Shown in pieces: positions 1 to 64,000 of a stretch of 64,000 bases of DNA. Position 1 is the first letter of the stretch. Each line of letters begins with the position of its first letter. A program made the translations under genes and the position numbers. The notes under the pieces are model-generated. The model saw nothing but the letters and a program-made list of their open reading frames with translations, ran no database searches and was not told the origin of the DNA. This DNA comes from Schmidtea polychroa (lineage: Eukaryota): positions 10,542,001-10,606,000 of the forward strand of contig CM097885.1 in the NCBI GenBank assembly GCA_044892525.1, given 5' to 3'.

Positions 1-887
1 GGCTTTAAAATGAGCTATCGTTGAATAATTATCGTTGTCGGGAACTCTGTACATTTAAATTTTAAAATATGACCTTGAAAAAATAAATGACTTTGAAAAA
101 ATAAATGACCTTGAAAAAATAAATGACCTTGACCTTGACCTTGAAAATAATATTTTGAAAAATAAATGACCTTGAAAAATGGTCTCGGTAAAACTTTAAT
201 AACGTTGCCGATGTTAATGATGATGATACCTTCTATGGCTCAATTGAAAGGTCTTAGACTACGCTTCAAAATAAGCTATCGATTAATAAATTCGGATAAT
301 GGCAACATTAATTTTTGGGATGAGAAAAAGTATGTCCCCGCCCGGCCAATTAATAATATTTTGAATAATAATAATAATTTAACGTTGAAAAGATGGTGGT
401 CATCAATTGTTAATAACTTTGTCAATATTAATGATGATGATACCTTCTATGGCTCAATTGAAAGGTCTTAGACTACGCTTCAAAATAAGCTATCGATTAA
501 TAAATTCGGATAATGGGAACATTAAATTTTGGGATGAAAAAAAGTGTGAGCCCGCCAGGCCAATTAATAATATTTTGGAAAATAATAATAATTTAACGTT
601 GAAAAGATGGTGGTCATCAATTGTTAATAACATTAAAACTATTAAAGATATATATGATACCTATAGCTCATTCGAAAGGTCTTGGACTGGGCTTTAAGAT
701 GAGGTATCATCCAATAAAATCCGTTGGTGGGAACATTAATTTTTGGGATGAAAAAAAGTGTGAGCCCGCCAGGCCAATTAATTAAAACAAAAAATTAAAA
801 AAAAAAATTTTTTTTCCCGGGGGGGGGGGGGAGGGGGTATATGTGATGCGGGGAGCTCCTGATCTGGGGAGCTCCAATCCTACTACT
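1..887. mobile_element. Probable right terminus (TIR region) of a Polinton/Maverick element
   Basis: Subterminal ~214-bp tandem repeats, a cluster of TGACCTTGA motifs (70-175), a G-run at ~819-837 and duplicated GGGGAGCTCC. The segment ends in ...CTACTACT at 887, the reverse complement of the AGTAGT-type Polinton terminus. The left part lies outside the window, so the TSD cannot be confirmed. Confidence 0.55.
190..783. repeat. ~214-bp tandem repeat, about 2.7 copies
   Basis: ATGATGATGATACCTTCTATGGCTC recurs at 217 and 431, with a diverged copy at ~655. TTTTGGGATGA...CCCGCC.GGCCAATTAAT recurs three times. Confidence 0.9.
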
Positions 888-1329
888 CGTTTCTTTAATG
901 TTTTGTTTAATGGGCGATAAAAACTAAATGTAACAGTTATAAGAAGTGATTACATAAAAAATTTTATTTTTAAGTTTTGTTTTGTTTTTTTGTACTGATA
1001 TATCAAGTGGGCCGCAAGTTTGACATATCTGATCTAGTATAATTTTTCTTTCTTTCCATTTCTTTTGAAAATATAAATTATGGATAGGAAAACATTCAAG
1101 TCTCATGGGGAAATTTTGACTAGATTAATCCTTATGGTCTACCAGAGAAATTATTTTAAATATTAAAAGAGTGCTTTCAACTGTAATATATTTATTTTAT
1201 TTAAAAACAAAAAAGAAAGTAAAAATATATAAATGTAAATTTTTCCCGTGATATAAATTGTTATTTGCGGGTGACTTCCAATAGTTACACGGTCGAAGTC
1301 TTTGACATCCGTGCTAAAGATCAATATTT

Positions 1330-1853
1330 TTATGACGTCTAACAAGTATGGATATTTCATCTGGAAAACCGCTTTTCATCAAAATATATCCGTTTGAATA
1401 CAGCAAAATATAAATTGCATTTGAAATTACCACAAAAATTGCTTTAAAATTTATTAAATTTTTTTTATCTATTTTATTATATTAATAATTTAATAAGCTT
1501 TCAAATTAATAAAAAATTAAAATTTCAGAGAAAGGAATATTTTATTTTTACATTTATTTTCAATTTTCTTCTTAATGTTCTTTTATTGTGGTATTTCAAA
1601 CGATAAATAAATCTTTCTAATCTGTATGGTCATATAATATATAAAAGATTAATCAGTATTCTGAATACAAAACATTGATATTTAAAGATCCAAATTACAT
1701 TGAAATAACTGTCGATATTTACATTATTTTGAAACACACACCATCAACCAATCAGAATCATGCATTATATATCATTTTTGCTGCAAAATTTGTTTTCATC
1801 AATTACTGATATTGCTAATAAGTTCATTAACCAAATCATGATTGTCTAATGAT
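1330..1853 (+). repeat. Dispersed repeat; inverted copy at ~8415-8695
   Basis: 1330-1462 and 1720-1853 match the reverse complement of the contiguous 8415-8695 segment. This copy carries an extra ~260 bp. Confidence 0.8.
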
Positions 1854-2368
1854 TAGCTATTTTAGCTACTAAGTTTAGCTATTTTATCATGTTGCTGCTT
1901 GAAAGATTACACTGGATATAGACAATTGATATTATTTCAAATTTCATATGGAATTATGTGTTCCAATACCTTCAGTAATTTTAATTCATTGGATTTTCTA
2001 ATATATGGTTTTATATGATAAATTTGCAATTCTGAGCGATTGTTTAAAACAATTTATTCGATATTTTCTAGCATTTGCAAATAGTCAGAAGTCATAGGAC
2101 GCCTATCTTGAATATTCATCATTTAGTTGTTTTTTAAAACACAAGATTATGATAAAACACGTGCTTCTTTGAATGTATTAAATACAGAGTAATGATCTAG
2201 TTTTTTTAGAATTTCTATAAATTTTGCCTTATAAAATTCTTTGCACGAAAAAAGTTTTATAAATTATCTGGTTTATCATTTTTTAAACATTGATTCAATT
2301 GCAACTGCCGCTACACAGACAAATTTAATTTTAACTCGAATGACATAAGCAATACGACTGAATATATT

Positions 2369-2712
2369 TGTGAGGTGTTTTCAGCTGAGAGTTAAATATT
2401 TCAAAAAATTATTAAGATAATATTTATAAATAATTGACTATTTAAAATAACTTTGAAAATAATTTTTAAACTGAAATTTTTAAAATTTTAAATTAAACAA
2501 GCTTTTTAACCGGATCATTTTTAAATAAATATATATTTTAAATACCGAAATTTTAATAAATGGTTTTTTGAAATATTTTATTTAACGCTGAAAATTTGTT
2601 TGGAAATTATACAATATTTCATTAAATAGATATTTGGAATTATGACGTTATCTTTTGAACCGGATTTAAAAAATAATTTAGAAGATGTTTTAGCAGCTTC
2701 TAATAACATTAA
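2369..2712 (+). repeat. Dispersed repeat; inverted copy at ~48340-48713
   Basis: GTGAGGTGTTTTCAGCTGAGA...TTAGCAGCTTCTAATA is matched in reverse complement at 48340-48713. Confidence 0.8.
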
Positions 2713-3285
2713 TACTAGATATACGGGTGTTGATTATATACCTATTTCGTATACATAATTCGATATGCGAAATTAGGAAGTCGGTAGAAGAGAGTAATTA
2801 ATATTTACCTATATTTCATGACGTATCTAAAAACCAACTTATGTATTTAAAAAATAATAATATTATATATATGTAACAATAGAATTTTAAATGAATCAAA
2901 TTAGCTCAGTGCGTAAATCTAGTGTAAATACGTATTGAAATATTTCTATACCTCTATTTTTTAATTTTATTTAATAATTTATTAATTATTTAATTTATTT
3001 CATCAAACAGAAAAACCAATTTCATATTTCCGTTTTCGAGTTTAATATTTTTCTTTACCTTTGTGAATCCATTGAAATCTTCTGGATCTTTTGAGTTTGT
3101 TTATATTTCCACCATCACAACAAGATAATTTAAGATTTAATATAAAATTTATTATCCCATTGTTTTGGATGCATTTCATCATTATTTAACCCAACTTAAT
3201 AGAGATAATGATATTAGTAAAAATGCAGTTAACAATTCATCTTGTTGTTTATATATAATTTGTTACATCAATCGTTTGTCTAATG

Positions 3286-3583
3286 CAGTGCTTCTCATCT
3301 GGGGCCCTAGGGCCCCAGTTGGAGCTATTTCGAAATTAATGGATTTTTAAAATTTGATAAATCATATTTTTTCTCAAGTATATACGTCGTATTTTATGTA
3401 TATTATGATAGAAACAATTTTTTAACACTATAAATATAATTCTAACCAAGATCTATAAGCAAAATTGAAATTTTTTAAGTAAGGGCTTGTAAAAAAATTT
3501 GTTAATTAATTCAAAAACTGGGACAATTTGACTTTTAAACTCTATTGTTGGTGACATAGAGTATAACATGATGAGAAGCACTG
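3286..3583. mobile_element. hAT (Charlie/Buster-type) MITE
   Basis: TIRs CAGTGCTTCTCATC...GATGAGAAGCACTG; 8-bp TSD GTCTAATG/ATCTAATG. Confidence 0.9.
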
Positions 3584-3655
3584 ATCTAATGTATTTATTA
3601 GCGTTTAAAGTGTTTTTTATGATTTTTCAATAAAACCCTTTTTAATCCTCTAATC

Positions 3656-4176
<521 letters not shown>

Positions 4177-7100
4177 CCTAATCCCAACATTGCTCTTAAA
4201 TAATTTTAATAATAATTTCAAGCAAATTATCAGCAATAAGTTGTGGGAGTTCTTGTAAAATATTCTTATTAAAGCGTTAAAATGGGTTCAAGGCCAGTTG
4301 TTAGAAAATTCTTTTTTTCGGAAATCTCCTAGCTAGGAAAATAAAAATTTCAAAATTTATTCTATTATAATAAAATTTTCTTTTTGTAAATTTAATTAAA
4401 TTGCAAATTAATCACTAAAAATAGCATAAAAATAAACCATTTATATTTATTTCTTGATTTCAACGTTTTTAAATAAAAAATCGTTTTATTTATCAAATTT
4501 TATTTTGTATGCCATGAATATATTACTAATACAAAGGAAAGATATAATTCTGGTACTTTATCTCTTGTCAATTTTATTAAAGCATTGAGTAGATCTATTA
4601 AATTTAGTTTAAGAAATTAAATAAAACTTTATTTAATTTATAGTTTTTTCTATTTTATTATTTTATTTTAGTTTTTTAAAATTTAAATTATACTTTTTGA
4701 GTTAATAATAAAATAAATAATAAAACGAAATGATGGCGTTTTGAAATGTGACCTTTACCTTGGAACTTGTGATGTTTTTACATAACCCATTTTTTACTTT
4801 TCGGTCAAAATATTATGAGCAAATTTAACCAGGGGAACTTTGTTAAGTAATTACTTAAATTGTCATTAAAATATTAAATTATCAAATCAAGTTTCGACGT
4901 GCTTTTAAATTTTTATTCTTTTCAATCAAATATAATTTTTAAAATTTATTTTTCGTATTTAATTATTTAAACACATTTTTTCGGTTTATTTAAACAAATG
5001 AGTTGTATATTTTATTGATAATTATACTATTTTAAAAAATTAATTTTGTATTGTGTTATTTCCACAAAAATTATTATTAATATTTTGATTGCTTTTTAAA
5101 ATTTATTATTTATTATTTATAAAAACTGATATATTCAATTTCATGTCTAATTATAATTTAATAAAATATATTTGTTCTTCTATAAATAAATTACTGGCAC
5201 ATAAAGCTGTTTATATTTATTTTATAGAAATAATTTAATATTTAAATATTAATATAATTATATAAAATATAAATTTACAAAATTTTAATTTAAGAAAATG
5301 TTTTTCACATTTTTGTTTTATTAAAATGAGATGAAATTCAAACAAAATAATCAATATTTACAGTCTTTATTGTTTTTATTAATGATAAAAGTTGAAAGTT
5401 TCTTATATTTTAAATACTAGCGGCTAATACGGTGTTTTAATCTTGGAATTGTTTTCATATGAATAGCGTCGAGGATCATTTATCATTATCATGACACTTT
5501 GTTTTCATACTTATTGAGAAATAAAATTAAATAAAATTAATAAAATTAAATTCAGGATAAGTTAAGGAATGGAAATCTTCTGAATTATATCTTTATTTGT
5601 TTTATTAAACGCCACACTTACGCTCCCAACAAATTCATTGTATGAACCTCTCTCCAATTTACTTTTGATATTATTTAACCATTTTAACAAATTCTTTAAC
5701 TATAAATTAACTTTATCATTACGAATATTCTTTCTCTGTATTTTTTGTTTAAAATGGATAAATATTAACCGAATGTATATATAATTTTATTGAAAATTCA
5801 TGCATTTACTCGTGGATTTGAGTTCAGCCAATCAGCTGCATTCAATTAAATTTTGACCAATCACTGACAATTAAGTGAAACAGCTGATTTAAACATTCTA
5901 AATATCTACAAATGTATTTAAAAAATTTATTTAGACATCTGTTAATTTTCATTTAACGAATTTAATTACTGACATTTTTTAAACAATTAAATCAAGAATT
6001 AATAAAATTTATTCAAAAACCAATTTCTAAGATTTAACGAGTTAATTTGATTATTTAGAAAACATCACAAATCCTAAGGTAAAGGGTTAATTAATAAAAT
6101 AAAACATAAAAACATATAAAACATATATAATAACATATATTAAAACATATATAATAGAAAAGTATAAATGATCTCATTGAATAATGAATGCTGTCAATAA
6201 AATTAACAATACAAAATAGGGGGTACAGAAATTGTTTAGACTTTCCAATAATTTATCTATTACTTAATTTTTCATTTTTAAACCATGTCGGACTTTGTAG
6301 AATTTTCCCAAGTTATTTTTATTGATTTTAAGCAAAATGTCATAACTAAATTAATGCAAAAGCTAAATTATTTCCGTCACACAAAAATAGTTTATAATCA
6401 TGTTGTGCTTGTGGAACGGTCACATCTTTGACATATTTAATTCTTTAAAAACTGACCATGACGCTGGAAATCTAATTAAGGAAAAATTTTTCTACAATAA
6501 ATCTCTTGAATTGAAAATAGCTATTTAACATCCTTTCCATATGCTATGTTTACCCCGCAATCACTCCTACTACCACTTCGTTTCCCGCAATTTTGCTTTA
6601 ATAAATATAATGTATAAGCAACATTATACTATTTTTGTTTGATATTTTTTCTTTAACTTTCCAAATAAATCGAAATCTACTCGGTTTTTGAGTTTGTTCA
6701 TATTTCCTCTATTACAGCAAGATAATTTGAAATTTAATTTAAGATTGATTAACGATCTCGATTTGTAAATATATTCGTCGCATTATCCATTTGTTTTTGT
6801 TATTTATTAGCAATAAAATTGATCTTTTATAATTTTTTAATACAAAAAAAACTTTTTTAATACATTCTACAAATCCCAACATTGCTTCTAACAACTTTAA
6901 CAATGATGTCAAGCAAATAATCTACAACAAATTGTGGGAATATTTGTAAAATACTTCCATTTTGATAAAATAAATTTTGAGTTATAAAAATAACTATGAG
7001 TCCTAAATATTGGGCAATTTTTGCAAATATATTATTAAAATATATTTTTCTTTATTTGGTTCTTGAAATAAATCAGTAATGATAATGACATTGCCTAAAT

Positions 7101-7208
7101 GTATCCTAGATAATCAGTTTTTATCAAATCCTATAATTCTTGTTCTTTTAATTTTACTGAATTGTTCTTGTATCATATTATGTTAATCATCAGCACCTAT
7201 ATTCCAAT

Positions 7209-8090
7209 GGTTACATGACATTTAAACACGTGACACTTTAACATGGACACACATTAACATACGACAGATTAACACCGTGACATATTAGCATAGTGACAGT
7301 TTAACATGGACACACATTAACATACGACAGATTAACACCGTGACATATTAGCATAGTGACAGTTTAACATGGACACACTTTAACATACGACAGATAAAAG
7401 ATTTTTTCGGTGCAGCTCAAAAACCGGTTGTTATAATCGCTTCCTTTATTAGCTGGAAAGAGTTAAAAAATCGAAATAAACACCTCGTTCAGACAACATA
7501 TTTAAATAACATAGTTTTTGAATGTTTTCGCAGTAATTTGTGCTTTAAAATTAAATAAGCGGTTTTCGTAAACATTATTGAATATAAAAAAATGAAACAA
7601 ATAAAACGGTCGAATGAAACTGAAGGAATCAATGATTTGAAAAAACATTAACCGAAAATTCTTTATATTTTTTAACTTTATACAATTTTAGAATTGTAAT
7701 TTTGTTGGTACTACTTAAAAAATCTGGAGTAAGAATAAGATATCTAAAACATCCCAACGTTTGTTCAAATTCTTGTCTCACACCATATTTTATTTTTATT
7801 CATATTATTGTTACTTAAAATATACTGTATCATGCAACCTATGTACATTTATTAAAGAAAACTTGAAAAAATTTAAGAAAATTCGTATGTTCAAATCAAG
7901 TTGGTAACGTTTTTAAATGCCTATATGTAGCAAATTTTAACTTTATTTAGCCTATGATCATTTCCATTTTTATCTTCCAAAATTAAAATGTGTGATAATC
8001 TGCCGTATGTTAAAGTGTGGCAATATTAAACTGCCACTATGTTAATATGTCACAGTGTTAAAATGTCGCATGTTTAAATGTCGGCACACC
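7209..8090. mobile_element. Non-autonomous DNA transposon with subterminal tandem repeats (MULE- or Merlin-like)
   Basis: GG...CC ends. ~60-bp tandem repeats at 7230-7395 are inverted at 7995-8085. Imperfect 8-bp TSD ATTCCAAT/ATGTCAAT. Confidence 0.65.
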
Positions 8091-8414
8091 ATGTCAATGT
8101 ATTTTATTGAACTTTGATTTAAAAAATTTTTATTGTAATTAATTATAAATAAGATGTTTATATACACGGACCCACAATTTTATATAAAGGATCATTTCTT
8201 AATTCTTTATAATTAAGATTTTTTAAGACATTAATACTATTTTAAATTGATTAATATACTTAGAGCTATTTCAGTAAATTTTCAGTTACTCTTGCTAAAC
8301 TTCCAAAAGCTTAACCTCAAAAGTTGCAAATTTTGTCATTTAAAATTAGGAATAAGCTGAAATATTTTCCTTAATAAGATATGTTAAGTGTAATCTTTTA
8401 TATAGCAACATAAA

Positions 8415-8695
8415 TCATTAGACGATCATGATTTGGTTAATCAACTTAGTAGCAATATCAGTGATTGATGAAAACAAATTTTCTAGACATTTTACTAGGC
8501 AGCAAAAATGAAATATTAATGCATGATTCTGATTGGTTGATGGTGTGTTTCAAGATAATATAAAGAATTTAATAAATTTTAAAGCAATTTTTTGTAGTAA
8601 TTTCAAATACAATTTATATTTTATTGTATTCAAACGAACATAATTTGATGAAAAGCGTTTATCTAGATGACATTTAAACTTGTTAGACATCATAC
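8415..8695 (-). repeat. Inverted copy of the 1330-1853 repeat, lacking the insertion
   Basis: Direct sequence comparison. Confidence 0.8.
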
Positions 8696-9431
8696 AAACG
8701 GTCTAGATGTTCCTCAAAGAGAAGGCAGGGATAACAAATTTTATGTTACAACAAACGAAAAATTGCGTTCACAATTTTTTCAACATTCTGCTAACATTTC
8801 TACAATTTATTCAACAAGGTTTTTTAACCAATATTGTAACTCAACAATAAAGACGTATTTGTTTAAGGAAACCCTCGAATTTCCTTTGCATTTAGACTGT
8901 ATTTTTTTTGTTTGAAAAAGGTCATTGAAATATTCAGTGATCAAATATTCTGAAATAAACTCAATATTATTAATAAAAAAGTAAGTGAAAAATATTTTCA
9001 AGTAAAAAACTATTTATATGCAATTTTTACTGCAATATAGAAATATTTTCATAGAGAAATATTCTACGAAAATCTTTTATATTTTCCCCAATTTTAATCT
9101 AATTAAAAGCGCAATAGAAAAATCAGTTCAGCAATTTATTTGCAAGTAAAACTTTGGTTGTTTATTCCAGAATATTATTTACTGATAATATAAAATTTCA
9201 AACCAGCTAAAATAGACAACATTTGGACATTTTTACTGACCAAATAAATTAATATTTTATTAGATTATATCATTTTAATTATTGTCTGTCTCAAAGAGAA
9301 TGTAACTAGCGGGTCAATTCAATTTTATCATTGAAACTTTCTTTGAGTATGAGCCTTTCATCTGAAAAATTAGATAACAATTCCTTACAAAATATATTTT
9401 TTGATGCAATAATACTTAATACTAGCTAAAT

Positions 9432-9664
9432 CAGTGTTTTCCGACCTCATTTATATCATGCCCCACCGATCCCTTTGAAGTAGCGATGAAACTTTGATAA
9501 ACAGTATTGCCAGTATGCAATATAACGGTCGATTAAATTGCTGTATGCACGTTGTTATATTTAGTCGTGAATGAGCATTGTATTAAGAAAATGTATGTGG
9601 AATATTTGATAATTGCTGACATGTCTCATCTCTAACGCGAGATACCCCACCGTGAGAAACACTG
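9432..9664. mobile_element. hAT-type MITE
   Basis: CAGTGTTTTC...GAGAAACACTG ends; flanks AGCTAAAT/AAATAAAT (6/8 match). Confidence 0.7.
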
Positions 9665-11276
9665 AAATAAATGAATAATTTCTGAATTTTTTGTTTTATT
9701 AAAGTCAGATAGTGATGTTTTCAGTAAATTTCGTAATTTCTTTATTCACCTATCAATATTGTTTGTTTTCTTTTAACATTTAATTTATTATCATTATTAC
9801 GAATATAGATAAAATTTTGTTTCCTACATAGCACGAACTTACGGGATTGTCTTTATTGAGTGTTATTTCATTTTTATATTCAATCCTATTTTATATAATT
9901 TAATTTAATTTTAATTAAAAAGAAAGGAAAGTACAGGGAAAAAAATATAGGAATTCTAGCTTTTTTGCGAGCAACTTGTTGTTCTTTCAACTGTGATTTT
10001 GCGTTTCACTTCAAATTAAAATTTTTATTGTTTTGGTAGTAAAAATTTTTAAAACAATTTTACCGCATTTGTATATCAAAAAAAATTTTCTGGACGCTTT
10101 TATATTTTACTAAAAAAGCAAATTCGGAAAAAAGCATTTTTTTCTGGACGAAAAACACCTAAATTTGCGAGCCCTTTGTTGTTTTTTTCACAGCTCACCA
10201 CTGGATGTATGTGATTTGTATGATGACGAAGGTATTGTACTTTTCATAAATTAGGCTTCGGAAGAAGTAAGGAGTCTCTAAAATTTACTTTGTAACATTT
10301 AGCATTTTGTTTTATCAATAGATGATGTTACCTTATATAAGTTTCTCTATGTTCACAGTAATTTCTGGTTTCGTAGTGATATAATTCTAACATTTTTATG
10401 TCAATTTCTTCAAGTTTTTGTTTTGTAAGGGTTACCTTACACATTCATTATGTATTATTTACTTAGTAAAAAATAATCAGACATTCTTGAACTTTGACAA
10501 ATATCTAAAATTAAACAGATCTTATTCATTTTTCCTGTTTCTTCTCTATATTATGTACTTTGTTAAAGGATAAGCTTGATAGCAGAAGCCGAATTTCCTC
10601 TATGAATTTTCAGTATTTGGTGACCCTAGATTAAAATCTCGTTCGTTTTATATGAAAATTAATTATATATGAAAAAATTCTCCAATTTAGAAATTGAGCA
10701 AATAGTTCTTCTAAAAATATCTCTGTTAAAACATATTATGGTGTTTACACTTTTTAAATATTTAAATTGTAATTTTATCTTTGTTTTAAAAGTGTTATAA
10801 CAATAAATTAATTAATTTTTATATTCAATGCAAATTGGAACAAATAAAACATGCTATATAAAACTATTAAAATAAAAAATTAATTTATTAGCAAATCAGA
10901 CAAAACATTATAAAATTAATCACATAACTAAGATATAAAATTAATCTAAAATATAATTTAAATAATTCTCATTCCTGTATAATAAATACACTAACTAATA
11001 CATTGACTAACTAACGCTTGATACAGACTATGCCAACATTTAAAACAAACTGCGAAAAAGTAAACAGTTCCTTCAATGACGAGCCTTTAAGACAAAATGT
11101 CAATCCTTTCTTACTTTTGATATAAATTTGTAATATCGATAGTTATTTTGCGTTTTATCAAGAATTTAAACAAAACATTTTTTATAACAAATTCTTGCAA
11201 TAAAGTTCACAAAGTTGTTTCCAACTAAAAGTTATGAGTATGAGTATTTTGTCATTGAACACAATTATTATATATA

Positions 11277-12233
11277 CACCTAATTCCGAAATTTAATAAC
11301 TTCTATAATCTAAAAAAATCAATAAATATATATTATAGGAACACACAAACTTACCTGTGTGTAGAAATTTATTGTTCCGAAATTTAGTAACTTTATTATA
11401 GGTTTTGTGAAGGTGAGAGAAAAATAACTGAACACACCAACACAAAACACATAATGAAAAATGCATGCAAAATTCTTATATAGGTTTTTGTTCCGAAATA
11501 AATAACTGTTAACATATTGATAACATATTGTTAAAATATAATTATTTTAAAATTATTAAAAAATGCAAGAAAATACTTTTAATTTAGATTTTGATAGCTC
11601 TACCTTGAGCTTTAGAGAAAAAGAAGAAAATACAATGTAAGTTTTATTCATTAAATTACAAAACATTAAAATATTGAAGGTCCTTCGAGATCTTTTGATT
11701 TATAGAAAGAAATTCGCAAATCGTAAATTTAAATAAATTATTTTAATAAATTAATATTTTCTTAGATATATAGAAAATAACAAAATACGGCTTATTAATG
11801 CCTTTGAAAATGGGGACAATTACCAAGAATTTGGAAGATTGCATTAAAAAAATAAATGTATTCGGTGATTAGTTTATTTATTTAGTTAAAAATATATCTA
11901 ATTCACATTTTAACGAAATAATTCCAGATAAATGCATAAAATATCATATAATTCCTAAAAAACACCTGAAAATTAATTATTAATGTTATATTATAAATGC
12001 TGACTAATAGTAATATTTAAGAACTTGAATAATGATCTCATAATTATAGAAAATCAAAATTCAAGTCTTAAAAGTTACTTGAAATTAAAAAAATTACCTG
12101 AAAACCATTTTTAATAAATTGAATAAATGTAAATGAAATTGAATAACTTCATTTTCACGTAAATGGTGACTCACCTCAACTGGTGTGCACACCAACGTGA
12201 ATTATAGAGGTTATTAAATTTCGGAATTGGGTG
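11277..12233. mobile_element. Tc1/mariner-type MITE, family A
   Basis: TA|CACCTAATTCCGAAATTTAATAAC...GTTATTAAATTTCGGAATTGGGTG|TA; TA TSD; second copy at 20024-20918. Confidence 0.88.
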
Positions 12234-12412
12234 TATTAGTGTAGAAATTGTTTTCTTTAATTTATTATATTATGAGGAATTTTATTTCAACATTTATTTT
12301 CGCCAGACCTGTCCAAAACCCAAAAATTCCCTAGGTCGTGCATAAAATAATTTTAAAGTTATTATTTAATGATTTATACACTATTTATACACTTTATATC
12401 AGTGAATCCTAA

Positions 12413-12777
12413 CCCTTTCTAGCCCACTACACACCAAAAAATAGATTTTTTTATGGCACATCTAAACAAAAAATTATGTAGTTGTTTACTTTTGTAAAAT
12501 TTAAATTTTATACTATCGCATTTAGATGAAGATATAAAATCACGTTATTTTGCGTAATATAATATTGAAAAAAAATACAAGGGGTATTCAAAAAAGATGA
12601 AAATGCGCCAATAAGTTTCACAAAATATAAATTTCCAATATAAGAAGCATAAGCTTTCGAATGATAAAAGATAAATGTATCTTAGTATTTTAAAAGCTCC
12701 ATAAGGGTAGGAGTTCGTTTTTTTATTTGAATCTTGCGACACACCTGTAGATCTCTCGCGGTACACTGGATAGGAAA
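12413..12777. mobile_element. Degenerate piggyBac-like MITE
   Basis: Left end CCCTTTCTAGCCC resembles that of the element at 50888. The right end ACACCTGTAGATCTCTCGCGGT...GGATAGGAA is decayed. Confidence 0.4.
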
Positions 12778-13969
12778 CACTGCTTTATACACTACTGATA
12801 ATCTCTAATCTACACTCTACAATTGATAGATATACGATATAAAAATGTTTACGATTTCCCGAAAGCTTTAACATCCAAGTTATGTTGACATCAAGCAAAA
12901 AACTGAAAACGTCAATTTATCAAATGACAAAGGAAAAGAATGAAAATTAATTAACTAGAAAATATCTAGAAATCAAAGGCATTCTTTGAGATGAAAATAA
13001 ATATGATAAATTATTCAAATATATTTGATGGATATCATACAAACAAATTATGTTTCCATCAGTTGGAATAAGCTCCCGTCACGGATGATTGAACATTTTG
13101 AATTAAGTTGTTTCCATAAACTACCCAACAGGATTTTTTTGTTTTAATTAAAGTAACAAAATCCTAAATATAATTTATAACCGTAAAGTATACATGAAAA
13201 TTATTTATAATTATTAAATTTATTTTTATTATTAAAATATATAAAAGACGATCTGAGATTTCATTTGGTCTGTATTTACGTAACCAAAATTTATTTTTAC
13301 TTTTTCCTGAAACTGATTGTCATTCTCTATAACAGAGGGAGATTGCTCTTTTAACCTGTTTATGATATACGATTAAGATTCTCATACATAAGGACCTTAT
13401 ACTCCTTTAAATTGGTGAAATATACCCAAATATCCTTTAGGGAATCTGACAGGAAGTAGCTTATTTTTGTAGAATAAAAAATAATGAGTAAAATACTTCA
13501 GTGAAATAATATCCCTATTTTGACTGCAATTAAAACAAAATTTGACTAAATATAATGAAATTATACACCTACAGACGAATTTGAGAAATTACTTAAAGGC
13601 ATTAATAAATTTTACAGAACTAATTGGTAAAGTGTAAATCAGAAAAGAAATTCATGTCAAGAATAAAAAAAGAATTTCTTTTTATTTAACATTTCACTTA
13701 TTTTCATTACGATTATAAATTAGATTTTCTTATCTTATGCAACACAACAAAAAAAACTCTGAAAATTTCAGTGAAAACAAAAACAAATCGAATGTGAACA
13801 AACAAATAAATGATTTCTTTATGTTTTAATATTTACGAAAATAATATTTATATATCAATGTAAATTTCATAAAGGTAGTAGTGAAAGTGTCCCCCATCCA
13901 TATTTGACTTGAAGGAAATATATAATTTGACCTCGGAAAAATATAATTTGTCAAGAATTTCTTTATTTA

Positions 13970-14827
13970 ATCGCCATCTAATTTATATGTGCAAACTAAT
14001 CCAGCCGCCAAAAAAAGCCCTTTTAGATTCCACACTTGTTGGTTGGGTAGTCATTAGAAAATCATAAGCCATTTGTATATATTTTCCTCTTAACTTTTCT
14101 TCTTGAAAATAAGTTAATTCTTTTTTATTAACTTGACTTAGATTTTGAATTGTTTTTTTGGTAGTTTTTTTCTTATGGAATACTTCTTATTGGATTCTTT
14201 CAACAGCAACTTTTATCGGTAATAACGCTAGTATTATATCAGATAACAATGTAAGTTCGTCGTTGGTAAAGTTAATAGCTGATTTCAAATCTATATGACT
14301 CTTTCTCACACTATCCTTAATCAACGCGAAACGCCCCATCATAGCTAGCAAACTTTTCGAGTAAGTTTTATCGTGAAGTATTATTGAAAGTTTTTTACCT
14401 AATTCTTCTTTTACATGTTTTTGTAATATTTCGTCATTCTTTGTCGGGCTTCTACTGAATATTTTGCATAATTTTCATACTTTTGTTATCAGCAAACACA
14501 TCTGTACGTTTTTTACAGAATTCAGATGAGAATAATTATTCATCTCTTGTAGTATGTGTTAACGTTCATCATTATCTTCATTATCATTATCATTGGCATT
14601 TGCATCAGGTAATTCAACAAGTTCTTGATATTCATCCTCAATTTCATCGAAATTATTTTACTATACCGAACTTTGATTATAGCCAATTGAATTTCATGTG
14701 CAAGACATAATCGATATAACATTCGGTAACTCGGCTGAAACAATCCCATTCTAATTACCGATTAAAATCTTAAATATATTTTTTGGTTAATTACTGGTAA
14801 ACTGGTTAACCGGTATTGCAAAATCTA
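13970..14827 (-). mobile_element. Decayed, internally deleted hAT transposase with one terminus
   Basis: The minus strand gives LCLAHEIQLAIIKV (hAT CxxH motif), SPTKNDEILQKHVKEELGKKL and PTSVESKRAF.AAGLVCT (dimerisation domain), with frameshifts and stops. Terminus TAGATTTTGCAATACCGGTT at 14827. Confidence 0.85.
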
Positions 14828-16577
14828 ATGTGCAATGAAGCGTGAATATTATAACTTGATTAATTTAACTGTATTTCAGAATTGATATTGCATTTCATCC
14901 ACCAAGAAATATATCTTATAGTTATTTGTACTGATTTGACATCACCCTCTTTCTTGATTTAAACAGGTTTCATTTCTTTTGATTCTTTAATTATTTTTTT
15001 AATTGCTCTTGTTTCTTTGAAAAGTAATTGACTGTAATTGACTGAATTTGTAAATCTTTGATTTCATATATTAAATCATCAGCTGTGATTGATTGTTTTC
15101 TATCCATTATATCCCCATAATACAACCAAAACACCCCAAGGATATTAATTTATAAACAATTTATAAACAAAGTAAAATCATCATAATCGACTAATAAATA
15201 GTAAGTAATTTCGTATATGATTATAAAAATAATAAAAATATAAAATTTTAAACGTTTGGCTTTTTAATTTTTTAAATTTCGACAAGGTTTCCGAGAAAGT
15301 TTCATCATTCCTGCTATAAATCAAGAGTTTTTCCATAAAACAATTAATGCAATTCGAAAACTTGGTTCTATATTATAGAAGAATTTATCAATTATTTTTT
15401 AAAATTTAATTTTTAAAATTGCTATTTTTTAATCAAAATTTAGAAAAATTACATAAAAAAGTATTTATTATTCAATATTTATTTAAGATATTTTAAAACG
15501 CAACATGTAATTGTAATACTATTTATAGTAGTCTAGTAATCTAGGAAAGGAAGTATTATTAGTCATTGCACACAAGCATTCGAGCATCAGTCATCAAACA
15601 TCGAGGCCACAGTGGTTTGTTTATACAATTAATTTATTATAAATTATTATTTATCATCTTACAATTACAGTATAAATTATTATAAATTAGTATTTCTTAT
15701 GAAAATTATTATTAATTATTATTATAATTAAAATAAGTTATATAAAAAACAATTTTACGATAATTTAATATTTTTTGAAATGGAAAACTTTTCTTTATTC
15801 CTTCCTAATATTCCTTCTTTTGAGAGAGGGAAAATTGAAGTAACCAAGCTATTTATCTAAATTCAACTCATTTTTCTATAATTTATAAACTGCTGTAAAT
15901 ATAATAGTGAAAAGTACATTTACAAAATATCTTATATTAAAAATGATATACAAAATGATTAGTAATTTGAGATAATATTTTGAAATATTCCCACTTTCTT
16001 CCGTGACCGGAAACATATTTCAGATATTTGTCTTATTTAATTATTTAATTATATTAATTGATGCGTGAAGAAACAAACAAGGAAAAAATTATTTTTTATT
16101 TGTTTTATTAAATATCACATTGATGGCGCCTTACTAAATGACAAATTACATTTATTTATAGATAAATTTAATCTATTATGCCAATCTTACAAAAATATCC
16201 TTACAAAAAGAATTCATAAATAAAATTAATTTCCTAGAGTGAATTGCACTAGGACGTAGAATGAGTTTGTCTAATGGGACTCAATGACACTGCAATTCTT
16301 TAACTATGAATAAGATATAACTTTTGACATTATTCATGGAAAGGATACCCTTAATATACAATATGGTTAATTTTATTGTGGACATCAACTTTGGAGGCTT
16401 TTTTTACAGTTAAGAATTCATAATTTAATTAATTTTGAGTTTCCTTTTAAATGTAATTATGAGCAATTGAAATATAATATTAAAATGTTTTAGCCATTTG
16501 CGCCGAAATGGCGTACTATGGGCGTAAACGGATATTTGTACCAAATAACGATATGGCGTGTATAAGATGGCAGATAT

Positions 16578-16796
16578 GAATCAAAAGTTTGTATGTGTTT
16601 TTTAGTATGTTTTGTGTTTGTGTGCAGTTTTTAATTTTTCTCCCACTTTTCAGATTTCTATAGTATAAGATGTATCTGACTGCACTCTAAATGAGAACAT
16701 CATCGTGAAATCAAAGTAAGTATGTATGTTTCTATAATGCAAGATTATTGATTTTTGTGTTATATTATAGGAAACGGTTTTCAGTGGTGTTTGGTG
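16578..16796 (-). mobile_element. One-ended fragment of Tc1/mariner MITE family B (compare 33078-33946)
   Basis: Reverse complement of 33078-33296, including the TIR CACCAAACACCACTGA. Confidence 0.85.
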
Positions 16797-17519
16797 TATC
16801 AGAGAGTTAAATATTTTATAGCTCACTGCGAACTGCTGTGAACGGATTCGCCACGCGCGCATATTAATTAATTGCAAATGAAAATGGCTAATAAATAGTT
16901 TATGGTTGATCATGATTATGCTAACACGTAATTAATTATTACAAGAATAAATTAAATAAATGTAAACCGAAAAATGAGCACATCGAAAGCACAATACTAA
17001 AGCAAAATTATTCTGATAAAAGAGATAAAAACAATGTAACATTTTTATTGACTATCAGAGTTTTTCTGTGTCAGTTGCAAAAAAATTGCAATTATTAAAT
17101 TCAGATTTCATAACTAAAATTTTAGTTTTTGGTTATTTTGGTTTATTAACTGAATTAATTAAGTGATATTCAATGATATTTCTAATGGTAAATTAGTTTC
17201 GAGCTTATTTGGACCCGATCTGTAACATGTATGAAACTCGATCGAACCTAACAATATTGTCATATTGACATCTATCAAAATTTGATTGAGATATGCTTGA
17301 GGATAAAAGGATTTTTATTTTTACGGGATTTTTTCAGTTAAACCTTAAAAGATTTTTTCTTTCTTTAAAATAAATCGAATCATTTTATAAACCCTTTTTT
17401 ATATTTAAAGCTTTACATCTGATACATTGATATGATTTAAACAAATTAAAACAAAGTTTATTTTTATTTTACAAAAGACATTTTAATATATTTAATTCTA
17501 GATAAAAAATTACAAATAA

Positions 17520-17790
17520 TCAAATTCCAGAGACTTTTACCACAATAATTGTGTTTATTAATATTAGTCGATTTCTTCGATATATTATGTTCATGAACTC
17601 GAATACAGAGATGACGGGAATTTCCTCCAATGTATGTGGCATTAAACTCATTTCATGTAATAATTGATAGACGAAATTAAAACGCAATTTAACCGGAGTT
17701 TTAGAATTATTAATAATCATATTGCGTACTTTGCACGAATTACCGATAATCTTATAATTTAAATTGTCACACAACTTGCTTATATTCCTC
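17520..17790 (-). mobile_element. Penelope-like GIY-YIG endonuclease fragment
   Basis: Homologous to 27480-27770: KVRNMIINNSKTPV..., ATYIGGNSRHLCIRVHEH; frameshifted. Confidence 0.85.
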
Positions 17791-17914
17791 TTATAACGTG
17801 TAAAATTTAATGTAAAATCTACTAGTTATAAAAGCTTTGAACCTAAATTGAATTTTAGGGTAAATTCGATTTTAAATTCCTGGAAAAAAATTTTATTTTG
17901 ATATATTTTATATT

Positions 17915-18260
17915 GAACCAATGAGAAGAGATTAAATGAAAATAAAAGTGAAGATTGAGTATTAGTATTTTAATATTTTTTAGGGATTCATTTGATTTAA
18001 ATGCGATTTTATTGGCTTGTTAATTACAACAAAAATTACTACAAAAATAATTCTAATATTCTCCAGGAATTATATGTCAAATATTATTTGAAAATTGAAG
18101 CACCTAAATTCCAGGAAATTTATAAAGATTATTTTTATATATATTTAAACCTTTTTGCTGCGAATAAGATATTTTCATTTCCATTAAATATATTATTTGC
18201 AGCAAAAGGCTTAAATTTTCATATAATTATTTAAAATGTAATTAATGCTGCTACCAAGAA
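17915..18260 (+). mobile_element. Old, rearranged copy of the AAT-associated fold-back element
   Basis: Contains AACCAATGAGAA, TAAATTCCAGGA, TTTGCAGCAAAAGGCTTAAATT and the tail AATGCTGCTACCAAGAAA, followed by (ATT)n. Confidence 0.75.
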
Positions 18261-18839
<579 letters not shown>

Positions 18840-20023
18840 ATTACTTAAATTAAATATAAAACTCAAATCTTTAAGGAGTTTGTGAACCTTGCTTGATTGT
18901 GTATTACAATTTTAATATTTTTTAGGGATTCATTTGATTAAAATGCGATTTTATTGGCTTGTTAATTATAACAAACTCAAAACTAATTCTAATATTCTCC
19001 AAGAATTATATGTCAAATATTATTTTGAATTGTAAATGATAATAATAAATTTTATATTATGTCCTTTAAATATTAATTCACTTTAATAAAGATTATAAAG
19101 AAAAATTACAATTTATTATTTTTATTTATTGCAACTTATTCAAACAAATTGCTTGTCACGAAAAATCAAAATATAAACAAATATAAAAATAATAATTTTT
19201 GTTTAAAAAGGAATGCGACAGTTAAATGGATATTTCAACAATATTTACACTTATTGTCACATAATATTGCTAATTAATTAATTTTTTTGGCTTACCTCGG
19301 CAATTAACCCGCTTAAACCGTATATTACATAAATTGAATAAATTTTAATTAGATTTTGTTATTGAAATTATTTGTTGACTTTCATAAGGGGAAATTTGTT
19401 AAAGCACATTTTCAATTAAAATGTCTATTTTTCTCTTTTGCTGACAAATGTCAAGCAACATAAGGAGTTTAAAATATAAATTCATAAATAGATAAATTAA
19501 AATATTCAATAAACAAGGGACATAATTATTTGATAATTTGGGAAGGAAACATTTACTAAAATCATTTATATTTTATTCATCATTTATTTTAATATTTCAC
19601 TTGTTTTTATTATGACTACAAATTAAAAAGGTTTTCCCAAGTAACAAAAATTTTTGATATATATTCGTAATGAAAATAAATGAAATTTTATTAGAGAATG
19701 TCTCTTCAATAACTGTTTTCAATAAATGATTTTAGTAAATTGTTTCAAAACACCCATTGGACATGGAAGATATTTTTAAGTGTGCAATATAATTTTATAA
19801 AATTATATTTTTAAACAATAAAATAAGGAACCGTAACAATTATGGTATGAAAATTTAAAAATTAGTATTCTATTTAGGGGATTTTATCACTTATGGCTTT
19901 CACAATTTTCAAATCCAATCAGCTATAATCATGCAAATATGCACAATGACAGATATGTATATACATATTTATTAGTGGCATGCAGTCCAAACCAGGGAGA
20001 AACAGATTATACATTCGATTCTA

Positions 20024-20918
20024 TACCTAATTCCGAAAGAAATCTAAAGAAATCAATAAATTTATATTATAGGAACACACAAATTTACCTGTGTGTAAAA
20101 ATTTAATGCTTCGAAAGTTAACATATTTATTATAGGAATCTAAAAAGTGAGAGAAAAATAATTAAGCACATATAATGAAAAATACATGCAAAATTAATAT
20201 AGTTTATTTTTCCGAAATTAAACATTTATTAACATATTGTTATTTTTAATAAATTAAAAAATGACGGGGGAAAATTTTTTTTATCTAGAATCGGACAACT
20301 CTAGTAGAAAAAGAGACGATAAAACATTGTAAGATCTATTGTAAGATCTATTTAGAAAATATTTTTGAAGTTAATATTTCTTTAGATTTTCAGATATTTC
20401 TCTGGAAACGCTACCTTTTTTCCAAGGTGAAGATCTGACAATGTAAGATTTATTCATAAAAATACAAAATATGAAATTAAAAAGAAATTAATCAATTCAT
20501 AGAATTACAAAAAATTACAAAATTCGGCTTAAATTAAAAAAAAAACTATTTTATCCATGTACGCTTCTTTCCTATTTGTATTAAAAAAATTAATGTCTTC
20601 GGTGATTACTTTATTTATTTATAGTTAAAAATATATGTAACTTACATTTTATAGAAATAATTCCAAATAAATTTCTAAAATTCCTAAAAACACCTGAAAA
20701 TTAATTATCAATATTTTATATTAAAAATGCTGGCTAAAAGTAATATTTAGGAACTTGAATAATTATATAAAATCAAAATTCAAGTCTTAAAAGTTACTTA
20801 AAATTCAAAATCTTACCTGAAAATGATTTTTGAAAAATTGAAAAAAAATGGTGAGTCACCTCAACTGGTCTGCACACCAATGTGCATTATAAACAATGTT
20901 AACTTTCGGAATTAGGTG
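20024..20918. mobile_element. Tc1/mariner-type MITE, family A, copy 2
   Basis: ACCTAATTCCGAAA...TTTCGGAATTAGGTG|TA; internal similarity to 11277-12233. Confidence 0.88.
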
Positions 20919-23900
20919 TATCCGAATTCATCAAAATGATAAATGAACATACAATTTTGACGTTTTTTCTATTAAATCACAAACATTTCGCGTGACTAGA
21001 ATGTCTATTTATTGCAAATTCTATTTGGAATAATTTATATTTGCTTCGCTTCAATATAGTACCATTATGAATTAAAACTTTCTATTATTAATCGAGATAT
21101 TTGTATTACTGTAAAACATCAAAGATCCTCCGATTCCAGTTATTTCCTCACAAATCATTTTATTAAAAAAGAGAAAATTTAAAGTAATTTCACATCTGAA
21201 AAAATAAAATAATAAATTAATAGTTTTATAAGAACTTCTTTCAATTTCACCTCTGATTTCTTTTCAATTGACAAAAATACATCGATATCTTCACTGATTC
21301 ACAGTCAATATTTTAAAACTTGTTCTGATTTTTTCATTTTTTGAAAAAACAACTAATAAATCAGAAATTTTATTTTATTCAAAATATTAAAGATTTTACA
21401 GTATTTTATTTTATCTTTCACATTTTGGAAAATACTATTCTAAACAAAATAATGCATTTTACTTTTAGAATTTATGGAATATTGTCCCCAATGCAATAAT
21501 CCAAAAGATTTTAGGTTTTTACATAGAAAATGTTTCATTTATTCAATTTTAATATTTGTTTCCGACTTTCATTTAATATTTTCATAATTAAATAATAATT
21601 TCTTAATAATTATTATTTTAATTCTCTCAATATATTTTTCTCATATAATTTATAAAATAATATTTATTCATATGAATTTAAAAGTATTTAAAAATATATT
21701 TTAAAACAAAAATTAAAATATCTTATTAAGTCTTATGATTAAATTCTTTTTATTGTTTATGCAAAAATAACATTTTTAAATTTTAATAATTTCAAAGTAA
21801 TAATGTGAAATGTTTTTGTTGTAAACAATAATATGACTGATTTGTTTATTTCGTGATTGGTTTTATTAAATTTGAATTGTTTATTTAAATTTTTTAAAAA
21901 ATGTTTGTTTACCAAACTAAACTTCATTATTATTTGTAAATTTTATAAATGCATAAATGTAATTATTATTGACAAATGATTATATTTTCCATGACATGAA
22001 TGGAATAAAAATAGTCTATGGGAAAACAAAATATTGAAAGGCAATCATTAATCCAGACAATCTTCATTAATTACTCCAATTTTTTTACATAAAAATTGGA
22101 ATATTCTAAGAGAATTTTACATAAGTCTATTTGTTAGATTTATTATAGATTCATAAAATCGAAATAGAGTAAAGAAGTTTTTGTGGGTTTAATCTTTATT
22201 TATGCAGAAATGAAATAGTTTTAATCTTTTAGTGATAACTTAATAAAAAGAGAGCTTGAGGAATATAAATCAGTAATATATCGATGTTTTTTGATACTCT
22301 CGAATTTTCGGCACTATCGTCATATATCACCTATAGTAAAATATAAATTATTTATTGAATAATATAATTTTTCAAGTTATAAGGTTACATTTAACAAACA
22401 AATAATCTTTCAAGTTTCTACTTTTAATTAAAATTCAAAAAAAAGTTCACTATATTACATAATAGCTTTTAACACAAATGTAATTTATATTGACTGACTG
22501 CAAAAATAATTTGCGAGTCACCAATAATTTTCAATTGCATTTTTTATAGCTGACATGATATTTCATACGATTCAATCTAATAATTTCTGTTACATGAAAA
22601 ATCTTATTTAGTAAATCATGTCAAATCTATAATTATAATTTTATCAGTCATATACGAGCCTCATCGCCGAGTTTAGTTTATTAGTGAGAAATATATTTGA
22701 ATACTACCAAATTTCATTTACCTTTATTTTGATTTCGACTATAAATCAATGCCTTTACTAAACAAGGAAAAAAAGTTTAGAATGTAAAGATTAATAATTT
22801 TATAAAAGTTTGTCATTAAAATATTTGTGAGATTTAATGTTATATTAAACTTTTTTGGAAAAATAAAATATAATTTATAATTTTTAATGCAAATATATTT
22901 CAAATTTTAATTGTCGTCATAAAAATATAATATATATTCTAGAAATTAAATTTAAAATATTTTTTTACTTAATATTTAAATTTTCCTTGCATTTTTTAGA
23001 CGCTTTTAATGAAAAATAAATAATAATTAATCATTGACAATTAAAAATATTATATGTTTTGAAATATTAGATTAAAAAATTAATATCTAAATATAAATTT
23101 TCCGTAGTTTGTTACCTTAAAAAATTTTGACATTAAAAAAATATTTAAATCTCAAATAGTTTTAAGGTCCTAAAACAAATTTAGATTAGAAGAATTTGAG
23201 GATATCTTTCAAATACACAAATGCTAAATAGGAAAAACATTAATGGATTGTCAAAAGTAAGAAAAACAAGAAAAAGAAATAATAAAAGAAGAACAAAAAA
23301 TTCTTTTTAATTAAATTAAAATTTTTATTTAAAAAAATGCGAATAAACAAATATTTTTGTTTTGTCGAGCTAAACCTAGATATGAATGTAAAATGTTAAA
23401 TCCGTTCTTTCGTTTTTTTTCATTAACGCAATTACTGAAATATAAATTTGTTAAATAAATTTTTAAAAACTTTTTATTATATGCTATTTTGATTTAAAGG
23501 CTTTGGTTGTTCGTTAATAAATAAAAAAAATAATAATGAATAAAAAAAATACAAATTAATAAAATATCTATAATATAAAATAAATAATATTCCCTAAAAT
23601 TTAATAAAATAAATATCAAAATAATTTTTCTAATTATCATCGGAGTCGTCTTTTGGAATAGAAATGATTCCAAAAGATTTTCTAGCACTGACTTTCATTT
23701 CCATAAAATCAATAATTCTAAAATTAGTCTGTCTTAAAACAATTAAAAATATTAAAAAAATTATTATAATTGGCTTTTCGTGCAGAATCAATAAAACAGG
23801 GAATTTAGAAAAGTCAAATAACAGTTTTTTATTTCATTATAAGTTATTTAAATAAAAAAAATCTCCACATGAAAAAATTATTATTGCTTATTTAAAATTT

Positions 23901-23977
23901 CGAAGCCAACTGGTATATTTACCCAATTTTCATTTAATTTTTTCTATTTATTTTTTAAGAACCAAAAAAAACTTCAA

Positions 23978-24077
<100 letters not shown>

Positions 24078-24366
24078 TGTTTCGACCCGTCCGAGGAGGA
24101 TTGGAATTTACCTCTGACTGGTAGTTTGTTTGTTGATTGTTCTCGCGCCTGTGTGCAGAATTATGGTAACATGGATGTGGGCACACAGACGCAAGCAATA
24201 GGTATGTCATAATTTTTTATTTAATTATTTTTTTTCTAAATTTTGATTTATAGAGTTCGAGGAAGCTTTTGTTTGAACTGGTGATTTGTGTGGGTATTTT
24301 GAATTTGCGGATTTGGATTTAGAATTGATTTATAATTTTGTTTTGAATTTTCGGACTTAGTGAAAT

Positions 24367-24771
24367 ATGGAAGATAATGAATGTTTGATATGTCGTATTT
24401 CAATGTGCAATATAGCGAAGAGATGTCTTTTCAGCAGTGAAACTTGTTCATGTGATCCCGGCTTAACAAGATCGTTGCAAGTTATTAATGGAAAATTTCT
24501 AATTGACATTAATTCAATTTCTCAAAGTTTATCAAAACGATTGGAAATCAACGATTTAATTTCTGTAAATCATGAAATGACAGAAGAGGAACTCCAAGAT
24601 ATTTTTATGAAATTTCCCCAAAAATTTAAAAATATTCGTAAATTATCTGAAACCATTTATGACATTAGCGATAAAAAGATAAACTGGCTAACTTATGAAT
24701 ATGATATTCTATTTAATCGAGCTCTTAAAAAAATCAACTCAATTAAAATGTTTATTCGCCAAAGTGTTTAA
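24367..24771 (+). CDS. Unknown 134-aa ORF with a Cys-rich N-terminus, inside an (AAT)n-flanked cassette; possibly a pseudogene
   Basis: ATG start and a long non-repetitive ORF in AT-rich DNA, with a putative upstream intron at 24202-24360. No family recognised. Confidence 0.4.
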   Translation: MEDNECLICRISMCNIAKRCLFSSETCSCDPGLTRSLQVINGKFLIDINSISQSLSKRLEINDLISVNHEMTEEELQDIFMKFPQKFKNIRKLSETIYDISDKKINWLTYEYDILFNRALKKINSIKMFIRQSV

Positions 24772-24919
24772 CAATTATCCAATGTTTCCAATTCAATCAT
24801 GGCTCAATCTCAAGTTATTGGACACGTTAAATGGTTTAACAAATAATGGTTTTGTGCAAATAAAGCGTGTGATGCAATTAATTACAAAGAAATTCTTTTA
24901 ATTTGTTTTAGACGAAAAC

Positions 24920-25002
<83 letters not shown>
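24920..25002. repeat. (AAT)n microsatellite
   Basis: Perfect array. Confidence 0.99.
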
Positions 25003-25005
<3 letters not shown>

Positions 25006-25879
25006 GAAAAAGAAAAGAGGAGGAAGAACTAATAAATTTGTTTATTTTAGTAAATTATAATTACAAAACTAACAAAATTAAGAGAATCTCAAAAATAATT
25101 TAATTATTTTTGAGTACATTATTTTAACTTAATTTTAATTAATATTTACAATAACTTGAACAACCAGAAACATTTCGAAATGAAATCAAACAATAAAAAT
25201 TTAAGTTTTACTCAATAGAAAACTTTATTATTTGTCGTTTTGAAAATAATATTTTTAAATTTGAACAATATTTCCCGGATGAATATAAATAAATCGATAA
25301 AACAAAATTTTATTTTAGAAAATTCAATTATTTTTCCATTTAAATTTACCAAATCGTTTCGGTTTGAAACTAAATTTGTAAAGTTACATGAATTGATATA
25401 CGAATAATTTCTTTTTATCTTTTTTTTTCTTTGAATTATCAATTTGGAAATACATAAAATATAATAAAATATTTCAATTAGAATTTTTCTACGTAATTTA
25501 CAATTTCTGGACTTAATTTCCCTTAAGAATAAAATTTAAATACATGCTGTTTTTTTGTTGAAATAAAAGTCAAAATTCTGTATTTATTATTATTTTGTTT
25601 TAATTAGCTAATTCATTTGAGTCTAAGTAAGTATATGTTAATATTTTATTGGTTTTACAAATTGAAAGACTTTTATTTATCCTAAAAATCGAAAAATTAA
25701 TAAAAATTAAACTTCAATTTAGCAATGATAAATCGCATATTAAATTGGTTCCATATAAAGTACTCTTGACAGGTACTTCAGCATTTGTTAGAGAAAATCT
25801 TTAGCATCATTTTGAGTTTTGTTTGACTCTTTTATGAAAGCAAACATCTAACCCTGTCTTGAACCACCTGTCTGTAAAT

Positions 25880-26663
25880 CAGTGATTCTTAACCTTTTTG
25901 AAGTCATGGAACTCTTTTGATCATAAAAAATTTCATGGAGTACCAAAATCAAAAAGTCAAAAACATACAAATATTACTTTTATTAAAAATTTAACTTATT
26001 ATTACATTACAATTAAAAAACATTAATTACAAATATATATATATATATATTTGAACGAAATTTATTTGAGGCGAAAATCATTTAATGCTCACGATATTTT
26101 CAACAAGTGCAAAAAAGATTTTCTTAAATAAATAGTGCCAATTTAAAAAATTCAAATTTTTTATTAAAATTAATTATTAATATTATTGGTTAATTTTTCA
26201 AAATCAATTGGATCATTATTCATCGCTATTTTAAGTTGAATATTTAAATTTGAATTTAGTAATCGATTCCTGTTTTTATTTTTAATTATTTTCAAAGCTG
26301 AAAATAATTGCTCGCCAGAATAAGTACTGCCAAATAAAGAGAAGATTTTCATTGCTAACTTCCACACTTTAACAAATATGGAAGTTTAAAGAGTGCCAAT
26401 AAAAAGGCTAACTCATGCCACACTTTGAGCTTGTCGTCTTTTGTAGATTTGAATTAAGATCTGAATTAAAAATGTTGTCACTTATTAATAATTAATAAAA
26501 TGTCAGATAATTGAGAGCCGTTGAGAAATTAGCACACAAACTTCACTTTGCAAAGGTACTGTAAGCTAGTCATTATTTGTGTAACTCAAATTACATATAA
26601 TAGATAGGCCAAAATTAAATTTCGGGTTTCATAATTTCACGGAGCACCGGTTAAGAAGCACTG
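25880..26663 (-). mobile_element. Non-autonomous hAT (Buster/Charlie) element with a transposase C-terminal remnant
   Basis: TIRs CAGTGATTCTTAACC...GGTTAAGAAGCACTG; TSD CTGTAAAT/CTGTAGAT. ORF 26367-26170 has FGSTYSGEQLFSALKIIKNKNRNRL (hAT dimerisation motif). Confidence 0.92.
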
Positions 26664-27099
26664 CTGTAGATAATGTCAAATGGAATTACGAAGTTAGAAA
26701 TGTCAAAATAACAGAAACCTTTCCAATTTTTGCTATATTTTATATATTGTTTGGAGTATAATTAAGTCATTTGAATAAGCAATTATTCCTCATCCTTCCC
26801 CATACTGCTTCATCTTACTTATTATAGCTTTTTTTTTATTTAACTCAAAACTTGTGAAAGGTTTACAGTTGAAAACGAGGAAATATGGTTAAAGGCTATA
26901 AAAGTAGCTATTAACTAACAATACATTTGTGATTAAATAAATATTTTATATTTTAAAGTTCTCACTTTTTTCACTTAATGAAATCAAATGGACTTTCATA
27001 TAACCTTGAAAAGAAAGATTCTAACAACAAACTGAATACATGCAATTAAAGCATTGGTAGAAATTGGTTGACGTTACAAATAATAATAAATTAAATAAA

Positions 27100-28640
27100 T
27101 AACTATAATATTATTATATGATAACGCCAATCAAACATTCTTTTCACGATATATTTCGACAGTTTTCCTGTCATCATCAGGTGGGATATAATAACTATAT
27201 AAATTAAGGATTTTAAACAAATTTATTTATTTAAAAAAAATTTTAGTTTATTATTTTAATAAAAATATTTCATTATTTTAAAAATCATAATTAAATTATA
27301 TATTATTTTTAAAAAAACTTTTATTAATTAATTAATTTTACACACAGCAATCAATACATACAATATACAAAAAATTATTTAAAAACATTCAAAACTAAGT
27401 ATTCACTGCATTCTGCACATTATTTTTTGGATTCAATTTATCAATAACGCCTCACAAATTACACGTTCCCAATAATTATCAAAATTATTTTAATGAAATT
27501 TTAAAATAAGACAGAACTATTTTACTCTTACAGCCCTTATTATGCTCACCAATATGGGTCAATGCCTTCGGTCTACAATGTTCTTGAGCTCGAATACAGA
27601 GATGATGGGAAGTCTCTCCAATGTATGTGACATTATACCCATTACAAGTAAACTGATAAACGAGATCGGAACACAATTCGACCGGAGTTTTTGACTGATT
27701 AATAAACATATTGCGTACTTTCCATGAAGTTGACATTATCCTGTAGTTTAAATTCCCTAACTGCTTTCTTATCTTCACTTCATAATCCTTAAAACCTTCT
27801 GAGTAAGGCAATACTAAACACTAATTTAGGTTCATCATCCTTGCTCACACTATATAATTTATTTAACTCATCAGACTCACACACCTCAACAAAATAACAC
27901 CCAGATTTTCTCAAACATGGATCCTTAGGATTTTTAACAAATTTGTCAACAGTCTCTTTTACCATACTTAATAAAGAGGATTTTGAATAACCATTCTTCA
28001 TTAACAATTCAACCAATTTTTCAACACTTTTTACTGAATTTTCTAATGTAGAAGACAAAGACCATGAACGATAAATCAACCCCTTTACCATATTTCGTTT
28101 ATACTTGAATTCACAAGAACTTTCGGATGAAGTATAGAGACCAGTATCAGTTGGTTTTCTATAAATCTCTGTCTCGTAGTGTTTCTCTTTGCGTTGTATT
28201 AACAGATCCAAGAAAGCAAGTGATGATTTTTTTTACTCCGTTTCCCATGTGAATACAATGTTTTTATGTTTTTATACTCCATCGTACTCAAAATTGAATT
28301 TTTAATACACCATTCAACCCATACCTGCAAACAAAACTCATTTGTTATTTGATTCAAAGTAAATCCAATATTTCATAGTTTTTTATCCAAGGATGTTCTC
28401 CTAAGCTTCTCTGATTCCAACATTCTTCTTAACGTTCTTTTATGTATTATTTGCACATCTTTACTTGAAATACAATCACTAAGTTTCATTTTAAAAATGA
28501 ACGAAGGAATCATCTTTTCTTCTAGACAAGTCTCAAGAAAACAAATGTCTAATTCTTCTAAGTGCATTATAAATCTTCAATAATCTTTTGAATACTGAAA
28601 CTGCAGAAACATGATTTTTGAATAAATAGTTAAACATGCA
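27100..28640 (-). mobile_element. Penelope-like retroelement, internally deleted (N-terminus, RT C-terminus, GIY-YIG endonuclease, 3' pLTR)
   Basis: FLETCLEEKMIPSF (N-terminal); LAFLDLLI...IYRKPTDTGLY (RT thumb); LVYQFTCNGYNVTYIGETSHHLCIRAQEH (GIY-YIG). The RT core is missing and there is a frameshift. Confidence 0.93.
27142..27186 (-). ncRNA. Minimal type I hammerhead ribozyme of the Penelope pLTR
   Basis: The minus strand reads CAC-CUGAUGA-U-GACAG-GAAAA-CUGUC-GAAA-UAU-AUC-GUG: intact core, 5-bp stem II, palindromic mini stem III and short stem I. It lies 3' of the GIY-YIG ORF. Confidence 0.85.
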
Positions 28641-30624
28641 TGGCAATGATTTAATTATGAATGTTTAATTATTTATTCAATAATATTATTAATTAAAATA
28701 CTTATGAAAAAATAGATAAAAGTTAAAGTTTAAAAATATTTACTTTTCAAATAAAACAGTGTTTAAACAAATTAAAATAATAAAAAAATGACATAAAAAT
28801 AAAAAAAAATAAAAAAATATAATATTATATCATTTCATTCAGCCATCAACATGTCAAATTTAATAAATAAATAATAATAATAATAAATAAATAATAATAA
28901 CGAATAATTTGATAAATTATCAAATTATGTTAAATAATAATTTTATTAAACATTAAAACTCTCGGTTAAGAAATTTATATAAAAAACATAATTTGAGCAA
29001 CTAATTACAGTCAATTGGACTGGATGACATTGGAGTTTTCTTTCTCCTGAATATACAAAATAGTTAAACAAGTAATTCGATAAAATGTACACAAACTCTG
29101 AACGGAAATGTTAATAAAACAAAACAATAAATAATTAATTATATTATTTTAAAAATATATAAAAATTATAGGATTATAATAATAGAATAAACTTTAAAAT
29201 ATTTTGTCAATAGTAGAAATGTTCATAGAAATCTAATTTAAACAAATAAATACTCAGTGTTTACTCTGCAATGTTTATCAAATGAAATATTTCGACCTAA
29301 ATATACCTCTGTCACTCATATAAGAAATTTAACTGATCAGTTGAACCAGGGTTAAACCAGAGGTGGTCAACTTTTTGTATATCCAACTTTTCACAGACAA
29401 TTTCAGATGCGCCATAAAACTCAAGCACTTTTTAACAGTCTTACGTTCACATTTCGGGTTGTAAAATAGAGATAGGAGTAGGATCTGCTTTGCTTATGGG
29501 AGTAAAAGGAATAACTCAATCACGGACATTCAATTAATTAATTTATGTTATTTCAAAAGCCAGTTAACTGTTAACTGAACATTGGTTTATTTTTAAATGC
29601 CCGCAAATGCTTTAAAGTGAGTGTTACATTGAAAATTTCTATTTATAGCAGATTCAATTTGGAATTGGTATATTAAAGCAACACATTTGTTATTGTGCGT
29701 TAATATTTCAGATTTACATATATTATTACTAGTGTAAAGATATTAAAAAAATAAAAAAAAATATTAGTATTATCTAATATCTTATAATTTGTTTTTTTTA
29801 CATATTTTCATCGAATACTTTTCATATTTTAGCCCCATTCAATAATAAAGTCAAATATTAAATTTTATTATGAAAGTTTATTCATTCAATAATCTTGCGT
29901 CTGCACGAAATATTTTTTGAATTGAGTTTTAACTATTTGTTCATGTAGGAAATTTCGAGGTAGCTATAAGGATTTGTCTGAAACATTTTTATGCAATTAT
30001 ACGTACATTTCCCCCTGAATAAAGATAAGTAATTAAAGAATGTTAATAGTGATTTTGAAATTTTACATTGCATTTCTTAAACAGAAGTACATTTGGAAGG
30101 AATGTTTGAAGTAAAGTAGTAAGTACGTTAGAAATACAGAAGATGAGAATGCTTTGTAGAATATTTCCATATTTTGTTAATCATTCCTTAGTATGGTAAC
30201 CATTAATTCATCATGCATGACATTTTAGGAATATTTTGCAATGATTCCACAATAATTTCTCAAAGGTAAAATGTATCAATTGCTATACAAATTCTGAAAA
30301 ATATTGTATATGATAGGACTTCAAATATTGTAATTCTTATGAAGTCATACATTTTTAATTAAAATTAATTATAGTAGAAATTTGTTAATTTCTTATTTAT
30401 TATTCTTGATTATTCACGAAACTTCAAAAAAAAAATAATGGTCAATTAAAACAAACGTCAACTATTGATAATTCCTGAAAATAAACTGACTTTTGCTGAT
30501 TAAAATACGACACATCATTTACTATATTAAAAGCAGAATGAAAATAATTAATTAATTTAATTTTATAATAAATATCAACAGATGCGGATAACAGGTAAAA
30601 ATGTTTCATTGAATAATCTCATCT

Positions 30625-31170
30625 ATAATAAAAGTTTGTGTGCACATCAATTAGATGACTCATTTATTTTTAACATTAAGTTTCTGAAATTTCTGAAATA
30701 ATGAATTATTTTTGGAATTATTACAATTTGTAATTAATAATTAAAAAATTTTAAATTTTAATTAATTTTTATCATTCTCTAAATATCTCTCTTTTACAGT
30801 ATTATAAGAAAAATCGGTAAAAAAACCAAATAAATTTTATATTAGGCATTTTTAATTAATTTCTCCAAATTCTCACTTATAGATTAAACCGAATTTTCGT
30901 TATTCCTAATAAGCTTTCAAAATGAAAGTAGTCTTTTCTCGACAACCTTTAATTAAGTCCTCAAAATTACATACAACATATTTATCCGTACTTTTTCAAA
31001 TAAATATTATGAAATTCATTTTTTTAATGTTTTAAAATGGCATTATTTCTTGTAATTGAAAGTTTGTATGCATATTTTACTATGTGTTTTCTGTTTGTGT
31101 GTTTCATTTATCATTTCTACCATTTTTCAATTTCAGTAATAAATAATACAATTCTATGTAATAGCAAAAG
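30625..31170 (-). mobile_element. Diverged inverted partial copy of MITE family A
   Basis: GTGTGCACATCAATTAGATGACTCATT and GTATGCATATTTTACTATGTGTTTT match the reverse complement of segments of 11277-12233. Confidence 0.6.
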
Positions 31171-32110
31171 TAAATACCCTATGAAATACCTAAGAAATAA
31201 CTTCTAAGTTTCTGTCACCTTTCTAACATTTTTGTCATGTTCAATAACTAAGATATTAAATGTTAATATGACCAATATCAGAAATATATGAGCTAGTCCC
31301 GTCTAAATAAAATTATAATCCGTTTTTATTATCATTTTTATTGTCAAATATTGAAAGATAGTAAAAAGGACACATATTAAAGGTGAATAAAAAGATAAAT
31401 GATTGTTATAGCAAATTTTATAAATGTTTTGTGTAAATATTTAATATATCAAATAAATTAATTTAATCAAATTTTATATATATTATTTATTAAAATATCC
31501 AAAATATAAAATCTTAAATGCTTTCGAAGAGGCTTTACAATTAAAATGAGTAAAATAATTTTTATTTTTTATTTAAAAATATTTTCTTAGAAAATCAAAC
31601 TAATAATGAAATAGTAAATAAAAAGCAGAAACATAATAAAAATTGAAAACATAAAAGAAATTACAAATGATAAAATTCCACTCGTCTAATATAATTAATT
31701 TTTCATTGTAAACCTGACTGATTTTACGATAAGATAAAATCGTTTTGTTTAAATCAAATTAAATGGTTTAAACAAGAAAAGAAACACATAAAATTAAAAC
31801 AATAATATAAAAGATAATAGAACCTCATTGAAAAGAATCGATTATAAATCATCGTTTCCGACCGAAATCTTGACTTTTTAATCATTTCCGATTTTAATAG
31901 TTTGTTTGAATGATTGCATCATTGATATGATGTCGAGGAACTTCGAGATTCTTTTAATTTCAATGATGGAAATTCTAATTAATAAATTATTGATTATACA
32001 ATGAAAGACCATTTTAATTTATTTAAACGGCATTGATAGGTTAATTAATAAATTTATGGTGATTAAATTAGTAAATCATATAAAAAGTTTCAAATAAAGT
32101 TTTTTAAATG

Positions 32111-32112
<2 letters not shown>

Positions 32113-32176
<64 letters not shown>

Positions 32177-32177
32177 T
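32113..32177. repeat. (AAT)n microsatellite abutting the 3' end of Penelope copy 2
   Basis: Perfect array. Confidence 0.99.
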
Positions 32178-32199
32178 TAGTAATTATTCAATTTAACAA

Positions 32200-33990
32200 C
32201 AACAATCAATACATACAATATATAAAAAACTATTTAAACACATTTAAAATACAAGTATTCACTGCATTTTGCATATTAATATTTGGATTGAATGACTTTA
32301 TCAACAACGCCTCACAAATTACACGTTCCCAATAATATCGAAATTCTTTAATAAAATTTTAAAATCAGACATACCTATTTTACTGTTACACCCCTTATTG
32401 TGCTCACTAATGTTGGTCAATGCTTTCGGTCTATAATGTAAACTGATTTACTGATCTAAACTGATCTACTTGTAAACTGATAAACAAAATCAGAATACGA
32501 TTCCACCGGAGTTTTAGATTTATTAATAAACATACTGCGTACTTTCCATGAAGTTGACACTATCCTATAGTTTAAATTCCTTTACTGCATTCTTATCTTC
32601 ACTTTATAATCCTTAAAACCTTCTGAGTACGGCAATACTAGCACAAATTATGGCTCATCATTCTTGCTCACACTATTTAATTTATTTAACTCATCAGACT
32701 CACACGCCTCAACAAAATCACACCCAAATTTTCTCAGACATGAATCCTTAGATTTTTAATAAATTTGCCAACAGTCTCTTTTACCATTATTAATAAAAAG
32801 GATTTTGAATAACCATTCTTCATTAACAATTCAACCAATTTTTCAACACTTTTTACTGAATTTTCTAATGTAGAAGACAAAGACCATGAACGATAAATCA
32901 ACCCCTTCACCATATTTCTTTTATACTTGAATTCACAAGAACTTTCGGATGAAGTATAGAGACCAGTATCAGTTGGTTTTCTATAAATCTCTGTCTCGTA
33001 GTGTTTCTCTTTGCGTTGTATTAACAGATCCAAGAAAGCAAGTGATGATTTTTTTTACTCCGTTTCACATGTGAATACACCAAACACCACTGAGAACCGT
33101 TTCCTATAATATAACATAAAAATCAATAATCTTACATTATAGAAACATACATACTTACTTTGATTTCACGTTGATGTTTTCATTTATAGCTCAATGAAAT
33201 ACATCTTATACTATAGAAATCTGAAAAGTGGAAGAAAAATTAAAAACTGAACACAAACGCAACACATATTAAAAAAAACATACAAACTTTTGATTCGTAG
33301 AAATGTAACGATGAGATACGTTTCTATAATAACTTTATTTTAGACAATTTTTAGAAAAAAAAGATCGTTGAAAATTTTTAAAATTATATTTTTAATGAAA
33401 ATATCAAGAGCAGATGAATTGGTTTCAATATCTTTCCAGATTTGATTTCCTTAAAGAATCCCCCATATTGAGCTCAGAAAAAAAATTACAAAAATTATTC
33501 TAATCAGCGGTTTTTCCCAAAATGTTTTAAAAAAATACATATTTTATGTGATTTATTTATTTCATTAATTATAATTAAAATCATATCTGACTCACGTTTT
33601 TTCGAAATAATTCCAAAATACTTTAATAAAAGACAAAATTCCTAAAAAAGCCTGAAAATTAATTAAAAATAATTTTTAATTATATTGTTGTTTAAAAGTA
33701 ATATTTAAGAACTTGAATAATGATCTCATATCCATATGGATCAAAAAATGTCTTAAAATTTACTTTAAATAAAAAAAATTACTTGTAAGCCATTTGTAAA
33801 ATGGCTAAAATAAATTTCCAAAAAACAAAATTGAATAGCAATGCTTGATTTGCTGATGATGATGATTTACAATTGGTAAATAAATTGGTGAGTGATTTTA
33901 CACGCCAACCACCACTATAGAGAACGTATCTCAGTGGTGTTTGGTGTACAATGCTTTTATGTAGACTATTCATATTATGCAAATACGTCT
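32200..33990 (-). mobile_element. Penelope-like retroelement copy 2 (5'-truncated), split by a MITE
   Basis: Very similar to 27345-28257. The reading HNMNSLHKSIV|FTCETE resumes across the insert at 33078-33946. Confidence 0.92.
33078..33946. mobile_element. Tc1/mariner-type MITE family B inserted into the Penelope RT
   Basis: TA|CACCAAACACCACTGAGA...TCTCAGTGGTGTTTGGTG|TA. The empty site GTGAATACAATG is visible in copy 1 at ~28249-28260. Confidence 0.93.
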
Positions 33991-34146
33991 CAACACACCT
34001 CTGATTTTCAAATATTTGATTAATTTTGACATCACAAAGTATATCAAAACAGTTCTTATATTAAAAATTAAATATTAAAATTGAAAACAAGCAACCAATA
34101 GTTAATTAATATTATTTTTGTCATTTAATTGTTATAAAATTTTCTA

Positions 34147-34290
34147 CATACACGCACCCCGATTGTTCCGCCACATTTTTTAACGATGACTCTATCGGGT
34201 CCTCCAGATCTCTTTAACATACAATCATACATCACACAAACAATATAATACAAATAGTTAAGAATACACCACCGAAAGTTACAACAGTTA
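34147..34290 (+). repeat. Dispersed repeat; inverted copy at ~53600-53742
   Basis: CATACACGCACCCCGATTG...GCCACATTTTT versus AAAAATGTGGCG...CAATCGGGATGCGTGTATG. Confidence 0.75.
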
Positions 34291-34469
34291 TGATTTAATT
34301 AGTTAATAAAATAATCTCAATCAATTCATTGCTTATTGAATGTTAATTGTGGAGAATTGTGATTTAATCACCATTGCCTCATATAAAATTCTTTCCCACT
34401 CATTATTAAAGTTGTTAAAGGTTTTTAATGATTTTAATGATTTTTTTCTATACTCAATAATATGACTCA

Positions 34470-35060
34470 CGTCTTTCAATCAGCTATGTCCCTGAACCCA
34501 CGTACAGAGATGGCGGCAAGTCCATTCAATCTATGTGGCATTGCGCTCATTGCATGCAAACTTATACACTAGATCAGAAACTAAATTTATTTAGGTGTTA
34601 TATTTATGTATAAACATATTTAATGATTTTAAAGATTTTGACACTATTTTAAATATATTGGATTTGCCTAAAGATTTTAAGACAGAAAAATTAAATTTTT
34701 TAAAATCTGTTGAATATGAAATAACTAAAACTTAAGACTTTTTCATCATTAAATTAAGTGCAATTTTCATCAGGCGCAATCAAAAGGCGATCAATTTGTT
34801 TCATTAGTCCATCTTTCTACAAAACCCTTTAATTTGCCATTTTTATTCAAATGAGAAAGGAGCTTATGTATACTTTTCCTATATTTTTCAAATATAGAAG
34901 ATCTAAAAATCTAATCATTAATCATATTTTTAATATATTTAAAGTCACAAAAGCTAATAGAGATAATTTATAAGCCTAAATCCGTTGAATTCCTATATAT
35001 TTCTTTCTCAAAACCATTAACCGCTCTTTCCAATAACAAATGTTAAAACGGAAGAAAAGA
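34470..35060 (-). mobile_element. Old Penelope-like RT C-terminus and GIY-YIG fragment
   Basis: The minus strand gives FEKEIYRNSTDLGL and SDLVYKFACNERNAT.IEWTCRHLC, with stops. Confidence 0.75.
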
Positions 35061-35280
35061 AAATTATATTTATAAAAATATGCAGACAAATTCTGGTTAT
35101 AAAATTAAAAAAAATTTTTTTTCAAAAATATCAAAGACGCTTTCACTGAAAGAAATAAAATAATAATTATAATTTAATGAATATTTATTTATTTAATGAA
35201 AATATTTATTAAATTAACATGAATTTCAATCTAGTCCTTTCAAAGAATTTAAATTTCATTGACATCAAAAAATTAGGGAA

Positions 35281-35569
<289 letters not shown>

Positions 35570-35621
35570 TAAAACAATAAAATGATAATTTAAGCCTTTT
35601 GCTGCAAATAATGTATTTAAT

Positions 35622-35660
35622 GAAAGAATTTTCGACTATACGATAGTCCTTGTCAATCTC
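35622..35660 (-). ncRNA. Hammerhead-like motif, U3-A8 variant (left arm)
   Basis: Reverse complement of 35946-35984. Confidence 0.6.
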
Positions 35661-35945
35661 CTGGAATTTAGCAATGTTCTTCTTCAAAATACCCTTCAAT
35701 CTTTCTTTTATTTCCTTTCTCTTATTTCTCATTGGTTGTAAATATAATGAATTGTTTTACTAAAAACTTTTAAATTTTTTTTTTTTTTTTTTAAAAAATA
35801 AAAAAATTTTAAAAGTTTTAAAAAAAAAAAAAAAAAAAGTTTTTAGTAAAACAATTCATTATATTTACAACCAATGAGAATTAAGAGAAAGGAAATAAAA
35901 GAAAGATTGAAGGGTATTTTGAAGAAGAACATTGCTAAATTCCAG

Positions 35946-35984
35946 GAGATTGACAAGGACTATCGTATAGTCGAAAATTCTTTC
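35946..35984 (+). ncRNA. Minimal hammerhead-like ribozyme motif, U3-A8 variant
   Basis: GAGA-UUGACAA-G-GACUAU-CGU-AUAGUC-GAAA-AUUC-UUUC: 6-bp stem II, GAAA, palindromic AAUU stem III, stem I GAGA/UUUC. Confidence 0.65.
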
Positions 35985-36072
35985 ATTAAATACATTATTT
36001 GCAGCAAAAGGCTTAAATTATCATTTTATTGTTTTAAATAATAAATGCTGCTACCAAGCAATCATCATTTTA

Positions 36073-36115
<43 letters not shown>

Positions 36116-36900
36116 TTTTGTAATAATAAAAAACTAAATTAATATTTCTTTGCATAAAAATTCAAAAAAGTTTATTAGAATTTTTCCGATCTAATTGAAA
36201 GCGGGATAATTAAATTTTTTATAATAATGAAAACACTAAGAAAAAGGTTATATACTTAAAGCTGTGGTAAAAAATTTAATTAAATTACGAGAAAATTTAT
36301 TTTTATCCAATTTAATGTCATTAGGAATTTTGTGACGACAAATAAGAGTTCAAATATTGCAATAAATTGTAATGAACTATTATTTATATATTTAATCTTT
36401 ATACAATTTTTAGCTTATTTTATATTTTAAATATAACCAAAATGTATTTATTTCATGGTGTATTAAAGGAATTTAGAGATTTCAATAATTTTTGGTGTTT
36501 TTAAGTAGTTATAATTATTCATAATTGTTTGTTATAATTAATTGTTATTTATAATAATTATAAAATAATTAGTTCTTTATTAAAACAATAACTAAAATAT
36601 TTACTCAGCGTGAAATGAATAAAATAAATTCTACAATTTAATAAAATTTATTTACTAAATTTTCACTTCATCTTTTTCGAAAACTTTTTTTTTCATTTTT
36701 TTTTAATTGTCAAATTTTATAATTTGAATAATTTCCTCACCTCTCTATTTTTATATTCAATTTCTGATTTTCCTTTATTTTTTCTTTATAATCCTATTTG
36801 GTAACTGATGTAATTTATATAATCGCCAATCTTGGCCCTTTTCACTGAAAAGACTTGTAAAGGCCATATTGGAATTGAAATTAATTTCTAAATATAAAAC

Positions 36901-37329
36901 TGCAGTAAAATATTAGGTAATACTTAAGTTTTGGGGGGGGGCTGAATTCAATTTGCCAATTACAATTAATTGGTAAATATATCAAATCAGTAATATTTCC
37001 ATGATCCAGCAGATGATGATTATTTTCGATGATGTGGTTAAATTATTTAATAAATGCATTGATTTCATTGCCTTGAATATTTTTAGCAGTACACTGGTGA
37101 CCATTATCTTTGCTAGCAATACCCATAGGGGGACAGAATATTTTGTCGGATAAACTCAGACTATATATAATAATAATAATATTACTATCATGCTTTATTT
37201 CTTTTGGTTGTTAATGATTCTAGTCAATATATTTATCAATATATTTATCAATTAATTGTAATTGGCAAATTGAATTCAGCCCCCCCCCCCCCCAAAAAAA
37301 CTTAAGTATTACCAAATATTATGACAGCA
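36901..37329. mobile_element. MITE or fold-back element with ~75-bp TIRs containing G/C runs
   Basis: GGTAATACTTAAGTTTTGGGG...GCTGAATTCAATTTGCCAATTACAATTAATTG is inverted at 37249-37313. Confidence 0.8.
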
Positions 37330-38947
37330 AATGTATTTTTTAAATATTACACCTAATAATAAATAGAAGTTATTAAAAAATTACCTGATCAAATTGAATA
37401 AATCATGAAACATTCGATAGGATAATGTTTTTTTTGAAAAGATTTGTAAAGGTTTTGTTTAATTAATCATATGAGAATGTTGCCAAATAAAGAAGTTGAT
37501 TAAATCCAAATACTTGAACCAAACTTTGGAATTTTTAACTTTTCACGGTGAAAGAGTATCATATCATTAAGAACTAAAATAAAGACAACAAAAATATTGA
37601 AGCTTTATATGGGTTTGTTTGACTGAGTTGTTTTAATAGGCTTTGTAATAATCCGATATTTTCCCATAAATAATAAAAGTTTAAAGAAAAGACTTTTTAA
37701 CTGCATTAATTTTTGCTAGCTTTATATTAGCTACTAAGATTATAGGCAACCTAAACTCTAGCTTCCATTATTTCTAAAGATAGTGAACTAAATATGCTCA
37801 TATTCTCCACTATTTGATATATCTCAATTTTGCTAATATGCCATTAACCCCTTTTAATATAATTTTCATTAATTCATCAAAATTGTATTTCACATAAGAT
37901 TTATCGTCAACTAAGTATGACAAAATGATTATGCAAGAATAGGCTTGTCTACAAATATATGATCGTGCAGTACTGAAATCCCAGATACCAATACATTTGT
38001 AAGCATTTAATACATTTTAGTATATATTCCTACAGGATTGAAAGGGCTAAATTGGATTTATTCTTCTGTCACATAGACTCCAAATATTTATGTTACCATA
38101 ACATGATGAATTAAACCTACTTTTAAACAAGACATTTTAAAGACTTCATAAAAGAATTTTTCATTGGAAGTGTCAAAAATGGTGGTATGTATAATTTACT
38201 AATTGACAAAAATGAGGTTTAGTAACATTTTTAGAACAACAAATTAACTATAAGGGAAAACATTTATAATTCAAACAAATAATTTTAATTAATTTCAATG
38301 CCGCTATCAAACCCGTGAGGTGCCTGAAAGTTTATTGAAATTTAATTGCTATTTAATTTTGACATTTATTTTTATTGAAATAATTTGAGTTTCAATTTTG
38401 ACAAACAGCTAATTATATTTACTTTATATAATAAATATTTTGTTTACATTTATTTTTCAAGTTTGTTTGGTTGTTTTCTCTATTTCAGATAAACAAATAT
38501 TGTGACAATAATAAATAAAATTTAAATTTAAAAAATTATTATTTAAGATTAACTAAAAAAATTGTTATTGAATCGATAGTGTATTTTCCATGTATGCATC
38601 CAATCAGAGTGTGCCGTCATGTGTGTGTTGTGTGTGCATGCCGCTATCGAAAAAGCACAGCCGAAAATTCGTAAATATCAAAAACATCGATATATTGACT
38701 GACTCATAGCTTTTTAATGAATGCTATGTTTCTGCCTTGGTTCGATTTATTGGACTAAAATTTAGTTTGAAATTGCTTTATTTGGATTAAATTTTTGATT
38801 TGTTTTAATAGGGTAGAATTTTAAATATTTTCTATGGTTTTGTTTTTGGAATATTTGGTCTGTTTCAGTCGATAAGTTATTGATTTATGAAAATGAAGTC
38901 AAATGGATCAAATTGCGTAATAATCACCGAATTATGAGCAATTATTA

Positions 38948-40378
38948 TCAGTCACTTTTGGAAAATATGTTGAAATGGAATTTCAACAATGAACCAGCCT
39001 TTCTTTTTAGAATGGCTTGAACATCTCCATGGAGTCCAGATATTCTGGCAGCATTATCATAACCTTGAGCTCTGCACATCATTATGTCAAATCCATCACT
39101 TTCTAGATTTTCTAAATTGGTTGAACTGAGGTCATCAGCTTTTTTCCTCTTTAAAGGGAAAAATCTTAGAAACACTTCTCTCACTTCAACATTTCCATTG
39201 TATATTTTCACATATCTGATCACCTCAGACATCTGGTCAGTGTGTGACATATCAGGTGTGCTGTCAGACATAATTCCAAAATACCTCGCGGCCTTTATAT
39301 CATTGATAAAAATCTCCTTCACATGATTTTCCAGGACACTTTTAAATTCATTCTGAGTTTCTGGTGAAAGGTAAGATACGGATGCTTTTACTGTGCATCT
39401 CGTATGCTTCAATCTCATTATGTGCTCTTTCAACATAGTGCCATATTTATAAAGCATCTTAACCATCTCAAGAAAGTTTCCTTTATTCAATGAAGATTCA
39501 TTTTCTTTATGGTCACGAAATGCCAGATTTCGTTTCGCAAGAAACATTGTTATATCAAGCAACCTGTGCAAGATATCCCTCCATTTCTTTTTTCTCTTGT
39601 CCATTACAGCAACACTTTCGGCATCAATTGTTTTGTGCAGCTTTAGACCTGCTGCCAATGTTTTATATTTTTCAAGACAACATAGATAGTCATCCGATAT
39701 CTCATGATCATGCAATTTTGTGCTCAGCTTACACTACTTCTGAAACCCGGTGACAAATTTGGATGATTTTTCCGTTATATTAACTGCAAAAAGTCTGTAG
39801 CAAAAGTAGTATAATCACTGACGAGCGAGTAAACCATCCGCAGTATTTTCTCACCAATTGACAACGTCTTGTAAAACCATTTTTTTGACAGCTGGCGCAC
39901 ATCTCCTTTAGTTTTTGCACCTTGCCTTGTCACATCACAGAAAAGCTCATCCTTGTTCTTAAAAGAATAACTTCCTTTTGTGACAATTTCAACTCGAAAA
40001 CTATCTGGAACTGGTACATTCCAGAAAGAAGCATCAGATAAAAGATTCCAATTTTTCTCATTAATTTGACTCAGCACATTTAAAATATCATAGCTACAAA
40101 ACATTTCCAGAATTCATTTCTGTTTCAACTTCACCCACTGTTATTTCATTTATGTCTGAATCGATCACCTCTATTTTCGGCTCTAGTTTCTCTTTTGAAG
40201 AATCAGTTTCAATTGTAAATTGTGGAACGTCTTTTGATGAACCTCGGCCATCACTTGGTCTCTTGACATATTGAAGCATGAAACCCTGTTGTGATTTTAG
40301 TGATTCACATCTTTTCTTGTTTTCTTTTTGCTGCTCACATCTACTAGACCTCTTTGATTTGTGCACTCCATGTGGCAT
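38948..40378 (-). mobile_element. hAT transposase pseudogene (ZMYM1/ZNF862, DUF4371, Tip100-like), 3'-truncated
   Basis: Three frameshifted ORFs. Motifs: LAFRDH...NKGNFLEMV, YLSPETQNEF, ARYFGIMSDSTPDMSHTDQMSEVIRYV, CRAQGYDNAA. GGTGTCACCC subterminal repeats at ~40904-40930. Confidence 0.93.
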
Positions 40379-40438
40379 GATATAATATTCTTAAATAATA
40401 AATATATAATAAATTAGGGACTTAAAAATATAAAACTA

Positions 40439-40444
<6 letters not shown>

Positions 40445-40516
<72 letters not shown>
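40445..40516. repeat. (TA)n microsatellite
   Basis: Perfect array. Confidence 0.99.
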
Positions 40517-40521
<5 letters not shown>

Positions 40522-40972
40522 ACATATAAAATCTATATCAATATTTATAATCAACATTATTTATTCATTAGGTAATAAATGTTAGGTAATAAAAAGGTAA
40601 TAAAAGTTATTTATCTTTCTATTTCCATCTTTCTAATTAAAAAATAAAAATAAATATTTTTTTTCGGACAGATAGAAAAACATGTGCATATCATCATTAT
40701 TATTTTATTGTAGTAGAAAACTACTAGTAGTAATACGTACTTTTTGAGTGGAAGACTGTCGCTGTTTTTATCTTTAAAATTTATGTCCTGTCCTAATTTC
40801 CTTTAAATATTATGCATACCGTAACTATGTTAGAGATATTGATAAAATTTTAAAATTTCACAAAAATAAATGTTTTTTCATTTTGGTGACAAATTGAGAA
40901 ATTGGTGTCACCCCTTGATGGTGTCACCCAGTGTGACTCTCTTGGAACCAGATGTTTTTTTGGAATGTTTTT

Positions 40973-41191
40973 GATATAGTTTGTACTATAGAACTCACAA
41001 GTAAATCTGTTACAGTTCTTCACAAAATGATTTTTGCTGGAATGAACGTTGCTCGTTTAAATCTTAATCAATGAAGTTATGAATATCATGAAGAAACAAT
41101 TCATTTGATGAGAGAAGCAGTTAATGTACTTTGATCGTATTTCAGAACAATTGCTATAACCCTTAACGCAAAAGATACAGAAATAAGAACA
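40973..41191 (+). pseudogene. PK: Pyruvate kinase N-terminal fragment
   Basis: DIVCTIELTSKSVTVLHKMIFAGMNVARLNLNQ*SYEYHEETIHLMREAV...RTIAITLNAKDTEIRT matches the PK motifs IICTIG..GMNVARLNFSHG..YH..DTKGPEIRT; two in-frame stops. Confidence 0.92.
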
Positions 41192-41399
41192 CACATTTCA
41201 CGATTTATTTCGGCAGTTTTCTTCGTATATTCATGTATGATAGAAAAAACTATAGATATTATAGATTTATTAAACGTTAAAAATCATTTTTATTAACCAT
41301 AATTAACCATAAATATTTTATTTATTAACAAACAGTTTAATTTAAGCACCCAATCAATAAAAAATAAAAATATTTAACAAAAAATTACTTAATTAACCA

Positions 41400-41720
41400 T
41401 TACATACATTTGAGAACAACAATCCATATGTACTCAGTTTACAATCCAAACTATTTAAAACCATTCAAAACACAAGTGTTCACAGCATTTTGCACATTTA
41501 TCTACTCGGTGATCTAATCAAAAAAGCGTACACGTTACTAATAGTTAGTAATATCATTTACTAAAATTTTAAAATCAGTCATGCCATTTAACGAGATCAG
41601 AACATAATTCAACAGGAGTTTTCCATTTACTAATAATCATATTGTGTACTTTGCACGATTTAATTACAATCCTATTATTTAAATTACCTAACTACCTACG
41701 CTATTCCTTCAATTACTGTT
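41400..41720 (-). mobile_element. Penelope-like 3' fragments
   Basis: Similar to 27360-27780 (TTCACAGCATTTTGCACA; ACGAGATCAGAACATAATTC). Confidence 0.7.
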
Positions 41721-42538
41721 CTTATTTATATAAATTGGTTGTCATCAATCATCATAGTTATTTGAAACTTCTCAAACCCAACTAGCAATTGTTGGATCAA
41801 TCCCCTTTAAAATGACTTACTCAACTAGTCAACATATGACATCCGTGATATTTCCAATGATTTATGGGTTTTCTTTGAATAATAAATGAGATTAATTAAT
41901 TAATTAATTAATTTCTTTTTCGTAGTATTCACTCCTAAGAATCTCCCTTCATTTTAAAATTATTTTATTCTTCTTGAAATTGTAATTTGCCAACTTCCGT
42001 TTTTTCAATGTTTTATTATCTTTTTATTAATTTTTGCCAATTTCTATTTTCCATTTATTTTATGCATTTTGTGTAACCTTTACGTTTACAGCCGATAATA
42101 TCGGTGAATATATATGTTTTTGAATCTAATATGCTTTGTGTATAATATAATACATAGTTTATAAAATTTGTAACGAATTTATTGAAAGGAAGAACAGCAG
42201 AACACAAAATATAAAACACTCAGTTACAAAGGACTCCTCACAGACCTTGGATGATACCATGAAAGGATTGTTTGTATTTTCAACACTATATTTATGTGAA
42301 CTAATTTTGTCAACTATAATCCTAATAAAATAATGATAACTCAAATGTTCTTAGAATTTCTTGATCAAGAACTTAGAATTTTTCTACATATAAAACCTTT
42401 GTGTTCACTGAAGCATAACATTTATTCAATTAGTTATTCGAAACAATTCAACAAATAATTTTATAAATAAATAAATTTAATTGTTATTCAAACTAAATCA
42501 ATCTAAATTGCTATTTTTCAAACAAACTAATTCATTAA

Positions 42539-42802
42539 TGTCGAAATGATGCCAATGCTGCTATTTGAAACAAACGTTATGGAATTGCGCTCAATCAATA
42601 TTTACTAAGATTTGATATATAATATGCTATGCCGTTAGTGAGTGATGACGAAGAGAAAATTCGATGAGGTTATGTTGTGAAATTATATTTGAATATGACT
42701 CATTGTGATTTGAAATTAAACCGGGGATCATCTGCAATCAAATGTTGCAATACAGCGCATGCTAAGCAGTCGGTGAATGCAAAAGCCATTTATCGAAAAG
42801 GA
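42539..42802 (+). pseudogene. TPR-domain fragment (FKBP4/FKBP6-type co-chaperone-like)
   Basis: CRNDANAAI*NKRYGIALNQY...DDEEKIR*GYVVKLYLNMTHCDLKLNRGSSAIKCCNTAHAKQSVNAKAIYRKG contains the TPR signatures LYLN..C.LKL and NAKA.YRKG; three stops. Confidence 0.7.
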
Positions 42803-42819
42803 ACTGAAAGGGTCTGACG

Positions 42820-42927
42820 GTTATTGGAGAATTTGAAGCTGGTATTTGAAAAAATGGTCAAACTCGAGAGCATGCTTTGTTGGCTTATACAGCTGGAGTC
42901 AAGCGAATGATAGTTGATGTAAATAAA
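42820..42927 (+). pseudogene. eEF1A: Elongation factor 1-alpha fragment
   Basis: [34 protein letters not shown] versus the eEF1A signature [34 protein letters not shown]. Confidence 0.95.
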
Positions 42928-43199
42928 ACCCTGATTCAGACTTCATTTTGATTTGATTTGTTCACTTATAATTAAATCGATGCCATTATTTATAGATTGT
43001 TATAATTAATTGTTATTGTTTACTTTTTACATAATATTTTAATTTGTGAATGCAATGTACCTCAGGATCAATGTAATGGCTGGAGTTAAAAGGTTATGAT
43101 GTTCTGTTTCGGACCTCTTAACAATCATAATATCTTCTTACTGCTAAAATAAAATCTATTTGAATATATGAAAATAAATTTAATAATTTTGTTTTTCAG

Positions 43200-44393
43200 A
43201 TAACATTTCGTAATGGGAGCAAACACCATGTTGATCTTTGTCAAAACATTGGACATTGGAAAGTTACTCCCCATGCTCAATTTATAAACTGCTTCTCCTA
43301 CAACATTAAATCTGAATTTATTGAAGAAGTGACAACCATAGAACTCTATTTATATCTAAATGAAGAGACCAATGTTAGTCGCTGCATTGACTGTTTTATT
43401 TCTAATGTCAAATCACAATTGTCCGGGGCTCTTTTAGTAATTCATAAAAGTAATTCTTTCCCTAATATTAATCAAGAAGCTATAAATTTGCAACCGGGTA
43501 CACTTACTGAGGTTCGTTTGAAAACGTTCTTCAATGTTATGAAAACCGCTCCGTATGGAAGATGCAAACCCAATACACCAAGCAACTTGGAAATGGGAAA
43601 CGAAACTTACAGCTATACTGAACACCTTTGTAAAGAAAAGACTATTCAACTGGAAATTAATAAAAAATGCCACTGTAACGCTATTGAATATCCTGTAGTG
43701 AATAGTAACCTATCCTTCTGTAGTGCTTTACCGACTTTTATAAACTTTGGAAGTTGTGAAACAAATAGTCACGACAAAGAACAAGAAAAATGTTTTGAAG
43801 AAATTAAAACTTCACTAAAACGATTAGAGTGCAAATCGAGTGTGACAGTTCTTTATCACAATGATATTATTGACACATGCTTTCTGCCATGTGAATATTA
43901 CAGTTATGAGTCGGACAGATCTATTAGTACTTGGCCAACAAAGTCTTGGCAATTGACTTGGTTGAACTCGAGTCGAGGCTCGAATGTTCGCAGTAAGAAG
44001 GAGCTAAATCCTTATAAAATTGCCGCTAAATACTTAAAAGAAGGCAGAGAGGAGAAAGCAATTGAAATATTAAACAAGCAAGATATATTAGAAAGTAAAC
44101 TAATTGCGGTTGTAATTAACAGACCGAATAAGAATCTTCATCGAGTCGAAGAAAAAGAGGTTTTGTCTTTGACAAGTTTCCTAAGTCAACTGGGAGGGCT
44201 ATTCAGTATTTGGATTGGTTTGACATTGATAAGCATTGTGGAAATTATCGAACTTCTCATGAGAATTTCTGAAAAGGTTTTCGACAGATGCTGTAAAACT
44301 CGTCGCCTATCCCTGATGAATGTTGGCACTCCAGAAACGAATGATCATTCGAAAAAGTATTTTCTCAATTACACTTCTGTGACAAATTTGTGA
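43200..44393 (+). CDS. DEG/ENaC (amiloride-sensitive sodium channel family) terminal exon: extracellular domain, TM2 and C-tail
   Basis: Acceptor TTTTCAG at 43199 and an open frame to TGA at 44393. Contains NCFSYN, PYGRC, the Cys-rich thumb (C.C...C.LPC), WP, and TM2 LTSFLSQLGGLFSIWIGLTLISIVEIIE. 5' exons were not identified. Confidence 0.93.
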   Translation: MTFRNGSKHHVDLCQNIGHWKVTPHAQFINCFSYNIKSEFIEEVTTIELYLYLNEETNVSRCIDCFISNVKSQLSGALLVIHKSNSFPNINQEAINLQPGTLTEVRLKTFFNVMKTAPYGRCKPNTPSNLEMGNETYSYTEHLCKEKTIQLEINKKCHCNAIEYPVVNSNLSFCSALPTFINFGSCETNSHDKEQEKCFEEIKTSLKRLECKSSVTVLYHNDIIDTCFLPCEYYSYESDRSISTWPTKSWQLTWLNSSRGSNVRSKKELNPYKIAAKYLKEGREEKAIEILNKQDILESKLIAVVINRPNKNLHRVEEKEVLSLTSFLSQLGGLFSIWIGLTLISIVEIIELLMRISEKVFDRCCKTRRLSLMNVGTPETNDHSKKYFLNYTSVTNL

Positions 44394-44817
44394 GACTTTC
44401 TTTGCAATTTTCGATTTCATCAATTTTTTCAAGGAGAAATTACAGAGAAATTACGCTGAATTTATTGTATTTTTATTCCCAACTGATTATTAATGGTTTA
44501 TTTGTTATTACTTCTCTTGCAATTTCGTTGTTTGTAAAAATTTATTTGTCGTAAACAACAATAAATGTTGATGTGCTAAACAAATTTGAGGTGAAATGAA
44601 ATTTCTATAATTCTGTTGATTCAGATAAAATCAACAGTAAAGTGATAAAAGAGAAAAGGGAAAAAATGTTTTTACTGGGGGAAAATAGTAATTTTTTTAT
44701 TTGTCTGATCAATTCCTAGAATTCAAACAAAAAATTTATTTAATAATATTTCAATTTTGTTTTAAGATTTCAAAGGAAATATATTTTAATTTTTGATTTT
44801 TCAAAATTGGTAATCTA

Positions 44818-45001
<184 letters not shown>

Positions 45002-45312
45002 ACTGTTAGATGCTATGACATTCAATTCTTCTGTCATCAAGTAAATTACTAAGACTAAATAAATCGAAAATTTTATTTCATTAAATCTGCTTATATAAAC
45101 AAATAATCTTGGGGCATTTTCTTTTTATAAATTTTAGTTTCAACCAAATATCAGTATACCGCATTTATACTTGAATTGCTATTTTATTAAAAATTATTTT
45201 ATTTCAAAATTAAAATCAAAATATTCATTTTAATTTTAAACCATTTTAATTCCAATATATTTCAAATAATTTATGAAATAATTTTAATTTAACATTTTAA
45301 TTTTAACTCCTC

Positions 45313-45456
<144 letters not shown>

Positions 45457-45589
45457 TATTCTTGCTAATCAGATAAATATTTATCTCTACAATTAATATT
45501 AACAGCAATAATGTCTATATATAAAACTAGCATGAAACATAAATCCAATATGAAGTTCGAAATTAATTTCCAAAAAATAAAAAATCCAA

Positions 45590-45684
45590 TTACTGTACCC
45601 GGGGTACTGTATTTTGACAAATGTTGCTATTAGTGTATCCGGGGTACTCTATTGGGGGGGTACTATATTCAGAACTTTACGGTA
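45590..45684. mobile_element. Right end of a pogo/Tigger-like MITE
   Basis: Repeated GGGGTACT units ending in TTTACGG|TA; no left end seen. Confidence 0.45.
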
Positions 45685-47076
45685 TACCTCTAAAATCTCT
45701 AAAGAAATGCGCGCTAATTGAATGTCAAATAAATTATAATTATTTTGATTAACTGCTACCGGTTTATTTTTATTCCAGTGTTTAATTTTAATTTCCGGAA
45801 ATATAGTTCACTTGTTTTAATTTATATTCCAATTTATAAGTCTCACTATTGCCAAAAATACAATCTGCCAATTTTGTCTAATGAATTATGAATAAATTTA
45901 TTTTATATTTCTTTTATTCTGATTAATTGCATTATGTATTTATTTAGCGTTTAAATTTATGTTATTTTAATTAGTTATTGAATAGGAGGTTTCTTATGCA
46001 GCACATTAAGTATTAAATATTTATGAGTTATATGCCAATAAAATATAAAATCTATTGAGAAATTCAGGATATTATCGGAATATATCAGCGACTGAATTTA
46101 GGAAGTAGGAAATGATATACTTACTGTATTATTTTGTTAACTATTGTGAATTTAGTATTTATCACGTCCATAATATAACAATTTTCCAATAATTTATTAT
46201 TAAAACAAACAATATATTGAGGAGTATTTTTAAGTGTCAAATATTGATATTTTCAGACTGGTAGATTTCAAACTTCATACATTCAATTTCGCAAGATATT
46301 TTATATATTTTGAACTAAATAGAAAATTACGTAACATTATGAAATCCCTTAGAAATGTAATTGAATAATAAAGAGCTTGAATGTCCTTTCGTGAAGCCCA
46401 CCCTCATTCATACATATTTAATTAATTATTATTATAACTATTTTTGCAATAGTTGTAATAATAATACAAATTTACTCAATATAGATATCACTTTAGTTTT
46501 CTTTAATTCAAAGAAATAATCTGCAAAACTGAATGAAAATAGGCAATTTGAAAAATTTATTGAATTTCCTAAATTCACGCATGAATACTCAAGCAATTAA
46601 TTTAATTAAAAATCGATCCTGAAAAATCAATTCAAATTTTATTTTTGATGTTCTTCTGATTTCGGTGAGGGGGGGGGGCTAGGATGATTTAGATCTAGGG
46701 AAACTGAATACATATAGTTTGTATTGATTGTATTATAGTTAGTCAAAAATAATATAATATATGTTTGTAATTTATTATTAATTTCAGGTTATAATAAAAT
46801 TTTAAATTAATACAGGAAACATAAAATTAGAATTAATCAAAATCAAATATTATATATGGAAACCAAAAAAAAAATCAAATTTTATTTTAATAAAAGTCCA
46901 GTTGGCGTCTTGCCGAAGGGGAGATAATTCTCACCCTTATGAGATCTGTAGCTTTTTAGGATTTGATCTTCGGATGCTGGAGATAAGGACTCCTGCATCA
47001 AACGTTTTCTCCAGAAGACTTCAATCGAGCAGGATATGGAATAAACATTGCGGGCCATGGCTCTCCTGAAGCTCCG

Positions 47077-47355
47077 GACAGTGGCTTTAATCATAATTAT
47101 ACTTCTGTAATTATAGCTTTGGGGACATCATCATCTTATTTGGGCGACAGTGGCTTTATTCATAATTATACTTCTGTAATTATAACTTTGGGGACATCAT
47201 CATCTTATTTGGGCGACAGTGGCTTTATTCATAATTATATTTCTGTAATTATAACTTTGGGGACATCATCATCTTATTTGGGCGACAGTGGCTTTATTCA
47301 TAATTATACTTCTGTAATTATAGCTTTGGGGACATCATCGTCTTATTTGGGCGAT
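47077..47355. repeat. 69-bp minisatellite, about 4 copies
   Basis: GACAGTGGCTTTATTCATAATTATACTTCTGTAATTATA.CTTTGGGGACATCATCATCTTATTTGGGC repeated. Confidence 0.97.
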
Positions 47356-48339
47356 CTAGAAGTAAACTGTATGGAGTTGGAAGACTCCGATTGTGTTTTA
47401 TATATAGATAATAACTACTTTATATAATAAGTATTGTAAGGGATAGGTGAAGATGAGCATTATAATATCGATACAAACAACTAAAAAGACTATCAAATAG
47501 GCTGTAACTTTTGGTGGCCCTGTGAAGACACTAAAAATATTTTTTTTAAATTTTATTGCATTCATTTTTATTGATTTTAATTTAAAAAATAAAACAAAGA
47601 AATTATAAAGTAAATTTTCTAGCTCTTGAAAGAAAAACAATTGAATTATTAGGTGTATATGTTTCAAATTAAATCGTAGCCAACTAGATTTGTTTGAAAG
47701 TTAAACGATTCAATTCGTGATATTTTTTTGCTATTGGAGAAGTTTTTCTAATGTATTTAATATTTGGGGCCTGGTGCACTCGCTGCACTTGTGATAGTAC
47801 AGCGTTGTGTAATTTAACATAGTAGTTAAGCAATATGGCCGATTAAAGTGCTTGAATAATATTATAAAAATCATTTAAAGTAACAAAAATTTCCAGTAAC
47901 TATAAAATTGTGTGTAAAGGCTTTGATAATTTTTGGGGAAAGCTATTGTAATTATTTCCCTTGAATAAAATAGTTTTTCAAACTGATTACGACTGAGGAT
48001 GAAGATTATTTCCTAGAAATACATTTCAAATATTTGGCTTTTTTCATCTTTAAATTGAGAAATGGATAATTACAAAAAACGATTTTATGTTTATCTTTTA
48101 TGCATGTGAAGGTTTTACATTTATTAATTTTTCTCTAAACAAAGGTGTGGAAATAAAACTCAAAATAATAATTAAAATTTATTTCTAAATCAAATTTAAC
48201 TAATTCAAACGCTAGTAATTCACGGTTTTTATTTTATTTATCCTCAATTTATATCTTTTTTTATTTATTTATAATTTATGATTTATTTTCTAACTTCTAT
48301 TTTCGTTCCTCTTTCCATATTCTCTTGATGGTAGCTTCT

Positions 48340-48713
48340 GAATATTAGAAGCTGCTAACAATCTTCTAAATTGTTTTTTAAATCTGGTTCAATAGATAAC
48401 GTCATAATTCCAAGTATTTATTTAATGAAATATTGTATAATTTTGAAACAAATTTTCAGCGTAGAATAAAATATTTTCAATACCATTTATTAAAATTTTG
48501 ATATTTAAAATATATTTATTTAAAAATTATTCTCTAATGAAACCTCTTTCAAAAAGCTATTTTAATTTTTCAATTTTTCCATTCAAAAATTTCAACTTAA
48601 AAAATCCAATTTAAAAATTATTTTAAAAGTTATTTTAATAGTCAATTATTTACAATTTAAAATTATCTTAATAAATCATTGAAATATTTAATTCTCAGCT
48701 GAAAACACCTCAC
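48340..48713 (-). repeat. Inverted copy of the 2369-2712 repeat
   Basis: Direct comparison. Confidence 0.8.
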
Positions 48714-49506
48714 ACTTTATCCAATCTCAAATTTTTGTGATTTTGCAATAAATATTGGACAATATCTAATCTTTGTGTGTTTATTAATTTGAAAAAATAA
48801 AAATACACGCTAGAAATATTTACATTACCAAAAAAATAATAATATTAAAGATTTTATATAATTAAATTTATTTTTTATATTTTTTGTTGAATAAATCTTT
48901 TAAATTATCGGAATAGCTCAATTATTTTGGAAGGAAGGAAATATTAATATTATGTCATTTTAACAATTTAATAAAAGCCTTTGAATAAAAGAGTAAAATT
49001 TAAATTATTGTAATGCAATATTCCTAGAAATATCTTTAATATTTTTTTTTGAATTTAGGTTAAAATTCAGTTTATATTAAATGGGACTTACTCACTTTAA
49101 TTACTTTTAGGGTCATAAAATAAATTTTGATATCACCATTGAAATGCAGACAGCGACGAATTCCGCTAAATTATCCCCATTGCAAGTATTTCTTGCCTAT
49201 TAAGCCCAATCCAGTTACTTTGCAACTTTAGAATCTAATTTAATAATCTTATTTCATTAATAAAGGACTTTGCTCGTAAATTTTTCTCACTTTCATTTAA
49301 AATCCTCACAAAATAATAAATATATTGAGAAATTTTTTATTGTAAATTTTTTAAACCATTGCAAATAAAAAACCAAATAGTTTATCTGTCCATTTATATA
49401 ATAAAGTTTAATAAAAGTTTCTTTTTATTCTTTTTAATTTAATTATTACTTTTTTTATTATTAGTATTTTAATTTTAATTATTTTTATTAATAATATTAT
49501 TAATTT

Positions 49507-49681
<175 letters not shown>

Positions 49682-50703
49682 GTTATTCTTATAATTATTA
49701 ATATTTTTATTATTATTATTTTTATTATTTATTATTATTATCGTTGTTATTAATTATTATATTTGATTAATAAATTTCCTTTTATATCTTATTATGACAA
49801 GAAATAATTTATTGTCGGAATTCACTCAGTTAAATAAATATATTTATTTAATAGTTAGAAATTATTAAAACGAAATATGATATTTAACCGCTTTTCGCTT
49901 TTCGTTTAGGACTTTTTATTCAAATATTAAAAACTTAAGAAAATGTCAAGTAATAAATTATATGAAAAGTTAATTTATCATTTAAAGTCAAAAATGTGAA
50001 ACGAAAAGAGATGTTTGCTTGTTAGAAATTGGATTTTATGAAAAGAAACCCGCAAATCAAATTAAAATACGCAGGGGAATATTATTTGTGAATGAATTTC
50101 AATTTGGCCGCCGACATTAATAAATGGATGAATGGTCTTGAAATTTGGAATCATATCATATTTCAATATTTTCATTTCCCAAATGATCGTTTAAATAATT
50201 CAATAAATGGCTTCCCCTTAGTAAGGATAAAACTATTAGGGATATTCATCCACAATAATCCAGATATTTGTTGGTAATAATAAGAGATACTAGATAATAA
50301 CATATATAAATACACAAGAGATTAATCTTAAGTAAGTATGACTGTAGAAATCAAATAGAGATTTCATAATTAAAACAAAAATCATATCCAAACATGCATC
50401 CAATGAAATTTAAGCATATTTACATAATATCAACCAGGGAATAATTATTATAACATGAATCAATTATAATAATTATTGCATAAATGAATTTTCCCTGGAA
50501 ATATCAAATTTTGTGGTAAACAATGTCATTAAATATTTTATTGAATAATTTATTAATTCTCAAATTATATTCCTTTGATATTATTATTTCCTAGTAAATT
50601 TCCCAAATTATTTAGTATTATTTCTATTTTTTTCGTATTACTAAAAAATGAATTTGAAACAACCGCGATATGAAAAAATACCCGATATTTACAAATCTTT
50701 ACA

Positions 50704-51194
50704 ATAACGTTGGGTATTTGATCTCATCTGATCTGAGAAAGTATTAGCATCTGATATAATTCCAGCCACCGCACATGGCATACCTTCGTTAACTTTGTAA
50801 ATCTTTTCAGAGACTATTGTCTCATCATCCTGCATAACCATTCCGAAATAAATTCCAGTAAGATCCATATCTTTTATTGCCTATTAACCCTTTCCAGCCC
50901 AAATTTTTTCAAAACAAAAAAAAATATATGCAGTAAGTAGGTACCAAAACTACTTATTTTATCATAAAAATACAAATTTACAAATTTAGTGAGATAAAAA
51001 TTGTGCCAACTGTTAAAAACATATCTTACTATAGTTCTCACTAGTTACTGCCAACCGTTTTGGTAGTAGAGAGAAAAAAACTGAGTTTTTAACTTATGAT
51101 TCCATTTGGAATCACTGGGCTGGAAAGGGTTAAGCTTGATATAAGCTACTGTCCGGTGAAAAAATAGTTTTCAATTATCTTATCTTCGAGCCAT
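50704..51194 (-). pseudogene. PSMA4: Proteasome subunit alpha type-4 (alpha3) 5' fragment, interrupted by a piggyBac MITE
   Basis: MARR*DN*.TIFSPDSSLYQA...DETIVSEKIYKVNEGMPCAVAGIISDANTFSDQMRSNTQRY versus [21 protein letters not shown]...[23 protein letters not shown]. Has stops, a frameshift and a deletion. Confidence 0.9.
50888..51129. mobile_element. piggyBac MITE
   Basis: TTAA|CCCTTTCCAGCCCA...TGGGCTGGAAAGGG|TTAA. Confidence 0.95.
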
Positions 51195-54100
51195 CAAAAT
51201 AATATCCATAAACATTTTGAAAGAAAAATAAGAACTTGAGAAAATTTTTATCTTTCACAAACTCGAACAATCCAGAATATTTTTTAAAACTAAATTCATT
51301 AATCCGACCAAACAAAACATCAATCAACAATTCCAAAATAATTGGAAAATTAATAAAAAATAAATTGCCTTGAGTATGTGTGCACACCCACAGACAAATT
51401 CAAATCAACGCACACACAAACGCAATACATAATTAACCACACAAAATCAAATTTAAGATTTACGTTAAAAAAGGTGTATTCAATAATATTTTCTAAGCTT
51501 TTTGACTCTCACTTGTATTATTTTAAAAAATTAATTTCATTAGGATTTATTGGTATTGCAATGTGTCAAAGGACATGGCTTCTCTATCCCAATATCATAT
51601 ATTTTAATTACTCTTATTAGTAAATCATTTCCAAATCCAATCTGCTAAAAGTAAAAAAGATGAATAAACTGCAAAATCAATTACCAATCATATTAGCAGC
51701 CTGTATTAAATCATGGGGCAACTACGAAATAAATTGGCCTATTTTGAGCTAATTTGATGTTGATTTCTATTTTATCGAACCACAAAATATTTCACTTGAG
51801 TGTGACACACAAATTGTCTGCTTTTAACTAATTGAATTTTTAAATCCTGTATATAAATAAATCGGATAAATTAGGCATTTTAAAAACTCATTACATTTTT
51901 ATAACATTTATTTTGATAAGTTTTTGTGAAGACAAATAAAGTTTGCAACAACATCAGTTAGTGGTAAGTTACTATCAATATAATAGTCCAATAAAATCCT
52001 CTCTTTAATATTTATTTATATATTTTGCTCCAATTAAGAAGTGATGATTATTATTGAAATATTTACACTTCGAATGTCAATTCTCCATTTCAATATAATT
52101 AATTCATAACGTTTTACAAATCAAAATATGTAATCAAAATTTATTAAATTTAATTGAGACAGTTGAAATAGTTTTCCTCGTCAGCCCAAGAAATCCCGAT
52201 TCCATTACTGGCTAATTGACAGTGGAAATTGAATAAACTAGATTTATTTTGACAGGTCCCATTGATGAATTTTCTCAATTTTCCCGAAAATTGAAACTGT
52301 TTTTCTAAATGAGAGTTTAATTTTAATTTTCATTTAAAACGTAAACAAACTGATTTATATATGGCGATTTATTTTTGTATTTAAAGACGGTAAAAAAATA
52401 TAAAAAAATATAAAATAAAAAATGCAAGTGGCTAGACTCAATCATTAAAACATTTTATTATTATTTGTAAGTAGTTAAACAAATTTATAAAATAAGAATA
52501 AATTTTTTTATTTAATTCTTTGAAAATAGGAATGTCTTATGAATACGTTGTTAGTATTAGTGCAAGGATTGATAATATACATTCAGGACCGCCCGTTGTG
52601 GTGATAGGCGGAAAATACTTTAGTAAAGAAATACTAATTGTGCAATCTTTATTACGTTCATGGTGGTTTAAACCTACTGCTTATTTATTAAATAGGTAAA
52701 ACGTGTAAGTATATTATATACTTAAGTACGTAATTTATTAAAAAGCTTGACAATGAATCAGTAAATATATTGCTGTTTTTGATATATTTACTGATTCATT
52801 GTCAAGCCTTTTAATAAATAAAATGTCAATTGAAAAGAAATCAGTGGTGAAAATTGAAAAAAGTTCTTATTAAGTACGTAAATAAATACTAAAAAAAATA
52901 GGTCATAAAATTATGGGGGACAACTTTTACAAAATACCCCAAAGGCAACGTAATTTGCCGCGGCCTTGTAATGGTTATAAATTATTTTTATTTTATTACT
53001 ACAGCATAATATATTTTATTTATAATTTTATGAAAAGTAATTTAACAATAGTTCCGCCACTGTCGTCATCCGATTAGAAACTTTATATAAAGCGAAAACT
53101 GCACGTTTAAATAATGCATATACATTAAAAAGTCGTGCCTCGACCATTGCCAGCACATTTAATATTATATAGGGTTAAAAGTTCAGTATACATGCCACAT
53201 GCTTATAAATAAAGATCACAAATTTTATTATTAACTTCTTAAAGTTTACATTTAGAGGAATTTATCAAGCATTTCCCTTGTTGCGTTCATATATTCTGAC
53301 CACATTCGTTCCATTTCCTTAACAATTATTTGATTATCCACCCATTCTTTTTCCTTGTGATAAAGATCTTGCTGTTTAATAGATGAATTTCAATTGAAGT
53401 TAAAATATAAAAGCATTTTTGTTTTACAATATCCTGCTTTATGAAAAATAGTTAGAAATTTTACATTTATAATATCATCATATTCCGCCTTTTTGAAATA
53501 TTTTTTACATTTGTTTTTTTTCAAATAGACGTCATATGTACTCTTTATTATAGTATGTGTGTGCGTGTGTTGTCTAAACACAACTGGTTTCGATCTATTG
53601 CATTTTTGTAGTGTATGTTATGGGTTGAGTATTATTCTATGTTGATTATTATTTTTTATTAATGCTTTGTGTTAAGAAGATTTGTAGGACCCATTAGAGT
53701 TACCGATAAAAAATGTGGCGAGCCAATCGGGATGCGTGTATGCTATCTAAAAATATTTTTATATGCGGCTCTACAAATATCCAATAAAAAAAACTAATAA
53801 TAAAAACGGTTATTAACGATAACTTTTATTTACCAACAATAAATAATACTTTGGTGAATCGCGGACTGAATAGTGTTAGCTTTTACGGCCTTAGAATTTT
53901 CTTTTTTTATATTAAGCAGCCTTCAGTTTATTTATGATCACTTTTCCGGCCTAGAGTTATCTTTTGATATTCTACTGTCTTCAATTTCTTTATGTTCTTT
54001 CTTTTAATAAATTTCCGAACTTTAATTTCTCTTTGATTTTCGTTTAATATTTTCCAATCTTTAACTTCGCTCAGATTTTCTCCCTAAAGCTTTGCCAGCA

Positions 54101-54888
54101 ATGATTACTTTTTTAATCTTCTTTTTGAATTATTTTGCCGAGCTATTCGTCCGTAGATTTCTTATTGATTTTTTATTTGTCATTTTAATATAGCGATAAT
54201 TATGGCTATATAGTTTTTTTAATTTAATTTCCCCGACGCTACGGGGACGATTATGTTCATCAAAAAAAACAAAACCTAATTGAGTTATTGTTGAAAACAA
54301 AAATAACGATAAAAATACAACTATCTACTACAGTGTATATTCGATGGTTTTTGGCAATTTTATCTAGTCATTTTGGTCTAATAATTTTAATTTAATTTAT
54401 AATTAAGTTTAATGTAATTATTTAAATGTAATTTAATATTTACTTTTGATAAAAATATAATTATTTAGACATGATTTTAGATATTTTTATGACGACATGA
54501 ATTCAATAATAATAAATTAGTAAATAATAAAACTCTTCTTGAAATATTTTAATTAATTGCATTAATAATTATTTTACAATTTAAATTTAATGAAATCATG
54601 TTATCATTGAATATAATAAAATTTTTAAATTAATAAAAATGAAAGAGAAAATAAATAAAAATATTTCAAAATTAACAGAATCATTACTGTAACAGTTGGT
54701 TTAATTGCTTGTCTAAGTAATTTTTAATGGTTTAAAAAATAAAATTTAGCTTTTGTAAATCAAACGAATCTGATTTTATTTTTATAATTATTTTATGTAG
54801 ACAATTTCAAAGTAAACTTTCAATGAAAATATGAAACTTTAAAAATATTTTAAATACCTCTAATAAAGAAATAGTTATGTAATATAAT

Positions 54889-55948
54889 TGTTGAGGTCCG
54901 TAAATTAAAATAAATTTAAATGAAATTTAGATTAATAATTTAAATAAAAAGTAAGTGAAGAAAAAAGACAAATAAAAGCGGGATCATGCACAGAATCAAT
55001 AGTAAAGGAAAGTGTGGTGGAAGCAGTATTAGAAAATGCCAAAAGCAATTACGAAAGGCAAGAATCCGGAAATCCGATAAAAATCAATAAATTGAAGAAT
55101 CATCGAAATCGAATGGGGAAAACGGGACAGGTATAGAGTAGCTAATAGTCAACAAGATGATGGTTAGGGATTTATCAGAAAATGGTTAGGAAGGGTCGAA
55201 AAGCATTCAAATGTGTGAAAACAGAAAACGTTAATTAATTAATTAATTGGCTAATAGAAAACCCGAGCTAATGGGAAACTCGAGCCAATGTAGAACCCAA
55301 GAGATAAAGGAAACCCGAGCTGGGTAAACAAGAAGAAAAGTAAACAGAAGGAAGATTTGGGCCCATTAGCTTGACACAATAATTAAATGGAAAAGAGCAA
55401 GTAGAAGATAGTGCTTGTAGAAAGGCTGGAAGGGCCATTAATTATCTTGGTTCGTTGGACCATTATGGGTAACAGCCGAAGCAGATACGTGAAAGCAAAT
55501 GTCAAGTGAAAGATTGGCTCGGCAATAACCATTTGTCATCCCGATTTCGAGGAGTATATAAGGAAAGGAAAAATCAAAGCAAATCGGCATTTTGCCTCAG
55601 CTAGGGTTAGAAGAAACCGAGTTAAGAATAGATAAAACGAATTAAGGAGATTAGGGAAAAGAAGACATTGGATAGGAATACGGAAAAGTGAAAAAGAATC
55701 AAATCAAACAAAAAAGAGGAAAGCGTGGGTCAAGAGAATTTAAAGAAATAAAAGGTGAATATTATCTATTTACAAAGCATCAACACCGAGCGGAGAATCG
55801 GTCAAACGTAACTTTCATTATTACTTGTAAAGTGGTGAGAAAAGATTGTGAATTTTGTTATTTCAATATACTTTGGGGCGTTATTGTTTTGATTTAAAGG
55901 ACACGAGGAGTCAGAGGGAACCGACTTAAATTAACCAAAATCCCAACA
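54889..55948 (+). mobile_element. Solo LTR (Gypsy-like)
   Basis: TGTTG...CAACA ends; 4-bp TSD TAAT/TAAT; TATATAA at ~55556; AATAAA at ~55747; purine-rich composition distinct from the flanks. Confidence 0.85.
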
Positions 55949-57375
55949 TAATTATGAAATTAAAATTGAATGATTAATAAATTTTCAAGATATTGTATTT
56001 TCGGACATATATCCCCCGGGCTTTACCGGATTTTACAAACCCCACAAGGTGGAAGCTGGAAATGTAAAATGAATTTTCAATGTAAATATGTCAGTATAAA
56101 TCAACCTTTTTTACAGATTTAGACATACCCATTTGGGGGATATATGCGGGATTGTGCGATATTTTAAAACGGTTAACGTAACAAGTCCAAAATAGAACGA
56201 GACTGAAATTAAAATTCATTACATCATTTTGAAATCAATTACCTAGAAAAAGACATTGAACATACAAGTTCACACTTACTTACAGACATTTCAATATTTA
56301 AAAAACAAAAAATACAATTACAATCATTATAGATGTTTTTTTTAATTATAAAATCACTGAAAAAATAGAATAGAAAAGGTTTACAAGCACAAGTATCATC
56401 ATCAGTATTACTTTATATTCTTTTTTTTAATTAAATAATTAAAAATAATTAAAATTAATTAAGTTAAAATATAAAATAAATAAGTTACTAATAAGTTACT
56501 ATTGGCTAACAATTGGTCAAATTAATTAAATGATGCTTGATAAAGGCAGTGCCAAAATTTTGTGTTGCATCGGAAAATTCAATTTTTGATCAATAGTCAT
56601 AATGAAAATAAATGAAATAACAATGTTAGTGGTTTGGCTGCTTTTATTTATATGAACAAATTATTTAATAAAAAAATATGTTAATGCAATTGTTATTATT
56701 TAAGGCAAATAAATTTACATATAAGTAATTTATTGGAAATTTCAACAGAAAAGTCTATAAAAAAATTCTCAATACATTCAATGTAAATCAGGATTTCACA
56801 GAAAATGAAGAAAAGCCGCAAACAGCTCTAAAATCCCGAAAACAATAAATTACAATCCTAAATGATGCCGCGAAAGAATTTTAATTTTAAAGAGAAAACA
56901 TTCACTCTTCTTACAGTGCAAATTTCGATAGACTTGACGAATGATTTCTTGTCAACATCCAACTGAAATAGAATGTCACTAGTTCAGATTATGATAAAAA
57001 CGAACAATTCCTTGTCATGTTTCCAACGAAAATTATGGAAAGTGTTGACATAAATCACAAATTTACAAATCTAGAGGTTGTTTTGTGGCAAAGATTTGAC
57101 AGTTTAGTTTCAGATCTGCCGACTTCTCCATCGGTTTATGCTTTGTAATTCTTTGATAAATTCTGAATTTATTCTTGAGCTTTATTGTTTATTTGAATAG
57201 AACATTTGTGGACAGTTTTGGAATAAATATTATTAAATTTTTATTTGTATTAAAATAATAAATATTATTTCAGAATTCCAATTACTTTTTTTAATTTAAC
57301 TTTTTATACATTAGACAATATATGTAAGCAAAATTGACCCATTCTATAATTTAAACTTGTTAAGGATTTTTATTT

Positions 57376-57650
<275 letters not shown>

Positions 57651-59164
57651 AATATTTAATGTATACTACTACCAAGAAAACATCATTTTCTACTTTTTTA
57701 TTATTTGTTTTAATATTGTTTTTGATTGTTCTAATTTCCATTATGAAGGTCAACTATTCTGAAATTCTTCAAATAGTAACAACAACAGAAGTCAAGTTGG
57801 GAAGAAGGCATTATGTGGCTTCCGGAGAGATGGAGAAAGGTAATAGAACAGAATGGATCATATATTATTCAATAAATTTTTATGAAATACAAATTATTGT
57901 TTATTTTTTTCTTAATATGAAAACGAAAGAAACTTATGGGACAACCTAATACAACTCAACTTTCACCAGCAACTTCAAATTAATCGTGATTAAAAAAATT
58001 CAGTGACAATTTGTTTACTAAAACATATCTTAACTTTTATTTAAACACCAGCTCAAAACCAATGATAAAAAAGAGGAAAGTTTGAGATAGAGAATTTGAA
58101 AATGAAAATTACTTGTTTACGTCAAATAATAGTTGACTCACATAATGTATTATTTGCAATGAAAAACTTTTTAATGTGAAAATGCATTTTAATAAAATGC
58201 ACAGTAAATTTGCCACAAAAATATTCAAAGCAAATAGAGGTATATACCATGGTGTTTTCATGGGGCTCTTTAAATTTTTAAACTGGATCAAAATTTAATA
58301 TTTGGCTCTTTGCAATGAAAAGATTCCCAATTTATGACATAAATCATTTACAATATGCTACTACCAAGAAAGTATGAGTTTTGAATATATAAAAATCAAT
58401 AAATTATTTTAAAGATAATAAATTTTAATTTTATTATAAAATGAAATGGGATCTAGCTGCATTTAAAATAGGTTTATATTTCTTAATTTAAGATATTGAA
58501 AGAAATATGAGCAAAAATAAATTTCAAATTTCAAAATTACTGAAATATTCAAATATTAATGAAAAAAAAAACATGTAAAAAATAAAAGCTGATTGATTAT
58601 ATATCTATTATTATTATTGAAACTTTTGACGCTAGTAATACAAAAATAGCAACCAATGAAATTGTAGTATTGCGTGTCTAAAACAATAAAGATTCAAAAT
58701 TCCAAAATTCCAAAAACCAAAGTTTGAGAAAGCAAAGTTTACATATTGTATAAGAATCAAAACATTTGTTTAAATTAGTAATAATTTTATTTACCAAAAC
58801 AGATTTAGTTCCAAAAAAATCAAAATAATTTTAATGAACCATTCAGTAGTATTCCATTTTTAAATAATTCATTAAATTTGACAGATATTTCAAAGACCAC
58901 TAATTTATATAGATATTTATGCTATATTATATGTGTATTTTGCGTCACGCAAACAAATATATTCAAAATTTATATTATTTTCCTCTGATTTATGGTAAAG
59001 ATTGTTATGAGATGAAATATTTTTGTAATAGTTTTGTCTAAAATGCCTGAATGGCCCAGCATTCTACTAACAAAAACCACCTTCTAATACTCGGCTTTAT
59101 GTTTCCATGAAACTTTGTTTAAAAATAAATTTTTTTTATTATATTATCATTATTATTATTATTG

Positions 59165-59330
59165 TATTATCATTGTTATAAGATAAGCCTTTTGCTACAA
59201 AGTATGTACAAATGAAAAAAGATTCGATCATTAGATAAACCTTTTCGAGTTTATAACGATTATTTAATAATCGAAAGTTTTTTTCATTTAATGCATATTT
59301 TGCTGAAAATGGCTTATCTTATCGATTGTT
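59165..59330. mobile_element. Diverged fold-back copy next to (ATT)n
   Basis: ATAAGATAAGCCTTTTGCT...AATGAAAAAA is inverted as TTTTTTCATT...TGGCTTATCTTAT. Stem GATTAT-TTA-ATAATC-GAAA at 59258-59276. Confidence 0.7.
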
Positions 59331-59340
59331 ATTATTGTTA

Positions 59341-59435
<95 letters not shown>

Positions 59436-59653
59436 AAGATTTTACTCATAGCTTAATGAAAGTGTAGATAAATTAGAATTAATTATAGATGTCCGCTTTT
59501 TTAGAAATGATAATATTGTTTTACTTTCACGCAATGATACAATGATAAAAGAGAAAATGGTACAGAAATTGCGGTCTGGGAACATTTTATAAAACTAGTT
59601 TTTTTATTATACTCAAATAATCTCTGATAGTTATGAGATAAACCAGAGAAATT

Positions 59654-60126
59654 TTACAAATTATTCGAGTCAGTTCTATAATTCGGAGTCGACCAGTTAA
59701 CCGGTTTACGAAACGGAGAACGATTTTGAAATTTTGAGCATTCGCCTTTTTCTTTTTTTTGTTTAAATCTATTAAGTCGCCGTTTCCACGTAAAATTCCA
59801 TATTAAAATGATGCTTCTGGGAGATTTGATGAGAAGTTCCGCACGACTTTGATAATGGTAAGTCGTTGATTTGATAATGAATAAATATGTTTGTCCCAGT
59901 TGCAGCTGGACGCAGTTACATTTCAGGTCCCTTAATTTCAACCATAACGGATTTGTGGGCCTGTTATTTTGTCTGAATTTGATTGTTGGACGCATTAGAG
60001 GCTGGCTAAATATCCCAGGATATAAATCTTTGATTGAACTTTTGCTATGCCAGATATTATCAACTGTAACATCAAAACGAATAAAATCCCCAATAATTTC
60101 TTGAGATTGTAAAGTTGCAGAGAATA
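59654..60126 (-). CDS. netrin: Netrin terminal exon (NTR/C345C domain)
   Basis: Acceptor ATTTTAG, phase 1. GDFIRFDVTV...LWLKLRDLKCNCVQLQLGQTYL...ILIWNFTWKRRLNRFKQKKEKGEC matches the netrin C-terminal pattern (LW...CKC...W..TW.RRL.KF....KG.C). Confidence 0.93.
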
Positions 60127-60156
60127 CTAAAATATATTTAATAATAATAATAATAA

Positions 60157-60545
<389 letters not shown>

Positions 60546-61600
60546 TTATTATCTGTTTTTATTTTTGTTTATTTTTGTTTGTCATATTTTTGTTTTCATT
60601 TTATTTTCATTTCTTTTCAAACTATCAATCAATATTAAATAAAAATCTGGCACTCCTTTTTTCGAACACTTGAAAAGTTAGAATGTCAAAAAGTCTTGTT
60701 AGAAATAGAACAAAATATTGATCGCAATTGTCTAAAAAGATTAATTAATTAATTTAATGTAATTAATTAATTCAATATGAAAAATAATTCAATTATTTGG
60801 AAATGAAATGTAAGCATTATATGAATTATAATTTGGCCTATATTCATAGTTGTTTGAGTTATGAAATTGTTAAAAAATAAAATTTACTTAAATATTATCT
60901 TTTTATACACATCTACATATGCACTTAGTTCTGTTTTCAAACATTAGATAAGTTCCGAAAGAATTCTTGTAAAAATATTCATGTAAAAACAAACAAAATT
61001 AACAATTCTGTAATTGCAAAAGCAACAAGAGAGATGTTAATTAAAAAAACTTCTTAGAACTTAGATAATCGTGTAAAATCAAAATTATTTTTTTTAATTT
61101 ATGCTTTTTCAAAATCCTACAAAAACAGACCTGGATGTATATATTTTATGCAGATATCTTTAATATTCATTTTTGGATAACATTTTTACACTTCTTATAA
61201 CTAAAAAATTCACAGAGTTGACAGCTTAATGAAATAAAATATAAAATATTAAATTTATGTTGCATTGCTTTGCCTTCCCCTTTCAGGCTTAATCATATAA
61301 CCAAATCTAATCGATATATTAAAACTTAAATCTTTTATTGTTTCTCTTTCAATAGTGTGACCTTGACATTTAATAGTGTTTTAATTTAATAAATTCAACT
61401 CTAAGCAATTTGTTTTAATTTATATCTTAAACTTTCCAGTCTTGTTGATGATTTGTCTTAGAAAATTTACCTAAGAAATTTTAACCTTGATCTTCAGATA
61501 TTTTCTTTTTTTTGCTGGCCCTATATATATTTAATTAATTAATTTAATTATCAACCATTTGAAAGAAAGTTTTCTTTTTCCTTAATGAATTTAAATTTAC

Positions 61601-61669
61601 CTGCGTCTTTGCGACAGAATTTTCGGAATCTGATCCGAGTTCTTCTAGAATTGCACGCTTTGCATTTAT
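61601..61669 (-). CDS. netrin: Netrin internal exon (start of the NTR domain)
   Basis: CAG|...|GTAAAT; 69 nt, phase 1-1; KCKACNSRRTRIRFRKFCRKDA (compare netrin KKYCKKDYA). Confidence 0.92.
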
Positions 61670-61787
61670 CTGAAGGAAGAATAAAATCTTAATTAATTTA
61701 ATCTTTTTTTTGATAAATAATAATTATCCGACAGAAAACGATTCACTTAAAATAGCTGGAAGTTCCAACAAAAATGAAACATCTTAC

Positions 61788-61811
61788 TTTCAGCTGACTC
61801 CATTTGAATAT
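61788..61811 (-). CDS. netrin: Netrin 24-nt microexon (linker NIQMESAE)
   Basis: TTTTTTTCAG|ATATTCAAATGGAGTCAGCTGAAA|GTAAGA; phase 1-1 and frame-preserving. Confidence 0.72.
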
Positions 61812-63446
61812 CTGAAAAAAAAACCTGTATAAATATCACACTAAAAATAAACATTAATTAATTAATTTGTTTTTAATCAGATTCTAAATCACTAAATCAT
61901 CGGTTTAATTTCATAAAGCCTGTAGAAATATTATAATTAATTGTGTAAATAATAATTTTGCCTTGTAATGAGTGTTTTAATCAATCTACTTATTATGATT
62001 TCTCATATCTTTTGTAGATATTTGTATAATATTGTTTCTCTTTCATTAGTGTGACCTTGACATTTAATAGTGTTTTAATTTAATAAATTCATGTTATTTT
62101 TATTGTTAATAATTTGGTCTAAAAATAGTAAACTATTATTTGACATGTAATTAAATTTTAATTAAATTTGATATTATATATTTAATAATAAATGAAAATA
62201 TAATCATAAAGGAAATAAAACTTTGTTAAAATTAATGGAAAATAATTTTTAAGTAATTTTCAAGTAGGCCGTAAAAATACAAAAAAATTGAATTTTTCTA
62301 TAGAAATTTGTTATAATCATGTATACAAAAAACAAACAAACAAAAAAAATTAATTATTAAATTTTCGTATATATTTTTATTGGACCCAAAAATTTTTTTA
62401 TCAATTATAAAATGCTTTTCCTTACAAATAATTTTGGGAAATCTTTTTCTAATTGAAGTAATTTTCTTCTTGTTTTGTGACTTCGATCTATCCTTTTTAT
62501 CAAGTTTTGAATATTTATAAACTATATCTCAATTATAAATTACATTTTTCGATGCTTTTTTCATATATTTCCTATAATTTCCTGCAATTAATCATCATTT
62601 TTCAAATTTCTAAAATCGTTTACAGTTGGAAATTTTTAATAAATTATAATTTACATTACTCTCTTGCTTTTCTCTTTTAGTCATGGAAAGTTTGAATGTG
62701 ATGAAATGCTAGAAAAACCCTCAAATTTCATAATTTTATAATTAAAAATTTCTCCAATATAGATTACTGCCAATAATTTTTGTTTGTCTGTGTGTATTTT
62801 ATATTATAGGATTGTTATGTGTGTGTGTGTGTTTGTATTTTATTTTTTTCACCAAACCTATTTTTCTTCCTTTTCTACACCAAAGTGCATAAATTAAGAT
62901 ATAGTCTATGACATAATTAAATTATATATAGAAAGAATAAACACCCTTACTTAAAACAAGGACAACTATTAATGGCATTGTCATAAACTACGAGACTTTA
63001 TTATAGAAAGAATTGATATTGATTTTTATAGGAGATGTAAAGTATGAAAGGCTTAGAGTTCCCGATGTGGAGTTTGTTTCCATATATGAATGCGAATTAT
63101 TTTGTAATGGGTTTACAATAGTTTGATCTCTTTTTCGTAGGTAAATTGAAATGTAGTTTTATATAATTTGTTAAAATATATTGTAAAACAGACGTACAGT
63201 TTAAAAGATTTGATATAACAGTCGAAATATGAAATATTTAAAATCTATAATAATGTAAAATTTTTTTTATTTATTTTATTGTGTAATAATTTGCAATATT
63301 TTTTATAGAAAGTAGAACTGTGATAAAATCGAAAAATTATTAAAAATGGCTTCTTTGTCTTTAATTATGAAATATTTATGAGTTTAAAAATTTTTAATTT
63401 TAAAATGGAAGTTCCATTTGTCCTTAAAATTTTTGTAATTTCTTAC

Positions 63447-63602
63447 TTTTTATGCATGGTGTTTCGGTTGAGTTAGTCTGTCTAAATCCTGATGCGCATC
63501 TATTGCACATTTCTCCAGTTACACCACTTTTACATAGGCATTGCCCTGTTCTTTTATCGCATCTATCCGGAAATTTAGCTCCAATAATATGACAAGTACA
63601 CT
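63447..63602 (-). CDS. netrin: Netrin exon encoding laminin-EGF repeat 3
   Basis: TAG|...|GTAAG; CTCHIIGAKFPDRCDKRTGQCLCKSGVTGEMCNRCASGFRQTNSTETPCIK matches netrin LE3 (CDCHPVGA...TGQC.CK.GVTG..CNRCA.GYQQ.....PCIK). Confidence 0.95.
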
Positions 63603-64000
63603 CTATAATAATAATATAAACACTAATAAATTAATATAAAGATATATAATATGTTTTTGATAATTTTATGGAAGGGCCTTCAACATATGTATAATTAAAA
63701 GCATTACTAATAAATAATAATAATAAACGATCCAGACATTCAAACCTTAATCCAGTAAACATATAGTTAATCATACTTAATAAGAAGTTACATAATATAA
63801 TACAATATCACGGCAATCAAATATCTCATTGCAATTACATCACAATAGTAATATCTATGAAAATTATTGATTTATAAAACATGCTTTAACAACAATGTAA
63901 AAGAAACAAATAGACACAAATAATTTTATATATAAAAAGTAAATAATTAAAGTTAAATTAGAATAAATATTAAATCAAAATAATTTTTAATTTCTAATTG

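What the first reader, a model, noticed from the sequence alone, without database searches (positions are those of the whole stretch)
35946..35984. Variant hammerhead ribozyme (U3-A8 core, loopless AAUU stem III) in the fold-back element
Seen: GAGA UUGACAA G GACUAU CGU AUAGUC GAAA AUUC UUUC, present at 35946 (+), 35622 (-) and 60245 (+). Known: hammerhead positions 3 and 8 form a Watson-Crick pair, so UUGACAA is the compensatory equivalent of CUGANGA and would be missed by CUGANGA searches. Stem III (AA/UU with no loop) can only form between two copies, implying an obligate dimer. Inferred: cleavage after UUC at 35980. Stem I may extend through UGC(U)AAAU/AUUUGCA. Activity is untested.
Basis: partly seen in the sequence, partly recalled or inferred. 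Interest (0 to 1): 0.85.

Follow-up and report, generated by a model that had tools for sequence, protein, structure and literature searches.

The report
Penelope retrotransposon's minimal hammerhead ribozyme
This 39-base motif sits in the end repeat of a young, very abundant Penelope-type retrotransposon and is very likely a small self-cutting RNA of a variant already published for these elements, so it is real but ordinary; its cutting is untested.

Summary
The motif is real: three complete copies and a fourth, partial one in the window (none in shuffles), and 1,716 copies with an intact core in the genome. It lies in the pseudo-LTR of a Penelope-like retroelement. A full copy elsewhere has two hammerheads in direct orientation, 3,076 nt apart, around an 856-aa reverse transcriptase/GIY-YIG ORF. 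Related elements carry the same fold at the same place, with C-G, U-A or A-U at positions 3-8 and a palindromic stem III in 13 of 13 aligned. The scan also noted this variant on other DNA (e1-7352862). Corrections: the fold-back pair cannot be the dimer, because sense and antisense arms zip into one hairpin, and the distal stem I extension is not conserved. Genomic copies start at the ribozyme's 5' edge (36 of 92) and run past the cleavage site, so uncut RNA is likely the template. Cleavage was not tested and no RNA reads could be laid. Verdict: new member of a known kind; low interest.

The parts
35946..35984 (+). Minimal type I hammerhead motif, U3-A8 core, extra G before stem II, palindromic AAUU stem III; predicted cleavage after 35980
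35622..35660 (-). Identical motif in the inverted arm
60245..60283 (+). Identical motif in a second insertion
60209..60243 (-). Fourth, partial motif: starts at U3 and lacks the 5' strand of stem I
35804..36074 (+). 5'-truncated pseudo-LTR copy of the Penelope-like element, with tail
   Evidence: 95.6% to the full element's repeat over 275 columns
35562..35789 (-). Inverted 5'-truncated pseudo-LTR copy, without tail
60243..60373 (+). Short copy that begins at the inferred RNA start (37 nt before the cleavage site) and ends in the tail
60157..60243 (-). Inverted short copy, without tail
35871..35875 (+). CCAAT box-like site, 73 nt before the pile-up of 5' ends; its ATG also opens a 55-codon frame over the ribozyme. 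Promoter role inferred
35944..35950 (+). Inferred transcription start zone at the 5' edge of stem I
   Evidence: 36 of 92 copies begin here, 0 in the 18 nt upstream
36045..36074 (+). First ten codons of the element's ORF, equal to the optional 30-nt tail
35279..35570 (.). (ATT)n microsatellite flanking the insertion; shorter runs flank the other ends

Best explanation
The motif lies in the pseudo-LTR of a young Penelope-like retroelement (856-aa reverse transcriptase plus GIY-YIG endonuclease) and is very likely a minimal hammerhead ribozyme that would cut weakly after C35980, and only when paired with a second same-sense copy through AAUU. Shown: the window holds only 5'-truncated, head-to-head pseudo-LTR copies set in (ATT)n; full elements elsewhere carry two same-sense hammerheads about 3.1 kb apart; the fold is kept by compensatory changes in related elements. 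Inferred: transcription starts in the upstream pseudo-LTR at the 5' edge of stem I, so a full transcript has one hammerhead at its 5' end and one near its 3' end, and these two (or two transcripts) supply the dimer, probably with help from the element's protein. Inferred: reverse transcription starts 55-95 nt downstream of the cleavage site on uncut RNA. Started at the 3' copy it gives long insertions. Started at the equivalent site of the 5' copy it gives the many 100-130-nt insertions that begin at the ribozyme. Cleavage is therefore likely to process or retire part of the RNA pool rather than to define the ends of the inserted DNA.
For: Full element L031: hammerheads at 1419 and 4495, both +, around ORF 1514-4084; RVT_1 E 2e-14 (above cut-off) and GIY-YIG E 1e-5 (25.9 bits, cut-off 22.6). 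16 of the 30 best N-terminal matches keep an 856-aa frame. 1,716 intact cores, control 0. In 10 of 13 metagenomic relatives whose 3' flank I read (of 43 loci) a minimal hammerhead follows the ORF. 96.5% of 143 cells pair, against 61.4 +/- 3.2% shuffled (0 of 500) and 29-47% for slid controls. An older subfamily in the same genome has G-C for A-U at stem II pair 2. 13 of 15 short fold-backs have the tail on exactly one arm and none on both, as described in PMC8557442. 5' ends: 36 of 92 at -37..-31, 0 at -55..-38. 107 of 111 cores continue past the site. Protein-assisted cleavage, uncut template and internal RT start are shown for another element in PMC11167929.
Against: No cleavage assay and no RNA reads. 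Nearest-neighbour energies do not favour the double hammerhead: -7.6 kcal/mol against 2 x -6.2 for monomers; an off-pathway dimer through stem II is -20.3; the AAUU duplex is +2.2 against -2.5 for AGCU. Two of five whole-structure measures were not beyond the shuffles (50 and 77 of 500). The 13 rows fall into about five related groups and were picked for having a core. Within the young family variation is almost nil and includes stem-breaking changes (3 of the first 100 cores have an unpaired stem II base). No copies pile up at the cleavage site. Published minimal hammerheads cut poorly even as dimers (PMC4209133). The RNA start is inferred from DNA ends only.
Confidence: 0.85

Rival explanations
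1. The motif descends from the same hammerhead but is a hypomorphic or non-cutting remnant in this family. It is kept as an RNA structure or protein-binding or promoter element at the transcript's 5' end, or simply carried along.
For: Weakest possible stem III. No genomic ends at the site. Hammerhead mutants did not impair insertion in vitro and no RNA-seq reads ended at the site for the anole element (PMC11167929). Whole clades of these elements thrive without hammerheads (PMC8557442).
Against: All catalytic positions (U4, G5, A6, A9, G12, A13, A14, A15.1, U16.1) are invariant in 13 of 13 and position 17 is never G. The 3-8 and 15.2-16.2 pairs covary, which a passive hairpin would not require.
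Confidence: 0.1
2. The two arms of the fold-back insertion itself form the active dimer, as a self-contained non-autonomous ribozyme element.
For: Two copies lie 294 nt apart in the window, and opposite-strand pairs are very common: 10 of 16 long regions had only an inverted partner.
Against: One transcript carries one sense and one antisense copy. These pair into a hairpin of about 225 bp (z -41) that sequesters the core. Many inverted arms are broken inside the core.
Confidence: 0.02
3. The resemblance to a hammerhead is chance, or a by-product of a short upstream reading frame (55 codons) that overlies it.
For: No Rfam hit. Monomer folding z about 0. A 55-codon frame covers the motif and ends two stops before the main ATG. 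The older subfamily differs from it by 6- and 18-nt indels.
Against: The same fold sits at the same place in relatives with unrelated stem sequences. The frame's ATG is inside the CCAAT site and upstream of the inferred RNA start. The frame is interrupted or lacks its ATG in the older copies read.
Confidence: 0.03

Closest known systems
Minimal hammerheads (min-HHR) of metazoan Penelope-like elements, including the U3-A8 variant of Schistosoma mansoni Cercyon elements (Cervera & de la Peña 2014, PMC4209133)
   Same: Type I core, no loop 3, palindromic 15.2-16.2, extra base between 9 and 10.1, G10.1-C11.1, long stem II, 4-bp stem I, U3-A8, direct pairs about 3 kb apart, opposite-strand pairs 100-700 bp apart, thousands of solo copies. 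Their Fig. S3 lists U3-A8 rows, one marked as element-associated, and rows with A15.2-U16.2.
   Different: A different host genome and element family. U3-A8 together with AAUU and a 6-bp stem II with a 3-nt loop is not among the Fig. S3 rows I saw (part 2 of 3 plus passages). Copies here are nearly identical, as they report only for D. virilis.
Poseidon element of Anolis carolinensis, PAc (Frangieh et al. 2024, PMC11167929)
   Same: Hammerhead at the pseudo-LTR/ORF junction, insertion at ATT-rich DNA, two clusters of 3' ends that define an optional tail, no footprint of cut RNA.
   Different: PAc has C3-G8 and its ORF starts inside stem II; here the ORF starts 64 nt after the site. This protein has a cysteine linker before the endonuclease, which Penelope/Poseidon lack.
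Natural C3-G8 to U3-A8 core variants (Perreault et al. 2011, PMC3088659)
   Same: Same compensatory core change, reported there as active in vitro.
   Different: Their examples were not tied to this element; here the swap is combined with a loopless stem III.
Non-LTR retrozymes (bioRxiv 10.64898/2026.07.22.740005)
   Same: Short non-coding derivatives of pseudo-LTRs that carry type I hammerheads (first part only).
   Different: Retrozymes are head-to-tail tandem arrays. The window copies are solo or head-to-head pairs and cannot form same-sense dimers in cis.

Membership tests
Minimal type I hammerhead of Penelope-like elements | Conserved core (3-UGAN-8-A, GAAA, UH) with a Watson-Crick 3-8 pair | tested here: met
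   3-8 paired in 13 of 13
Minimal type I hammerhead of Penelope-like elements | Stem II with G10.1-C11.1 and an unpaired base between 9 and 10.1 | tested here: met
   G-C in 13 of 13, three further pairs covary; extra G at 35957
Minimal type I hammerhead of Penelope-like elements | Short stem I closing the motif | tested here: met
   4 bp including one G-U; 90% of cells paired and all four pairs change on both sides
Minimal type I hammerhead of Penelope-like elements | Palindromic, loopless stem III | tested here: met
   AAUU here; AGCU, ACGU, AUAU in relatives; 13 of 13
Minimal type I hammerhead of Penelope-like elements | Located in both pseudo-LTRs of an element | tested here: met
   L031 at 1419 and 4495; also L046; 2 of 16 regions had the direct pair
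Minimal type I hammerhead of Penelope-like elements | Self-cleavage as a dimer | not testable with these tools
   Needs an assay; computed energies do not favour the dimer
Penelope-like elements with C-terminal endonuclease | Single ORF with reverse transcriptase and C-terminal GIY-YIG domain | tested here: met
   homologues share RVT_1 and often GIY-YIG
Penelope-like elements with C-terminal endonuclease | Pseudo-LTRs, 5' truncation, inverted copies, optional 30-40-nt tail, microsatellite targets | tested here: met
   against PMC8557442
Penelope-like elements with C-terminal endonuclease | Clade (Penelope/Poseidon, Neptune, Nematis, Hydra) | tested here: inconclusive
   Linker C-x4-C-x6/7-C and a CxxC...H...H motif are present, which argues against Penelope/Poseidon and Hydra as described; no reference sequences were held, so no tree was built
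Non-LTR retrozyme | Head-to-tail tandem units, each with a hammerhead | tested here: not met
   Window copies are head-to-head pairs
Rfam hammerhead families | Score at or above the gathering threshold | tested here: not met
   0 matches in the window

The most novel reading that the evidence does not exclude
The genome's thousands of short copies are an in vivo record of how these elements transpose: the RNA starts at the ribozyme's first base, reverse transcription primes inside the 5' copy as readily as inside the 3' copy, and cut RNA is almost never inserted. The hammerhead would then act as a dimer- and protein-gated switch that removes RNA from the transposing pool, a self-limiting device and not a maturation step. 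The clade also swaps the 3-8 pair among C-G, U-A and A-U.
Probability: 0.25. Interest if true: 0.45.

Novelty: new member of a known kind. Interest (0 to 1): 0.17.

Why it matters
Little by itself: the variant, its dimer logic and its setting have been in print since 2014. What is useful is the family. It is young, has intact full-length copies and over 4,000 end fragments whose 5' and 3' ends can be mapped, so it is good material for the open question of what the hammerhead does for Penelope-like elements. The sharp pile-up of 5' ends at the ribozyme's edge, and the lack of ends at the cleavage site, agree with the one in vitro study of such an element and could be checked with RNA end mapping.

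Tried and rejected
Rfam scan of the window: nothing. RNA evidence: no RNA holder listed on record among 16 runs, and no reads were laid, so expression, RNA ends, splicing and circular forms are open. Search for other U3-A8 families in the genome: 72 matches against 34 for the control, mostly chance; about 8 belonged to an older subfamily of the same element, and two recurrent look-alike groups (for example L142/L166 and L152/L169) lacked the stems or lay in other repeats. Insertions starting at the cleavage site: 3 of 92 rows (2 independent). A genome-wide pattern gave 107 matches. Of the 30 inspected, 22 were inversion junctions, T-run slippage or internal deletions; of the 8 with unrelated flank, 2 began in the T run at the site and 6 at +4 to +10. 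So no enrichment was seen. Distal stem I extension: rejected. Intron acceptor at the AG just before stem I, as in D. virilis: no short upstream exon precedes the copies that start there, so a transcription start is preferred, but splicing was not tested on RNA. 55-codon upstream frame: probably incidental. Lünse, Weinberg & Breaker (RNA Biol 14:1499; PMC5785218) is not held; I saw only its title in reference lists, and it may list these exact variants. No covariance model was built.

Full report
Observation. A 27-nt core pattern finds four exact matches, the fourth at 60243 (-), against none in 100 shuffles. The fourth lacks the 5' strand of stem I. By standard hammerhead numbering (recalled) the motif is type I: 4-bp stem I, U3-U4-G5-A6-C7-A8-A9, one extra G, a 6-bp stem II closed by G10.1-C11.1, G12-A13-A14, AAUU, C17 at 35980. 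Rfam does not detect it, and it folds no better than its shuffles (z -0.24 to 0.38 for three spans).

What it belongs to. The window (16-31% G+C per 2 kb) lies in G000, a 781-Mb assembly; an amiloride-sensitive channel ORF in the window suggests an animal, and I did not determine the host. A 176-nt query gave 40 full-length identical matches among 40 candidates scored of 538. Their upstream flanks ended in an ORF, and one downstream flank began one. Of 16 long regions fetched, 2 had two hammerheads in direct orientation, 10 had only an inverted partner and 4 had one motif. L031 is complete: hammerheads at 1419 and 4495 (3,076 nt apart) around an 856-aa ORF with RVT_1 and GIY-YIG domains. 16 of the 30 best matches to its N-terminus keep an 856-aa frame, so the family is young. 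The genome has 1,716 exact cores and 4,240 exact copies of a 32-nt tag just downstream, both with control 0. The window's insertions match only this element's end repeat, at 95-100%. They are head-to-head, 5'-truncated pseudo-LTR pairs in (ATT)n. The protein has a C-x4-C-x6/7-C linker and a CxxC...H...H motif; the clade is unresolved.

Is the fold conserved? Within the young family there is almost no variation, so I used relatives. A protein search gave 295 homologues among 8,000 candidates scored. An alignment of the query with 25 of them retrieved 43 metagenome loci. I read the 3' flanks of 13: 10 have a minimal hammerhead 70-435 nt after the end of the ORF match, 7 with C3-G8 and 3 with A3-U8; one more has a damaged core and two lack the region. 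An older subfamily in G000 keeps U3-A8 and has G-C for A-U at the second pair of stem II. On an alignment of 13 motifs (this one, 2 older, 10 metagenomic; I dropped one older copy with a deletion and two motifs of other families with a longer stem III from the first alignment), 96.5% of 143 cells pair against 61.4 +/- 3.2% in shuffles (0 of 500) and 29-47% with partners slid. The 3-8 pair holds in 13 of 13 and 15.2-16.2 in 13 of 13. Two measures were not beyond the shuffles (50 and 77 of 500). The rows form about five related groups and were chosen for having a core; six metagenomic rows also had to pass a stem filter. This is good but not independent-sample evidence.

The dimer. The fold-back cannot supply it: a transcript across 35575-36030 holds one sense and one antisense copy and folds into a single long hairpin (-318.5 kcal/mol, z -41). 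The natural partner is the other pseudo-LTR of a full element, or another transcript. Computed energies are unfavourable: -7.6 kcal/mol for the double hammerhead against -6.2 per monomer, -20.3 for an off-pathway dimer, and +2.2 for the AAUU duplex alone. Weak or protein-assisted activity is the expectation. The proposed distal stem I is mismatched in one older copy and absent or broken in three.

What the copy ends say. From the first 100 tag matches on contig C1 (regions and the window) I obtained 92 distinct copies; the two arms of a fold-back count separately. With gapped extension, 5' ends relative to the cleavage site were: 27 beyond -56, 0 at -55..-38, 36 at -37..-31, 23 at -30..-14, 3 at -13..-1, 3 at 0 (two from one duplicated segment), 0 at +1..+10. 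Among the 52 not scored as inverted, 13 start at -37..-31 and none at -55..-38. The step is sharp (the bins were chosen after seeing the data). It sits 73 nt after a CCAAT site; CCAAT or TATA-like sites lie 35-126 nt before the core in 5 of the 10 relatives. I infer a transcription start at 35944-35950. 3' ends form two clusters, about -9..-1 and +24..+31 from the ATG (50 and 42 of 92 fall before and after the ATG; a few are alignment artefacts). 13 of 15 short fold-backs have the tail on one arm only. That sample is conditioned on a downstream tag, so I also took all 111 distinct cores in held G000 loci: 107 continue past the site, 2 more continue with a deletion and 2 stop near it (still biased, since many loci were picked by downstream sequence). 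A genome-wide test for copies that start at the site showed no pile-up. Uncut RNA is thus the likely template, and the short copies fit reverse transcription primed inside the 5' copy and run to the RNA's start.

Comparison with print. Cervera & de la Peña 2014 (PMC4209133; I read parts 1-2 of 4 of the text, passages and part 2 of 3 of supplementary file 2; file 1 could not be searched) describe minimal hammerheads in pseudo-LTRs, the unpaired base before stem II, palindromic 15.2-16.2, the U3-A8 variant with about 1,300 hits in one genome, direct pairs about 3 kb apart, opposite-strand pairs 100-700 bp apart, and low activity only as dimers. Perreault et al. 2011 (PMC3088659; passages and section 8) report natural U3-A8. 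Frangieh et al. 2024 (PMC11167929; parts 1-2 of 4) show internal RT starts that explain the tail, preference for ATT, a protein-assisted hammerhead and an uncut template. Craig et al. 2021 (PMC8557442; author name recalled; passages) describe inverted truncated copies, one-sided tails and microsatellite bias. I also saw passages of PMC6765202, PMC6466107 and PMC2377424 and part 1 of 5 of bioRxiv 10.64898/2026.07.22.740005. The term A3-U8 did not occur in two searches or in the Fig. S3 rows seen, but the paper most likely to hold it was not available, so I do not claim that it is new. The scan noted a U3-A8 Penelope hammerhead on other DNA; no look-alike by sequence was found.

Verdict. Observation confirmed; interpretation right about the ribozyme class and the need for a dimer, wrong or unsupported about the fold-back as its unit, the stem I extension and novelty. 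It is a new member of a known kind. Cleavage, RNA start and expression remain untested. Interest 0.17.

Noticed in passing
window 27145-27183 (-): A second minimal hammerhead with a canonical C3-G8 core and a 6-nt palindromic stem III, from another family; a matching pattern has 4,794 hits in G000 against 34 for the control. It lies about 350 nt beyond a reverse-transcriptase-like fragment at 27527-28232 (-).
   Followed up: partly
L101:2044, L107:2159, L114:2307: Three related elements in metagenome contigs have an A3-U8 core with ACGU stem III, a third Watson-Crick solution at 3-8.
   Followed up: partly
window 35874-36041 (+): A 55-codon frame overlies the hammerhead and ends TAA TAA directly before the main ATG, in the same frame. 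The older subfamily differs by indels of 6 and 18 nt. Probably upstream of the RNA start in the 5' repeat; translation untested.
   Followed up: partly
window 17908-18274 and 59178-59336: Older decayed relics of the same or a sister family, both apparently fold-backs with eroded or deleted cores.
   Followed up: partly
L260, L261: In a duplicated segment, sequence from the start of the ORF is joined directly to the first base after the predicted cleavage site; a single event, possibly a template jump onto cut RNA, possibly chance.
   Followed up: partly
L031:700-960: A fold-back of the C3-G8 family sits just upstream of the full element, separated by (AAT)n; both families appear to target the same microsatellites.
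   Followed up: no
window 43164-44390 (+): A 409-codon open frame matching the amiloride-sensitive sodium channel family, PF00858, E 5e-31.
   Followed up: partly
window 38951-39733 (-): A 261-codon open frame that looks like a hAT-type transposase fragment (label recalled, not tested).
   Followed up: no
window 175-816, 7230-7418, 47008-47352: Short tandem arrays with units of 214, 63 and 69 nt.
   Followed up: no
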